Notes under the pieces: generated by a model
What the model saw: the letters and a program-made list of their open reading frames with translations, nothing else
Databases searched by the model: none
Told to the model about the DNA's origin: nothing
Assembly (NCBI GenBank): GCA_963844245.1
Contig: CAWJNJ010000005.1
Location: forward strand, 882,388 to 946,387
Source of the DNA: an uncultured Acidobacteriota bacterium
Lineage (GTDB): Bacteria > Acidobacteriota > Vicinamibacteria > Vicinamibacterales > 2-12-FULL-66-21
Direction of reading: 5' to 3'
DNA length: 64,000 bases
In this document: piece after piece, positions 1-64,000 of the stretch
How positions within the stretch are numbered: position 1 is the stretch's first letter
Layout of the letters: every line of letters starts with the position of its first letter
Position numbers and translations under genes: made by a program

Positions 1-1
1 A

Positions 2-712
2 CAAGTGAAGCCACCGGAGAAGGTCGACCAGCGGATGGCGGCCGGGATCCCGGCCGGCATGCTGGTCCTGATGTACCTGATCGTCATGGCCAGCGCGCCG
101 CAACTGCTCAACACCGTGATCGAGGAGAAAATGAGTCGCATCAGCGAAGTGCTGATCGGGTCGGTCTCGCCCTTCCAACTGATGATGGGCAAGCTGATTG
201 GCTGCGTCGGCGTATCGCTGTTGCTGGCCGCCGTGTACCTGGCTGGCGGGTTCGGCGTCGCCGCCTACTGGGGCATGCAGGAAGCCATCACACCCGCGCT
301 CGCGGCGTGGTTCCTGCTGTTCCTGACGATGGCGGTGCTGCTGTTTGGATCGATCTTCATTGCGGTGGGCGCTGCGTGCAGCGATCTCAAGGACTCACAG
401 AGCATGATGATGCCGGTGATGATGCTCATCATGTTCCCGGTCTTCACGTTTGCGTTCGTGATGCGCGCGCCTGACGGGAATCTCGCCCTGGGCCTGTCGC
501 TGTTCCCCACCGCCGCGCCGTTCCTCATGCTGATGCGAATCGGGCTTCAACCCGGACCACCCACCTGGCAGATCCTGCTCTCGGTGCTGATCATGTCGGT
601 GACGACGTTCGCGGCCGTCTGGGCGGCCGGACGGATCTTCCGGACCGGGATCCTGATGCAGGGCAAGTCGCCGACCCTCGGCGAGATGATCCGCTGGGTG
701 CGCGCCGGCTAG
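2..712 (+). CDS. ABC-2-type transporter permease, C-terminal portion (5' end outside window)
   Basis: Frame is open to the window edge. The product is a run of hydrophobic helices (EEKMSRISEVLIGSVSPFQLMMGKLIG...) typical of NatB/ABC-2 permeases. Confidence 0.6.
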   Translation, partial: QVKPPEKVDQRMAAGIPAGMLVLMYLIVMASAPQLLNTVIEEKMSRISEVLIGSVSPFQLMMGKLIGCVGVSLLLAAVYLAGGFGVAAYWGMQEAITPALAAWFLLFLTMAVLLFGSIFIAVGAACSDLKDSQSMMMPVMMLIMFPVFTFAFVMRAPDGNLALGLSLFPTAAPFLMLMRIGLQPGPPTWQILLSVLIMSVTTFAAVWAAGRIFRTGILMQGKSPTLGEMIRWVRAG

Positions 713-720
713 AGGCGGGT

Positions 721-1524
721 TTACCGCTTTTTCGAGTACGGCACCGCCAGGGATCCGGCCGGCTGCGTCACCGGGACGTAGATAACCCCGTCACTTCGCC
801 CGGTCAGCGACCATACCGGCCCGCCCGCGTAGGTTCCGGTGCGGGACATCGTGTTGGTGTCGATCAGTGCCGCGGCTCCCGACTTGTACCAGCGCTCGCC
901 TTCGAACTCGATGAAGATCGAGTTGGACCCCTGCGGGACGCCACCGATTCGCGTGTGCATGGGACGCCGTGGCGCCGTCGCTCGGTTCGTCGCACCTGCG
1001 CCGCGGTCAATCGTGGAAACATCTGCTCCCGTCGTCCCTACAGCGCTCGGCTGCGGGATGTACACGGGGATGACAGTCGTTGTCTCAGAAGCCGACCCGG
1101 CCGCCTGGGGCATCGGGACATCACCGGACTCACCGATCGCCATCGGGCGCAGCGAACTAGGGAGGCTGCCGGACGTTTCCGCGAGTGCGCCGGTTCGGGG
1201 TCGCTCGTACGGCTGCATCACGCCTGGCCCGACCGGAACGTAAACCACGCTATACGGCTCGATCGTCGTCCGGGTGTAGAGCGGGATGCCCATGTGGAAC
1301 CCGCTCCGGACCATTTCGTTGGCGTTGAAAAAGACACGCGGCCCGGCTGGGTAATACGGGTTCCCGGCGTGCGTGACGGGTTCACCGTTCAAGTACCACC
1401 GCTCGTTCTCAGCGGTAACGGTCGGATAGGGCGTCGGCTGGATGACGACCTGCCCGGCGACGGAGTTCCCGACCAAGAGCGTGATCGTCAGAGCGAAGAG
1501 CGTAGCGCCAGCTCGGCAGTTCAT
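721..1524 (-). CDS. hypothetical secreted protein with an internal duplication
   Basis: Signal peptide MNCRAGATLFALTITLLVGNSVAG. Two repeats each begin ERWY and end (V/I)YVPV. No family recognised. Confidence 0.5.
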   Translation of the reverse strand: MNCRAGATLFALTITLLVGNSVAGQVVIQPTPYPTVTAENERWYLNGEPVTHAGNPYYPAGPRVFFNANEMVRSGFHMGIPLYTRTTIEPYSVVYVPVGPGVMQPYERPRTGALAETSGSLPSSLRPMAIGESGDVPMPQAAGSASETTTVIPVYIPQPSAVGTTGADVSTIDRGAGATNRATAPRRPMHTRIGGVPQGSNSIFIEFEGERWYKSGAAALIDTNTMSRTGTYAGGPVWSLTGRSDGVIYVPVTQPAGSLAVPYSKKR

Positions 1525-1572
1525 GAATGCCTCCGAGCCATGCAGAGCCAGTGCCGTGCCGATGTGGCAGCG

Positions 1573-2499
1573 CTAAGGCGCGGCTTCCCGCTTGCGCCAA
1601 TACCTGGCCAGGCCCTGCCACGAATAATCCAGACGTCCGGCCCGTCCGTATTTTTCCGACTCCTGTATTCCCACCGCGCGACGCAACTCGTGCAGCCCTT
1701 CTTCGACGAAAGCCGCCTGGCGTTGCTCCTCGCTCAGGCTTGCGTCGGCAATCAACCTGCGGACGATCCGGCTCCACGACTCGATGTTTTCGCGCAGTTG
1801 CTGGAACTGCAGGCGGGCGCCGTGGAAGGGACCGAAGTGGGTCAGGAACAGCGTGTCGGGATCCCACGCCAGGATGCGGTCCTCGCTCTCACGCCATCGT
1901 TCCAGATCGATGTCCGGCGGCGGCGTCGGCGGCATCACGTAGGGCGGCTGGCGTCGGATTCCGGCCGTGTCGCCGACAAAGGCCACGCGGCTCGCCCGGT
2001 CGAAGTAGCTGACATGATGCGATGCGTGGCCCGGCGTGTAGGCGACGTCGATCTCCCGGCCCACGATCGAGAGCGTCTCCCCGCCCCGAAGCGAACGCAG
2101 ATTCGCCGCCGGCACCGGAAGGAACTCGCCCCACAGCCGCGCCATGTCGGCTTCCCCGTAGAGACGGGTCGCGCTGGCGATCAACTTCGCGGGATCGATC
2201 ATGTGCCCGGCGCCCCGCTCGTGGACGATGACCTCGATGGACGGGTTCTCGCGGACCAGGGTGCCCGCGACGCCGGCATGATCCAGGTGGATGTGCGTCA
2301 GCAGTAGCTGCGTGACGTCGGCGACCTTGATCCCTCTCTGCGCGAGCGACGCGCGCAGCGAGTCAATCGTCGTCGATGGCCCTGGATCGATCAGCGCAAC
2401 GCCGCCGGCACCCTGCAGCACAGCCGTCGCGATGATCTCTGGCGTGCCAAGGAAGTTCAGGTCGACGTAGTCGAGTCCCGCCGCAAGTGACCGGATCAT
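1573..2499 (-). CDS. MBL-fold metallo-hydrolase
   Basis: 308-aa ORF with the HxHxDH motif (THIHLDHAG) and downstream His/Asp ligands. Confidence 0.8.
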   Translation of the reverse strand: MIRSLAAGLDYVDLNFLGTPEIIATAVLQGAGGVALIDPGPSTTIDSLRASLAQRGIKVADVTQLLLTHIHLDHAGVAGTLVRENPSIEVIVHERGAGHMIDPAKLIASATRLYGEADMARLWGEFLPVPAANLRSLRGGETLSIVGREIDVAYTPGHASHHVSYFDRASRVAFVGDTAGIRRQPPYVMPPTPPPDIDLERWRESEDRILAWDPDTLFLTHFGPFHGARLQFQQLRENIESWSRIVRRLIADASLSEEQRQAAFVEEGLHELRRAVGIQESEKYGRAGRLDYSWQGLARYWRKREAAP

Positions 2500-2562
2500 G
2501 GGTTGCGCGGCATGTTATCCCAGCCGCCGGGCGTCCTTGACTTGGTAGAATCGAAGAACACG

Positions 2563-2877
2563 ATGAGCGATACCGAAAGGCAGACTGGCGGGGAGGTCCT
2601 CGAGCGCGAAAAACAGCAAACCAAGCGGCCGGAGCTGTTCAAGGTGCTGCTCCTGAACGACGACTACACGACAATGGATTTCGTGGTCGAGGTGCTCGAG
2701 TCGATCTTCAATAAGCAGCCGGCCGAGGCGTTTCGCATCATGATGATGGTTCACACGCAGGGGAAGGGGCTCTGCGGTGTGTATCCGCACGAGATTGCCG
2801 AGACGAAGGTCGAGGCAGTCATCACAAGCGCCCGTGAGCACGGCTTCCCCCTGAAAGCCGCGATGGAGCCCGAATAA
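2563..2877 (+). CDS. clpS: ATP-dependent Clp protease adaptor ClpS
   Basis: ClpS core LLNDDYTTMDFVVEVL...FRIMMMVHTQGKG. ATG at 2563 gives a typical 104-aa product; the ORF track starts at an upstream TTG at 2503. Immediately precedes clpA. Confidence 0.9.
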   Translation: MSDTERQTGGEVLEREKQQTKRPELFKVLLLNDDYTTMDFVVEVLESIFNKQPAEAFRIMMMVHTQGKGLCGVYPHEIAETKVEAVITSAREHGFPLKAAMEPE

Positions 2878-5207
<2,330 letters not shown>

Positions 5208-5211
<4 letters not shown>

Positions 5212-5777
5212 CCGACGAGAACATCAAGGTTGTCGATCGCCGCTGGTGGGCGCAGGATCCAGGCGAGCAGCGCGAAGACACCCGTGGCTCAGGCAAGCCG
5301 ACCTACCTCGAGGACCTCGAGAAGCAGCTCGCTGAGAAGGACAAACAGATCGCCGAGTACCTCGCGAAGTACCGCGGCGCGGCCGCAGAGTTCGAAGAGG
5401 CGCGGCTGCGGCTGCGGCGTGAGATCTCAAAGGATACCGAGCGCTCACGCCGGGAGATCCTCGCGGATCTGCTCGACGTTGTCGACAACCTGGATCGCGC
5501 CATGGCATCAGCCCGCGCGGGTGGGTCGCTCGAGTCGCTCGTGGAGGGCGTCGAGATGGTCCGCCGCCAGTTCCTCGCCAAGCTCGAAGGGTTCGGCGTC
5601 AAACGGATCGACGTGGACCACCAGCGTTTCGATCCGGCGCTCCACGAAGCCATCAGCAGCGTCCCGGCCGCGACACCCGACCAGGACGGCATGGTTGTCG
5701 GCACCGTTCGCACCGGCTATCGCATCGGCGATGATGTGCTGAGACCGGCCGCGGTAGCGGTGGCGAAGCACGAATAA
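5208..5777 (+). CDS. grpE: nucleotide exchange factor GrpE
   Basis: 189 aa. Charged coiled-coil N-terminus followed by the GrpE C-terminal domain (DPALHEAISSVP...VGTVRTGYRIGDDVLRPAAVAV). The ATG overlaps the clpA TGA (ATGA). Confidence 0.9.
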
Positions 5778-5864
5778 GCTCTCAGCTCTCAGCTTTCAGC
5801 TTTCAGTTACCGAGCTGACTACGCTCGTTTTGGCTGAGAACTGACAGCTGATAGCTGATAGCTA
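5778..5864. repeat. AGCT+N3 heptad hairpin filling the gap between two convergent stop codons
   Basis: Left arm is agct-ctc-agct-ctc-agct-ttc-agct-ttc-agtt. Right arm is ggct-gag-aact-gac-agct-gat-agct-gat-agct. The arms are complementary except for one spacer base per unit. The element starts right after the grpE TAA and ends in the CTA (reverse TAG) of the next gene. Confidence 0.75.
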
Positions 5865-6551
5865 TTTCAGGATCCCCTTCGGTACCTTCCACTCGTACAG
5901 CTCCGGCTTCATCCGGCCGGCTTTGACCATCGGGTCCGCTGACGCTCGCTCCATCGCCTCGGCCATCGTCGACACGCGGTAGCCGATCAGGCCGCGTCGG
6001 TGCCCGGCCTTGACGAGTGGGCCCGCGAGCACGAGTTTGCCGATCTTGGCCTGTGCCTCCATGTGACCCAGGTGGCCGGTCATGAGTTGCTTCTGCTCCT
6101 CGGGAGTTACGGCCGCGGTGTTCGCGCCGGTCACGAGAAAGCCGAAGTAGATCGTCTCGGTCTCCGTAACGCTCGATGGCTTCTGGAACCAGCCTTCCGG
6201 ACCCATCCACTGCAGAACCTCCACGGCGTAGCGGCCCTCCTTCACGCCGGGATCCGCTTCCGCGATCGCCTTCGCGTCTTCCGGTGTGCCGTTGAGGATG
6301 TAGAACCCCTGAGACTTGTTATCGCCGGCGAATGACCCACCAATCAACGCCCGCCCGGACCGGAGGAGCTCGGCGAGATACGCGCGATGCGCCTGCGCAC
6401 CCGGATTGTCACTGGGAGACCAGTCCGGGCCGATGCCCACCAGGACCGCCTGGTAGGTCGTCATCTTGTACTCGTCGATCTTCGGCTTCTCCTGGGCTGG
6501 CGTGGCAGCTACAAGCATCAGAAGCGCGAAAGCCGTTATCAACCGACTCAT
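5862..6551 (-). CDS. secreted protein with two tandem YciI-like domains
   Basis: Signal peptide MSRLITAFALLMLVAATPAQ followed by two YciI-type modules (...AEADPGVKEGRYAVEVLQW... and ...ASADPMVKAGRMKPELYEW...). Confidence 0.65.
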   Translation of the reverse strand: MSRLITAFALLMLVAATPAQEKPKIDEYKMTTYQAVLVGIGPDWSPSDNPGAQAHRAYLAELLRSGRALIGGSFAGDNKSQGFYILNGTPEDAKAIAEADPGVKEGRYAVEVLQWMGPEGWFQKPSSVTETETIYFGFLVTGANTAAVTPEEQKQLMTGHLGHMEAQAKIGKLVLAGPLVKAGHRRGLIGYRVSTMAEAMERASADPMVKAGRMKPELYEWKVPKGILK

Positions 6552-6568
6552 GGAAACCTCCGCGTCAC

Positions 6569-6590
6569 GGGGCGGTTCACGAACCGCCCC
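6569..6590 (-). terminator. short GC hairpin between the BNR gene and the YciI-like gene
   Basis: ggggcgg-ttcacgaa-ccgcccc (7-bp stem) abutting the BNR stop codon. No clear U-tract, so function is uncertain. Confidence 0.3.
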
Positions 6591-9500
6591 TACTTGATTG
6601 GCTCCACACCGGCGCGCTTGGCCTCCGCGTTGAACGCGGGCAGGTCCTTCGCGAGGACCTGCTGCAGGCGATCGGTCTCGACCTTCAGTTCCGCGGTGAC
6701 ATCCTTGAAGATCTCTTCGGCGCTACCGATCGGTTTACCATCACCGGCGTTGACGACCCGGTTGAGCGCGGCGATCCGGTTGTTGATCCGGATCGGGAAG
6801 TTCAGCGGATCCTGGCCGCTCTGGTTCTTGGTCTGGTAGATCGCCTCTTCCACAGACGTCAGGTTGGTGGCCAGCCGCTCGCCCGCTGCCTTGAGGGCGG
6901 CGTTCTCCGACTTGGCCGTGCGCGCGGTGATCTGATCCTTCAACTCCCGGATCCGGATGACCGCGTTGTTCGCTTCGCTGACCTTGTCGCGAATCCGGAT
7001 CGCCAGGTCGAACTGCTCTTTCAGATCCGCATCGGTCGCTGAGCGAAGCGGGTGGCGCCGGACGATGAGCGGCTGCGTCTGCGTGCGGCCATCGACAGTG
7101 AGACGGACCTGGTATTTGCCTGGGACGGCCGCCGGTCCATTCGTACTTGCGCCCCAGAGGACCATGCCGGGAAACGTCGTCGCGCCGGGATAGTTCAAGC
7201 CCCAGTTCACGCGATTCAAGCCGGCCGCCATCGAGGCTCCGGGCGGGCCGCCGCGTCCACGGCCACCTCCTCGCCCCTGCTCTCCTTCCGCGGGCGCGCC
7301 TGCGGCACCCGCTCCCTGTCCGCCCGCTCCCGGTCCGCCGCCACGCTGCGGCGGCACCGCCCCCTCTGCAGTGAAGATCACCGCCCCGGCGGAATCGAGC
7401 ACATCGAGCGTCAGCTTCTGCGCCGGCTTCTTCAGCATGTAGGTGATGGTTGCGCCACCGACGCCGCGAATTGCGTCCGCCGGCGCGAACAAGAATGCAT
7501 CCTCGCTCCCGCCGGCCTCGGGTGCCTGCCGCAGGCTGTTGAGGTCATCGAGGACGTAGAAGCTGCGGCCATGCGTTGCAATCGCGATCGAGTTCTCTTC
7601 GATCCACGCATCCGCAACCGGGACGTCCGGCAGATTCAAGGACAGGGACTGCCAGGCCTCGCCATCGTTGTACGAGACGTAGAAACCGTGCTGCGTGCCG
7701 GCGTAGAGCATGCCCTTGCGCTTCTTGTCTTCGCGGACGACGTGGACGTAGTCGAGCGGGCCGATACCGTTCACGATCTTCGTCCAGGTCTTGCCGAAGT
7801 CGTGCGTTCTGAAGATGTAAGGCTTGAGATCGTCCAGCAGCGGCTTGCGAACGGAGACATACGCGGTCCCGGCGTTGAATGCCGACGCGTCGATCTGGCT
7901 CACGCGGCCGAACTCCGGCATCTCTTTCGGGGTGACGTTCGTCCAGGTCTTCCCACCGTCCCGCGTCACGTTCACGAGCCCGTCGTCTGATCCGGCCCAG
8001 AGGATGTTGGCGTCGGTCTTACCGGGACCAAGCGCAAAGACCACGGCGTAGATCTCCGGGCCATTCATGTCGCCCGTAATCGGTCCACCGGACGGTCCCA
8101 TCGTCTTTGGATCGTGGCGGGTCAGGTCGCCGCTGATCCTGGTCCACGTCTGTCCCTGGGTGGTTGTTTTCCAGACGTGCTGCGAGGACGTGTAGAGGAT
8201 CGTCGGATCGACCGGCGAAAAGATGAGCGGCGTGCTCCACTGCCAGCGCTCCTTCACGGCGCTCGACGGCTCACCCGAGAAGATCCGCGGATACGGATTC
8301 ACTTCGCGCTGCTCGCCGGTCTTTCGGTTCAGGCGCGTGAGGAAGGTGCCGTTGTTGCCGCCCGAGAAGATGACGTCGCTGTCTTTCGGATCCGGAGCGA
8401 TGGTGCCGTTCTCGGACCCGCCGGCGCCGTACATTTCCGGCGCCCCGCCGCCGCGCCCACCGCCGCCACCGCCACCGCCACGTCCGGCACCGCCGCGACC
8501 GCCCCGGCCTTCTTCAGTTGCGCCCCCGCGCCTGGCTGCAGCCTGCGCCTGCGCGATCTGCGTTCCGACCGGCGACACGGACGTGCTGTTGATGCAGACG
8601 GTGCTGCCGTCCTGCTGCGCGCCGCACAGGTGGTAAGGCATGTGCGCGGTCGTCGCGACGTGGTAGTACTGCGCCGTCGGGAAGTCCTGCGCCGTCCAGC
8701 CCTGGCCGGCTTCCATCGAGACCGCTCCGCCGCCGTCGTTGCCGATGACGAGGTGCTTGGGATTGTCGGGATCGATCCAGAGGTCGTGGTGATCACCGTG
8801 GGTGCCCTGTCCGATGTTGGTCAGCGTCTTCCCGCCATCGATCGAGCGATAACCACTGACGTTGAGCAGGTAGACGGTGTCTTTGGCGACCGGGTCCGCA
8901 GCGACGTGGGTGTAGTAGAACGCGCGCTGCCGGATGTTGCGGTCAGCGTTCACCAGCGTCCACGTCTTCCCGCCATCGTCGGTGCTGAAAAGGCCGCCTT
9001 TCTCGTTCTCGATCAGCGCGTAAACGCGGTTCGCGTCCGCGCCGGAGATCGAGACACCAATGCGGCCGACGACGCCGGTCGGCAGACCGGGGCTCCGCGT
9101 GATCTCGGTCCAGGTTTCGCCACCGTCGGTGGACTTGAAGAGGCCGCTGCCGGGACCACCGCTCGACATCTGGTACTCGACCCGGTACGCCTCCCACATC
9201 GCGGCGTAGAGCAGATTGGGGTCCTTGCGGTCCAGCGAGATGTCGACCGCTCCGGTCTTGTCGTCGCGGAAGAGGGTCTTCTTCCAGGTCTTGCCGCCGT
9301 CGGTGCTCTTGAATACGCCGCGCTCGGCGCTGGGGGCGCCGTACTTTCCGAAGCTGGCGACAAAGACAATGTCAGGGTTGGTGGGATGGATCCTGATCCG
9401 CGAAATGGCCTGGGAATCGGCAAAGCCGACATGCGTCCAGGTCTTGCCGGCATCGGTGGACTTGTAGACGCCATCCCCCGGCATGATGTTGCCGCGGATG

Positions 9501-9862
9501 CACGACTCGCCCATTCCGATGAAGACGACGTCGGGATTCGATTCCGAGACCGCCACGGCTCCCACTGAGGCGCTCTTGATCTGTCCGTCGGTGACGGGCA
9601 GCCAGTTCTCACCGGCGTCGGTGGTCTTCCACAGCCCCCCGCCAACGGCCCCGAAGTAGGCCTCTCTCGGCCGTCCCTTGACGCCGCTGACCGCGATCGA
9701 GCGTCCGCCGCGATCGGGGCCGATGCTGCGCCACGTCAACTGACTGACGACGGGGTTCTGCGCGCCTGCAGGCGCAGGAGCCTGCTGAGCCGTGCCCGGC
9801 ATCAGGGCAACGGAAACGATGGCAGCGGTGACGGCGGCGAGCACCGCGGGGCGAATGATCAT
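6590..9862 (-). CDS. BNR/Asp-box repeat, sortilin (VPS10)-type beta-propeller glycosidase-like exported protein
   Basis: ATG at 9862 is preceded by GGAGG and followed by a signal peptide. Multiple SxDxGxTW boxes (STDAGKTW, STDGGKTW, STDGGETW, TDDGGKTW, TRDGGKTW, THDFGKTW). The ORF track extends to 9886. Confidence 0.8.
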   Translation of the reverse strand: MIIRPAVLAAVTAAIVSVALMPGTAQQAPAPAGAQNPVVSQLTWRSIGPDRGGRSIAVSGVKGRPREAYFGAVGGGLWKTTDAGENWLPVTDGQIKSASVGAVAVSESNPDVVFIGMGESCIRGNIMPGDGVYKSTDAGKTWTHVGFADSQAISRIRIHPTNPDIVFVASFGKYGAPSAERGVFKSTDGGKTWKKTLFRDDKTGAVDISLDRKDPNLLYAAMWEAYRVEYQMSSGGPGSGLFKSTDGGETWTEITRSPGLPTGVVGRIGVSISGADANRVYALIENEKGGLFSTDDGGKTWTLVNADRNIRQRAFYYTHVAADPVAKDTVYLLNVSGYRSIDGGKTLTNIGQGTHGDHHDLWIDPDNPKHLVIGNDGGGAVSMEAGQGWTAQDFPTAQYYHVATTAHMPYHLCGAQQDGSTVCINSTSVSPVGTQIAQAQAAARRGGATEEGRGGRGGAGRGGGGGGGGRGGGAPEMYGAGGSENGTIAPDPKDSDVIFSGGNNGTFLTRLNRKTGEQREVNPYPRIFSGEPSSAVKERWQWSTPLIFSPVDPTILYTSSQHVWKTTTQGQTWTRISGDLTRHDPKTMGPSGGPITGDMNGPEIYAVVFALGPGKTDANILWAGSDDGLVNVTRDGGKTWTNVTPKEMPEFGRVSQIDASAFNAGTAYVSVRKPLLDDLKPYIFRTHDFGKTWTKIVNGIGPLDYVHVVREDKKRKGMLYAGTQHGFYVSYNDGEAWQSLSLNLPDVPVADAWIEENSIAIATHGRSFYVLDDLNSLRQAPEAGGSEDAFLFAPADAIRGVGGATITYMLKKPAQKLTLDVLDSAGAVIFTAEGAVPPQRGGGPGAGGQGAGAAGAPAEGEQGRGGGRGRGGPPGASMAAGLNRVNWGLNYPGATTFPGMVLWGASTNGPAAVPGKYQVRLTVDGRTQTQPLIVRRHPLRSATDADLKEQFDLAIRIRDKVSEANNAVIRIRELKDQITARTAKSENAALKAAGERLATNLTSVEEAIYQTKNQSGQDPLNFPIRINNRIAALNRVVNAGDGKPIGSAEEIFKDVTAELKVETDRLQQVLAKDLPAFNAEAKRAGVEPIK

Positions 9863-9948
9863 GGAGCCTCCTGATTGGAGGCTCATTATTGCTTAGGACG
9901 GGACGGGAGTATTGCCTCATCGCTGAGGCCGTAGTAGCCTCCACGCCT

Positions 9949-11307
9949 ATGTACTCACGCGAAGAAGTCAAAGCCATCACCGACAAGGTGCTCAGCATGG
10001 CCTCAAAGGCCACGGGCGCCGAAGTCGATTTCAGCGGCGGCGAGCGTTCCGCGACACGGTTCGCAAACTCGACCATCACCGCCAACATCGTTCAGTTCGA
10101 CCGCCAGGTGAGCGTCACCGTCAGGCAGGGAACCAAGAGCGGTAGCGCCAGTACCCGGCAGTTCGACGATGCGTCGCTGCAGGAGATGGTGAATAACGCG
10201 ATGAAGGCGGCCGAGGCCGGGCGCGAGAATCCGAACATGGAGCCGTTGACCGGGCCGCAGACGTACATCCCGGTGAACGCGGCCCTGCCCGCGGGCGCCA
10301 ACTTCGGCCCGGCCGAGCGCGCGAAACTCGCCAAGACGAGCATCGACGTGTCGGACAAGATGAAGACGGTGGGCTCCGGCTACATCCCCAAGACACACCA
10401 GACCAGCTGCACGGCGAACTCGAACGGCCTGTTCGCGTACTACCAGGTCGCGGAGACGAGCTTCATCCTTACCTGCAGGACGGCCGACGGGATGGGATCA
10501 GGCTGGGCGGGCACGACCGGGATCAAGGATCCGTCAACGATCGACGCGGCCGAGCTCACCAGGGTTGCCTCGGACAAGGCGGTCAAGAGCCGCGGCGCCA
10601 AGGCACTCGAGCCCGGACGCTACACCGTGATCCTCGAGCCCCGCGCCAACGCGCGGTTCCTCTCGCTGATGACGGGCCTCTTCAACGCGCAGTCCGCCGA
10701 GAATCCGTTCGGCAAGACGTATTTCACCGGCAAGGAACCCGGCACCAACAAGATCGGCGAGAAGGTGTTCAGCGAAGGGCTGACGCTGCGGAGCGACATC
10801 GGCAACCCGATCCTGCTGCAGAGCCCGATCGGCGGCGACAACCTGCCCCTCGGCGACGTGACCTGGGTTGAGAAAGGCGTCCTCAAGAACCTGGCCTACA
10901 ACGGCGCCTATGCCCGCCGGCAGAAGAAGCCAGTGACGCCTGCGTCCATCAACAACAGTCTCGTGATGGAAGGGACCAACCAGTCGGTCGAGGAGATGAT
11001 CAAGTCGACGCGCCGCGGTTTGCTGGTGACGTTCTTCTGGTACATCCGCGGCGTCGACAACGAAACGCTGCTGAACACCGGCATGACGCGCGACGGCCTG
11101 TTCCTGATTGAGAACGGCGAAATCGCCGGCCCGGTCCAGAACTTCCGCTGGAACATGTCGCCGATTGTCGGCTACAACAACCTCACCGCCGTGGGGAAAT
11201 CGGTCTCCATGCACACGGGCGAATCCTACGACGGCGGTGGCTCCGCTCTCGTGCCGCCGGTGCGTATCGAAGACTTTCTGATGACCTCGGTTTCTCCCGC
11301 AGTTTAA
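9949..11307 (+). CDS. TldD/PmbA family protein, PmbA/TldE-type
   Basis: 452 aa from ATG 9949. PmbA-like N-terminus (EVKAITDKVLSMA...ERSATRFANSTITANI) with no HExxxH motif. Paired with the TldD-type gene downstream. Confidence 0.8.
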   Translation: MYSREEVKAITDKVLSMASKATGAEVDFSGGERSATRFANSTITANIVQFDRQVSVTVRQGTKSGSASTRQFDDASLQEMVNNAMKAAEAGRENPNMEPLTGPQTYIPVNAALPAGANFGPAERAKLAKTSIDVSDKMKTVGSGYIPKTHQTSCTANSNGLFAYYQVAETSFILTCRTADGMGSGWAGTTGIKDPSTIDAAELTRVASDKAVKSRGAKALEPGRYTVILEPRANARFLSLMTGLFNAQSAENPFGKTYFTGKEPGTNKIGEKVFSEGLTLRSDIGNPILLQSPIGGDNLPLGDVTWVEKGVLKNLAYNGAYARRQKKPVTPASINNSLVMEGTNQSVEEMIKSTRRGLLVTFFWYIRGVDNETLLNTGMTRDGLFLIENGEIAGPVQNFRWNMSPIVGYNNLTAVGKSVSMHTGESYDGGGSALVPPVRIEDFLMTSVSPAV

Positions 11308-11317
11308 GGACGCCGCC

Positions 11318-13007
11318 ATGAAACGTAGAGACTTTGTCAAAACCGTTGCGATGTCCGGCATGGCCATCGCGGCGAGCGATACCATTGCCGACCTCCTCGC
11401 CCAGTCGCCCAAGGGGAAGGTTCTCGAGTCGAAGTTCAAGGGCTTGTCTGACGTTTCGCTGACAGAGGCGAAGCGTCTCGGCTGCACTTACGCCGACATC
11501 CGCTTTACGCGCAACACCAATGCCGGCGGCGTCAACGCTTCGGGTGGTAACCGCGATGCCGCCGAAGCGGAGTTCGCGGGCGGCGGCGGACGCGGTGGCG
11601 GTGGCGGCGGCCGTGGTGGTGGTGGCGGACGCGGCGGTGGGCGCGGCGGCGGTGCGTTCGGCGGCGGCAACGCCGGTGAGGGCGCCGGCACGCAGGAAGC
11701 CGCGGGCTTCGGCGTGCGCGTCATTCACAGCGGCGTCTGGGGCTTTGCCAGCAGCCCGATCGTCACCGAAGACGAGATCCGCCGGATCACGCGGATGGCG
11801 AGCGAAGATCGCCAAGGCCAGCGCGATCGCGAAGAAGGTGGACGTCAAGCTCGCGCCGGTGCCGGCCTACACCGATTACTGGGTGACGCCGATGGTGAAA
11901 GACCCGTCCAAGATCGCCCAGACCGAGAAGCAGGCGCTGGTCCAGAAGGTCGTCGACCTCGCCGCGGCGAACAAGGAAGTCCTCACCGTGAACGCCAGCA
12001 TTCAGCTCGGCCACGAGTGGAAGTACTTCGCGTCGTCCGAAGGCTCCTACATCGAGCAGGAGATCTACACGACGACGCCAAGCTTCACCGTGAGCGCGCG
12101 CAAGAACGGCGAAACCCGCTCGCGGACGTTCACCGGCGTTCCCGGCACCGGTGGCTGGGAGATCGCGGAAGCGGCCGGCATGGTCGAAGCCGCGGAACGG
12201 ATCGCGGCCGAAGCGGTCGAATTCTGCACCGCGAAGCCGGTCGACATGGGGATGAAGGATTTGATCCTGACCCCGTCGCACGCGATGCTCACGATCCACG
12301 AGATCGTCGCGCACGCCACCGAACTCGATCGCATCATGGGCTACGAGGCCAACTACGCCGGCACGAGCTTCGTGAAGGTGTCGGACCTCGGCAAGCTCAA
12401 ATACGGCTCCAAGCTGTTCAACGTCACCGCCGACCGCACCATCCCGACCGGCGTCGCCACGATCGGTTATGACGATGACGGTGTGAAGACGCAGGAGTGG
12501 CCGATCATCCGCGACGGCATCCTGGTGGGGCTGCAGACCAATCGCGAGTCGGCGCACTTCGTCGGCGAGAAAGAAAGCCGCGGCTGCACCTCGGCGAACT
12601 CGTGGCGCGATTACCCGTTCCTGCGGATGCCGAACGTCCACGTCGACGCCGGCCCGAAGGGCTCACCGACGCCCGAGGAAATGATCGCCGACACCAAGGA
12701 CGGCGTCATGATCGACGGGCGCGGCAGCTACTCGATCGACCAGCAGCGCTACAACGGCCAGTTCGGTGGCAACGCGTTCTGGGAGATCAAGAACGGCAAG
12801 CGCACGCGGATGGTGACCAACGTCACTTACAACGCGATCACGACCGAGTTCTGGGCCAATCTCGACGCCATCTCCGGCAAGGAACACTGGCAGATGTTCG
12901 GGACCGGCGGCGACGCCAAGGGCCAGCCGACGCAGACCAACAGCATCTCCCACGGCTCGCCGTGGCTGCGCATCCGCAAGATCATGGTCGGCGGCGCGTT
13001 CGCGTAG
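11318..13007 (+). CDS. TldD-type metalloprotease with twin-arginine signal; one frame break in this assembly
   Basis: Tat leader [20 protein letters not shown] and HExxxH motif (IHEIVAH). The N-terminal part is in the 11318 frame and the rest in the 11520 frame, with the junction near 11800 (RITRMA / [20 protein letters not shown]). Confidence 0.85.
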
Positions 13008-13040
13008 CGAACGCAGCGAGTCCCGACCGACTCTACAGGA

Positions 13041-13073
13041 AGGCCGCCGGTTTACCGGCGGCCTTTTTCTTTT
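13041..13073 (+). terminator. rho-independent terminator after the TldD-type gene
   Basis: aggccgccgg-ttta-ccggcggcct (10-bp GC stem) followed by ttttcttt. Confidence 0.65.
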
Positions 13074-13117
13074 GGGCCGTCGAAACCATAATGGTGGTTT
13101 CAATTGAGAGGTTCGAG

Positions 13118-13982
13118 ATGACTGAGATTGCCGCCCGTGGTTATGCCCACCCCGAGGTGCTCGTCAGCACCGACTGGGTCGAACAGCACCTCAAGGACGA
13201 TTCGGTCCGCCTGATCGAGTCGAACGAAGACACCCTGCTCTATTCCGCCGGGCACATCCCCGGCGCGGTGCACGTCGACTGGACGTCCGACCTGAACGAT
13301 CAGATCCGCCGTGACTACATCACGCGTGCGGGCTTCGAACAGCTGATGTCCCGCATCGGCGCGACGAAAGACACGACCATCGTGTTCTATGGCGACAAGA
13401 ACAACTGGTGGGCGTGCTACGCGCTCTGGGTATTCCAGTTGTTCGGCCACACCAAGGCGAAGGTCATGGACGGCGGCCGCGTCAAGTGGCAGAAGGAGAA
13501 CCGCGAGCTCACCCGCGATGTCCCGAACTACGCGCCGACGAAGTACGTCGGCCGCCGAACGCGCCGATAAGCCGCACCGCGCCTTCCGCGAAGAGGTGTT
13601 CGCGCACGTCGAGTCGAAGGGCCAGCTGGTGGACGTCCGCAGCCCGGAGGAGTACGCCGGCACGCGCATGCACATGCCGGACTACCCGAACGAAGGCGCA
13701 CTGCGAGGCGGGCACATCCCCGGAGCCAAGAGCATCCCGTGGGCAAAAGCCATCAACCCCGACGACGGGACGTTCAAGACGGCGGACGAACTGAAGAAGC
13801 TGTACTGCGAGGACAACAAGCTGCAGCCGGAGCAGCCGACGATCGCGTACTGCCGTATCGGCGAGCGCAGCAGCCACTCCTGGTTTGCGCTGCGCTACCT
13901 GCTCGGTTTCAAGAACGTCCGTAACTACGACGGCTCATGGACCGAGTGGGGCAACATGGTGAACGTCCCAATCGAGAAATAG
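13118..13982 (+). CDS. thiosulfate sulfurtransferase (tandem rhodanese domains); one frame break
   Basis: Two rhodanese domains with catalytic loop YCRIGERSS. The two halves lie in the 13118 and 13389 frames, joined near 13548 (PTKYV / [16 protein letters not shown]). Confidence 0.85.
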
Positions 13983-14031
13983 GCGGCACCGGACATGTTC
14001 ACCACTCTTCGGTACCGGAGAGTGGTGCCGC
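13983..14031. terminator. compound hairpin between convergent rhodanese and VWFA genes
   Basis: Outer stem gcggcac/gtgccgc and inner stem caccactct/agagtggtg. Possible bidirectional terminator. Confidence 0.4.
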
Positions 14032-14069
14032 GCTCCTTCACGTTGAGCCGGATGAAGTGATCCTTCCCG

Positions 14070-15186
14070 TCACGATCCTCTGGCCGTGACCTGCACGGCC
14101 AGCAGGTACGTGGCGGATGTCTCTCGCAACGCTCGCGCCACGAACGGGTCCGAGTTCACCTCGACCTGGAAGAAGCTGCCCCCGGCACTGTCGGCGAACT
14201 TCTCGAGTCCGTACCCGAACATCGTGATGTCGTCAAAGAGCGTGTTGTTCTTCTTGCCGTACTCGGCTGAGAAGGCCTTGAGGAAGTGCACGTTCATGTA
14301 GAAGACATACAGGTTGATGTTGAAGGCGGCGGCGCGCTGCGCGATATAGGACGTCTCGGAATCGGGGTTCGGCGTGCCGCGAGGATTGCATCGGCAAGCC
14401 GGCGCTGATCAGCATCAGCGTCTTGCGGCCCGGCAGTGGACCGACCGTGTCGAGAACGCCGCGGAGACCCGAGATGGATAGCTGCGCCTGGCGCTCCAAC
14501 GCATCGGCAATCCGTCCGCCGTCCTGGATTACCTCCTGGGAGCAGTTCATGTTACCCGGATCGAACTTGCATTCACGATCGGTGATTTCCTTGGTGTAGG
14601 CGTCGTGCGACTTCAGCCTCGACGCTTCGGAGCGCCGAGATGTTGTATTTCGAGCATCATCAGGTCCGTGCGAAGGCCAGAAATTTTTGCAGATCGCCGC
14701 CCGGATAGCGGCATGGTCGCGCGTCGGTGCGATCGCGACCGGGCCCGGGAATGCGATCAATCCGAGGTTGTCGTCAGGAGCGACACTCTTCACCACCCGC
14801 ATCGCTGCCTCGCGCGCAGAGGCCTGGCCCGACACCGGGAAACTCTCCTGGTCGATGGCCACCACAATCGTGCGGCCGCTCCCGGCTGCAGCTTCCGGCG
14901 TACCCGGTGGAACCGCGGTGGGGCCGGTTCCACTCGTCCGGATGAACTCGAGATTGACGATCGGCTGCCGGCGTCCGTCGACGAAGACCTCGAACTGCTC
15001 CGATTTCAGCCCCTGGACAGGCGTGCCATCGCGGGTCACGACCTGCGCCTCGATCAGCACCAGCTCGGTAGAGGCGCGAAAGGTCGGAGGCTGCTGCGGC
15101 GCCGCCTGTGCCGCGAGTGCAAGCGCCGCTATGCCAGTCGACAGCCACGTCGTGCCATGCGGCGCATTGTATTCTGTCCCTGACAT
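14070..15186 (-). CDS. VWFA-related (TIGR03436-type) exported protein; at least one frame break
   Basis: N-terminus FRASTELVLIEAQVVTRDGTPVQGLKSEQFEVFVDGRRQPI followed by a VWA core (TIVVAIDQESF...). The C-terminus continues in the 14070..14297 frame, with the junction near 14375. Confidence 0.7.
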
Positions 15187-15620
15187 GTATCCCCAGAAAC
15201 TTCAGGCGGTCATCGACATGTTCGCGATGTTCGAGACGCCGGACCGAACCAACATGCTTCTCAGCTACGCGGACCAGTTCCGCGAAGTGCCGCCGGAGGT
15301 TGCCGACCCGGCCGTTTTCAAAGTCGCACCAGATTCCGCAGTGCGAATCGGACGCGTATGCGTGGGCGATGAAGCAGCCGGACGGCACGTTGAAACTGTG
15401 GTTCGCGGTCGAGAATCCATCGGGCGTTTCCGCGAAGGCGCTCGCCGCGATTCTCGACAAGAGCCTCTCCGGCCTCACGCCTGCCGAGATCGTCCAGGTG
15501 GACGCCGCCATCGTCGAGAAGCTGTTCCGTCAGAACATCTCGATGGGCAAGGGGATGGGACTGATGTCGATGGTCGAGGCGGTGCGGTCCCTCGCGAAGG
15601 CTGCCGACCGGAAGGATTAG
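15185..15620 (+). CDS. sufE: cysteine desulfuration protein SufE; one frame break
   Basis: MYPQKLQAVIDMFAMFETPDRTNMLLSYADQF... then, in the 15108 frame, the SufE Cys loop (HQIPQCESDAYAW) and C-terminus. Junction near 15300. Confidence 0.7.
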
Positions 15621-16399
15621 CCCGCGAGGTGCGACAGCACGATTCCCGCCGCGACGCTGACGTTCAATGAGTCGACCGCGGGCGCGGTCGGGATCCTCAC
15701 CAGCACGTCGGCTGCCTCCATCGCGGCTGGACTCAATCCGGCTCCCTCCGCTCCGACCATTACGAGCAGCGGACCGCGGTGGTCTGGCGCGACGTCCGCG
15801 AGCCGCGGGGCGTCCGGACGCGGTGTGAGGGCCAGCACGCGAAATCCTCTGGACTTGTATTCCGCGATCGCTCCGGGCCACGGCGTCACCCTTGCGAAGG
15901 GGACATGCAGCACCGCACCCATCGATGTGCGGAGGGCCTTCCGATAGAACGGGTCAGCCGTCGCCGGATCCAGCAACAGTCCGCCCACGCCGAATGCCGC
16001 CGCAACCCTGAACAAGGCGCCGACGTTGGCGGGATCCGCAACCCCCTCGAGGGCCAGGATCCGCGTCGCGGCGTCGAGTTCGAGGCCAGGCGTTTCGGAC
16101 GGACGATGCGCGAGCGCGAGGCACCCGCGATGAAAATCGAAGCCCGCGATCTGGCTGATGACTTCGCGTTCGGCCACGAAGACAGGTGACTCTATGGCGG
16201 CGCCCTCCGCCAGCGCCCGATGCGCCGTCGGGGTGACGAGAACGGAATGGAGGCGGAAGCGTTCACACCGGATCAGCCGCTCGACGACGAGCCGGCCCTC
16301 GGCGACGAACAGTCCGGCGGCTTTCAGCCACTTCGGGTCAGCGACGTGACTATAGTCCGCGATGCGCGGGTCGTTCGGGTTACCGACCTGGACGATCAT
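15617..16399 (-). CDS. TrmH/SpoU family RNA 2'-O-methyltransferase
   Basis: 260 aa with SpoU knot motifs LLVMVGAEGAGLS and IPTAPAVDSLNVSVAAGIVL. Confidence 0.85.
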   Translation of the reverse strand: MIVQVGNPNDPRIADYSHVADPKWLKAAGLFVAEGRLVVERLIRCERFRLHSVLVTPTAHRALAEGAAIESPVFVAEREVISQIAGFDFHRGCLALAHRPSETPGLELDAATRILALEGVADPANVGALFRVAAAFGVGGLLLDPATADPFYRKALRTSMGAVLHVPFARVTPWPGAIAEYKSRGFRVLALTPRPDAPRLADVAPDHRGPLLVMVGAEGAGLSPAAMEAADVLVRIPTAPAVDSLNVSVAAGIVLSHLAG

Positions 16400-16417
16400 G
16401 CGGCGTGACCGCGTGCC

Positions 16418-17014
16418 CTACGATTCGCGGACGACGGATCGGCGGCTGCGATGGCTGTCGATGACGTGCTGGCCGAGGCGCTTGCTGAGGAACACCTTGG
16501 ACTCACCGTTCTCGACCGGGTGCGGGACAAAGCGGATCACGTCGAACTGTAGCTGCGCGAGCGCACTGCGCATCTCGTAGAACCGGTTCTTGGTCTTGAC
16601 GACGATCTCGTCGAAGCCATTCTCGATCGCCCAGACTTCCTGTTCTTCGGTCAGGGCCCGGAAGTGACCCTGGCCGCGCCAGTCCTTGCGGGTGCCGCCG
16701 ATCCACTGGTAGAGCACCCGCCGGCCGTCGAAGTGAACGACGTCCTCGAGCTGCAGCACGAGATCGGCCAGCTTCGGGTCGTTCTCGTTGGTGCGCAACT
16801 CGTGCGCGACCTTGAACGAGACCGGCACCACCGAGCCCGGATCGTCGGGCAGCGGCGCCTCGGCCATCAGGATCTGGTGATCCCGATCCCCCAGCCGGTC
16901 CATGACCTCGCTGGCCAGCTTCTTCCGCGGGAAGTCGAGGAAGTACTCCTCGATGTATTGGATCTCGAGGGCGCCCTGCTGAAGGGAGGACCGTTTGATG
17001 AGGTATTCGTCCAC
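16418..17014 (-). CDS. GNAT family N-acetyltransferase
   Basis: The C-terminal part of ORF 16418..17335 has a GNAT-like core (WIGGTRKDWRGQGHFRALTEE...). The in-frame GTG at 17014 avoids overlap with the upstream acylase gene; the start is uncertain. Confidence 0.6.
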   Translation of the reverse strand: MDEYLIKRSSLQQGALEIQYIEEYFLDFPRKKLASEVMDRLGDRDHQILMAEAPLPDDPGSVVPVSFKVAHELRTNENDPKLADLVLQLEDVVHFDGRRVLYQWIGGTRKDWRGQGHFRALTEEQEVWAIENGFDEIVVKTKNRFYEMRSALAQLQFDVIRFVPHPVENGESKVFLSKRLGQHVIDSHRSRRSVVRES

Positions 17015-17063
17015 GAAGCTTCGGATTATACCTTCTCGAACTGACGCCGAGGGTGCGGGCAGA

Positions 17064-19238
17064 CTACTGCGGCCTGTATTCACGGCGGAGGTTCGCCTTG
17101 ATGTCGGCCTCCGAGTACCATGCGCGGCGGAGCTTGTGGTCGGCGAACAGTTGCAGTTGATCGCTGCTGTGAGGCGACTTGGGATTTGTGGTCTGGCCGT
17201 AGGCGAGGACGGACCACGCTTCGCCGGGCTTTGAGAAGTCCACCAACAGGACCCATCCGTCACCGAAGCCCACCGGTGTGTCCCGCCCCGGCAGATGGCC
17301 GGCGACGCGCACTTTCGGATCGTCGCTGGCCGCAAACGTCATGACGCGATACGTGCCGTAGGTGCCGGTCGCACCGTCGCCCGGGAGGTCAAGGGAGCCG
17401 GCGCGGAAGCGATGAACCTCACCCCAGGCGACCGACGGTGAGCCGTACTGCGTGCGGACGGCGCGAACAGCGGCTTCGAGGTGCCTCACCGCGGCGGCGC
17501 GATCGGCGATCCCGCTCGGCGTGGTGGCGAAATTCGCTTCCTGCCACGGCGTGGCGAACGGCGGGCGCACGGCCTCTGAATAGAGGTCCCAGAACCGCTG
17601 AAACAGGACGGCGCCACGGCTGGGCGCCGACACCGTGTCGTCCCACCCTGCCAGGATCTCCGCTCCCACCTTCGCATCGTCAGACGCATCCGCGGTCGTC
17701 CGGACGGCATCGATCACGTCGAGCTTGATGCGCTCGGCCAGCAGCATCCGGTTCGAATACTTCAGATCGATAACGTCCTGGACCGAGTAGGACGGCCTCT
17801 GCTCGAGCAGGTCGATCGCGAGTTGCGGGCGCAGACCCAGGGGACCACGTTCGATCTGCTGCGGAAAACTGGACATGTCAATGGTGTCGCCAAGCGAGAC
17901 GAACCGCGGCGGGTTGTTGGCGTTCTGGACGTAGCCGCCCGGGGGATTCATCAGCCGCGGGAAATCGTCGATCGAATGCATCAGGGTCCAGAGGTCGGCC
18001 GAGGACTTGGCCTCGACGTCCAGACGATAGTCGCGGCCGTCGGCCCTCACCGGAATTCGCGCATTCCAGTAGTAGAGAACGTTGCCGTCGGCATCGGCGT
18101 ACGTAAAGTTCGACGTCGGCACGAGGTTGCGTCGGATCGACGTATTCCATTGATCGAGCGTGCGAGCCTTGCTCAGATCGTAGAATCCGTAGAAATACTG
18201 GAAGGCATCGAGCCTCGTCGACATGACAGCGAACACCTTGTCGGCCGAGCGGTGGATCACCGGACCGATATGCGTGGACCAGAACGTCCGCGTCTCGGTC
18301 CGGAACGATCCATCCTCCTGCCGGACTTGTAACGCCGCGTCGCGTCGCCGGAGCGGACGCGATCCGCCATCGAACAGGTAGTGATCGGCACGCGTCGGGT
18401 CCACTGTCAGGGTGAACACATCGTCCAGATCCGGCGCGTTGTTGGTCGTCACGAAGCCGAGGCGATCGTTGAAGCCGGCGCGCAGCACCGGGATACCCAC
18501 GAGTGTCGATCCGTAGAAGTCGATCGTGCCCGGCACCCGCACGTGCGCTTCCCAGTAGAGCGACGACCACTGTAGATGCGGATTCCCGAGCAGGATCGGC
18601 TTGCCGGTCGTCGTGCGCGATCCTGAGAGCGCGAATGCGTTTGAGCCGGGCGCGTCGTCGATCCAGGACGGCTCCTCGCCACCCGGCGGCAGCTTTTCGT
18701 ACTTCTCCCGCAGGCGGCGCACGAGTGCCGCGCCACCCAGAGAATTCGCAGCTCCGGCCCGCGTGCTTGCGAGCACATCCGCAGCAGAAATCTCGGGCAT
18801 CCACGTCGGCAGCTCGGCGCGGTGAGCGGCGACATATCTGTTCACGCCCGCCGCGTAGGCGCTGATGATTCGGCGATAGAGAGGTGCAATGCCGGCGAGC
18901 GCCGCCTTTGACGCAGCGAGGTTGTCGAACTGAGCCATGGTGACGTCGTTCGACAGCCCAGACTCGCCGAAGTACCTGGCTTCCTCGCCGCGGGCGCTGA
19001 GGTAGCGGCGCCCGATCTCCGCGGCGTGATCTTCCGCTTGCGCGTAGCCAAAGGCGAACGCCGCAGCCTCTTCGGTCTTGGCCAGGATGTGTGGGATGCC
19101 GTAGGTGTCACGTCGGATCGTCGCCTGGCTGGCGAGCAGATCGTGGGCCGGCAGTTCGGGAACCTGCCGGCCGCAGCCTGGTGCCGCCGTGACGAGAGCG
19201 GCAACGACGAGGAGCGCGAAGCGCAGGCGAAGGGCCAT
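17064..19238 (-). CDS. penicillin acylase family (Ntn hydrolase S45; AHL-acylase-like) lipoprotein
   Basis: Start at MALRLRFALLVVAALVTAAPGC (lipobox). Processing-site motif GSNAFAL followed by GKPILLGNPHL. 724 aa, intact. Confidence 0.85.
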   Translation of the reverse strand: MALRLRFALLVVAALVTAAPGCGRQVPELPAHDLLASQATIRRDTYGIPHILAKTEEAAAFAFGYAQAEDHAAEIGRRYLSARGEEARYFGESGLSNDVTMAQFDNLAASKAALAGIAPLYRRIISAYAAGVNRYVAAHRAELPTWMPEISAADVLASTRAGAANSLGGAALVRRLREKYEKLPPGGEEPSWIDDAPGSNAFALSGSRTTTGKPILLGNPHLQWSSLYWEAHVRVPGTIDFYGSTLVGIPVLRAGFNDRLGFVTTNNAPDLDDVFTLTVDPTRADHYLFDGGSRPLRRRDAALQVRQEDGSFRTETRTFWSTHIGPVIHRSADKVFAVMSTRLDAFQYFYGFYDLSKARTLDQWNTSIRRNLVPTSNFTYADADGNVLYYWNARIPVRADGRDYRLDVEAKSSADLWTLMHSIDDFPRLMNPPGGYVQNANNPPRFVSLGDTIDMSSFPQQIERGPLGLRPQLAIDLLEQRPSYSVQDVIDLKYSNRMLLAERIKLDVIDAVRTTADASDDAKVGAEILAGWDDTVSAPSRGAVLFQRFWDLYSEAVRPPFATPWQEANFATTPSGIADRAAAVRHLEAAVRAVRTQYGSPSVAWGEVHRFRAGSLDLPGDGATGTYGTYRVMTFAASDDPKVRVAGHLPGRDTPVGFGDGWVLLVDFSKPGEAWSVLAYGQTTNPKSPHSSDQLQLFADHKLRRAWYSEADIKANLRREYRPQ

Positions 19239-19254
19239 GCGCGACAGTTTAAGG

Positions 19255-21680
19255 TTATTCGGCGCGCAGAGCGACGATCGGGTCCACGCGGGTTGCACGC
19301 CGCGCGGGAACATACGCTGCCGTGAGCGCAACCACCCCCAGCGTGATTGCCACAACAACAAACGTCACCGGATCGTGCGGACTGGTATCGAACAACAGCT
19401 TCGCGACCAGCCATTCGGTCAGCAGGAAGGCGGCGACGACGCCGATCACAACCCCGCCGGATGTCATCACCATGGCTTCGCGAACAATCAGGCGAACCAC
19501 CGAGCTCCGATGGGCGCCGAGCGCCATCCGGATCCCGATCTCGCGCGTGCGCTGAGCGACCGCGTACGAGAGGACGCCGAAGATCCCGATGGCGGCCAGT
19601 ATCAGCGCGACCGCGGCAAACAGCGTCGAGCAACGTCATGTAGAACCGCGGCTGCGAGATCGAACGGGCGACGATTTCCTGGAGCGTGCGGACGTTCCCG
19701 ACGGGCAAGTTGCCGTCGAGCGAGTAGACGGCGCGCCGGGCCGGTTCCGCAAGGCCCGCGGGCGCCGCGGCGGTCTTCATCAGGACAGACATCCCCGAAA
19801 CCGGCCATTGGGTGTAGGGCAGATAGATCTGGGGAGGATCCGGCTCGGCAAGACCGGCGTCCTTGACGTCGCCGATGATGCCGACGACCTCACCTCCAGC
19901 GCGAGGTTTGCCAGGGCCGCGGCCCCACCCGAGCGTGATCTTCTTGCCGATCGGATCCTCACCCGGGAAGTACTGGCGAGCCGCCGCTTCCGTAATGAGG
20001 ACGACCTGCGGCGTATTCGGCCGGTCGTCGCCAGTGAAGAAGCGACCCTTCTTCAGCGGAATACCGATCGTCTGGAAGTAGTCGGCGGTCGCCACGCGGA
20101 CCTGCATCGCCGGCTGCTGCGAGGGCGGGACGGGCGCGCGTCCGGCAACTTCGAACGTCAGCACGAAGCTCGCGCCGCTCAGTGGCAGCGAGTTCACGCC
20201 GGCAACCGCCTGCACGCCCGGGAGCGCCTTCAACTTCGGCAGCAACTGGTCGAAAAACGCCACCTTGCTCAAATCGTCCTCATACCGGACGTCGGGCAAC
20301 GACACCTCGAAAGCAAGGGCCGGCTGCACCGGGAATCCGGGATCGACAGACGCGAGCTTGCTGAAGCTGCGGATCAAGAGGCCCGCACCGGCGAGCAGCG
20401 TCACGGCGAGCGCAACCTCGGTGATCACCAGGGTCGTCCGCATGCGTGAGCCGGCCCGGCTCGTCAGCGCACCGCGGCCCGATTCCTTCAGCGTCGACGA
20501 GATGCCCCCACGAGTCGACTGGAAGGCGGGCACCATGCCGAAGAGCAGTCCGGTCAGCAGCGACACGCCCATCGTGAACGCGATCACCACCGGATCGACG
20601 CGGACTTCAGCGAGACGCGGAATCCCCTGCGGCTCGAGCGCGACGAGAGCTTCGACGCCCCACACAGCCAACAGCAACCCGAGTGCCCCGCCGACCACGC
20701 CGAGGATGACGCTCTCGGTCAGCAACTGCCGAACCAGCCGCGAGCGACCGGCGCCGAGGGCCGTCCGCACCGCGATCTCGCTCTCACGGGCCGCAGCTCG
20801 CGCGAGCAACAGGTTCGCGACGTTCACACACGCGATCAGCAGCACGAAACCCACCGCACCGAGCAGAAGCCAGAACGCTCTCCGAATATCCCCCACCATC
20901 GCGTCATGCAGGGCGACCGCGGTGATGCCAACGCCTTCGTTGCTGTCCGGGTACTGCGTGGCGAGCTGGCGGCCGATGGTTTCAATCTCTACCTGCGCCT
21001 GTTTGGCCGACACACCAGTCTTCATCCGGCCAACGGCAGTGAGATACCAGGCGCCCCGCTGCTTCGAGAGCAGGTCTTCCGAGTACTCGAGCGGCACCCA
21101 CACCGACCGGGCGGCGGGAAACGAGAATCCTTCCGGCATCACGCCGACGATCTCGTGTGCCACGCCGTCGAGTGTCATCCGCTTGCCGACGATGGCGCGG
21201 TCCCCGCCGAAGCGGCGCAGCCAGAGGTCGTGACTGATGATCGCAACCTGATTCTTGCCGGGTTCGTTCTCGCCGGCGTTGAACGTACGGCCCAAGCTTC
21301 GCGGGCACGCCGAGCAGCCCGAAGATTGTGGCACTGACAGCGGCGCCGTCCAGGCGAACCGGTTCACCCTGGCCCGTAAGGATCGTGCGCGTCCGCGTGT
21401 AGACCGCCGCATCCTGCAGCGTCGTATTTCGTGTCCGGACGTCAGTGAAGTTCGGCCCTGACATCGTGGCGCGACGCCCTTCGCTCAGGTGGTAAATACC
21501 TACGAGCTGATCCGGATTCGCGTACGGCAGCGGCTTCAGCAGGACGGCGTTGACGACGCTGAAGATCGCGGTGTTGGCGCCGATCCCGAGGGCGAGCGTG
21601 AGGAGCGCCACGGCCGTGAAGGCGGGGCTCTTGATCAGCCGGCGGAAGGCATAGCGGATGTCCTGGCGGAGGTTGTCCAT
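19255..21680 (-). CDS. ADOP-family duplicated MacB/FtsX-type permease; two frame breaks
   Basis: N-terminus [53 protein letters not shown] and C-terminus ...[15 protein letters not shown]. The pieces lie in three frames, joined near 21297 and near 19620. Confidence 0.85.
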
Positions 21681-21823
21681 CGGGCCAGCCAGAGCCAATC
21701 ACGTGCCGTGCTGGCGCACGGCGATAACCCTATAATTGACGTGGAGTTACGCCCGTGCCGGTGGCGCCGCGTGGCGCCCGACTGTCCGGCGCTGGCCACC
21801 AGTCATCCCGAAAGCGAACAGCC

Positions 21824-22396
21824 ATGCCGACACTGCCCGAGGACGTGCAGCGACTGACCGACGCCATGAACGCGGCCGACAAGGCTGCCGAGGATCTCAC
21901 GGCCGGTCTCTCGGATCCGGACTTCTTCTGGCAGCCCGGCGGAACCCGCTGGAGCGTGGCCCTCTGCCTGGATCATCTCGCCGTCGCAAACACCATCTAC
22001 GGCGCGTCCATCGAGACCGGCCTGGCGGCAGCCCGCGAGCGCGGCTGGCACCGACAGGGTCCGATCGCGCCGGGTTTCTTCGGCCGCAAGTTCGCCGAGT
22101 CCCTGGAACCGCCAGTGAAGCGGCGCACGTCGGCGCCGGCCAAGATCAAGCCGCAGCCGGCGCGGCCGCGTGCCGAGATCATGAGCGCCTATCGTGCGGC
22201 GCACGATCGCATCCGCGCGCTGCTCGTCGAAGCGGCCACGCTCGATGCCAATCGCGCCACGTTCACGAATCCGTTCATCGGGATCGTCCGCGTCAAGGTC
22301 TCGTCCGGCTTCCACATCGTCGCGGCCCACGACCGCCGCCACCTGTGGCAGGCGCAGCAGGTCGTGGCCGCACGTCGGGCGGAGACCGGCGCGTAG
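21824..22396 (+). CDS. DinB family protein
   Basis: 190 aa from ATG 21824. DinB_2-type His ligands (CLDHLAVAN ... AAHDRRHLWQAQ). Confidence 0.75.
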   Translation: MPTLPEDVQRLTDAMNAADKAAEDLTAGLSDPDFFWQPGGTRWSVALCLDHLAVANTIYGASIETGLAAARERGWHRQGPIAPGFFGRKFAESLEPPVKRRTSAPAKIKPQPARPRAEIMSAYRAAHDRIRALLVEAATLDANRATFTNPFIGIVRVKVSSGFHIVAAHDRRHLWQAQQVVAARRAETGA

Positions 22397-22436
22397 CTTA
22401 TTTGCTGCGCGGGTTCTCCGCGATCCCCAGCTCGAT

Positions 22437-22972
22437 TCAGAGCCGTCGGTCCACTCCGGATTGATGCGAGCGTAGAGCAGCTGGTCCTTTATGACGCCGT
22501 ACTTGACGCTGCTCGAGCGCAAGATTCCTTCGCGCGTGTAGCCCGCCTTCTCGAGGACGCGCGCCGAGGCGAGGTTGTCGGCAAACGGGAGCGCAAACAT
22601 CCGGAGCACGTTGCTCCTCGCGAACGCATGCTCGGTCAAGAGCACCAGCGCCTCGGTCACGATGCCACGCCCCCACATCGATTCACCCAGCCAGTAGCCG
22701 ATCTCGGCGGAGAACCGCTCGACATCACGGCCCGGCACGTAGCCGATGGCGCCGACGGCCGCGCCGGCGACCTCGATGGCCAGGTTGGTCGGATCGTCGG
22801 TGGACGTGGCGTGCTTGAGAAACGCCCTGGCATCCTCGCGCGTGTAGGGATTCGGAAAGCGGTCGCGCAGATGCTTCGCCACGTTGATGTTGTCGGCGTG
22901 CATCACCAGCGAGTCGGTATCCGACCGTCGCCAGGAGCGCACGGTGCAGCGGACGCCCTTCAGCGCGATCAT
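22437..22972 (-). CDS. GNAT (RimJ/RimL-like) N-acetyltransferase; 3' end unresolved
   Basis: The GNAT domain fills the first ~178 codons (...YWLGESMWGRGIVTEAL...ARVLEKAGYTREGI...). In this sequence the frame has no stop until 21803 and runs antisense through the DinB gene. The 3' coordinate given is the first stop in the neighbouring frame, so it is approximate. Confidence 0.6.
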
Positions 22973-23701
22973 CAGAACAACGTCCGACCATGGGCGCGGA
23001 GCCAGCGCTCGGCATCACGGTAGGAGGGACACGCCTGCTCGACGAGCGCCCAGAAGCGAGGGCCGTGATTCTGCTGGCGGAGATGCATCAGTTCGTGGAT
23101 CAGCACGTAGTCGCAGACCGCCGGCGGCATCTGGACGAGGCGAAAATTCAGCGCGATCGCTTTGGTACGCGAGCATGAGCCCCAGCGGGATCGCTGGTTG
23201 CGGATCGTCACCCTGCCGACCGTGAGTCCGTGCCGCGCGGCGAGTTCGAGAAGCCTCGGCACGAGCCGTTCGCGCGCCAGCTGCCGCATGTCCCGCTCGA
23301 TGTCCGGCCGAACATCGTCTGGATCCTTGACGCGAACTGAACGTCCGCCGTAATGGGCCAGGCTTCCAGCGGACGAGTGGGTGATCACGACCGGAACGTC
23401 GAGACCAGCGAGCTGGATGATGCTGCCGTGGTTCCACCGGACCGGTGTGTGCTCGCGCCGCACGCGGGCGCGCTCCCTCGCAATCCACGCGACCTGGCGC
23501 GCCACGAAAGCGATCGCTTCCGCGCGAGATCCACTCCGGGGGATGGTGACGCGAAGACTGCCGTCCGGCCGAACCCGCAGGATGTAGCGGCGGGCCCTGC
23601 CGGACGCGCACGAACTCGATACGGTCCGGAGGAGCGAACTCGAGGCGATCCTGTGGTTCCGGCCGCTCAGGCTCGATTTGAAATGGCAGATCGGGTTGCA
23701 C
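22972..23701 (-). CDS. YgjP-like (DUF45/M48-related) metal-dependent hydrolase; one frame break
   Basis: C-terminal HExxH region (VLIHELMHLRQQNHGPRFWAL). The N-terminal 35 codons lie in the 23701 frame, with the junction at a GGG/CCC run near 23595. Confidence 0.8.
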
Positions 23702-23724
23702 GAGCTGCCGAAATCATAACAGCG

Positions 23725-26145
23725 TCAGTCATTCCTCAGCGCGACGATCGGGTCCACCGCCATGGCGCGCCGGGCGGGGATGTAGCTCGCGATCGCGGCG
23801 GTCAGCGACAGGAACAATGCGACACCACCGAAACTGAGCGGGTCAGTCGGAGTCACGTTGTACAGAATCGACCGGATGACCCAGGTGACGCCGGCGGCGC
23901 CGGCCATCCCGAGCACGATCCCGATCCCCGCGAGCCGCAGCCCCTGCCCGACGATCAGACGGAGCACGTCGCGGCGCTCGGCGCCGAGCGCCACCCGCAC
24001 GCCGATCTCCTGGACGCGCTGCGAGACCGAATACGAGAGGACGCCGTAGACACCGATCGAGGCCAGCACCAGCGCGATGAACCCGAAGGTGGCGAACATC
24101 GATCCAAACAGTGCGAACTGCCAGAAGCTGAGACGGCGGAGCTCCTCGACGGTCTGCACACCAAACATCGGCAGCGTCGCGTCCGCGCTCCTTATCTGTT
24201 CGCGCACGGCGTTGGTGATCTGTGCGGGGTCACCCGCGACCCGAATGGTGATGCCCGTGTTCAACGTCGGCTCGTATGGATAGGGCACGTAGGCGGCGGG
24301 ATACTGCGGCTCGTCGCTCGTTTCCTGCTGATGGCTGAAGTCGGTCACCACGCCGATGACGGTGAACCAGTCTCCCTGCGTTCCGGGCGCCATGCGAAAG
24401 CGGCGTCCGATCGGATCCGCGTCTGGCCAGAGCCGTTTCGACATCGCCTGGTTGACCAGTGCGACTGGTGTCCGGCTCGCGCCTTCCGTGTCCGACATGT
24501 CACGGCCCGACACGAGCTTGACGTCGAGCGTCCGGAGCATGTGCGGCGTCACGCTCATCAACGAAATGCCTGGCTCGCGGCCGGCTTCGACGGCGCTCCC
24601 TTCGACGATGACCCGGCCCCCACCGCCGCCATTACCCATGGGCACCCAGTTGGACGCGAAGGCGGCCTGCACGCCAGGCAGCGCTTCGACGCGCTTCACG
24701 ATGTCATCGACTCGGCGCGCCTTGGCTTCGTCTGCCTCATACGCTGCACCAGGGAGGTAGAAGCGCATCGACATCAGCGGGGCCGTATCGAATCCGACGG
24801 TCGCTGACTGGAGGTTCAGGAAGCTGCGGACGAAGAGCGACGCGCCGACGAGGAGCACCAGCGCAAGCGCAACCTCCGCGATGACGAGCGTGTTCCGAAG
24901 GCGGGCGCGGGATCCGCCGGCGCTGCCACGGCCGCCCTCTTTCAGGCTGCTCTGAAGATTGCTCCGCACCGCCTGCAGTGCCGGCGCCAGCCCGAACACG
25001 ATCCCGGTCAGGAGTGAAATGAAGACGGTGTAAGCGATGGCACGGGCGTTCAAACTCCAGCGAATGAAGTAGGGCACTTCGTCAACCGGCATGGAGCTAT
25101 CGAGCAGCCTGATGCCGATCCACGCGATGCCGATGCCGAGCGGGGCGCTGACCAGCCCGATCATCATCGATTCGGTCAGCAGTTGCCGCACGATGCGCCA
25201 GCGTCCGGCGCCGAGCGCAGCGCGGATGGAGATTTCGCGATGGCGGACGGATGCGCGGGCCAGCAGCAGGTTCGCGACGTTGGAGCAGGCGATCAGCAGC
25301 ACAAGCGTCACCGCGCCCATCATCGTCAACATCACGAGCTCGACCTGCTCGGGCAGCATCCACTGGCTGAGCGTCCGGCTCGTCATCGTCCAGTTCTTGT
25401 TCTGGACGGGATAGGCGGTGGCGAGACGGGAGGCGATCGCCTGGAGCTCCTGCTCTGCCTGCTGTTGCGTGACACCAGGCTTCATCCGGGCGAACACGGA
25501 GTGCATCGGCCCCCGGTCATCGCGCAGGCCGGCGTCCTGGTAGGGCGCAATGGTGACCCAGAGGCGCTCTCTCTCAGGGAACAAGAACTTTTCGGGCATC
25601 ACGCCGATGACGGTATGTGGCCGTCCGTTGACGGTAATCGCCCGGCCGACGATCTCTCGGTCTTGCTGATAGCGCACCGTCCACAGCTCGTGACTGAGCA
25701 TCACGACCGGCTCGGCCCCTGGCTTATCGTCCTGCGCAGTAAAGTCCCGCCCCTCGATCGGCCGGGCGCCGAGCATCTGGAACAGGGTCCAGCTGACCGT
25801 GGCGCCGCGGTAGCGTTCGGCGTCGCGGCCGGGGTCGGCGATCGTCAGGCTGCGCATCGCGATCGCGGCCAGGGATTCGAAGCTGGTGGCGGAATCACGC
25901 ACGTCTTTGAAGTCGGCGTAGGAGAGCGGCCCGCGGTTGACCCGCTCTTCCAGGTTCCTCGAGTGCAGAATGATCAGCCGTTCCCCATCCGGGTAGCTGA
26001 CGGGATGAAGGATGACCCCGTCCACCACGCTGAAGATCGTCGCGTTGACGCCGATGCCAAGCGCGAGGCACGCCACCGCGATCGCGGTAAAGCCGGGGTG
26101 TTTGATCAGCGAGCGGAAGGCATAGCGGACGTCCTGCAGCAGCAT
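23725..26145 (-). CDS. ADOP-family duplicated MacB/FtsX-type permease (intact)
   Basis: 806 aa. N-terminus MLLQDVRYAFRSLIKHPGFTAIAVACLALGIGVNATIFSVVDGV, two FtsX modules, C-terminus [16 protein letters not shown]. Confidence 0.9.
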   Translation of the reverse strand: MLLQDVRYAFRSLIKHPGFTAIAVACLALGIGVNATIFSVVDGVILHPVSYPDGERLIILHSRNLEERVNRGPLSYADFKDVRDSATSFESLAAIAMRSLTIADPGRDAERYRGATVSWTLFQMLGARPIEGRDFTAQDDKPGAEPVVMLSHELWTVRYQQDREIVGRAITVNGRPHTVIGVMPEKFLFPERERLWVTIAPYQDAGLRDDRGPMHSVFARMKPGVTQQQAEQELQAIASRLATAYPVQNKNWTMTSRTLSQWMLPEQVELVMLTMMGAVTLVLLIACSNVANLLLARASVRHREISIRAALGAGRWRIVRQLLTESMMIGLVSAPLGIGIAWIGIRLLDSSMPVDEVPYFIRWSLNARAIAYTVFISLLTGIVFGLAPALQAVRSNLQSSLKEGGRGSAGGSRARLRNTLVIAEVALALVLLVGASLFVRSFLNLQSATVGFDTAPLMSMRFYLPGAAYEADEAKARRVDDIVKRVEALPGVQAAFASNWVPMGNGGGGGRVIVEGSAVEAGREPGISLMSVTPHMLRTLDVKLVSGRDMSDTEGASRTPVALVNQAMSKRLWPDADPIGRRFRMAPGTQGDWFTVIGVVTDFSHQQETSDEPQYPAAYVPYPYEPTLNTGITIRVAGDPAQITNAVREQIRSADATLPMFGVQTVEELRRLSFWQFALFGSMFATFGFIALVLASIGVYGVLSYSVSQRVQEIGVRVALGAERRDVLRLIVGQGLRLAGIGIVLGMAGAAGVTWVIRSILYNVTPTDPLSFGGVALFLSLTAAIASYIPARRAMAVDPIVALRND

Positions 26146-26223
26146 GTTGGGCTTAGACGGCCGGGATGATTGGCGGGTTCAACCGCGCTTTGCGCGATGC
26201 ATTGGCGTGGTGAAATAGGGCTG

Positions 26224-26649
26224 ATGTCCGTCCTCGACAACCTCATTCACATGCTCGCGCCACTGACGGCCAACTGCAGCGACTTCAAGGATCAGTGGGA
26301 AAAGGCCTCGCGACGGCCGTCCGGGGACGTCGGCGGGTGCTGGGAGGGCGAGTGGATCAGCGCCGCCACCGGCCACCGTGGACGGCTCCGTTGTGCTGTC
26401 GACCCGGTCAGCGCCGAGCTGTGGCGGATGTCATTTCGAGGCGAGTATTCGAAGGTCTTCCGCGCCTGCTACGCGACCGATTTCCACGTGGTGCCGGAGG
26501 ACGGCCGCTGGACGTTCAGCGGTGGCTCCAATCTCGGCGCCCTGGCGGGTGGCGCATACGAATACCGGGGATCGGCGACGCTCGACGCGCTGACCTGCAG
26601 TTACAAGTCGGCACGGGACCACGGCGAGTTCAGGTTAAGGAAGATCTAA
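26224..26649 (+). CDS. hypothetical protein
   Basis: 141 aa from ATG 26224 (MSVLDNLIHML...). No recognisable family; coding-like composition only. Confidence 0.4.
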   Translation: MSVLDNLIHMLAPLTANCSDFKDQWEKASRRPSGDVGGCWEGEWISAATGHRGRLRCAVDPVSAELWRMSFRGEYSKVFRACYATDFHVVPEDGRWTFSGGSNLGALAGGAYEYRGSATLDALTCSYKSARDHGEFRLRKI

Positions 26650-26832
26650 AACCGCGGCCCCTTCGGGATGCATGCACGGGTCCCCGGCGTGCCTTCGGCA
26701 ACGCACGACGGCACGACGACGCTACGATACAGCCCTTGTTCGTTCTTCAAGTCGTGGCTTCACGAGATATTCTCAAGTAGGAAGCCGTCGCCGTTCGCGG
26801 CAGGACGTTGGACAACCTGAATCACCGTCGCT

Positions 26833-27228
26833 TTAGCAGTGCTGCCGGATCCAATCGGCGATCGCTTCTTCGGAAGTACCGCCATCGGCCAAGGCTAGGA
26901 TCATGGTGACCACGTCGGCTTCGGTGGCCGAAAAGTCGTGCCCGTTCACGCCGAGGAACGTGACCATGGCCAAGAATCCGATGCGTTTGTTGCCATCGAG
27001 GTACGGGTGGTTCTGCACGAACCCAAACGCGTAGGCCGCGGCGAGCATCGCCAGGTCAGTGCGATCCGAGTTGTGCCACTTCTGTTGCGGCCTGGCCAGA
27101 GCCGATTCGAGAACGTTCTCATCCCGGACGCCTGGCAGCCCTCCGTGTTCGCGGAGTTGGTCGTTGTGGATGGCGTCGACGACCGTGCGGGTTAGCCACT
27201 TGGGCTCTGGCCCACGACGCTTGGCCAC
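26833..27228 (-). CDS. doc: Doc (death-on-curing) family toxin
   Basis: 131 aa with the Fic/Doc motif HPYLDGNKRIG. The GTG start lies 3 nt after the reconstructed antitoxin stop. Confidence 0.85.
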   Translation of the reverse strand: MAKRRGPEPKWLTRTVVDAIHNDQLREHGGLPGVRDENVLESALARPQQKWHNSDRTDLAMLAAAYAFGFVQNHPYLDGNKRIGFLAMVTFLGVNGHDFSATEADVVTMILALADGGTSEEAIADWIRQHC

Positions 27229-27231
27229 CCG

Positions 27232-27458
27232 CTACTTCGCCAACTCTCGAAGGGCGTTGCGGTACTCTTGGCGGCTTTAGAGGCGACTCGCAGGGCCCGT
27301 TCGGTGTCAGGGTCGTAGGGTGTCAGGAGAATCCCACGATCTGTCTCCACCGCAAGGACACGGTCACCAGCCTCGAGTCGCAAGCGGTCGGCCATATCCT
27401 TGGGTAGCGTGGCGCTTACCGACCCCCCGGCTTGACGCAGGGTAACTTCCTTGGTCAT
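27232..27458 (-). CDS. AbrB/MazE (SpoVT-AbrB)-type antitoxin; 3'-terminal frame break
   Basis: MTKEVTLRQAGGSVSATLPKDMADRLRLEAGDRVLAVE is an AbrB-type swapped-hairpin fold. Restoring one base near 27266 gives ...AAKEYRNALRELAK-TAG. As written the ORF runs to 27192. Confidence 0.7.
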
Positions 27459-27492
27459 GTCGTTTACGGTAGCATATTAGTGCTACGGTAGG
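27459..27492 (-). promoter_or_regulatory. putative promoter/operator of the antitoxin-doc operon
   Basis: On the coding strand, a TAATAT -10-like box about 20 nt upstream of the ATG is bracketed by a direct repeat CTACCGTA (plus-strand TACGGTAG at 27465 and 27484). No good -35 box. Confidence 0.35.
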
Positions 27493-27577
27493 CCGCACGG
27501 GCGTTTTTTAAGGGAAGGGCGGGGTCCGATCATGGCCCACCGCGGCCGAACGGATGACGTCAGGAAGACAACCGTAG

Positions 27578-27607
27578 TTTTCCATTTTCTATCTTCCATT
27601 TACCATC
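27578..27607. repeat. solo arm related to the ATGG-heptad hairpin family
   Basis: ttttccattttctatcttccatttaccatc shares ttccatttaccatc exactly with the right arm of the 40842-40954 element. Only a weak partner (aagggaaggg) lies upstream. Confidence 0.5.
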
Positions 27608-27639
27608 AGCCGGGTTTCTCACCGGCGGGTCAGGAAGCT

Positions 27640-28068
27640 CTAGAACCTGAACAGCGGGCGTCCAGCCGGCATGCCTGGCCAGGGGATCGAGGCCAGGATC
27701 GCCACCAGGGCGAGGCCGTAGAAGATCATCGCGAGCCTGCCGCGACGCTCGGCCGGCGCTTTCTTGATCTTCGCGGCGCCGATATGCGCGAGCGCAATCG
27801 CGATGACCATCCCGAACACGTGCTCGACGGCAAAGAACCGCAGCTGCGGGGTCTTCATGGCGGCACCAAAATCACCGAGCGCCGCCGTCGTGAACGGGCT
27901 GAGGACGAAGTAGAGCAGCAGCCCGATCAGCATCTGCACGTCCAGCAGGATCGTGAACCACCGGCCGGTGCTCGAATCGCGCTCGCCGCCACGCGCGACT
28001 GCGGCGATGCCTGCCGCCAGCACGGCCCAGCGCAGCCAGGAGTGGATGATCAGGACGATTCCGTACAT
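27640..28068 (-). CDS. hypothetical integral membrane protein
   Basis: 142 aa with four predicted TM helices. No family recognised. Confidence 0.55.
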   Translation of the reverse strand: MYGIVLIIHSWLRWAVLAAGIAAVARGGERDSSTGRWFTILLDVQMLIGLLLYFVLSPFTTAALGDFGAAMKTPQLRFFAVEHVFGMVIAIALAHIGAAKIKKAPAERRGRLAMIFYGLALVAILASIPWPGMPAGRPLFRF

Positions 28069-28073
28069 TCGCG

Positions 28074-28696
28074 CTATTTCCCTTCAGCCGCTTCGCGGTC
28101 CGCCGCCACGCGGCCCAGAATGACCAGCATTTCCCTGATCGTCGAACGCCCGGCGTCTTCCGTATACCACGTTGTTGACGTGCTCGTAGAGCGCACCGGA
28201 GGTGACCTTGGGCTTGTTCTCCAGGTACCACTTCTGCAGCTCCGCGGGCCGCTCCACCCAGCCACCCACGTAGCGGTTGTTCTCGTCGAGGACGATGATC
28301 GTCGGCGTGGCGAGGCGGCCGTCCGGCGTGAGGTGCGCGGACTGGATGCGGCTCCCTTCGGCTCGTCCGATGACCCTGAGTTCCAGTTTCTCGGGCACGG
28401 CGGCCGCCAGTTTGGCGACGTAGGGCACCGCCCACGCCGAATCGCTGCAGCGATCCTCGGCAACGACAAGAATCCTGCGCCGCGCCGGCAGGGCCTTCGC
28501 TTCCGTCAGTGCGGCTGCCTCTATCGCCGCATCGGCAAAGCGTGGTTTCCATTGATCCTGTCGCGCCTTGACGTTCTCGAGGAAGACGTGGAACGGCGTC
28601 GCCTTCTCCCAGAGCGCGGGGTAATCGATCTGGAGGGCGTGAACGGCCGTTGTGGCGGCGAGAAGCGGCGCAAGCGGCGCCCAGCAGCGTCTTCAT
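28074..28696 (-). CDS. thioredoxin-like (Thioredoxin_9-type) exported protein; two frame breaks
   Basis: Reconstructed as MKTLLGA.. signal peptide, then ...RRILVVAEDRCSDSAWAVPYVAKLAAAVPEKLELRVIGR...ATPTIIVLDENNRYVGGWVERP... and ...WYTEDAGRSTIREMLVIL. The pieces lie in three frames, joined near 28672 and near 28180. Confidence 0.65.
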
Positions 28697-28721
28697 TGGG
28701 CAAGTATGCCGTAAGTAGCCG

Positions 28722-29535
28722 TTATCGGGAGGGAATGCTGCCGATGAATCGCTCGATCGCCGGCCAGTACGCCGGGTGGTCGGTGTGCAGATCGTTGTGG
28801 TCGGCGCCGGTCAGGACCGCGAACGTCTTCGTCGGAGTGGACGCGTCGTGAAAGACTCGCTGCCCGGCACTGAAACGGGATGATCGAGTCGGCGTCGCCG
28901 TGGATCACCAGGAGCGGGGACCGATAGCCCTCGAGGTGCTGCGCGGTCGAGAACGTGTAGGACGCGAAGAAACTGAGTGCGAGCATGATCGGGTTGCCGG
29001 CGAAGAGCGACCGCACATCGGGGAAGGGGCTTTCGAGGATCAGCCCGTCGGGCGGGGCGTTGCGCGCCGCATAGGACGCCACGGCGCAGCCAAGAGACCG
29101 ACCCCAGTAGAGCGTCGGGGTACCCGGCCGGCGCAGGTGCTGATTGAAGTAGGCCGTCGCCGCTTCTGCGTCGCGATAGAGACCACGCTCGGATGGGCTG
29201 CCGCTGCTGTCGCCATAGCCGCGGTAATCGACCGCCATGACACTGAAGCCGCGGTGCCTGAGATCGGCGAGCACCGGCATCCACATCGACAGGTTGCCGC
29301 CGTTGCCGTGCCAGTAGATCACCTGCGCTCGAGGCGAGGGATGCTCGATCCACCATCCGTGCAAGGTCTCGCCGTCCGCCGTGTCGATCTTCAGATCAGT
29401 GAATGGCAACCCGGCGGCCGCGGGCGTCTGCTGCACACCGCGCGTCGGGACGAAGGCCATGCGCGGCTCCAGCCACCTGGCCATCGCCCACAGGGTAACG
29501 GCAACGACGACCGCACTGATCAGCAGACCGCGCAT
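28722..29535 (-). CDS. alpha/beta hydrolase; one frame break
   Basis: HGNGGN oxyanion region, nucleophile elbow GRSLG, VIHGDADSIIPF. An extra C near 28866 shifts the last ~45 codons; the reconstructed end is ...ADHNDLH...ERFIGSIPSR-TAA at 28722. The as-written ORF ends at 28693. Confidence 0.75.
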
Positions 29536-29557
29536 GGATCGAATCGCGTCACCTGTC

Positions 29558-32404
29558 TCATTTCACTGGACCCAGGTAGGTGTCGAACCAGTTGAGGATT
29601 TCGCGGTAGAACTCGCGCATGTCGCTCGGCACATGACCGCCGGCGAGGCGGGCGAGACGCTTACGATCCGGCGGTGTGCCGAGCAGCTCGAGAAACCGCC
29701 GCTGGTCGTGCTCGGGCACGTTGAAGTCATCGCGGCCGTTGACCAGCAGCACCGGGATCTTGATTCGCGGCATGAAGTTCGCCGTCTGAATCTCGGGGAC
29801 GGTGTTGTATCGAAGGCCGCCGGCGGCGAAGACTGCCGTTTTGATCCGTGGTTCGAGGGCGACAGGAATCGGACCGACGAACGCACCGTGACTCATGCCG
29901 TAGTAGCCAAGTCGCGTTTTGTCGATATCGGGCCTGGTCTCGAGGTAGTCGACTGCGCGAAAGAAGTCCTTCGCGTACAGCACGAACCGGTCTCGCACCG
30001 CGCGCTGGCCCGGAGGCTCAGGCTTCCGCCGCTCGAACGTGCCGAAGTAAACCGGGTACAACACCGCCCGCCCGCTGCGCACGATGAAGTCGAACGACAT
30101 GAGATCGAGGTAGGTGCTGGAAGATACCTCGCGCGCGTGGGAGTTCGGGAAGTACACCACGGTTTGGTACGGGGGTTTGACGTGCTTCGGGATGAAGAGG
30201 TACGCGGGAATACGCTCGCCGCCGTAGGCAGCGGCGAAGCTGACGGTTTCCATCCTCCAGTGCTGCGGCGTGTCGTCGGATGCTTCCACCTTCGCATCGA
30301 GCGGATTGCGGTCGTACGCGTAAAACCCCCGTAGCAACTCGAACTGCTCGTCGGAGACGGGCACGAGGCTCTGCGGATCCCCTTCGACGCGAGCGATGGG
30401 TTTCGAGAGGTCGGTGGTGGCGACGCCGCTCTTCGCCTCCTTGATCAGGCGCATCCCGAACGTAACCGCCCTCGCCCACGGATCGCGCGCCTCCGGCTCG
30501 CGGAAGCGATACGTCGGGTCGTTCCAGCCGCCGCCAAGGATGTAGCGGAGCCCGGTCGTGCCGGATTCGTTGAGGGACCACTCCTGGATGTTCCCTGCCA
30601 TGTCGTAGCGTGCCCCACGGACCGACACTCTGGCGCGCACCGACTTTGGCCGGTCCCTTCGCATCGAACTGGCTCACCCGCAGGACGTCGGAGAAGATGT
30701 CGTCCATGCCGGACGCGGCCCGCCAGTGATAGAACGTCGGCAGCGACTTGCCGGCAAACCGGGCGTAGGCCGCGGCTTCGAACCAGCTGATGCCGCCGAC
30801 GGGATAGTCTTCCTGGCCTTCGGGATAACTTCCGAGCTCCCACGTCGCCGGCCCGCTGCGTCCGGTCCTGTCACGCAGCCGATCCATCGCCTGTTCAAAC
30901 GAGACTGAAGAGCTGCCGTCGCGCGGCAGCTCTGCCCAGTACTTCGCGTCGGTGTATCCGCCGGCCTCGACGAACTTCTTGAACTCGCGATTGGTGACTT
31001 CGTACTTGTCGATCCAGTAGTCGGCAAGCTGCACGGTCCCGGCGACGCCGACGAGTAACCGGTCCGCCGGGCACGAACATCATGCCCGGCACTGCGTCCG
31101 CCTCCGGCACCAATCTCGAGTGTCGGGCGCCCAACCGAGTAGGTCACGTCCATCGGCAGGTAGCCGGGCTTCGAGACGCGGAGCCGGTAGAGCGCGAGGG
31201 GCAGATGGTGATCCCGGACGGGCGTGGTACCCAGTGACTCCCACGCGCCATCCTCATCGACGTAGTCCCGGACCGAAACCTCGGCCCCGGCGGGATCGGT
31301 GGCGGTGTCGAACGGAAACCACGCGGCGCGGATCCGCGCGACGTCCTCGGTGGCGTAAGGCTCAACTTGCCTGGCGAGCCGAACCGCCTGGAGCGACTGC
31401 TCGGTGTGCTGGAGCCGCTCAATTTCCGGAATGGTTTCGCGCTGCGCCAGTCGCGCGCGTCGTATGTTTACAGTCTGCCAGGCACCGAAGCCCGCGGCTG
31501 CCAGCAGCAGCAGCGCCATCGGGAACGAGCACGGCCGGGCGGCGCCACGCTGACTCCTCCGGACGGTTGAGCCGAGCCAGCGCCGCGGCGAGATCCGCAC
31601 GCATCGCGCCGGCGTCGGGGTAGCGGTCTTTGGGGTCCTTCGCCAGCGCCCTCGTGACGATCGCGTCCACGTCGGCCGGCGCGTCGGCGCGCGCCGCTGC
31701 GCAGAGGGGCTGGCGGGTCGCGAAGGATCGCGGTCACGAGCCCGCGTCCGACGAGCCCGGCAAACGGCCGGCGCCCTGTCAGCATCTCGTAGAGCACGCC
31801 GCCGAGCGAGAAGACATCAGACCACGCGCCGACGCGCTCACCCTGCGCCTGCTCCGGCGACATGTACGCCGGCGTGCCCATCACCGCGCCGGGCCGGGTC
31901 GCGAGCGCGGTGAGGGTTGCGTCCGAGGCGGCCCGCTCGACCAGCTTCGCCAGCCCGAAGTCGAGCACCTTCACCCTGCCGTCGCGCGTGACCACGATGT
32001 TCGCCGGCTTGATGTCGCGATGCACGATTCCGCTCGCGTGCGCCGCCTCGAGCGCCGCCGCCGACTGCACGCGCGTAGTCGAGCGCGGTGGCGACAGGCA
32101 TCGGCGCCCCGGCAATCAGCCGGTCGAGCGGCGTCCCGTCGACCAGCTCCATCGCGATGAACGTGGTGCCGTTGTCGCTGCCAATCTCGTAGATCGTGAC
32201 GATGTTCGGATGGTTGAGGGCCGAGGCGGAGCGGGCCTCCTGGACGAAACGCTGGTGCCGCTCGGGATCGGCAGTCGCATCCGGCGGCAAGACCTTGATG
32301 GCGACCGCACGTCCAAGCTTCGGGTCGAGAGCCCGATACACGATGCCCATCCCGCCGCGCCCGAGCTCCGCCTCGACGCGGTAGTGAGAGATCTGCTCAA
32401 TCAT
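29558..32404 (-). pseudogene. Ser/Thr protein kinase - TM - FGE/SUMF1-like - alpha/beta-hydrolase fusion gene broken by six +1 frame breaks (pseudogene or assembly error)
   Basis: Seven consecutive ORF pieces join end to end. They are: kinase subdomains ([41 protein letters not shown]); a TM helix (ALLLLAAAGFGAW); an FGE-sulfatase domain (GMMFVPGGP...YWIDKYEVTNREF...YDMAGNIQEW); and a C-terminal dienelactone/S9-like hydrolase (GYYGMSHGA...VNGRDD). Junctions lie near 32075, 31700, 31550, 31120, 31055 and 30610. Confidence 0.75.
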
Positions 32405-32468
32405 CCAGGTCTGAACCCCGGTGCATCATACGCTGGAACATTCAGGTCGTTCTGGGGTCCACTTACCC

Positions 32469-33233
32469 ATGCTCGAAGCGCGCGACCTTGGGAAGTACTA
32501 CTCAGGCATTCCCGCGGTCAGGGAGGTCAACTTCACCGTCGCGCGAGGCCAGGTGCTCGGCCTGCTCGGGCCGAACGGGTCCGGCAAGTCGACGACGGTG
32601 TCGATGGTGACGTCGCTGCTCGAGCCGACCACCGGCCAAGTCCTGCTCGACGGCACGCCGATCGACCTGGACCCGCTCGGCTACAAGGCCAGGATCGGCT
32701 ATGTGCCTGAGGAAGCGCACCTCTACACCTACCTGACCGGGCCCGAGTATCTCGAGCTGATCGGTCAGCTGCGGGGGCTGGACCCGAAGGTTCTGCACGA
32801 GAAGATCGACGCATTCCTCGTCGTGTTTGGCCTGGAGGACGACCGGCATGCCACGATGTCGGCCTATTCGAAGGGGATGCGGCAGAAGATTCTCATCTCC
32901 GCCGCGCTGCTGCACGATCCCGAGATCATCGTGCTCGACGAGCCCAACTCCGGCCTCGACGTCACCTCGACGTTGATCCTGCGCAGTCTCGTGCAGGAGC
33001 TCGCCGCCGCCGGGAAGATCATCATCTACAGCTCTCACGTTCTCGAAATCGTCGAGAAAGTTGCAACGGACGTGATGATCCTGCACGACTCGCGGGTGGT
33101 GGCGCACGACTCGGTGGCGAAGCTGCGCGACCTTCTCGCGCTGCCGTCGCTCGAGCAGGTGTTTCGCCGGGTCGTCGCGGCGACGGATGTGGACCAGGTC
33201 GCGCGCGATATCGTCGGGGTGATGCGCCTGTGA
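32469..33233 (+). CDS. ABC transporter ATP-binding protein
   Basis: Walker A GPNGSGKST, signature YSKGMRQK, Walker B IIVLDEP. ATG at 32469. Confidence 0.9.
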   Translation: MLEARDLGKYYSGIPAVREVNFTVARGQVLGLLGPNGSGKSTTVSMVTSLLEPTTGQVLLDGTPIDLDPLGYKARIGYVPEEAHLYTYLTGPEYLELIGQLRGLDPKVLHEKIDAFLVVFGLEDDRHATMSAYSKGMRQKILISAALLHDPEIIVLDEPNSGLDVTSTLILRSLVQELAAAGKIIIYSSHVLEIVEKVATDVMILHDSRVVAHDSVAKLRDLLALPSLEQVFRRVVAATDVDQVARDIVGVMRL

Positions 33234-34952
33234 CCAGCGAGGCAGCGCAGACGCGACTGCTGGCCCGGACGTTCTTCGCCCGGCTGTTCGAGAGCGAGCT
33301 GATTCCGCCGGGGATCGGGCACGCTCGCGTGGTGATCTCGCTGATCGCGTTTTTCGCAGCGCCCTCCCTCATCCTGCCGCTCGTTCTGATGAAGAAGTAC
33401 GTCTGGCTGTGGACGCCGGAGTTACTACGGGCCGCGATGGCTCAGGACCGCACGATGGCGCTGCTTCTTTCCATGACCGCAACGGCCTTCGTCTCGCTCG
33501 TGATCTGGGAGAACATCTTTCCGGACCGGCGCGACAGCCGCATCCTCGGCGTACTGCCCCTGCGCCCACGCTCATTCGTTACCGCGCGCCTCTTCGCGAT
33601 CCTGGCGTTGTTCGCCCTCGTGTTTCTGCTGCCGACCGCGATCGGGTCGATTGGTTTTGGCGTCCTCGGCGCAATGACACACATGCCGGAAGGGTTCTTC
33701 GGCGTCGCGTCCGCGCACTTCATCTCGGTGGCGGCGGCGGAGGGACTGGTCTTCTTCGGGATCGTGGCGATTCAGTGCGCGCTGATGAGCGTGGCCGGGC
33801 CGACCGCCGCGCACCGGCTCGCCGTCATTCTGCAGATGGCGATCATCGTTACCGTGCTGCAAATGCCGATGGTGCTGCCGGCCGGGACGTCGTTCGCGCT
33901 CGACACAGCAGGCTCGCCAATCTGGGCGAGCACGGCGTCGGCGCGACTGCTGCCACCGCTGTGGTTTCTGTCCCTGCACGAATGGATCGTCGGCGTCGGG
34001 TATCCCGGGACAGAGCATCTCGCGCGCGCCGCCGGCGTGCTGGGGATCGGGATGCCTGTACCTCGCGCTTGGTTTCTACGCCGCGAGCTATCGCCGCCTC
34101 ACGAGGCTGGCGATCGAGGGCCGGCCGGAGCCGCCACGGAAGCGCACACCCTGGATAGGCCGTAGCATCGGTGCGCTTTCGGGGTTCCTCACTGCGGCCG
34201 CCGAGGGCGCGGGTGTTTGTGCCTTCACGCTGCGGACGCTCGCGCGCAGCCGCCAGCACCGGATGCTCCTCGCGGTGTGGATCGGCGTCGCCATCGCTCT
34301 GACGATCTCCGCCGCGCTTCCAGTGCTGGTCCGCTTCGGTTGGGCCGCGTTCGATCGTCCCCGCGAGTCGCTCCTCGTGGGGCCCTTGATCTTCGCCGCA
34401 CTCGTGCAGACAGGGATGCGGTCGCTATTCGCGATCCCGGTCGAAATACGAGCCAACTGGGCGGTCCGCATGGCAGAAACCCCTGAACTCGGGCGCACGC
34501 TGAGTGGCGCATCAGCGGCGTTGATCATCTGCGGCGTTCTTGCGCCCGCGCTGCTCGCGTTCGTGTCCGGCACCTGGCTATGGGGTGTGAAGGTCGGTCT
34601 TATGCACGCCGCGTTCAGCGGCATGATCGCGCTGGCACTGTCGCAAGTGCTGATGCTGCGTGTCGATCGAATTCCGTTCACCTGTACCTACAACCCTGGC
34701 AGCGCCAAGATCGGTAAGTTCTGGCCGCTGTACCTCGCGATCTTCTCGACGCTGACGTACGGGATGGCGGCTGCGGAATCAGAGATGCTGCGGCGTCAGG
34801 GCAAAGGCTTCCCCACCGCGATTCTTCTGTTGCTCGTCGTGACGGCCGGCTTGCGCTGGGTGCGCAGCCGGAAGACAGGAGAATTGCCCGGCCTCTGTTT
34901 CGAGGCCGAGCCGGATGACAGGCTTACAGAGGTTTCCCTTAGAGCGCACTAG
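33230..34952 (+). CDS. polytopic membrane protein coupled to the ABC ATPase; one frame break
   Basis: The GTG start overlaps the ATPase TGA (GTGA). Roughly 10-12 hydrophobic helices. The two halves (frames 33230 and 34263) join near 34045. No family recognised. Confidence 0.55.
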
Positions 34953-34986
34953 CGAACGGCGCCACGTACCGTTTTTGGAGGCAGCG

Positions 34987-35502
34987 ATGCAACTTCGTTA
35001 TTCAGTAGCCGCCAGTCTGGACGGGTATATCGCGGGACCGAACGGCGAGTACGACTGGATCCTGATCGATCCGGAGATCGATTTTGCGGCGATGTACGCG
35101 GGCTTTGGCGGGATCGTCATGGGCCGCCGGTCGTACGAGGTTTTTGCCGAAACGGGCGGCGCTCCGGGCCCGGCGCTCCCGACCTACGTGTACTCGACCA
35201 CCCTGCCGGAGGGTCAACGCGACGGCGTCACGTTCGTCCGGGATGCCGTGACGCACGTCCGCACGCTGAAAGCGAGTGGCGAAGGTAAGCCGCTCTGGCT
35301 CTGGGGCGGCGGCGAGCTGTTCCGGCAACTCGCAGCGGCCGGCCTGGTGGACGGTGTCGAAGTCGCCGTCATCCCGATCATTCTCGGCGGGGGCCTGCCG
35401 CTGATCGCCGAACCGGGCCCACGGCTGCGGCTGCAATTGCGCGCGCATCGCGTCTACAAGACCACCGGCACGCTCTTCCTCGAGTACGACATCGTGGCTT
35501 GA
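34987..35502 (+). CDS. dihydrofolate reductase family protein (RibD C-terminal domain)
   Basis: MQLRYSVAASLDGYIAGPNGEYDWI...GGGELF...; 171 aa. Confidence 0.8.
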   Translation: MQLRYSVAASLDGYIAGPNGEYDWILIDPEIDFAAMYAGFGGIVMGRRSYEVFAETGGAPGPALPTYVYSTTLPEGQRDGVTFVRDAVTHVRTLKASGEGKPLWLWGGGELFRQLAAAGLVDGVEVAVIPIILGGGLPLIAEPGPRLRLQLRAHRVYKTTGTLFLEYDIVA

Positions 35503-35570
35503 AGCACCTGGCCGTTGCGCGATGAGGGGTTAGCCTTGCGCTTGGTCCAGCGCGGCAGTATGGTCCACAG

Positions 35571-36275
35571 ATGCGACAACTGCTTCTGGTCCTCGCGCTC
35601 CTACTGATCCCCACCGGCTCCTGGGCTCAGAACCGATCCGAAGACGAGTACACACGCTACGAGCTGCTCGCGCCTGAGTCGTCCTCATTCAAGATCATCT
35701 ACGACGTGACCGCTGTCACTCCTGGAGCGGCCTTCTACTTCAACCCGATTCGCAAAGGCAGCGTCGCCAGCGATGAATCGGTGATCGACCTCGCGAGTGG
35801 GCAGCCGCTGAAGTTCGAGCAGGTATCAGGCGCGGACGCACGGAAGGCCGGCCTGGCCAACGCCGACCTCGAAGGCGAGTACATCAAGGTGACGCTGGCG
35901 CGCCCGGTGCCGCAGGGCGGCGAGGCGCGGATTCGGATCATCAAGACCTACCAGGATCCGAAGAGCTATTTCCGCCAGGGCGATCTCATCGTGTTCGACC
36001 GTCCGCTCGGGATCAAACGCAACGCCGTCGTCCTCCCTCCAGCCTACGAGTTGATCGCGTGCAACGTGCCGTCGCAGATCCTCGAGGAGCCCGACGGACG
36101 CGTCGGCATCAGCTTCATGAACACGTCGCCGGCGCAGGCACCGCTCGTGCTGCGCGCGCGCCCGGCCACCGCGCCGGAGTCAACGCCACCCGCAACCGCG
36201 CCGCCCGCAACGCCACCAGCCACGCCTGCTGTTCCAGCAGCGGCGCCGCGGCACCCGCGCGCGACGTGCCTATGA
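35571..36275 (+). CDS. hypothetical secreted protein (paralogous domain, copy 1) with Pro/Ala/Thr-rich tail
   Basis: Signal peptide MRQLLLVLALLLIPTGSWAQ. The domain ends ...DGRVGISFMN and is followed by ATAPESTPPATAPPATPPATPAVPAAA. Confidence 0.55.
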   Translation: MRQLLLVLALLLIPTGSWAQNRSEDEYTRYELLAPESSSFKIIYDVTAVTPGAAFYFNPIRKGSVASDESVIDLASGQPLKFEQVSGADARKAGLANADLEGEYIKVTLARPVPQGGEARIRIIKTYQDPKSYFRQGDLIVFDRPLGIKRNAVVLPPAYELIACNVPSQILEEPDGRVGISFMNTSPAQAPLVLRARPATAPESTPPATAPPATPPATPAVPAAAPRHPRATCL

Positions 36276-36853
36276 ACCGTATCCGCGTGAGTGAGCGCGC
36301 CTTTCAGGATCGGGAGATCGTCTACTTCTTGAAGGAGCCTTCCACGCATTCCTTCAGCCTCTATCACGACTACACCGAGAGCCGCGAAGGGACCGACAAG
36401 TATCTGAACGTCGTTCGCGTCGGCAGCACCGTCTCGGATCCATCGGCGAAGAACCTCGACACCGGGGAAGCTCTGAAGGTCGAGACGCTGAAGGGTGAGG
36501 CGATCACGAAAGCCGGGATCGACATCGGCGAGCCGGTGGCGCCCAGCTCTGAGGTCGTCGTGATCAGGTTCCCGCCGGTGAAGAAGGGCCAGTCGGTCCG
36601 GCTGCGAATCGAGGAAACCTACACGGATCCCGCCCGCTATGCGCTCATCGACGGAGTGCTGCTGTGGAACCGGAACTTCGGCCGTCCACGCAACGACGTC
36701 GTCCTCCCGGCCGGATGGCGCGTGACGACGAGCTCGATTCCAGCGACGGTGTCATTGACTGAGGACGGACGGGTCCGCCTGGCGTTCGTCAATCCGCGGC
36801 CGGATTCGATCGACGTGTTCATCAAGGCACGGCCGTCCGCGGCGCCACGCTAA
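36272..36853 (+). CDS. hypothetical protein (paralogous domain, copy 2), or the second half of a fused two-domain protein
   Basis: The ATG overlaps the upstream TGA (ATGA). The sequence aligns along its length with copy 1 (SF..Y.D.T, KAG, R.RI..TY.DP..Y, RN.VVLP, DGRV..F.N). No signal peptide of its own. Confidence 0.5.
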   Translation: MNRIRVSERAFQDREIVYFLKEPSTHSFSLYHDYTESREGTDKYLNVVRVGSTVSDPSAKNLDTGEALKVETLKGEAITKAGIDIGEPVAPSSEVVVIRFPPVKKGQSVRLRIEETYTDPARYALIDGVLLWNRNFGRPRNDVVLPAGWRVTTSSIPATVSLTEDGRVRLAFVNPRPDSIDVFIKARPSAAPR

Positions 36854-36882
36854 CAGACGCACCGGCCCTGCAGCCCCCGTTT

Positions 36883-36926
36883 GTCGTGGTAGCCCCGCTT
36901 CGTCGTGGTAGCCCCGCTTCGTCGTG
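36883..36926 (+). repeat. 19-bp tandem repeat (2.3 copies)
   Basis: gtcgtggtagccccgcttc appears twice, followed by a partial gtcgtg, just downstream of the 36853 stop. Confidence 0.8.
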
Positions 36927-36949
36927 AGAACGCTCCCCACCGGACGCGC

Positions 36950-37197
36950 CGGCGCCACATCGGCCTCGCGTCGCCTCGGCCTACGCCCGGAAAAACGACG
37001 CTCCGTCGTGTGCCTCACGATGCGGCGTCGGCTGGGGCTGGCCGAGCTTCAGTGATGATCAGGGTCGGCCTCCGGCTACTTCGTGCGCCGGCGGCGAAAG
37101 ACCGCCGCCGCCGACCGAAACGTCTCCGCGTCGTTTTTCGATCTTACGCAGCGGGCTGTCCGCATCGCGACGCGAGCCCGACATGGCGCCGCCGCTG
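36950..37197 (+). repeat. ~250-bp repeat, copy 1 of an inverted pair
   Basis: Aligns with the reverse complement of 37505-37747. A shared run tcgcctcggcctacgcccg, the block gccgagcttcagtga, and a perfect 23-mer cgcagcgggctgtccgcatcgcg are all present. Confidence 0.8.
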
Positions 37198-37504
37198 ATG
37201 TCCGCTGGTCGGACTCAAGACCCTGCGGACGAGGGCATGGCTCATGACTCGAAAAGCAAAGGGCTTATCAACCGCTCCTGCCTTTGCAGTTAGCCGATGG
37301 GAGCGCAGCGAGATCCTCGACCAGTCTTCCAAATGTGATTTCGTCCGCCAGCGGGCGCACCCGTCGCTAGTCCCGATTGCTGCTCCGTCGTACTGCCGCA
37401 ACGTCGACTAGAGATGTCAGGCTTGCTCTGGTAGCTGCTGTTGCGTTCGCCGCATCCTGACTCTTGCGACTTGCGCACAACTGCCGTCATCGCGCCAAAC
37501 TACT

Positions 37505-37747
37505 GCGCCAGCGGCATGCCGGTCCGGCGGCGCGATGCGGACAGCCCGCTGCGACAGGTCGAAAAACGGTGAGCAGGCGTTCCGATCGGCGGAGGCAGTG
37601 TTTCGCCACCGGCGTGAGGAGCGGCCTGGCGCCGACCCTGATCGTTCACTGAAGCTCGGCAAACCCAAGCCGACGCCGCGTCGTGAGGCACGCGCCGGAG
37701 CATCGGTTTTCTCGGGCGTAGGCCGAGGCGACGAGCCGGCGTGGCAC
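37505..37747 (-). repeat. ~250-bp repeat, copy 2 of the inverted pair
   Basis: Reverse complement matches 36950-37197. By eye, identity is high over the first ~105 nt and lower afterwards, with conserved blocks. Confidence 0.8.
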
Positions 37748-37796
37748 TGGCGCAGTGGTCTGGCGCGATCCGTTGACGCCCGACCTCGAGGTCGAG

Positions 37797-38201
37797 CTAT
37801 TTGGCCGACGTCGTCTTGGTCGCGCGCTCGCGCTTTTGCTTCTCCACCATCGCGGCCACGTCGGCGAGCAGCTGCTTCGCGTCGTAGACGATCCCCTCCT
37901 TGATCGTGTATTTGATGCCGCCGACGCGCTCGACCTTGCCGGTGGTGTCGTTCATCTTCACGTGTCCGTTGCCGTAGAGGACCTTGAAGTGCGCCGGTCA
38001 ATCCCTCCCTTGGCTGCGCCTGGCCTTCACGCGGCTGCGCCTGGGCGGGAGACCTGTCCGGGCTGTGCCGGCGCCGGCGTGGCCGAAGACGGCGTTGTCG
38101 GCGCTGCCTGCTGCGCGGCGATGTAGCTGCCGACGCCGTATGCAGAGAAAGACCACGGCAAACATGAGCGCAAACACGCATTTGACGATTCTGGAACGCA
38201 T
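37797..38201 (-). pseudogene. remnant of an exported amidohydrolase (signal peptide plus last ~70 codons only)
   Basis: ATG at 38201 gives MRSRIVKCVFALMFAVVFLC, with an in-frame TGA at 37998-38000. The same frame then reads FKVLYGNGHVKMNDTTGKVERVGGIKYTIKEGIVYDAKQLLADVAAMVEKQK, which from memory matches amidohydrolase-family C-termini. The ~350-aa catalytic core is absent. Confidence 0.4.
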
Positions 38202-38284
38202 GATCGGGCTCGGCGTTGTCTCAGCGCCTCACCCGATCGTCGCGGACCGTGGTCGGTCCCACCGCGACAGACTGGGCGCTGGCT

Positions 38285-40776
38285 CTACTCGTCGCGCAGG
38301 GCCACCATCGGGTCCATCCGCGATGCGCGCAGCGCGGGCAATCCGCAGGCAATTGCCGAGATGACCAGGAATGCCCCCGCCATGGCGGCGAAGGTCAGCG
38401 GGTCGGTCGGTGCGACACCGACGAGCATCGACTTCATCGCGCTCGTCAGCAGCAGTGCCGCGACGATCCCGATGCCGATCCCGATGCCACTCAGGCGCAG
38501 GCCCTGGACCACCATCATCTTGAAGATGCCGCCGCGGGCGGCGCCGAACGCCATCCGCACGCCGATCTCCGGCGTCCGCTGGCGCACCGTTGTCGAGAGG
38601 ACGCTGTAAAGGTCCGACCGCCGCGAGGACGAGCGCCACACCGGCAAAGATGCCGATCAGGACGAGCGCGAACTTTGTCTGTGCCTGCGCTTCGGCGATG
38701 AAGGCAGACATCGGCTGGACCTCGATCGCGCCGGTTCGCGGATTCAGTTCACTGACCAGCGCCTTTACCGTCGAGGCATGCGCCATCGGGTCGCCGGACG
38801 TCCTCACCACCCAGCGGTTGGCAGCGCCGAAGCCGAAGTAGCCGTCGGTCAGGAACATCGCTTCGCGGCCGTCCCTGGCGAGGTCCGTGTGCCGCTGGTG
38901 ATCGACGACGCCGATCACCTCGTAACGCTGCGGCTCGGGAGTGTTCACGCGCGCGACGATGGTCTTACCGACCGCGCTCTGCCCGGGGAACGCCTTCCCG
39001 GCCAGGATCCTGTCGATGATCAGAAGGCGCGAGTTCTGCCGGTTGTTGTCTTCTTCCGTGTAACCACGTCCTTCAATAATGCGCGTGCGCATGGCTTCGA
39101 AGTAACCCGGCTGAACCACGTGCGTTGTCGCCTGCTGAAACTTCGCCGGGTCGGCCAGCGCCTCCTCGGTGCCCCACCGTGCCAGCCCCACCCGTCCGTC
39201 GAGCGGCAGCGGCGTTGCGGCGGTGACGTCGGTGACACCAGGGAGGGCGAGCAGGCGCGTGCGCAGGTCACGCACGAACGCCTGGCGCGCCGCCGGGGTC
39301 GGCAGCCGCAGGTTCGGCGTCGAGAACGTGAGGACCTGGTTCGGATCGTAGCCGGGCGCGGCCCGCTGCAGTTCGATGAAGCTCCGGATCATCAGCCCCG
39401 ACCCGACCAGCAGCACGAACGACAGCGCGACTTCCAGGGTGACGACTGCCGTCCGCATCCAGCCGCCGGACGCGAGGCCGCCGCTGCGGCCGGACCGGCG
39501 CAGCAGGTCCATGACATCCGGGCGCGAGGCGCGGACCGCCGGCACCAGTCCAAACAGGACGACCGACACCACGCCCGCGAGCGCGGCGAATGTGACAACG
39601 GCCGGATCAACCGATACCTGGCCGAGGCGCGGAAGGTTTTCCGGCCCGAGCGCCAGCAGGACCCGTACGCCGGCCCATGCGAACGCGAGCCCGAGGCCAG
39701 CTGCGGCAATCGACAGCAGCAGGCTCTCGGTCAGGAGCTGTTGCACCAGCCGGCCGCGTGTCCCGCCGAGCGCGGCCCGCACCGCGAGCTCGCGTTCACG
39801 CGTTGCCGCCCGCACCAGGAGCAGGTTGGCAACGTTCGCGCACGCAATCAGGAGCACGAACGTGACCGCTCCCATGAGCGCCATGATGATCGGCCGCACT
39901 TCGCGCACGAGGTCCTCGTGCATCGGCTCGATCCGGAAGTTCATCCCGGAGGTCTGCTTGATGGTGAACCGCGACCGCAGGTCGGCCGCGAGCGTGTCGA
40001 CTTCACGCTGCGCCGACGCGAAGTGTCGCACCGTCCTTCAGGCGTCCGACGACGCGAAGGAACACGTCGTTGCGAGATCCAGTCGAGAAGTCGATGGCCA
40101 GCGGCGTCCAGACGTCCGGTGCGCGCTGCACGTTGATGCCCGGCGGATACAGCAATTCGAATCCGGGCTCGAGCACACCGATGACTTCGAAGGGCTGATC
40201 GCCGAGACGGACGACCTTCCCGACAACACTGGCGTCGGCGCCGAACCGCCGCTGCCAGAACTGGTAGCTCAGGATCGTGCGCGGCGGGTTCTGGGGCGGC
40301 GGTGGACCGTCTGCCTGCACACCCTCGGGCTGGGGCGGCGGCGGCGTTCCGTCGGCATCGACGAAGTCGGAACCCATCGCCATGCGGGCGCCGAGCACCC
40401 GGAACAGGTTCGGTGTTGCGCCGCCAGTCGTCACCGGCTCGGCATCGGCCTGTCCGGGCGTCACAAACACCTGGCGGCCGGTGACCAGGCCGGCCAGGCC
40501 CGAAAACTGGGTCGACGTCGTCCGCAAATCGTGGAAGTCGGGTCCGGGCCAGGGGAAATCTTCGACTTTGCGGGCGCGCAGGTCGTTGGCGACGTGAACC
40601 AGGCGCTCAGGATCGGCGTACGGCAGAGGCTTGAGCAGCACGGCGTTCATGACACTGAAGATCGCCGCCGCCGCGCCGATGCCAAGGGCAAGCGTCAGGA
40701 TCGCCGTGAGCGCAAAGGCCGGCTTCTTGACGAACATTCGAACGGCGTAGCCGACGTCGGTGGCGATGGATCTCAT
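38285..40776 (-). CDS. ADOP-family duplicated MacB/FtsX-type permease; two frame breaks
   Basis: N-terminus [53 protein letters not shown] and C-terminus ALRASRMDPMVALRDE. Junctions near 40025 and near 38620. Confidence 0.85.
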
Positions 40777-40841
40777 AGTGGTTGGATTTGACACCCTCGC
40801 GGGCCCTGCTTTGCAAGCGGACAGGGACGAGTGGCGGGGCC

Positions 40842-40954
40842 AATGGTAGATGGGAGATGGAAGATGGTAGAAGTCTGACTTCAGCGCCAGTGCTGCGACT
40901 TCAGCCGGCGCTGTAACCAATGGCTTTGCCATCTTCCATTTACCATCTACCATT
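40842..40954. repeat. ATGG+N3 heptad hairpin between two divergent ADOP permease starts
   Basis: Left arm aatggtagatgggagatggaagatggtagaag. The reverse complement of the right arm is aatggtagatggtaaatggaagatggcaaag. The ~50-nt loop holds two CTTCAGC copies and an inner cagcgcc/ggcgctg stem. Confidence 0.8.
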
Positions 40955-41005
40955 CTTCCACGCCGCGCGCCCAACTCGCGCGCGTCGTGGACCGTCTAAC
41001 AGCGC

Positions 41006-43439
41006 ATGATCGACGACCTTAGAGCCGCCCTGCGGTCACTTCGGCAATCTCCGACTTTCACCGCCGTGGCGCTCACGGTCCTGGCGCTGGGGATCGGGGC
41101 CGGCACCGCGGTGTTCTCGGTCGTCGACGCGGTCGTCCTCCGCGCCCTTCCCTTCGATCAGCACGACCGGCTGGCGGTCGTCCTCGAGCACGACCCCACC
41201 GGCAAGTCGGTATTCGGGTCCGGTCATACGACCGCGCAGACCTATTACGACTGGCGCAACAGGCAGGAGTCCTTCGACGGTCTGGCGGCGATCTCGAACT
41301 CATCATTCCGCTTGAAGAATGAGAATGGCGAGCCGGCCGAGGCGCGCGGGCAGACCGTCACGTGGGAGTTCTTCCCGCTGCTGCGTGTCGCTCCGTTTCT
41401 CGGCCGCAACTTCACCGCGGAGGATGAAATCGACGGACGTCACCGCGTCGTGCTCCTCAGCTACGGTCTCTGGCAGCGGCGTTTCGGCGGAGCGCCGGAC
41501 GTGGTCGGCAAGACGATCGAACTGAGCGAGGCGTCGCTACGAAATCATCGGCGTCATGCCGCGCGGCTTTCAGTATCCCGTCGCCAGCGAACGGCCGAGC
41601 GAGCTCTACACGCCGAGGCGCGTCCGGACCGAGGACAAGGTGCGAGGCAACAGCCGCAACTTCAACTCGATTGTGATTGGCAGGTTGAAAAACGGGGTCA
41701 GCCTCGAGCAGGCCGGGGAGCAGATGAATCGGGTCGCCGAGGCGCTCGATCGAGAGTATCCGAAGTGGAGCCCGGGCCGGCGAACCCGGGTCATTCCGCT
41801 GCAGGAGCATCTCGTCGGCAAGGTGCGCTCGTGGATGCTGATGCTGCTCGGCGCCGTGACACTCGTCCTGCTGATTGCGTGCGCCAACGTCGCCAACCTG
41901 ATGCTCGCCCGCGCGACGGTTCGGCAACGCGAGATGAGCATTCGTTCCGCGCTCGGTGCCAGCCGCTGGCGCCTGGTTCGCGGCCTGCTGGTCGAAGGGC
42001 TCCTGCTCTCGCTCACCGGCGCGGCGATTGGCCTCCTCCTCGCCTACCTCGGCGTGGAAGCTATACGCGCCTGGTTACCGGCCGGCCTGCCGAGGGTGGC
42101 ATCGATCGGGATCGATATGCGCGTGCTCGGAGCCGCGACCGCGACGGCAGCGTTGTGCGGGATTGTTTTCGGGATCGTACCGGCGCTGCAGTCGTCGCGC
42201 CCTGACCTCACGCGCGCGCTGAAAGACAGCGGCCGGTCCAATACCGCCGGCATCGGCAGCCAGCGGTTGCGAGGCGCGCTCGTCGTTTCTGAAGTCGCGC
42301 TCGCCGTCGTCCTTCTCGTCGGCGCCGGGCTGTTCGTCGGCAGCTTCGTCCGTCTCGTGAGCATCGATCCCGGTTTTGACTACAAGAACGTCCTTACCTT
42401 CTATGTTTCCCCGGCTATGCAGCCGGGCAAGTTCCAGGAGGCGATCAAGGCGAGCCGCACCTACGTGCCGCAGATGCAGGAGGCGGTGCGCCACGTTCCC
42501 GGCGTGGCCATGGTCGGCACCGTCGGCGGTGGACTGCCGCTCACCGGCAGCTGGAGCCGCACGAGCGTCGAGATCCCCGGCCGGGGCGAGTTGAAAGGGG
42601 ACGACGACTCCGTCGACCAGCGGATCGTGTCGCCCGAATATCTTCAGACGATGAGGATCCCCCTGATCCGCGGCCGGATGATTCAGCCGACCGACGTCGA
42701 GTCATCCGAGCAGGTCGTTGTCATCAACGCAGCGGCGGCGCAGAAGTATTGGCCCGGTGAAGAGGCGCTCGGAAAGCGCGTCAAGATCAACTCGAGCGAT
42801 CGCGTCGTGGTCGGGATTGTCGGCAACATCCGTCACCTCGGGCCTGAGCAGCCGGCGCGCCAGGAGGCGTACATCCCGTTCTACCAGGGGTCCGACCTCG
42901 GTGGAGAGCTCGTCATCCGCACGCACGGCGATCCGAAGGCTCTCATCCCGGCAGTCAAAGCAGCGATCTGGTCGATCAACCCGGAACAGCGCCTGACCGG
43001 CGAGATCGTGACGCTCGAAGGGCACATGGACAAGCTGCTGGCGCAGCGCCGCTTCAACATGGCCTTGCTCGTCCTCTTTGGCGGCCTCGGCCTGGTGATC
43101 GCGGCCGTCGGCATCTACGGGGTCATGGCCTACCTCGTGGCGCAGCGGACCAACGAGATCGGCGTTCGCATGGCACTCGGCGCGACCCGCGGGAACGTGG
43201 TGGGAATGGTCCTGAAACGCGCCGCCGTGCTGATGGCGGCCGGCCTCGCCCTCGGTGGCGCCGCCGCGTGGCTGCTGAGCAGCAACGTCGAAAGCTTCCT
43301 GTTCCAGACGCGCGCGACCGATCCGCGCATCTTCGTCGCGTCACTGGTGATGCTGACGCTGGCCGGACTCGCCGCCAGCGCGGTGCCGGCGCTGCGCGCT
43401 GCCGCCGTCGATCCGTTGGTGGCCTTGCGACACGAGTAA
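41006..43439 (+). CDS. ADOP-family duplicated MacB/FtsX-type permease; one frame break
   Basis: N-terminus MIDDLRAALRSLRQSPTFTAVALTVLALGIGAGTAVFSVVDAVVLRALPF and C-terminus ALRAAAVDPLVALRHE. Junction near 41533 (GKTIELSE / RYEIIGVMPRGFQYP). Confidence 0.85.
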
Positions 43440-43460
43440 GGCCACGAGTGGATCGACGGC

Positions 43461-43563
43461 GGATGGAAATGGGAAATGGAAGAGGGAAGATGGAAAAGAG
43501 CCCGGCTTCAGCGCCGGTGCCACTAACCAATCTCTTTTCCATTTTCCCTTTTCCCTCTTCCAT
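43461..43563. repeat. ATGG/GGAA heptad hairpin between convergent ADOP permease and BNR genes
   Basis: Left arm ggatggaaatgggaaatggaagagggaagatggaaaagag, right arm ctcttttccattttcccttttccctcttccat. The loop is cccggCTTCAGCGccggtgccactAACCAAT. Confidence 0.8.
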
Positions 43564-43588
43564 GCGCGCGCGCAGCGCGCAGCGGCGC

Positions 43589-45990
43589 TTAGAACTTCAG
43601 CCGCTGCGCGTCCATCACCCAAACCCCCCGTCCGTAAGTCGAGATCACGATGACCTTGTCGCGCGCGTGGTAGACCAGGTCCGATACCTGGGTGGACGGC
43701 AGGTTGCCGCCGAGCACCTGCCACTGCTTACCGCCGTCGGTCGTGACGAACGCACCGAAGTCGGTCCCGACGTAGAGCACGTTCGGGTTGGTGGGGTCTT
43801 CGCGGATCACGTTCACAGGACCTGCCGGGATGTTGCCGACGATGCTCGTGAAGGTCTTCCCGCCATCGATCGACTTATAGATGTACGGCGCGAAATCATC
43901 GTCTTCCCGGCCGCGCTGGGTGACGTAAACCGTGTTGTCCGCGTGCATGGACGGCACGACGCGTGAGTACCACCTGCTGCTCGGCACACGGGCGCTCAGG
44001 TCCGTCCAGGTCTTGCCTGCATCCGACGTCACGTGCAGCTTGCCGTCGTCGGTCCCGGCGTAGATGAGACCCTTGACGCGCGGGGATTCATCGAGCGCCG
44101 TGATCGTCTGGTACGGGATCTCGCTCGAGCTGCGCGGCAGCATCTGCTTCGGATCGTTGGCGGTCAGATCAGCGCTGATCTTTTCCCACGCATCACCGCG
44201 GGTGGTCGAGCGGAAGACGAACTGGTATCCGAGATAGACGGTGTGCGGATCGTGCGGCGACAGCACCACCGGCGCCATCCACTGGGCGCGGAGGTCCTGC
44301 TCTTTCGGCTGAATGCTGGTCGAACGGCGTGGAGCATCCGGGGCCGGCTGCGGCGGCGTCGTGCCCCCCTCGCCACGTCGCCCGCGCGCGGGTGCCGGCA
44401 CGCTCAGGTCTACCCGCGAGAAGTTCCCGTAGAAGCCGTGCGAGTAGACGATGTTGGGGTTCTTGGGGTCAACCGCGTGGTGCGAACCCTCGCCCCCAGG
44501 GGCACCTTCGAAGTCGACGAGCGCGATCTTGTCCCGGCCTGCGCCGAGATCCAACCGGCCGCGCATGCTGCCGATGTCCTGGATCGAACCATAGGCCCAC
44601 GGCGCCGGACTCTGATCGACCGTGATGTTGTAGAACTGCGCACCGCCCGCCGAGACGGCGAACTTCCAGGTCTTACCCGCGTCCTCTGTCGAGTAGAAGC
44701 CACCGTCGTTGACGCTGTAGATGACCTGCGTGTTCTTCGGATCGATCCAGAGGCCGTGATGGTCGCTGTGGATCGACCGGGAGTTGGCGAAGGTCGCAAA
44801 GGTCTTGCCTCCGTCGGTCGAGACGTTGAGACCGAGACCGAGCGTGTAGATCGTGTTCTCGTTGGTGGGATCGACTCGAATCTGCCCGAACACCCAGCCG
44901 TAGGTTCCGGAGTGGTTGGTCATGAACTGGTTGGAGTCGCTCACCTTCTTCCACGACGTCCCGCCGTCGTCTGTCCGGTAAACCTCGGCCGCCTTGATGC
45001 GGGCCTCGAAAATCGGCCGGCCGTAGGCGTCACGCTCGCCTTCCTTCGCGGGCACACCGGGCTCGTAGTTGTCCACGAACGCATACAGGACCTTCGGATT
45101 GGAACGTGCGATGTCGATGCCAATGCGTCCGCGGTGCTCGGCTGCGGGCAGGCCAGCGCTCGCATCGGTCCACGTCTTGCCGCCATCGGTCGTCTTGAAC
45201 ACGCCGCCTTCGCTGTAGCCGGGCTCGACGCGCGGATCGCTCCACTTGCGCCGGACGCGCTGCCACATCGATGCGTAGATGACGTCAGGGTTCGCCGGAT
45301 CCATCACGAGGTCCCACGCACCAGTCCGCGGGCTCTTGTAGAGGACCTTGTTCCAGGTGGTCCCGCCATCCGTGGTCTTGAAGACACCGCGCATCTCGTT
45401 ATCCGTCCACTCATGGCCCGACGCAGCGACGTAGACGATGTTGGGATTGGTCGGGTGGACGAGGATGCGGCCGATCGTCTGCGTATCGGTGAGGCCCATG
45501 TGGGTGAAGGTCTGCCCGCCGTTGGTGGACTTGTAGATGCCCACACCTGCCATCGAGGCGCGGAAGATGTTCGCCTCGCCGGTGCCGACCCAGAGAATGT
45601 CCGGGTTCGATGGTGCGACGGCGAGATCCCCAATGCTCGTGGACGGCATGTCGTCGAAGATCGGCGTCCACTTGACGTTGTCATCGGTCTGCCAGACGCC
45701 GCTCGTGGCATAGGCCGCGTAAATGCGGCGGCCGCCGGCACGGTCGCCGTGCCCGCACGGTCCGCGACCGCGATGTCGGTGGCGCGGCCACTGATGTTCT
45801 TCGGCCCGAGGTATTGCCACTCGACCTGGCGATACGGCGACGCCTGCTTCATCGTCCGGTAAGTCTCGTACGCCTGACGCAGGTACTCGGCGTCGGCCTT
45901 GGCCGAACTCTGCGCCCGAAGCCCGGCCGCAAGGCCAATCGCGGCGAGCGAGATGATGAGGGGACGGAAGATCGTTGACTTGCGCTGCAT
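43589..45990 (-). CDS. BNR/Asp-box sortilin-type beta-propeller exported protein (second paralog); one frame break
   Basis: The signal-peptide N-terminus MQRKSTIFRPLIISLAAIGLAAGLRAQ is in the 45990 frame. The body is in the 46018 frame and carries KSTNGGQTF, KTTDGGTTW, KTTDGGKTW, RTDDGGTSW, STDGGKTF, TSDAGKTW, SIDGGKTF and TTDGGKQW. Junction near 45745. Confidence 0.8.
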
Positions 45991-46016
45991 AGATACTCCT
46001 GAGTAGGACTGGCGAC

Positions 46017-46041
46017 ATGGTAGATGGTCAATGGTAGATGG
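46017..46041. repeat. solo ATGG-heptad array between the guaB stop and the BNR start
   Basis: atggtag-atggtca-atggtag-atgg shares the same units as the 40842 element. No complementary partner nearby. Confidence 0.5.
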
Positions 46042-46047
46042 CGGCTG

Positions 46048-47584
46048 TCAGCGGTCGTACGACTCCCGTCGCGCGGAAGCGGATTGCTTGATGACGAACG
46101 TGGCTGGATCCTTCCAGAACTGCTCGCGAAGGCCGCGCAGGCTGTCGGCGCCACCGTAGCTGATCGAGGAGCAGAGGTGCTTGATCATGTCCCGCACGAT
46201 GGTGCGGGCGGAGCCTCTGGCCGGCACGCTGATCTCCATCCCCTCTGCGCCGATCGCTTCCAGCTCGACGCGGTCGGCATCTTCGACGTCGAGCCGGTCG
46301 CGGATCGCCTCGAGCGACGCCATTCCGCGCAGCACCTTGAACGGTACCTTCACGGTCTTCTGCGATTCGGGGATGAGCACCGACTTGTGGACGACCTCGC
46401 CGGGCGCTTCTTCGGTTCCGGCGAATGCGGAGCCGAGCATGGCGCAGTCGCCGCCGAACAGGAGCGCCAGCGCGAGCGAACCATGCCGCTTGATCCCGCC
46501 GTCCGCAATAACGCCGATGCCTGAGTCCGCAACCGCGAGGCGGCACTCGACGAGCGCCTGCACCTGCGGAACGCCGAAGCTCGTGGTGATCCGCGTCGTG
46601 CAGCCGCCCCCGGGACCGATCCCGACCTTGATGCCGTCGGCCCCGAGATCGAGCAGGAACCGCGCCCCCTCGGTCGTCGCGACATTCCCGGCGATCAGCT
46701 CGGTGTCGGGGAACTGCTTCCTGAACGACTCGAGCGCGCGCTGCATCACGACAGAGTGGCCGTGGGCGATGTCGATGACGAGGACGTCGACGCCGGCGCG
46801 TACCAGCTCGGCTTGCCCGTTCGAGGTAGTCACCGGTCGCACCGATGGCGGCGCCAACCATCAGTCGTCCATGGCGGTCACGGGTCGCGAAGGGGACCTG
46901 GCGCTGGCGGGTGATGTCACGCGCCGTGATCAGACCGATCAGCCGCCCATCCGCGGCCACGAGCGGAAGCTTCTTGATCTTTCGCTCGACCATGATCCGG
47001 GCCGCTTCCTCGTGATCGAGCGTGCCTTCATGAACGACGAGACGGTCCACCGGCGTCATCCGGTCCGCCACGCGCGAGCCGGCACGATCCACGAACCGCA
47101 TGTCGCGCTGCGTGAGCACGCCTTTCAGCTTGCGGTCGGCGTCGAGGACGACGAGCGTGCCGACCCGGGACCCCGCCATCAATGCCGCGGCTTCATCGAG
47201 CGAGGCCTCGGGCGCCACCGCATACGGGTCGCTGATCACCCCGTGCTGCGATCGCTTCACCTTCTCGACTTCGCGGACCTGCGGATCGATCTCCCCCGGC
47301 CGGAAGCCGCGATCGATGATCCCGATGCCCCCCTCTTCAGCCTGGACGATCGCCATCGGCGCACGCGTGACCGTATCCATGTTGGCCGACACGATCGGAC
47401 GGTTCAGCGTGATCCGGCGCGACAACCGGCACGAGAGGTCGATCACGGCCGGGTCCCGGCTCACGACGATCGAGCGCTGCGGCGCCAGGATGAAATCGTC
47501 AAACGTGCAGCCGCGCGTCATCTCGACCATGGCCGCCATGGAGGACGTGGTCAGGGCCGGGAAGAGCGAGGTATCGGTAGCCAT
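46048..47584 (-). CDS. guaB: IMP dehydrogenase; one frame break
   Basis: N-terminal barrel plus a CBS pair in the 47584 frame; the catalytic part (IAGNVAT, GIGPGGGCTTR, IADGGI) is in the 46857 frame. The junction is at an extra base near 46814 (GDYLERA / ELVRAGVDVLVID). Confidence 0.9.
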
Positions 47585-47597
47585 ATCGACATCCTAT

Positions 47598-47697
47598 GCC
47601 ACAGAAGAAACACAGAAGAACACAGGAAGGCAAAATGAGAGCGCCTTGTGGATCTTCTGTGTTTCTTCTGTGTTTTCTTCTGTGTTTCCCCTGTGGC
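47598..47697. repeat. CACAGAAGAA-unit hairpin between divergent guaB and NUDIX starts
   Basis: Left arm gccacag-aagaaacacagaagaacacaggaagg, right arm gatcttctgtgtttcttctgtgttttcttctgtgtttcccctgtggc. The outer clamp is gccacag/ctgtggc. The right arm is one unit longer. Confidence 0.75.
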
Positions 47698-47713
47698 CTA
47701 GAATGGAATCACA

Positions 47714-48331
47714 GTGCCGCTCAAGGACCTCGAACGCACGTTGCGCGTCAAACTGGCAGAAACGCTACCTGGTATCGAGGCCCAGATGCGGTTCGCACCG
47801 GCGCCGTCGCGTACGGGGTGGAAGGCCGGTTACTTCCCGGAGGATGCGCGCATCGCGGCGGCGCTGCTGTTGATCTACGACGGTCCGGCCGGGCCGGCGC
47901 TCGCCCTGACGGTGCGGGCCAGCGGCCTTACCAGGCATGCGGGCCAGATCAGTCTGCCGGGCGGCGCGGCAGATGCCGGCGAGACGCTGGCACAGACGGC
48001 GCTCCGCGAAGCGCAGGAGGAGATCGGCGTCGATCCGGCCTCGGTGATCGTGCTCGGTGAGCTGACGCCCGTTCACGTGCTTGTCAGCGGCTTCACGCTG
48101 CACCCCGTAGTCGGGGTCACGCATCAGCGGCCGGTGTTCCAGGCCGCGGCAGGAGAGGTCGACGAGATTCTCGAGGTGTCGCTCGATGATCTGCGCGACG
48201 CGTCGCGGATCCGCCGCGGCACCAGGATCCGCGAAGGGGTCGCGGTCGAGTACCCCTACTTCGACCTGCTCGGTCACCAGGTCTGGGGCGCCACCGCGAT
48301 GGTCCTCGGTGAATTCGTCTGCCTGATCTGA
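47714..48331 (+). CDS. NUDIX hydrolase (CoA pyrophosphatase-like)
   Basis: Nudix box LPGGAADAGETLAQTALREAQEEIGV. 205 aa; GTG start. Confidence 0.8.
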   Translation: MPLKDLERTLRVKLAETLPGIEAQMRFAPAPSRTGWKAGYFPEDARIAAALLLIYDGPAGPALALTVRASGLTRHAGQISLPGGAADAGETLAQTALREAQEEIGVDPASVIVLGELTPVHVLVSGFTLHPVVGVTHQRPVFQAAAGEVDEILEVSLDDLRDASRIRRGTRIREGVAVEYPYFDLLGHQVWGATAMVLGEFVCLI

Positions 48332-48407
48332 AGCTCCAGCTCACAGCTATCAGCCATCAGCTCAGCTGAAAGCTGAGACTAAGCTGAAAGCTGGAAAGCT
48401 GAGAGCT
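48332..48407. repeat. AGCT+N3 heptad hairpin between convergent NUDIX and PQQ-propeller genes
   Basis: About 10 AGCT cores plus one AGCC variant in ~76 nt (agct-cc-agct-cac-agct-atc-agcc-atc-agct-c-agct-gaa-agct-...-gag-agct). Starts directly after the TGA at 48331 and ends over the reconstructed TAG of the minus-strand gene. Confidence 0.75.
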
Positions 48408-49819
48408 ATTTCCTAATCGCGAACAGGTGCTTGTCGCCGCGGATGAAGATGGTGTCCTGCGCAAACGCGAGCGAGGCCCAGACCGGTTCGTCGATCAGTG
48501 TTGGTGCGCAGCACTTCGTGTTTCGGCCCGGCCTTGATCACGAACGTGTCCCCTTCTTCGTTGGTCTGCAGCAGCTTGTCGCCGAACGCGACCAGCGACG
48601 ATTTGAACGTCGCCGGGATCGGCGGCCGGCCGCCTTCGTACTGCACCGCCCCGGTCTTCGCATCGAGGCAGGTCAGCAGCCCCGCTTCACTCATCAGATA
48701 CAGGTAGTCCCCGACGAGAATCGGTGATGGAACGTAGGCGGTTCCCTTGTTGTAGGTCCAGACCACCTTGTCGGTGCCGGTCAGATCTCCATTGGTGCCC
48801 GGGCGGACCGCCATCGCCACCTTCGCAGCGCTGCCGGCCGAGAGAAACACCAGTCCGTGGCCCGCTACAGCACTGGGGATCGGGTGGCTGCGGACGCCTT
48901 CGACGCGCCACAGCTCCTTGCCGGTCTTCGGATCGTAGGCAAAAACCATCTCGGCGCCGGACGCAATGAGCTCGGTACGGCCTGCGGCCTTGACCAGGAG
49001 CGGCGTCGCCCAGCTGCGGCGGGTAGCCCGCTCGACGCGCCACACTTCCTTGCCGGTCAGTTTGTCGAGCGCCACGATCGCGGAGCCCGTGCCCATCTCC
49101 TGATCGTTTTGCAGGATGATCAGGTTTTCGAACAGTACCGGCGAGGTGCCGGGCCCCATGCCGGCCTTTGCAATATTCCCGAGCGAGGCCTTCCACACCG
49201 GCTTGCCGTTGAAATCGTAAGCGTAGAGACCGGCCGCCTCGAAGTACGCGTAGACCCTCTCGCCATCGGTGACGGTGGTCGAGGAGGCGTAGGTATTCTT
49301 GCGGTGACGGTTGTCGTGCATGAGACCGTCATACGACGTTCGCTCCCAGAGAAGCTTGCCCGTGCGCGTGTTATAGGCGAGCACCTTGAGCGCATGCTTG
49401 TAGTCGACACCTTCGCTGTCGGCGTGCAGGTAACCTGGCTTCAGGTCGAATCCGAGATGGTCGGGCGCTGTGCGGCCTGCCACCTGCTCACCCTTGATCG
49501 ACGTCGTGAGAAACAGGTGGTCGCCCCAGATCACCGGCGATGAATGGCCGCTGCCTTCAACCGGCACCTTCCACGCCACGTTCTTGTCCGGCCCCCACTC
49601 CTCGGCGTATGAGGTACCGGCCGCGATCCCGAGTCCATCCGGTCCGCGCCACTGCGCCCAATGGTCATCGACTGCCGCCGTTTGCGAAGCGCTACCGAGC
49701 GCAAGAAAGACAGCCACGCCGCAGGCGGCAGGGATAACGCTGGTCGGCACTCTCATCGTGATCAGTAGCATACACGCGGGCGACCGGCCGTACCGCTTGC
49801 GTCGGGGCTGTCGCTCCAC
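48406..49819 (-). CDS. PQQ-like (BamB-type) beta-propeller repeat exported protein; 3'-terminal frame break
   Basis: Signal peptide followed by repeated WRGP/W.....G..SSPV propeller blades. The last ~30 codons continue in another frame (LIDEPVWASLAFAQDTIFIRGDKHLFAIRK-TAG at 48406). The as-written ORF ends at 48413. Confidence 0.7.
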
Positions 49820-49832
49820 ACATCATGCGGAT

Positions 49833-50999
49833 GTGCCCGACCGCATCCGTATCCGGACCCTCCTCATTTCCATCGCCTTGTATGCCGTGGTCACGCCGGG
49901 CTGCGCAAGACAGCGCACGGCGACGTCAACAGCACCGTCCGCACCAGACGATGTCGCACTGGCGGCGGAGCGCATCCTGCCACCGACGCCGGATCCGACC
50001 GGTCTGCGGTTCGGTGGACTGTCAGGCATGGTCTCGCTTCGGGACGGACGGGAACTGCTGGCCATCAGTGATGACTCCGACAACAGCCGGGTGTTCCGGC
50101 TGCGGGTCACCGACACACCGGCATGGAACGTCGAACGCGTCGCAACGATTCCCCTCGAGTCGAACACCAGTGCATTCGCCAGGCTCGATCCTGAAGGCAT
50201 CGCGCTGACGGCTGAGGGCCACATGCTCATCAGTTCAGAGGGCATATCGACCGAGGACGCGCGCCTTCCGCCGTCCATCACCGAATTCTCACCAGACGGC
50301 CGGTTCATCCGGAAACTACCGGTCAGGCCCCGATACATTCAGAATCCTACCGGGCCGCTGGTCACCGGCGTTCGCAGCAACGCCAACTTCGAGAGTCTGA
50401 CGACGACTTCGGATTTCTCCCGACTGTTTACGGCAACGGAAGTTTCGCTTCTGCAGGATGGTGATGGAGACCCGTTCTCGACAGCGCCGCGTACCAGGAT
50501 CCTCGAGTATGCGCGGAGCCGTGACGGCTACCAACCGGCGCGAGAGTTCGCATATGACCTCGATCCACTGCCGAAACCGGTCTTTCCGGTCCGCTTTGCG
50601 GTGAATGGCCTGGTCGAGCTCCTGGCCCTGACCGGCACCGAACTCATCGCGATGGAGCGAGCCTTCATCGAATCGGAAGACCAGTCCGCCACCATCAACA
50701 GGATCCGTCTCTATCGCATCAGCCTGGCCGGCGCCTCGGACATCTCCGAGTGGGACACGTTGAGCGGGCATGGGCCGGTGACCCCTGTCCGAAAGGTGCT
50801 GCTCGCAGACTTGAAGGGGCTCGAGGGTCTCTCACCGCGACTGGCGAATCTCGACAACTTCGAAGGCCTCGCGTGGGGTCCGCCCGGCCGCAACGGCGTG
50901 CGGCCACTGATCGTCGTCAGTGATGACAACTTCAACGCCGGCCAGGTGACAGCGTTCCTCTTTCTCGAGCCGGGCCGTTCGGTGGGAGCAGTTCGATAG
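49833..50999 (+). CDS. phytase-like esterase family lipoprotein
   Basis: In-frame GTG at 49833 gives (M)PDRIRIRTLLISIALYAVVTPGC (lipobox). The body resembles the esterase-like activity of phytase family (...LDPEGIALT...NFEGLAWGP...). The family call comes from memory. Confidence 0.55.
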   Translation: MPDRIRIRTLLISIALYAVVTPGCARQRTATSTAPSAPDDVALAAERILPPTPDPTGLRFGGLSGMVSLRDGRELLAISDDSDNSRVFRLRVTDTPAWNVERVATIPLESNTSAFARLDPEGIALTAEGHMLISSEGISTEDARLPPSITEFSPDGRFIRKLPVRPRYIQNPTGPLVTGVRSNANFESLTTTSDFSRLFTATEVSLLQDGDGDPFSTAPRTRILEYARSRDGYQPAREFAYDLDPLPKPVFPVRFAVNGLVELLALTGTELIAMERAFIESEDQSATINRIRLYRISLAGASDISEWDTLSGHGPVTPVRKVLLADLKGLEGLSPRLANLDNFEGLAWGPPGRNGVRPLIVVSDDNFNAGQVTAFLFLEPGRSVGAVR

Positions 51000-51033
51000 A
51001 ATCGGAGCGCGCGTGCGCGCACAACCGAGGTAG

Positions 51034-52762
51034 ATGATGAAAAGACTTTTCGTGACAGTTGCGTTCTGCGTAGCGGCCGCCGCCTGCGGCAATTCTGAGG
51101 AGGCGGCCCCTTCCTCACAACCGGCCACTCCGGCAGCCACCAAGCCGATCGCGGCGCCCACCCCGCCAACCATCGATGCGAACGCCATTCTCGAGCGCAT
51201 CAAGGTCCTCGCTTCGGATGAGTACCGAAGGACGCGCACCGGGGACCAAGGGCGAAGATCTCACGGTGAAGTACCTGGTCGACGAGTCGAAGAAACTTGG
51301 ACTCCAGCCGGGCAATCCTGACGGCACCTACGTGCAGAAGGTTCCGCTCGTCGGTATCACCGGCGCGGAAGGCGCAGCCGCTCACGATTACGAAGGGCGC
51401 GCAGAAGAAGACCTACAAGTGGTCGGACGAGGTCGTCGCCTGGACGCGGCGGGTGGCCGACACGGCCGCCATCGCGAACTCCGACATCATCTTTGCCGGA
51501 TACGGCGTCGAGGCGCCCGAATACAACTGGAACGACTTCAAGGGTGTTGACGTCCGCGGCAAGACCATCGTCGTTCTCGTCAACGATCCGCAAGTGCCCG
51601 ACGCCGCCAATCCGAAGGAGCTCGACGCCAAGATGTTCAACGGCAAGGCGATGACCTACTACGGCCGCTGGACATACAAGTATGAGAAGGCCGCGGAGCT
51701 GGGCGCCGCCGGCGTCTTCATCGTGCACGAGACTGGACCGGCAGGCTATCCGTTCCCAGTCGTCCAGGGTTTCCTCGGCGAGCGCTTCGGACTGGTCGCG
51801 AAGGACAAGAACATGAGCAAGTCCAGCATCGAGGGCTGGCTCTCACTCGACGCCGCCAAGGCGTTGTTCGCCATGGGCGGGCAGGACTTCGATGCGCTCA
51901 AGAAGCAGGCGTTGAGCCGCGACTTCAAACCGGTGCCGCTCGGGCTCAAAGCGTCAATGGGTCTTCGCAACACCATGCGCACCATCGATTCGCAGAACGT
52001 CATCGCGAAGGTGGAGGGCAGCGATGCCCGTATGAAGGACGAGTATGTCGTTTACTCGTCGCACTGGGACCACCTCGGCGTCGGGACGGCCGTCGATGGC
52101 GACAAGATCTACAACGGCGCGCTCGACAACGCCTCCGGCGTGTCGGCCCTCCTCGAAATGGCCCGGGCGTTCACCCAGGCGCAGCCGAAGCCGAAGCGGT
52201 CGATCCTGTTCCTCTTCGTCACCGCCGAAGAACAGGGGTTGCTCGGGTCCGAGTTCTACGCGACCAATCCGCTCTATCCGCTCGAGAAGACGGTCGCCAA
52301 CATCAACCTCGATGGCGTCAATCAGTGGGGACGCACCAAGGACATCACCGTCGTCGGCATGGGCGCTTCAGATCTGGACGACGTGCTGCGCGCCGCCGCG
52401 CAGGCGCAGGGGCGCACGCTCAATCCGGATCCCGAGTCGGAGAAGGGCTTCTACTACCGGTCCGACCACTTCAACTTCGCGAAGGTCGGCGTGCCGGCGC
52501 TCTACACCGACACCGGCGTGAGCTTCATCGGGAAGGATGAGGCATTCAGCAAGTCGAAGCGCGACGAGTACACGTCGACCGACTACCACAAGCCGTCCGA
52601 CGAGATTAAGCCTGACTGGGATCTGAGCGGCGCCATCGAAGACGCGCAGCTCATGTTCATGGTGGGCTACAACGTCGCGAACACCGACAAGTTTCCAGAG
52701 TGGAAACCGGGGAATGAGTTCACGCGAAACGAGATGCCATGCTCGGCGCTTCGCGCCGATGA
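51034..52762 (+). CDS. M28 family aminopeptidase lipoprotein with PA domain; three frame breaks
   Basis: Lipoprotein signal [19 protein letters not shown]28 motifs [38 protein letters not shown]. Junctions near 51225, 51367 and 52722. The reconstructed end is ...[18 protein letters not shown] at 52762; the as-written ORF runs on to 52856. Confidence 0.8.
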
Positions 52763-52786
52763 CAGATCTCGTTTTCGAGTCGGTGA

Positions 52787-52904
52787 CATGGAAGAGCGAA
52801 AAAGGAAGATGGAAAAGTGTTCCGCTTCAGCGACGTCGCGGCAACTTCAGCCCTGATGCCGCAAGCGGCTGCACTTTACCATTTCCCTTTTCCCTTTTCC
52901 ATCG
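52787..52904. repeat. ATGG/GGAA heptad hairpin between convergent M28 peptidase and speA
   Basis: Left arm catggaagagcgaaaaaggaagatggaaaagtg, right arm cactttaccatttcccttttcccttttccatcg. The loop holds two CTTCAGC copies and a ccgctt/aagcgg inner stem. Confidence 0.8.
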
Positions 52905-52933
52905 ACACTGAGGCTTGAAGAGCCGCGATCGCG

Positions 52934-54883
52934 TTAGCGATCTCGCGGTTCTTCGAGGTAGGTATACCCGTTCAAGCCTTCTTCGTAGAACTCCAGCAAA
53001 CGGCCTGATTCCTCGTAGGTGATGCGGCCTTCGCGGACCGCCAGCTCGACGTCGTGGCGCAGCTTGCGGACGAGGACTTCGGAGTCGAACTCGACGTAGT
53101 CGAGTACCTCCTTCACCGTGTCGCCCTTGATGACATGGTCGAGCACGACGTTGCCGCGCTCGTCGAGGCTCACGTGGACGGCGTGAGTGTCGCCGAACAG
53201 GTTGTGCAGGTCGCCGAGGATCTCCTGGTATGCGCCGACGAGGAACACCCCGAGGTAATAAGGATCCCCATCGACCGTGTGCAGCGGCAGCGTGCGCTTC
53301 ACGTCGCGACGATCGATGAACTGGTCGATCTTGCCGTCCGAGTCACAGGTGATGTCACCGAGCACGGCGTGATGTGTTGGCGGCGTGTTGAGGCGATGGA
53401 TCGGCATCACCGGGAACAACTGCTTGATCGCCCAGCTGTCGGGACATGACTGGAAGAGCGAGAAGTTGCAGAAGTAGGTATCGGCCATCGCATCGTCCAG
53501 ACCCTGCAGGTCTTCCGGGACGTCGTCCATCGCGGCGGCGATCTTCTTCAACTTCACGAGGATCGCCCAGTACAGATTCTCGGCCTGGCAGCGCTGCTCG
53601 AGCGGCAGATAGCCGCCGCTGAACAGGTTGAGTGCCATGTCGAGCGCCTGCTGGGCGTCGTGGTAGCTCTCGAGCGCGTTGCGCGGGCTCAGATTCTGGA
53701 ACGTCTCGAGCAGGTCGATGATCGGCTGCTCGGCCTCCTCCGGCTTGATGACTTCCGGAATCTTCTCCTCGCCGAAGGCCGACACACCCAGCACATTGAA
53801 GATCAGCACGCTGTGGTAGGCGACAATCGCGCGCCCGCTCTCCGAGACGATGGTCGGATGCTTCACCCCTTCGTCGTTGCACACCGTCTGGATGTGATAA
53901 ACGACGTCGTTGGCGTATTCCTGGAGCGTGTAGTTGACGCTGGACTCGAAGTTCGTCTGCGAACCGTCGTAATCGACGCCGAGGCCACCGCCGACATCGA
54001 GGTACTCGAGACCGGCGCCGGACTTCACGAGCTCGGTATAGACGCGGGCGGCTTCGTTCAGTGCGCCCTTGACGATGCGAATGTTGGGGATCTGGCTGCC
54101 GAGGTGGAAATGCAGCAGTTTGAAGCAGTCTGCCATGCCGCGGGCCTTCAACTCCTCCAACCCGCGGAGGACTTCAGCGACCGTCAGACCGAACTTCGAG
54201 CGATAGCCGCCTGAGCCCTGCCAGCGTCCGCCGCCACGGGCGGCGAGCTTGACGCGCATCCCGATCTGGGGACGAACGCCGACGCGCTCGGCGTATTTCA
54301 GGATCAAGCCGAGCTCGGTGTATTTCTCGACGACCGGGATGACCGTCCGCCCGATCTTCTGGGCGAGCATCGCCATCTCGATGAACTCGGCGTCCTTGAA
54401 ACCGTTACAGATGATCGGCGTGTCGTTGTAGGCCTGCGCCGCCACCGCCAGGAGTTCGGGCTTGGAGCCGGCCTCGAGCCCGAATCCGTATTCACGTCCG
54501 AAATCGAGCACCTCTTCGACAACCTGGCGCTGCTGGTTGACCTTGATCGGGTAGACGCAGATGTATTTCCCTTCATATCCGTGCTGGCTGATCGCGGATT
54601 TGAAGGCGTTGTGAATATCTCCGACACGGTGACGAAGGATGTCTTTGAACCGGATCAGCACCGGCAAGCCGATCCCCCGCAACTGCAGGTGGTCGGTCAA
54701 CTGCTTGAGGTCGATGGACTTGTCGGTGTCCTTCGTCGGATGCACCAGGACGTGTCCCGCGGGGGAAATCGAGAAGTAGCCCTTCCCCCACCGTTCGATT
54801 TCGTACAGTTCGCTGGCGTCGGTGACGGTAAACACCTCTCCTGTCTGCCAGTTGCGGTGCGTCTTGGTTGTCGGAGTGCTCAC
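52934..54883 (-). CDS. speA: biosynthetic arginine decarboxylase
   Basis: 649 aa from the in-frame GTG at 54883 (STPTTKTHRNW...YEIERWGKGYFSI...). PLP-dependent Orn/DAP/Arg decarboxylase fold along the full length. The ORF track extends to 55099. Confidence 0.9.
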   Translation of the reverse strand: MSTPTTKTHRNWQTGEVFTVTDASELYEIERWGKGYFSISPAGHVLVHPTKDTDKSIDLKQLTDHLQLRGIGLPVLIRFKDILRHRVGDIHNAFKSAISQHGYEGKYICVYPIKVNQQRQVVEEVLDFGREYGFGLEAGSKPELLAVAAQAYNDTPIICNGFKDAEFIEMAMLAQKIGRTVIPVVEKYTELGLILKYAERVGVRPQIGMRVKLAARGGGRWQGSGGYRSKFGLTVAEVLRGLEELKARGMADCFKLLHFHLGSQIPNIRIVKGALNEAARVYTELVKSGAGLEYLDVGGGLGVDYDGSQTNFESSVNYTLQEYANDVVYHIQTVCNDEGVKHPTIVSESGRAIVAYHSVLIFNVLGVSAFGEEKIPEVIKPEEAEQPIIDLLETFQNLSPRNALESYHDAQQALDMALNLFSGGYLPLEQRCQAENLYWAILVKLKKIAAAMDDVPEDLQGLDDAMADTYFCNFSLFQSCPDSWAIKQLFPVMPIHRLNTPPTHHAVLGDITCDSDGKIDQFIDRRDVKRTLPLHTVDGDPYYLGVFLVGAYQEILGDLHNLFGDTHAVHVSLDERGNVVLDHVIKGDTVKEVLDYVEFDSEVLVRKLRHDVELAVREGRITYEESGRLLEFYEEGLNGYTYLEEPRDR

Positions 54884-55217
54884 GAAATAAATGATACACG
54901 CCAACTCTTGCGGTGACGCCGCAAATAGAGGGCACTTGCCGCGCGCGACCACCGAGCGGCGCGAATCACCGCAGCATCGACCCGTTGTCCGGATCTGGAA
55001 TCCAGCTGGCCGGATCCGGCACACCGTCGCCGCTGGCCACCGCGATCCCGGGATGGGACGAGCGGCGCTCGTCCCGTGACCAGCGCCATCATTCTGCATG
55101 TGAAGTGAGGAAACGACTCGCCCGAGGGGCGAGCGTCAGGTTGGCGGGCCGAATGCACTCGTGTGTTTGCGCGATGCCCACACGACGAAAAGCTGTTTTG
55201 TTACGTCTAACCGTTGC

Positions 55218-56444
55218 ATGAAGCCGCCGGCCAGCCAGCAGCTTGATTTGAGCGGAGCCAGCCGCGACCTCCCCGCGCCGGTGCGGCCACGGTACGGCGT
55301 GCCCTGGTCCCTCGTCTTCTTCGTCGCCACGCTGCTTGGATTCGTGTCGTCGATGCTGGCCTGGCAGCTGACGGTCACGCTCGAGCGCACCGGCACCTAC
55401 TTCCGATGGCTGGTCGTGCTCAACTGCGCCTACTGGTACTCCTGGGCGCTCTTCACGCCTCCGATCGTCTGGCTGTCACAGCGATTCCGGTTTGAACGCC
55501 AGGGCCTTCACCGGGCCGTCGCGGTCCATCTTCCGGCCGTCGTCTTCTTCTCGCTCGCGCACATCGCGGCGATGCAGGCGGCACAGTGGTGGCTGGTGAC
55601 GTCGAGCGGGGGCGAGTTCCGCTGGTGGTCGGCGGCCCAGCGCGCCGCGCTCATGAACTTCGACTGGGAGATGATGACCTACTGGGCCATCGTGGGGCTC
55701 AGTCATGCGCTGCTCTATTATCGTGAGTCCCGCGATCGGGCCCTACGGTCGGCGCAGCTCGAGACGCGTCTCGTCGAGGCGCAGCTCAAGACCCTGCAGC
55801 AGCAGCTCCATCCCCACTTCCTCTTCAACACCCTGCACGCCGTCTCCACCCTGATGCACCGCGACGTCGTGGCGGCCGACAGGACGCTGATGCGGCTCAG
55901 CGACCTGCTCCGCCTGACGCTGGAGCGTCTCGGGGAACAGGAAGTGACGCTGGCGTCGGAACTCGACTTCCTGCGCAAGTACCTGGACATCGAGCGCATG
56001 CGTTTCGCCGACCGCCTGGTCGTTCGCTTCGACGTCAGCCCCGAGGCGGAGGCGGCCTTTGTCCCGACTCTGCTCCTGCAGCCGCTCGTCGAGAACGCGA
56101 TCAAGCACGGCGTCGCGCGGAAGTCCGGCGCGGGCCATATCGAGATCGCCGCCCACCGCGAACAGGACAAACTCCACATCGAGATCCGCGATGACGGTGT
56201 GGGCCTGTCGGAAGACGCGTTGACCGCCCTGCACAAGGGCATCGGCGTCTCGACGACACGGGCGCGACTACAGCACCAGTTCGGCGCCGATTTCCGCTTC
56301 GAGTTCCACCGGTTGTCGCAGGGGGTGGCGGTCATCGTGGTAGTGCCGTGGCGGGTGACGCGGCCGGAGCAACCAACGGAAGCCGACGAGGCTTCCAGGA
56401 TTTCGGGTACCCGGGGGATCCGGGCAATCCGCGCCGCGAGTTAG
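55218..56444 (+). CDS. LytS/YehU-type sensor histidine kinase
   Basis: N-terminal TM region followed by the His_kinase box QLHPHFLFNTLHAVSTL and an HATPase_c domain (NAIKHG...DDGVG). Confidence 0.85.
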   Translation: MKPPASQQLDLSGASRDLPAPVRPRYGVPWSLVFFVATLLGFVSSMLAWQLTVTLERTGTYFRWLVVLNCAYWYSWALFTPPIVWLSQRFRFERQGLHRAVAVHLPAVVFFSLAHIAAMQAAQWWLVTSSGGEFRWWSAAQRAALMNFDWEMMTYWAIVGLSHALLYYRESRDRALRSAQLETRLVEAQLKTLQQQLHPHFLFNTLHAVSTLMHRDVVAADRTLMRLSDLLRLTLERLGEQEVTLASELDFLRKYLDIERMRFADRLVVRFDVSPEAEAAFVPTLLLQPLVENAIKHGVARKSGAGHIEIAAHREQDKLHIEIRDDGVGLSEDALTALHKGIGVSTTRARLQHQFGADFRFEFHRLSQGVAVIVVVPWRVTRPEQPTEADEASRISGTRGIRAIRAAS

Positions 56445-56465
56445 CGGCGAAGCGGGGAGTGTGAG

Positions 56466-57236
56466 ATGAAAAAGATTCGAACCCTGGTTGTCGATGACGA
56501 ACCCCTCGCGCGCGAGCGCTTGACGAACCTGCTTTCCGCGGAACCGGACATCGAAGTCGTCGGACAGTGCCGGGACGGCGAAGAGGCTGCCACCGCGATC
56601 GTGGATCACACGCCGGACCTGGTCTTCCTCGACGTCCAGATGCCCTCGATGAACGGGTTCGAGGTCATCGACGCGGTCGGCTCCGAGCGGATGCCGCTGG
56701 TGATCTTCGTCACGGCCTACGACCAGCACGCCCTGAAGGCGTTCCAGGTTCGGGCGCTCGATTACCTGCTCAAACCGTTTGATCGTGACCGCTTCCAGGA
56801 GGCGCTGCAGCGGGCCCGGGCCCATATCCAGCGCGACGAGACCGGCGACATCGGTCGGCGCCTCCTCGCCCTGGTCAAGGACCTGCGCCGGGACCAGCCC
56901 AAGACCGACCGGCTCGTCGTCAAGTCGGGGGGCCGGCTGTTCTTCCTCCGCACCGACGAGATCGACTGGATCGAGGCCGCGGGGAACTACGTCCGCCTGC
57001 ACGTCGGCCCCACGTCCCACCTGCTGCGCGAGACCATGAATGCGATCGAAGGGCGCCTGGATCCCGAAAAGTTCTTCCGCATCCACCGTTCACGGATCGT
57101 GAACATGGAACGGATCCAGGAAATGCAGCCGTGGCTCAATGGCGAGTACGCCGTCCTGCTTCGAACCGGCACGAGACTTACCCTGAGCCGTGGATATCGG
57201 GAGAAACTCCAGGATCGCCTCGCCAGACCGGTCTAG
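56466..57236 (+). CDS. LytR/AlgR (LytTR) family response regulator
   Basis: Receiver domain (VVDDEPLARE...DLVFLDVQMP) plus a LytTR DNA-binding domain (DWIEAAGNYVRLH...FFRIHRSRIVN). Confidence 0.9.
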   Translation: MKKIRTLVVDDEPLARERLTNLLSAEPDIEVVGQCRDGEEAATAIVDHTPDLVFLDVQMPSMNGFEVIDAVGSERMPLVIFVTAYDQHALKAFQVRALDYLLKPFDRDRFQEALQRARAHIQRDETGDIGRRLLALVKDLRRDQPKTDRLVVKSGGRLFFLRTDEIDWIEAAGNYVRLHVGPTSHLLRETMNAIEGRLDPEKFFRIHRSRIVNMERIQEMQPWLNGEYAVLLRTGTRLTLSRGYREKLQDRLARPV

Positions 57237-57264
57237 ATACTGTCGAGCTGGATCTACCAAAATT

Positions 57265-57298
57265 GTGACCGGCGGACGTAAATCGTTACGCCGGTCAC
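57265..57298 (+). terminator. hairpin downstream of the LytTR regulator
   Basis: gtgaccggcg-(14 nt)-cgccggtcac, a 10-bp stem with no U-tract. Confidence 0.35.
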
Positions 57299-57404
57299 AG
57301 CCTTCCTCTCAAAATCACCAATAAAGTCGAGCTCTCTCGTCAGGCCAACCGCTTGCGGTAGCGGCGCCGTCATCCCGACACACCTCAGAAGAGAGACGCG
57401 AAGC

Positions 57405-57827
57405 ATGCTGCCGCAGACAGTACGGCGGGTTTCAATACCCATCGCCAATTCGCCGGTGCCCCGGCCAGCCGGTGCGCCCGTGATCCTCGTCGTTACTCCT
57501 GACACCAATCTGCGGGAAGTGTCGGCTCGGGTACTGACGCGCGAGGGCTACCGGGTGCTGAGCGCAGCACATGCGGGTCATGCGGTGCTGGAGTGCTTGA
57601 AGGCAGGCCGCGTGGACGTGCTCGCAGTCGAGCTGTCAATGGACGATATGTCCGGGCCGGCACTCGCGGAGCGGCTTCGACGTCAGTGCCCGGACCTGGT
57701 GGCCATGTATTTCGGCAAGAGCGGCACGCCCGAATGCGAAGGGGTGATCGTCAGGCCGTTCACACGCGATGACCTGCTCGCAGCCTTGCCGGCGCTGAGG
57801 GTCTCGGTCAGCGCCACCGCTCGCTGA
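57405..57827 (+). CDS. stand-alone receiver-like (pseudo-receiver) domain protein
   Basis: CheY-like fold, but with VVTPD in place of the DD pair, LAVELSMDDMSG (Glu where the phospho-Asp should be) and VRPF in place of KPF. Confidence 0.6.
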   Translation: MLPQTVRRVSIPIANSPVPRPAGAPVILVVTPDTNLREVSARVLTREGYRVLSAAHAGHAVLECLKAGRVDVLAVELSMDDMSGPALAERLRRQCPDLVAMYFGKSGTPECEGVIVRPFTRDDLLAALPALRVSVSATAR

Positions 57828-57840
57828 TCCTGCTGCCGGC

Positions 57841-58569
57841 CTACTTCACCGGCATGCGGAAGATGGCGTCGTCCACCGGGACGTTGAACTCGATCTTCTG
57901 AAACGTCATTTCAGCGACCTGGTTGCCGTTGACGAACTGGGTCACGGTGAAGGGCACGGTCCGCCCTTCGACCGGCTTGAAATCCGAGAAGCGCAGTTCC
58001 ATCCTGATCTTTTGGCCGTTGTCTTCGGTGTCGATCACCATCTTCGCTTCGAGCCCGGTCGTCGCGTCCAGGTAGTAGTGCATCACAGGACTTTCCTTCG
58101 GGGTCACGATCAGGTGGTGCAGGGTGCGTCCCGCTTCCTTTAGTGGTTCGGCGAGTTCGATCTTCGTTCCCTTCGCCTTGAAGTCGAACAGCGGCGAATC
58201 GATCTGCGAATTCTGCTTCATCGACTCAGTCTGAGGTCCTGGCTGCAGCCGCTGCGGTGGCAGGTCGCCGGCCGCCATCCAGGCGGACTCGCCGTCGAAA
58301 CCCATGATCATCTTCTGACCCGCAAGGCTCATTTCGTTGCGCACGAAGAACGGTCGCTTCGTGACGGTCACGATCGTGAGCTTGGCGCCCTGCATCATGC
58401 CCGATCCCGTAGTCCGGACCGAGGTGGTGCTCTTCAGCAGTTCGTAGCCGCCTTTGGCCTGGATATTTTTGGCCACGATCTGGTCCACGGTCTGGGCGTG
58501 CGCTGCAGGGACGGCCACGAGAACCAGCGTCGAAAGCAACAGAGCGGGGCGCGCGAATACAGATGCCAT
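57841..58569 (-). CDS. LolA-fold outer-membrane lipoprotein-sorting-like exported protein
   Basis: Signal peptide ending AHAQ followed by TVDQIVAKNIQAKGGYELLKS..., typical of the outer membrane lipoprotein-sorting protein family. 242 aa. Confidence 0.55.
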   Translation of the reverse strand: MASVFARPALLLSTLVLVAVPAAHAQTVDQIVAKNIQAKGGYELLKSTTSVRTTGSGMMQGAKLTIVTVTKRPFFVRNEMSLAGQKMIMGFDGESAWMAAGDLPPQRLQPGPQTESMKQNSQIDSPLFDFKAKGTKIELAEPLKEAGRTLHHLIVTPKESPVMHYYLDATTGLEAKMVIDTEDNGQKIRMELRFSDFKPVEGRTVPFTVTQFVNGNQVAEMTFQKIEFNVPVDDAIFRMPVK

Positions 58570-58613
58570 CAGATCTCCAGGAGACAGTTTGAAAAGTCGG
58601 TTGTACGAGCGAA

Positions 58614-58643
58614 GCGCGGAGTGACGACCGGGTCACTCCGCGC
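58614..58643 (-). terminator. GC-rich hairpin after the GlsB/YeaQ/YmgE gene
   Basis: gcgcggagtgac-(6 nt)-gtcactccgcgc, a 12-bp stem about 17 nt past the stop. Confidence 0.45.
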
Positions 58644-58659
58644 TCCGGGTCTTCGACCG

Positions 58660-58911
58660 CTAGACGGTCTTGCGCACCATCATTCGGTAGATCGCCAACA
58701 GGACGATCGCACCGAGTATGGAAACGATCCAGCCTGCGGCGTCACCTTCGGCGTACCAGCCCATCGCCCTGCCGATAAAGCCCCCGAGCAAAGCACCCGC
58801 GATACCAAGCAGAATAGTGATGACGAACCCGCCCGGATCACGTCCGGGCATCAACAACTTGGCGATGATGCCGACGACCAGGCCGAACAGAATCCATGTG
58901 AGAATGCCCAT
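58660..58911 (-). CDS. GlsB/YeaQ/YmgE family stress-response membrane protein
   Basis: 83 aa: MGILTWILFGLVVGIIAKLLMPGRDPGGFVITILLGIAGALLGGFIG..., a family-typical sequence. Confidence 0.85.
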   Translation of the reverse strand: MGILTWILFGLVVGIIAKLLMPGRDPGGFVITILLGIAGALLGGFIGRAMGWYAEGDAAGWIVSILGAIVLLAIYRMMVRKTV

Positions 58912-59007
58912 CGTTAATCCTCCAATTTCCTTGCGCTGACGAAATGCAAGGAACCGACCATCCTCCAAGGATGAGTCGCAAAGCCCGGCCGCAGTATAGT
59001 TGCGACC

Positions 59008-59958
59008 GTGCACTTCCTGATCAGTCTCGCGCTTATCATCGCGCAACAATCCGCCGCCACTGGAAAGCCCCGTATGGATCTCGAGCCCTTGAACAATGCC
59101 ATCAAATCGTTCGATGGGTTTGCTGGATTGGCGGCGCGCAACCTGGTCACTGGCGAAGAGATCGTCATCAATGCGGATCAGCGCTTCCCCACCGCGAGCG
59201 TCATCAAGACGGCCGTGATGGTCGAGGCCTACCATCAGGCGGCGCGAGGAACGCTGTCGCTCGACACCACCATCACGCTGCGTGAAGAGAACAAGGTGGG
59301 GGGATCCGGAGTCCTCAATGGGTTCTCGGACGGTGTCGCGCTGACGGTCCGCGACCTGATTCACCTCATGATCGTAGTCAGTGACAACACCGCGACGAAC
59401 CTGCTCGTGAATCGGCTCGGTACCAAGAACGTCGATGAGCGCCTCGTCGCGCTCGGACTCGAGCACACGAAGCTGTTCCGGCCTACTTTCCGAGACGGCA
59501 AGGCCGACATCTTTCCCGAACTGGAGAAAGAGTTCGGACTCGGCATGTCGACACCAGGCGAAATGGCAAAGTTGATGGCGCTCATTGCTGAAGGTCGTGC
59601 CGTGAGCCCGGACGCTTCGACCGCGATGCTCGGGACTCTTCGCCACCAGCAGGATCGTGCCACCATCCCGCGACTCCTGCCCGGGAACCTGCAAATAGGC
59701 AACAAGACCGGGACCGACTCCGAAAAGATCCCGGACGATCGTGGCCGGCGCGGCGCGATCCGCGTCGACGCCGGAATCGTCACCGGAGAAGGCGTGCGTT
59801 ATGTGATTGCCGTATTCACCAGGCGCGGCGCCGACACACGCGGCGGAGTGGACAACGCCGGCATCGTCCTCGGGGCGCAGTTATCGCGGATGGTCTACGA
59901 GCAGTTCACGCAGAAAGTAGCCACCCCTCATGGCGCAGCAGCCACTCCTTGCGCTTGA
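59008..59958 (+). CDS. class A beta-lactamase-related serine hydrolase
   Basis: SxxK (SVIK), SDN and KTG motifs in the canonical order. The 3' end overlaps convergent ogt by ~50 nt. Confidence 0.8.
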   Translation: MHFLISLALIIAQQSAATGKPRMDLEPLNNAIKSFDGFAGLAARNLVTGEEIVINADQRFPTASVIKTAVMVEAYHQAARGTLSLDTTITLREENKVGGSGVLNGFSDGVALTVRDLIHLMIVVSDNTATNLLVNRLGTKNVDERLVALGLEHTKLFRPTFRDGKADIFPELEKEFGLGMSTPGEMAKLMALIAEGRAVSPDASTAMLGTLRHQQDRATIPRLLPGNLQIGNKTGTDSEKIPDDRGRRGAIRVDAGIVTGEGVRYVIAVFTRRGADTRGGVDNAGIVLGAQLSRMVYEQFTQKVATPHGAAATPCA

Positions 59959-60409
59959 GGCCACCGCCATATCCAGTGAGCGTACCGTTGCTGCCGATGA
60001 TCCTGTGGCAGGGGACGACGACGGCAACCGGATTGGCACCATTGGCCGCACCGACGGCCCGAACGGCCGTGGGCGAGCCGACCAGGACGGCTATTTCGGC
60101 GTAGGTCGCGGTCTTGCCGGCGGGAACCTGTCGTAGCGCGTCCCAGACCCGCTTCTGGAAGGGCGTGCCGTTCATCTCGACGCCGATGCGGTCGATGGCA
60201 CCGAGGTCACCGGCGAAGTAATCAACGAGTGCGGATGCGGCCCGGCCAGGGTCCGTGCTGTGCTCGATGGTTTCCGCGGGATACCAGCGCTGGAGCTTGG
60301 CGCGGACGAATTCATCGTCCCCGCCGAAATGAAGCAGGCAGACGCGCCCGTTCCTGGCCGCCAGGGTCAGCGCATCAATGGGAGTGTCGACAACCGCGAG
60401 CTCGATCAC
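59906..60409 (-). CDS. ogt: methylated-DNA--protein-cysteine methyltransferase
   Basis: Active site VVPCHRIIGSNG...YGGG. 167 aa. Confidence 0.9.
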   Translation of the reverse strand: MIELAVVDTPIDALTLAARNGRVCLLHFGGDDEFVRAKLQRWYPAETIEHSTDPGRAASALVDYFAGDLGAIDRIGVEMNGTPFQKRVWDALRQVPAGKTATYAEIAVLVGSPTAVRAVGAANGANPVAVVVPCHRIIGSNGTLTGYGGGLKRKEWLLRHEGWLLSA

Positions 60410-60441
60410 ATTCCAAGATTACACGGGCCACGGCCAGTTCG

Positions 60442-61062
60442 TTAGGCGTTGACGGCGCGGCGGCTGGTGAAGAGCGAAGGCGCTCGCACGCGGAGCGCGG
60501 CGACCAGGCTGGTGCCGAATGACCCGCAGCCAACGATCGTCGCAGCGGTGAAGTAGACCGGCGCAAACAAGCCGACGGAGGCAAGGAAACTGGTGCCTAA
60601 AACCGTGACGCCCATGATTCCGAACAGGCAGACGCAGGTCGCGTCGAACGCGGCCGCCACGACCCGGGCGGTATAGATCGGCGACATCTGCGCGGGCGGC
60701 GCGTCGCTCGCGCGGCGGCGCCGCTCACGGCCGGCGGGCAGCGGTTCGCCGGCGCCGTCCACCTTGTGTCCAATCAACTCGCCCTGGGCCTTGACGATGC
60801 GGCTGGTGCGCCGATCGCCTTGCGGGTACTGGCGGCAGAATTCGTCCACGACGGCGTCCGCATCGAGGCCGATCGCCCGCGCGTAGTCGCGCACGAAGGC
60901 GCGAGCAAAAATCCCTGAGGGCCACCGCGACAGGTCGTTCTGCTCGAGGCCGATCCAGAGATCGACGCTCACCTTGGTGGTCTCGGCCAGGCCATCCAGG
61001 CTGATCCCACGCTTTTCCCGTTCCCGCCGAAGCCGCATGCCGAACTGTTCCCGGTCAGCCAT
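60442..61062 (-). CDS. RodZ-like helix-turn-helix (HTH_25) membrane protein
   Basis: From ATG 61062: FGMRLRREREKRGISLDGLAETTKVSVDLWIGLEQNDLSRWPSGIFARAFVRDYARAIGLD, followed by C-terminal TM helices. Confidence 0.65.
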   Translation of the reverse strand: MADREQFGMRLRREREKRGISLDGLAETTKVSVDLWIGLEQNDLSRWPSGIFARAFVRDYARAIGLDADAVVDEFCRQYPQGDRRTSRIVKAQGELIGHKVDGAGEPLPAGRERRRRASDAPPAQMSPIYTARVVAAAFDATCVCLFGIMGVTVLGTSFLASVGLFAPVYFTAATIVGCGSFGTSLVAALRVRAPSLFTSRRAVNA

Positions 61063-61201
61063 CAGGACGACGTCAGACAGCAAAGACCGCGCCTCACCAC
61101 AACGGTGCAATTACGTCCGGTTTGTGCACTTCTGGCCCGAGCCCGTTTCGGTTCCGTAATCGGGCTGCGAGAATTGTCGGAAGCGGCTTTTATACTGATA
61201 T

Positions 61202-62296
61202 GTGCGCACCCGGTGCCTTTCGATCCACGCGACATATCGCTGCCGCCACAGCGGCGCGTGCTGCCGCGCGGCGTGGGACATCGAGGTCGAACCATATGTG
61301 GTAGCGGCCGTAACGGCCGGCCGTGTCATCCCTTTGTCTTCCACGGCGACACCATTTGTTCCAAGTGTCGAGGACACCTCCGCCACGATGCTTGCCCGGA
61401 CGGCGGAGGGCTGGTGTGGCTTTCGCCAGAATCAGCGCTGCTCGCTGCAGCAGGCCGGGGGCGAGGAGATGCTGCCGTCGGCCTGCCGGCACTTTCCGCG
61501 CGTGTTCCTGCGGGATCCGCGCGGGACGATGGTGGCGCTGAGCCACTACTGCCCCACTGCCGCTGCACTTCTGCTCGACGACCGTCCGCTCACAGTCGTG
61601 GACGCCACGCCACCGTTGGCGCTGGCGGAGCCGATCGAGGGCCTCGATGCTCGCGAGGCGCTGCCGCCGCTGGTGCGGCCCGGCCTGCTGGCCGACATCC
61701 AAGGCTACGCGGCCTGGGAGAACGCGGTCCTGGCTGAATTCATAGCGGCGTCTTCAATAGACGTCGCGCTCGGCAGGATCGGTACAGCAACAGAGCGCAT
61801 TCGCCAGTGGACGCCGATGCGCGGCCGCCTGTGCGATGCCGTCGCGAACGCCTTCGCCAATCTGGCGTCCCAATCCTCGGCCGGCCCCGATCTGTCGGAA
61901 GGCTTCGGCGCCGTCCGCGAGGTCAGTGGGCCGCATCCTCTCCTCGAAGTGGACGACGACTTCGCGACGGCATGGATTGCGCTCGAGTCCGACTGGGCCG
62001 ATCTGCTTCGTCGTCCGATGGCGAACTACATGGCGGCGTGCACCTTCGGTAACTGGACCGCATACCGGGGCCAGGGCTTGCGAACGATTGTCGCGTGGCT
62101 GCACGGATGCTACGACGTGCTGCGCGTGCAGTTGGTCCGGCACGCCACCAGCGCCGGCGAGATCAACAAAGAGGTCCTGATCGAGTCCTTCAGAATGGCG
62201 GACTTCATCATCGTCCACACGGTTCCGTCCCTGGAGTTTGGCCGTACCGCCGCGGTGTTCGAGCAGGTGGCGCCCAAACTATGGCATCCCCAGTGA
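61202..62296 (+). CDS. YkgJ/FliB-like cysteine-cluster protein
   Basis: The N-terminal CxxxxxxxxC...CC..W.IEV pattern (CLSIHATYRCRHSGACCRAAWDIEV) resembles the FliB/YkgJ CxxCxxCC family. 364 aa; family call from memory. Confidence 0.45.
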   Translation: MRTRCLSIHATYRCRHSGACCRAAWDIEVEPYVVAAVTAGRVIPLSSTATPFVPSVEDTSATMLARTAEGWCGFRQNQRCSLQQAGGEEMLPSACRHFPRVFLRDPRGTMVALSHYCPTAAALLLDDRPLTVVDATPPLALAEPIEGLDAREALPPLVRPGLLADIQGYAAWENAVLAEFIAASSIDVALGRIGTATERIRQWTPMRGRLCDAVANAFANLASQSSAGPDLSEGFGAVREVSGPHPLLEVDDDFATAWIALESDWADLLRRPMANYMAACTFGNWTAYRGQGLRTIVAWLHGCYDVLRVQLVRHATSAGEINKEVLIESFRMADFIIVHTVPSLEFGRTAAVFEQVAPKLWHPQ

Positions 62297-63537
62297 TCAC
62301 GTCCTCCGCACTCGAACGATTCCTTCGCTACGTCACGATCGACACGCGCGCGGATGATGCGTCGGGCATCTCGCCGTCCACGCCAGGGCAACTGGAGATG
62401 ATGCGTCTGCTCGTCGACGAGCTGCGCGAACTTGGTCTCGAGGACGTTGTCCTCGACGACCATGGTTACGTGATGGCGACGGTTCCGGCTTCCTCTCCGA
62501 AGGCTGGCGTGCCGGTCATCGGCTTCATTGCGCACGTGGACACGTCGCCGGAGATGAGCGGCGCCGGCGTGCGACCGATCGTTCATCGAAAGTACGACGG
62601 CCGCGATCTTGTCCTTCCAGACGATCCGTCGATGGTGCTGCGCACGGCTGATGACCCGGCACTTGCCGCACGCCTCGGCGACGACATCGTCACGGCATCC
62701 GGCACGACCCTGCTCGGTGCGGACGACAAGGCCGGCGTCGCCGAGATCATGGCGGCCGTCGAGCACCTGCTGCGGCATCCAGAGATTCCGCACGGCGTCA
62801 TCCGGATCGGGTTCACGCCGGATGAAGAGATCGGCCGCGGCGCCGATCATTTCGACGTCGCCCGATTTGGCGCGGTGTGCGCCTACACGTTGGATGGTGG
62901 AAGCCGCGGCGAGCTGGAGCACGCCAGCTTTTCCGCGGACCTCCTCACCGTCGTGTTCAAAGGCTTCAACACGCACCCCGGCTACGCGAAGGGGCGAATG
63001 GTCAACGCGATCCGCGCCGCCGCGGACTTCGTGGCCTCGCTCCCCCGCACCGAGATGTCGCCTGAAACGACGGACGGCGACGACGGCTTCGTGCATCCGT
63101 ACGACGTCCAGGCCGGTGTCGACCAGACCACCGTGAAAGTGCTCATCCGTGACTTCATGACCGGGGAACTCGGGACCAAGCGCGCAATGCTCGAGTATCT
63201 CGCGCGTGACGCCGCTGCCCGTCATTCCGGCTGCGGCGTCGAGACGATCGTGACCGAACAGTATCGAAACATGGGCGAGGTCCTCGAGCGCCATCCGCAG
63301 GTGGTCGAACATGCCAGGACGGCCATGCGGCGCGTCGGGCTTGAGCCGATCGAACGGCCGATTCGCGGCGGGACCGATGGCTCCCGCCTCTCGTTCATGG
63401 GCCTGCCGACGCCGAACCTCTTCGCCGGGGAACATAACTTCCATTCGCGTGTCGAATGGGTGTCGGCTCAGGACATGGACAAGGCCGTCGAGGTCATCGT
63501 CGAGCTCTGCCGGGTCTGGTGGGAGTCTCCCGCATAA
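62281..63537 (+). CDS. pepT: peptidase T (M20B tripeptide aminopeptidase)
   Basis: From ATG 62281: LERFLRYVTIDT...GFIAHVDTSP...LGADDKAG...FTPDEEIG...GGTDGS. 418 aa. Confidence 0.9.
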   Translation: MASPVITSSALERFLRYVTIDTRADDASGISPSTPGQLEMMRLLVDELRELGLEDVVLDDHGYVMATVPASSPKAGVPVIGFIAHVDTSPEMSGAGVRPIVHRKYDGRDLVLPDDPSMVLRTADDPALAARLGDDIVTASGTTLLGADDKAGVAEIMAAVEHLLRHPEIPHGVIRIGFTPDEEIGRGADHFDVARFGAVCAYTLDGGSRGELEHASFSADLLTVVFKGFNTHPGYAKGRMVNAIRAAADFVASLPRTEMSPETTDGDDGFVHPYDVQAGVDQTTVKVLIRDFMTGELGTKRAMLEYLARDAAARHSGCGVETIVTEQYRNMGEVLERHPQVVEHARTAMRRVGLEPIERPIRGGTDGSRLSFMGLPTPNLFAGEHNFHSRVEWVSAQDMDKAVEVIVELCRVWWESPA

Positions 63538-63580
63538 TCGGCGTTAGGAGGACGAAATAACTTTTACCCTGTTTGTTCAC

Positions 63581-63610
63581 TTGACATTGTTCTACTAATT
63601 AACTAGTACT
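63581..63610 (+). promoter_or_regulatory. putative blaI promoter with overlapping palindromic operator
   Basis: TTGACA (63581), a 17-nt spacer, then TAGTAC (63604). The near-palindrome ACTAaTTAAcTAGT (63594-63607) spans the spacer and -10 box. Only ~7 nt separate the -10 box from the ATG. Confidence 0.45.
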
Positions 63611-63616
63611 AAGGCC

Positions 63617-63994
63617 ATGCGACCACCGCACCCCACCCTCACCCCCCAGGAACTCGCGATCATGAAAGTCATCTGGCGCATTGGCAGCGCCACGGTGCGC
63701 GACGTTTACGAGGCGCTGCGCACCGAGCGCACCATCGCCTACACGACCGTGATGACGATGATGCGGATCCTGGAGGACAAGGGGTACCTGACGAAGAGCT
63801 CGGCGGATCGGGCGTTCGTCTATGCACCGGCCAAACCGCGCCAGCAGGTTGTCGGTGCGATGGTTCGCGACTTCGTGGACCGCGTCTTCGATGGCGCCTC
63901 CGGCTCGCTGCTGGTCCACCTGGCGAAAGACAACCGGCTGACCGACAAGCAGCGCCGGGCGATCGAGAAACTCGTGAAGGACCTGGAGGATTGA
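63617..63994 (+). CDS. blaI: BlaI/MecI/CopY family transcriptional repressor
   Basis: Winged-helix N-terminus (LTPQELAIMKVIWRIGSATVRDVYEAL...YTTVMTMMRILEDKGYL). 125 aa. Confidence 0.85.
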   Translation: MRPPHPTLTPQELAIMKVIWRIGSATVRDVYEALRTERTIAYTTVMTMMRILEDKGYLTKSSADRAFVYAPAKPRQQVVGAMVRDFVDRVFDGASGSLLVHLAKDNRLTDKQRRAIEKLVKDLED

Positions 63995-64000
63995 TGCCGC

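Follow-up and report, generated by a model that had tools for sequence, protein, structure and literature searches.

What are two ~250-bp sequences that lie in inverted orientation between two convergent genes: a structured RNA, a mobile element, or the trace of a local accident? The pair in question lies in a 64-kb stretch of Acidobacteriota DNA (hereafter the window), for which the first-pass annotation had offered a candidate structured element, a MITE-like element or a rearrangement scar. Acidobacteriota are among the most abundant soil bacteria, and to our knowledge their non-coding DNA is almost unexplored. We show that both arms, which stand head-to-head, belong to a dispersed repeat family with a strand-specific fold, conservation in place and recent copying. 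This much is secure; how the family spreads and what its resident copies do is considered in the Discussion.

Results

The window holds an inverted pair of one unit

The inverted repeat was borne out by both a repeat search of the window and an alignment. The search returned three collinear pairs of inverted arms, 37057-37195/37505-37643 (139 nt, 78% identity), 36990-37055/37646-37711 (66 nt, 88%) and 36969-36996/37706-37733 (28 nt, 93%). A MAFFT alignment of copy 1 with the reverse complement of copy 2, flanks included, gave a mean column identity of 84%, and over 36950-37197 the copies agree in 198 of 250 columns (79%), with one 3-nt and two 1-nt indels between them. The two units are hence 79-84% identical and are separated by a spacer of 299 bp. 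Their bounds in Table 1 come from the covariance model and are slightly wider than those first proposed. The description of the first ~105 nt as near-identical was overstated, since this part is 82% identical compared with 77% in the remainder. Three sequence blocks quoted as conserved were exact, and each occurs only at these two sites in the 64-kb window; for the 23-mer among them, shuffled sequences give an expectation of 0, and a perfect run of this length is by itself unsurprising at ~80% identity.

Using cmsearch, unit 1 scored 254.8 bits with model R1 and 227.9 bits with model R2 on the minus strand (reverse shadow 11 bits), and unit 2 scored 224.2 bits (R1) and 199.3 bits on the plus strand (R2). 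Unit 1 forms 51 of the 52 modelled pairs. Unit 2, which looks mildly degraded, forms 43 and has a 3-nt deletion in the closing helix P1. Neither scans with the quoted blocks nor cmsearch found further units in the 64-kb window, which has these two only; a 13-bit match at 30680-30803 was dismissed as chance and sits within a coding gene. Protein coding by the units was also rejected, as their ORFs (97, 67, 43 and 33 aa) show no conservation, are rich in Arg and are read in different frames in the two copies.

The spacer had been described as lower in GC and without a convincing ORF, and both points hold (60% GC as against ~69% in the units, and no conserved ORF). No sigma-70-like promoter sites were found in it either. 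The best explanation is that this 299-bp spacer is not a functional part.

Table 1. Features of the inverted pair and its surroundings (window coordinates).
Feature	Coordinates	Strand	Basis and remarks
Unit 1	36945-37200	-	Folding strand minus (37200 to 36945); 3' end faces the stop of the plus-strand gene ending at 36853
Unit 2	37500-37754	+	Folding strand plus; 3' end faces the stop (37797) of the minus-strand amidohydrolase remnant
Spacer	37201-37499		Separates the 5' ends (heads) of the two units; not conserved; lower GC
Two-domain secreted protein gene, 3' half	36270-36853	+	ORF; stop 92 nt from unit 1
Gutted amidohydrolase gene	37797-38201	-	ORF; signal peptide and last ~65 codons left; stop 43 nt from unit 2
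Small REP-like palindrome CCCGACCTCGAGGTCG	37776-37797		Sequence; between stop codon and unit 2
19-bp tandem repeat, ~3 copies	36872-36928		Repeat search; between the stop at 36853 and unit 1
P1 outer arm, unit 1	36946-36974		Pairs with 37167-37195; inverted repeat of 29 nt, 86%
P1 inner arm, unit 1	37167-37195		Repeat search and family covariation
P2a arm GCCCG, unit 1	36985-36989		Pairs with CGGGC at 37152-37156
P2b arm GAAAAACGACGC, unit 1	36990-37001		Pairs with GCGTCGTTTTTC at 37128-37139
3' partners of P2b and P2a with conserved block CGCAGCGGGCTGTCCGCATCGCG (37147-37169), unit 1	37128-37169		Pair statistics, block scan
Conserved 23-mer block, unit 2	37531-37553		Exact match to the unit 1 block

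Genes and small repeats beside the pair

The plus-strand neighbour encodes a two-domain secreted protein whose homologues, more than 100 of them, are single proteins of 385-410 aa without a Pfam domain. In the window, two adjacent paralogous ORFs occupy 35571-36853, and these are most likely one gene broken by a frameshift. Many other genes of the window are also frame-broken, which suggests indel errors of a long-read MAG or real decay. The minus-strand neighbour is an amidohydrolase gene from which ~1.3 kb is absent, corresponding to 1904-3221 of the metagenome locus L017, where the orthologue is intact (563 aa; L017:1723-3414). Compared with the window, a metagenome contig (run X2) has an extra C after each of 38051 and 38060 and lacks 30 nt at 38069.

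Short tandem duplications are found on both sides of the pair, a 19-bp one (~3 copies; Table 1) and a 21-bp one at 38003-38044 (2 copies). Small GC-rich REP-like palindromes, of the GCCCGACCTnnAGGTCGGGC and CTTCCGGCTTnAGCCGGAAG types, are found repeatedly in the gap from stop codon to large unit, in the window as well as in L022, L026, L047 and L021, and GCCCGACCT..AGGTCGGGC hairpins resembling the palindrome at 37776-37797 adjoin units in L022 and L026. These small palindromes look like separate short repeat families of the same organisms.

A dispersed family in soil Acidobacteriota

A 21-mer of one conserved block, searched against species-representative genomes, gave one meaningful locus, L001 in an Acidobacteriota MAG, with three related units in 8 kb, two of which form an inverted pair ~305 bp apart. 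A degenerate motif from the other block matched 70 metagenome contigs from soil, rhizosphere and sediment. With nhmmer we obtained 93 matches and with the covariance model (cmsearch) 71 strong matches, the units being mutually 55-100% identical. The unit of ~255-290 nt therefore has ~70 occurrences across one Acidobacteriota MAG and 70 soil-metagenome contigs, as solos or doublets. The metagenome carriers point to Acidobacteriota because of the types of neighbouring genes, which include ADOP-type MacB/FtsX permeases and CarboxypepD_reg/TonB-type barrels, and because of the named homologues of a flanking protein. The genes beside the units are functionally unrelated and ordinary housekeeping genes, with 134 Pfam families in 110 ORFs.

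Scans against Rfam 15 with cmscan returned nothing relevant at E<=10 for 35500-39500 of the window (E-value mode) and nothing at E<=1 for 31 kb from 11 loci with ~15 units. Our literature search on Acidobacteria RNA motifs or repeats, and on the conserved 12-mers of the family, found nothing relevant, and the repeat family is apparently undescribed so far. A phage origin was rejected after scanning viral contigs for both conserved blocks, which gave 0 and 2 stray matches. Four 13-kb loci of relatives (L085-L088) carry no units; they do not qualify as empty sites, since the two-domain protein orthologues there have a different gene order. In L085 a group II intron reverse transcriptase gene (RVT_1 and GIIM; 4536-5894) lies between an ADOP permease gene and the two-domain protein orthologue. 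A sequencing-run search for the window pair and for the doublet of locus L081 returned no RNA runs among its matches, and no presence/absence polymorphism (empty sites) was seen in metagenome DNA runs, the coverage being very thin.

The unit has a covarying fold with conserved loops

In order to define the fold, helices were located from pair statistics alone, without energy prediction. Five strongly covarying helices were found, namely P1, P2a, P2b, P3a and P3b. In a plain MAFFT alignment of 61 units, which was not fitted to any structure, 95.4% of cells are paired, compared with 80.0% for column shuffles (0 of 500 reach 95.4%) and 36-49% for slid partners, and 37 of the 52 modelled pairs show compensatory changes. 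The closing helix P1 comprises 28 bp, and up to ~45 bp in some copies; its sequence varies freely while the pairing is kept, with compensatory changes in 24 of 28 pairs and 93.3% of cells paired. The corresponding values are 99.7% of cells and 3 compensatory pairs for P2a, and 97.4% and 7 for P2b.

P2a (GCCCG/CGGGC) joins two of the blocks that had been noted as conserved. The pairing of GAAAAACG with CGTTTTTC that had been read within each copy is real, and it covaries throughout the family as P2b (consensus GAAAAAYGNNNN/NNNNCRUUUUUC). The proposal of a structured element is thus strongly supported by a family of ~70 units with massive covariation. The outcome that would have made the pair just a local inverted duplication, a unit occurring only here and without covariation, is contradicted by dozens of loci and by helices that covary.

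On the folding strand the conserved unpaired blocks are CGCGAUGCGGNCAGC, UUCGCC, ACCC and GUAGGCCGAGGCG. The invariance of block 1 is a product of locus retrieval, because this block was the search bait; block 2 and the other unpaired blocks were not bait for the metagenome loci, yet they are conserved family-wide. The central ~80 nt of the unit are variable and differ between subtypes, and some units have an optional 30-nt hairpin. One unit (L039:1415-1771) has an extra hairpin-rich insertion of ~95 nt inside the central domain, which looks like a small element nested in a large one.

Selection acts on the fold of the antisense strand

The first-pass annotation had likened each copy, lying in sense orientation past the stop of its neighbour, to a long 3'-UTR element. 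We restricted the strand call to helices found independently of energy prediction. The inner helices, whose signal favours the sense strand, were left out because the argument would be circular, these helices having been predicted on that strand. In the robust helices, wobble intermediates number 115 G·U against 37 A·C when read on the strand opposite to the supposed sense strand, which implies that the folding strand is antisense to the adjacent gene. Furthermore, folding energies (MFE) favour the antisense strand in 46 of 62 units (p=2e-4), with means of -155 kcal/mol for antisense and -151 kcal/mol for sense. Hence selection maintains the fold on one strand, the one antisense to the gene next to it. 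The geometry of the earlier proposal stands, as the units begin 92 and 43 nt past the neighbouring stops and 2-150 nt is typical of the family, whereas the wobble statistics and folding energies place the selected fold on the other strand. Given folding strands of minus for unit 1 and plus for unit 2, the window units are head-to-head, each facing the stop of its neighbour.

Placement and polarity across the family

Where a unit faces a neighbouring gene, it meets a stop codon in 35 cases, 27 of them within 150 nt, and a start codon in 19, by gene calls made with a crude GC3 filter. Units are usually 2-150 nt past a stop codon, and some lie between divergent genes. Among 16 adjacent unit pairs, 13 are head-to-head, three tandem and none tail-to-tail (p=4e-6 against one quarter), in counts that include related loci and are not fully independent. 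The gap between doublet partners is 39-883 nt in nhmmer coordinates, and in L061 the model matches are only 3 nt apart. Spacer lengths are similar in the window (299), L001 (303) and L023 (270); a conserved core was nevertheless rejected, the spacers of six doublets being unrelated in sequence. Strong hairpins are frequent in the gap that separates the stop codon from the unit's 3' end. No hairpin with a U-tract terminator was found at unit ends, and the aligned flanks upstream of the 5' ends have no motif in common, in a phylum whose promoter rules are poorly known.

The pair is conserved in place

The metagenome locus L017 is syntenic with this part of the window. It contains, in order, the intact 563-aa amidohydrolase gene, a unit, a spacer with an IS1595-like fragment, a truncated unit and the convergent two-domain protein gene, of which the orthologous C-terminus is present. 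Unit 2 is orthologous to L017:3500-3793 (86% identity), and the L017 unit forms 51 of the 52 modelled pairs. Between the two loci, units are 86-91% identical and coding flanks 87-92%, and the stop-to-unit gaps and the spacer are mostly unalignable. Since the pair is present in both loci, with units conserved amid unalignable DNA, the pair is ancestral, and it is the units rather than their surroundings that are under constraint. On this comparison of sequences, resident copies are conserved to the degree of coding DNA, in contrast to the non-coding DNA around them, which decays. The L017 spacer carries a C-terminal fragment of a transposase (4415-4684), called IS1595-like from reading the sequence rather than from a family search, which truncates the second unit to model positions 2-87.

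Recent copying of whole doublets and IS insertions

A head-to-head doublet of ~630 bp, made up of unit a, a junction of extended P1 arms and unit b, recurs at unrelated loci in the contigs of one study. Among L081, L064 and L048 unit a is 95-97% and unit b 90-92% identical; the doublet in L065 is 87-91% identical, and in L052 unit a alone is visible. At these four to five loci the doublet is sharply bounded, flank identity is that of random sequence (26-53%) and the preceding genes differ (EEP-family, NUDIX, alpha/beta hydrolase, Mo-oxidoreductase, DUF885 and TamB). As the whole doublet is near-identical behind different genes, what is duplicated, in that lineage at least, is the doublet as one piece. 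At the doublet boundaries in L081, L065 and L064, which are known within a few nt, we found no direct repeat of >=3 nt that could be a target-site duplication, and the copied doublets have no tip sequence in common at their outer ends.

In L032 (556-2410) a unit is split at model position ~211-215, in a conserved block, by a 1.6-kb insertion that contains an IS110-family transposase gene (DEDD_Tnp_IS110 and Transposase_20). Transposase_20 occurs in two of the 110 neighbouring ORFs, the one identified being that of L032. No autonomous relative or transposase partner was seen among the 110 ORFs.

Discussion

How the family spreads and why it stays

The reading that we favour, and to which we give an even chance, is that of a very large REPIN/BIME-like element, spread as a folded single strand by a separately encoded enzyme and tolerated or co-opted at the 3' ends of genes. 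The single strand would be either ssDNA or a read-through transcript. An enzyme encoded elsewhere would recognise the fold and propagate it, with the conserved loops as its handle and with helices that need only pair, and copies would build up and remain at the 3' ends of genes. Polymerases that enter the adjacent gene from its 3' end produce the folding strand, so resident copies may be boundary or terminator structures against convergent read-through, and such a barrier role is plausible. Several points count against the REPIN-like reading. No mobilising enzyme came to light. The unit is ~10 times larger and far more intricate than any REP, and its closing hairpin P1 is variable, unlike REP stems, which within one genome are conserved. 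Conserved loops with covarying helices are the classic signature of a functional RNA, and the purifying selection in place suggests a host function rather than selfish DNA.

The same signature is what a genuine family of structured non-coding RNAs would leave, transcribed from the antisense strand towards the 3' end of the adjacent gene, with dispersal being secondary. We consider this, the main rival, possible but hold it only tentatively. Such an RNA would act in cis, by ending or processing convergent or antisense transcripts or by pairing with the 3' end of the neighbour, or alternatively in trans with a protein partner. The covarying helices, the conserved unpaired blocks, the strand-specific G·U wobble, the non-palindromic multi-helix architecture and the coding-level conservation at the orthologous locus are all in its favour, and the strong hairpins between the stop and the 3' end of the unit could be shared bidirectional terminators. 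It is at odds with the lack of a conserved promoter upstream of the 5' end and of a U-tract terminator, and with the absence of RNA runs having the sequence. Some doublet partners are 39-100 nt apart (3 nt in L061) with a GC-rich junction, which leaves little room for two promoters, and sRNA genes are not usually so numerous, nor copied so recently as whole doublets. A bolder proposal, which we regard as unlikely, is that the family represents structured RNAs of a new, large class (~255 nt), in which the RNA itself is the active agent. The scaffold might be transcribed towards the adjacent gene, its variable 3' flank pairing with or terminating the convergent transcripts of the neighbour, or the RNA might be the intermediate or handle of a non-autonomous, RNA-mediated bacterial mobile element. 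The data are compatible with it: loops are conserved, helices covary freely, G·U pairs keep to one strand, and units are conserved between orthologous loci.

If instead the sense strand mattered, the unit would be a 3'-UTR element, an mRNA stabiliser or terminator co-transcribed with the upstream gene. Most units do begin 2-150 nt past a co-oriented stop, often too near for a separate promoter, and since Watson-Crick pairs predominate, the sense RNA folds well too. However, on that strand the wobble intermediates become A·C mismatches at about three times the number of G·U, the unit end has no hairpin-plus-U-tract terminator, 19 units are beside gene starts, and some units lie between divergent genes; we judge this reading improbable. 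Still less probable is a composite MITE or foldback transposon with ~250-bp arms as terminal inverted repeats and the 299-bp spacer as its core. The MITE-like label was right in that the family is dispersed and a head-to-head doublet of inverted arms was copied whole to unrelated loci in one lineage, and the spacers in the window, L001 and L023 are alike in length. It fails in that spacers range over 39-883 nt without common sequence, that of the window being unrelated to those of other doublets, that true solo units are common, and that each arm closes on itself, its tips being the most variable part rather than conserved TIRs, without any target-site duplication. A one-off local inverted duplication or rearrangement scar tied to the decay of the amidohydrolase gene has practically no chance of being correct. 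It would account for the gutted neighbouring gene and for the small tandem duplications on both sides, but it is refuted by the wide distribution of the family and by L017, where the same doublet is present at the orthologous locus beside an intact amidohydrolase gene.

Comparison with known repeats and RNAs

The REP, BIME and REPIN elements of Proteobacteria are simple hairpins of 20-40 nt mobilised by RAYT, an IS200-like HUH Y1 transposase. Like these, the family is extragenic, occurs mainly at the 3' ends of genes and takes its fold as a single strand. As in REPINs, inverted doublets of fixed polarity (13 head-to-head, three tandem and no tail-to-tail pairs) behave as the unit of spread and leave no target duplication, and as in REPs there is long-term persistence, with conserved copies and interruption by an IS110-family insertion (L032). 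It differs from REPs in its unit of ~255-290 nt with at least five helices, conserved loops and a branched fold, and in a closing stem that varies freely, the REP stem being a conserved recognition site. In addition, no GTAG/CGTC tag stands out in the family alignment, no RAYT or similar partner was recognised, and the host phylum is a different one.

ERIC/IRU, BOX, Correia/NEMIS and RPE repeats are essentially one long hairpin of 100-160 bp. The family shares with them its dispersal as transcribable, imperfectly palindromic intergenic repeats whose fold is maintained by compensatory changes, but its ~200-nt core is branched, non-palindromic and closed by a long helix, with a clear strand asymmetry. 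MITEs and foldback elements likewise code for no protein and exist in many copies, some recent and nearly identical at unrelated sites, and they too have doublets of inverted arms; unlike them, the family has no conserved TIR tips and no TSD, solo arms are common, and no related autonomous element was seen.

HEARO/IscB omega-RNA, TnpB omega-RNA and IS110 bridge RNA occur in many copies per genome. They resemble the family in being 150-300 nt long with covarying helices, conserved junctions and a scaffold beside a variable flank. In contrast to them, the units have no Rfam match and no IscB, TnpB or recombinase gene beside them, and the IS110-family gene of L032 sits in an insertion that splits the unit, not in a position flanking it as for a bridge RNA.

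Whichever reading holds, the family is a clean and well-supported large conserved fold in dozens of soil metagenomes that is absent from Rfam. Should it be REPIN-like, that class would extend to units ten times larger and would imply an enzyme that reads a complex folded strand. Should it be an RNA, it would form a new class of large ncRNA, set at gene ends in a fixed geometry. In practical terms, the units interrupt assemblies made from short reads, and IS elements insert into them (IS110-family in L032, IS1595-like in L017), and model R2 is usable for annotating them. The repeat may be a landing pad for the IS110 family. Short repeats of the CAACACGG type are found at the end of the L032 insertion, and similar GGTTCAACAC repeats abut the unit in L035.
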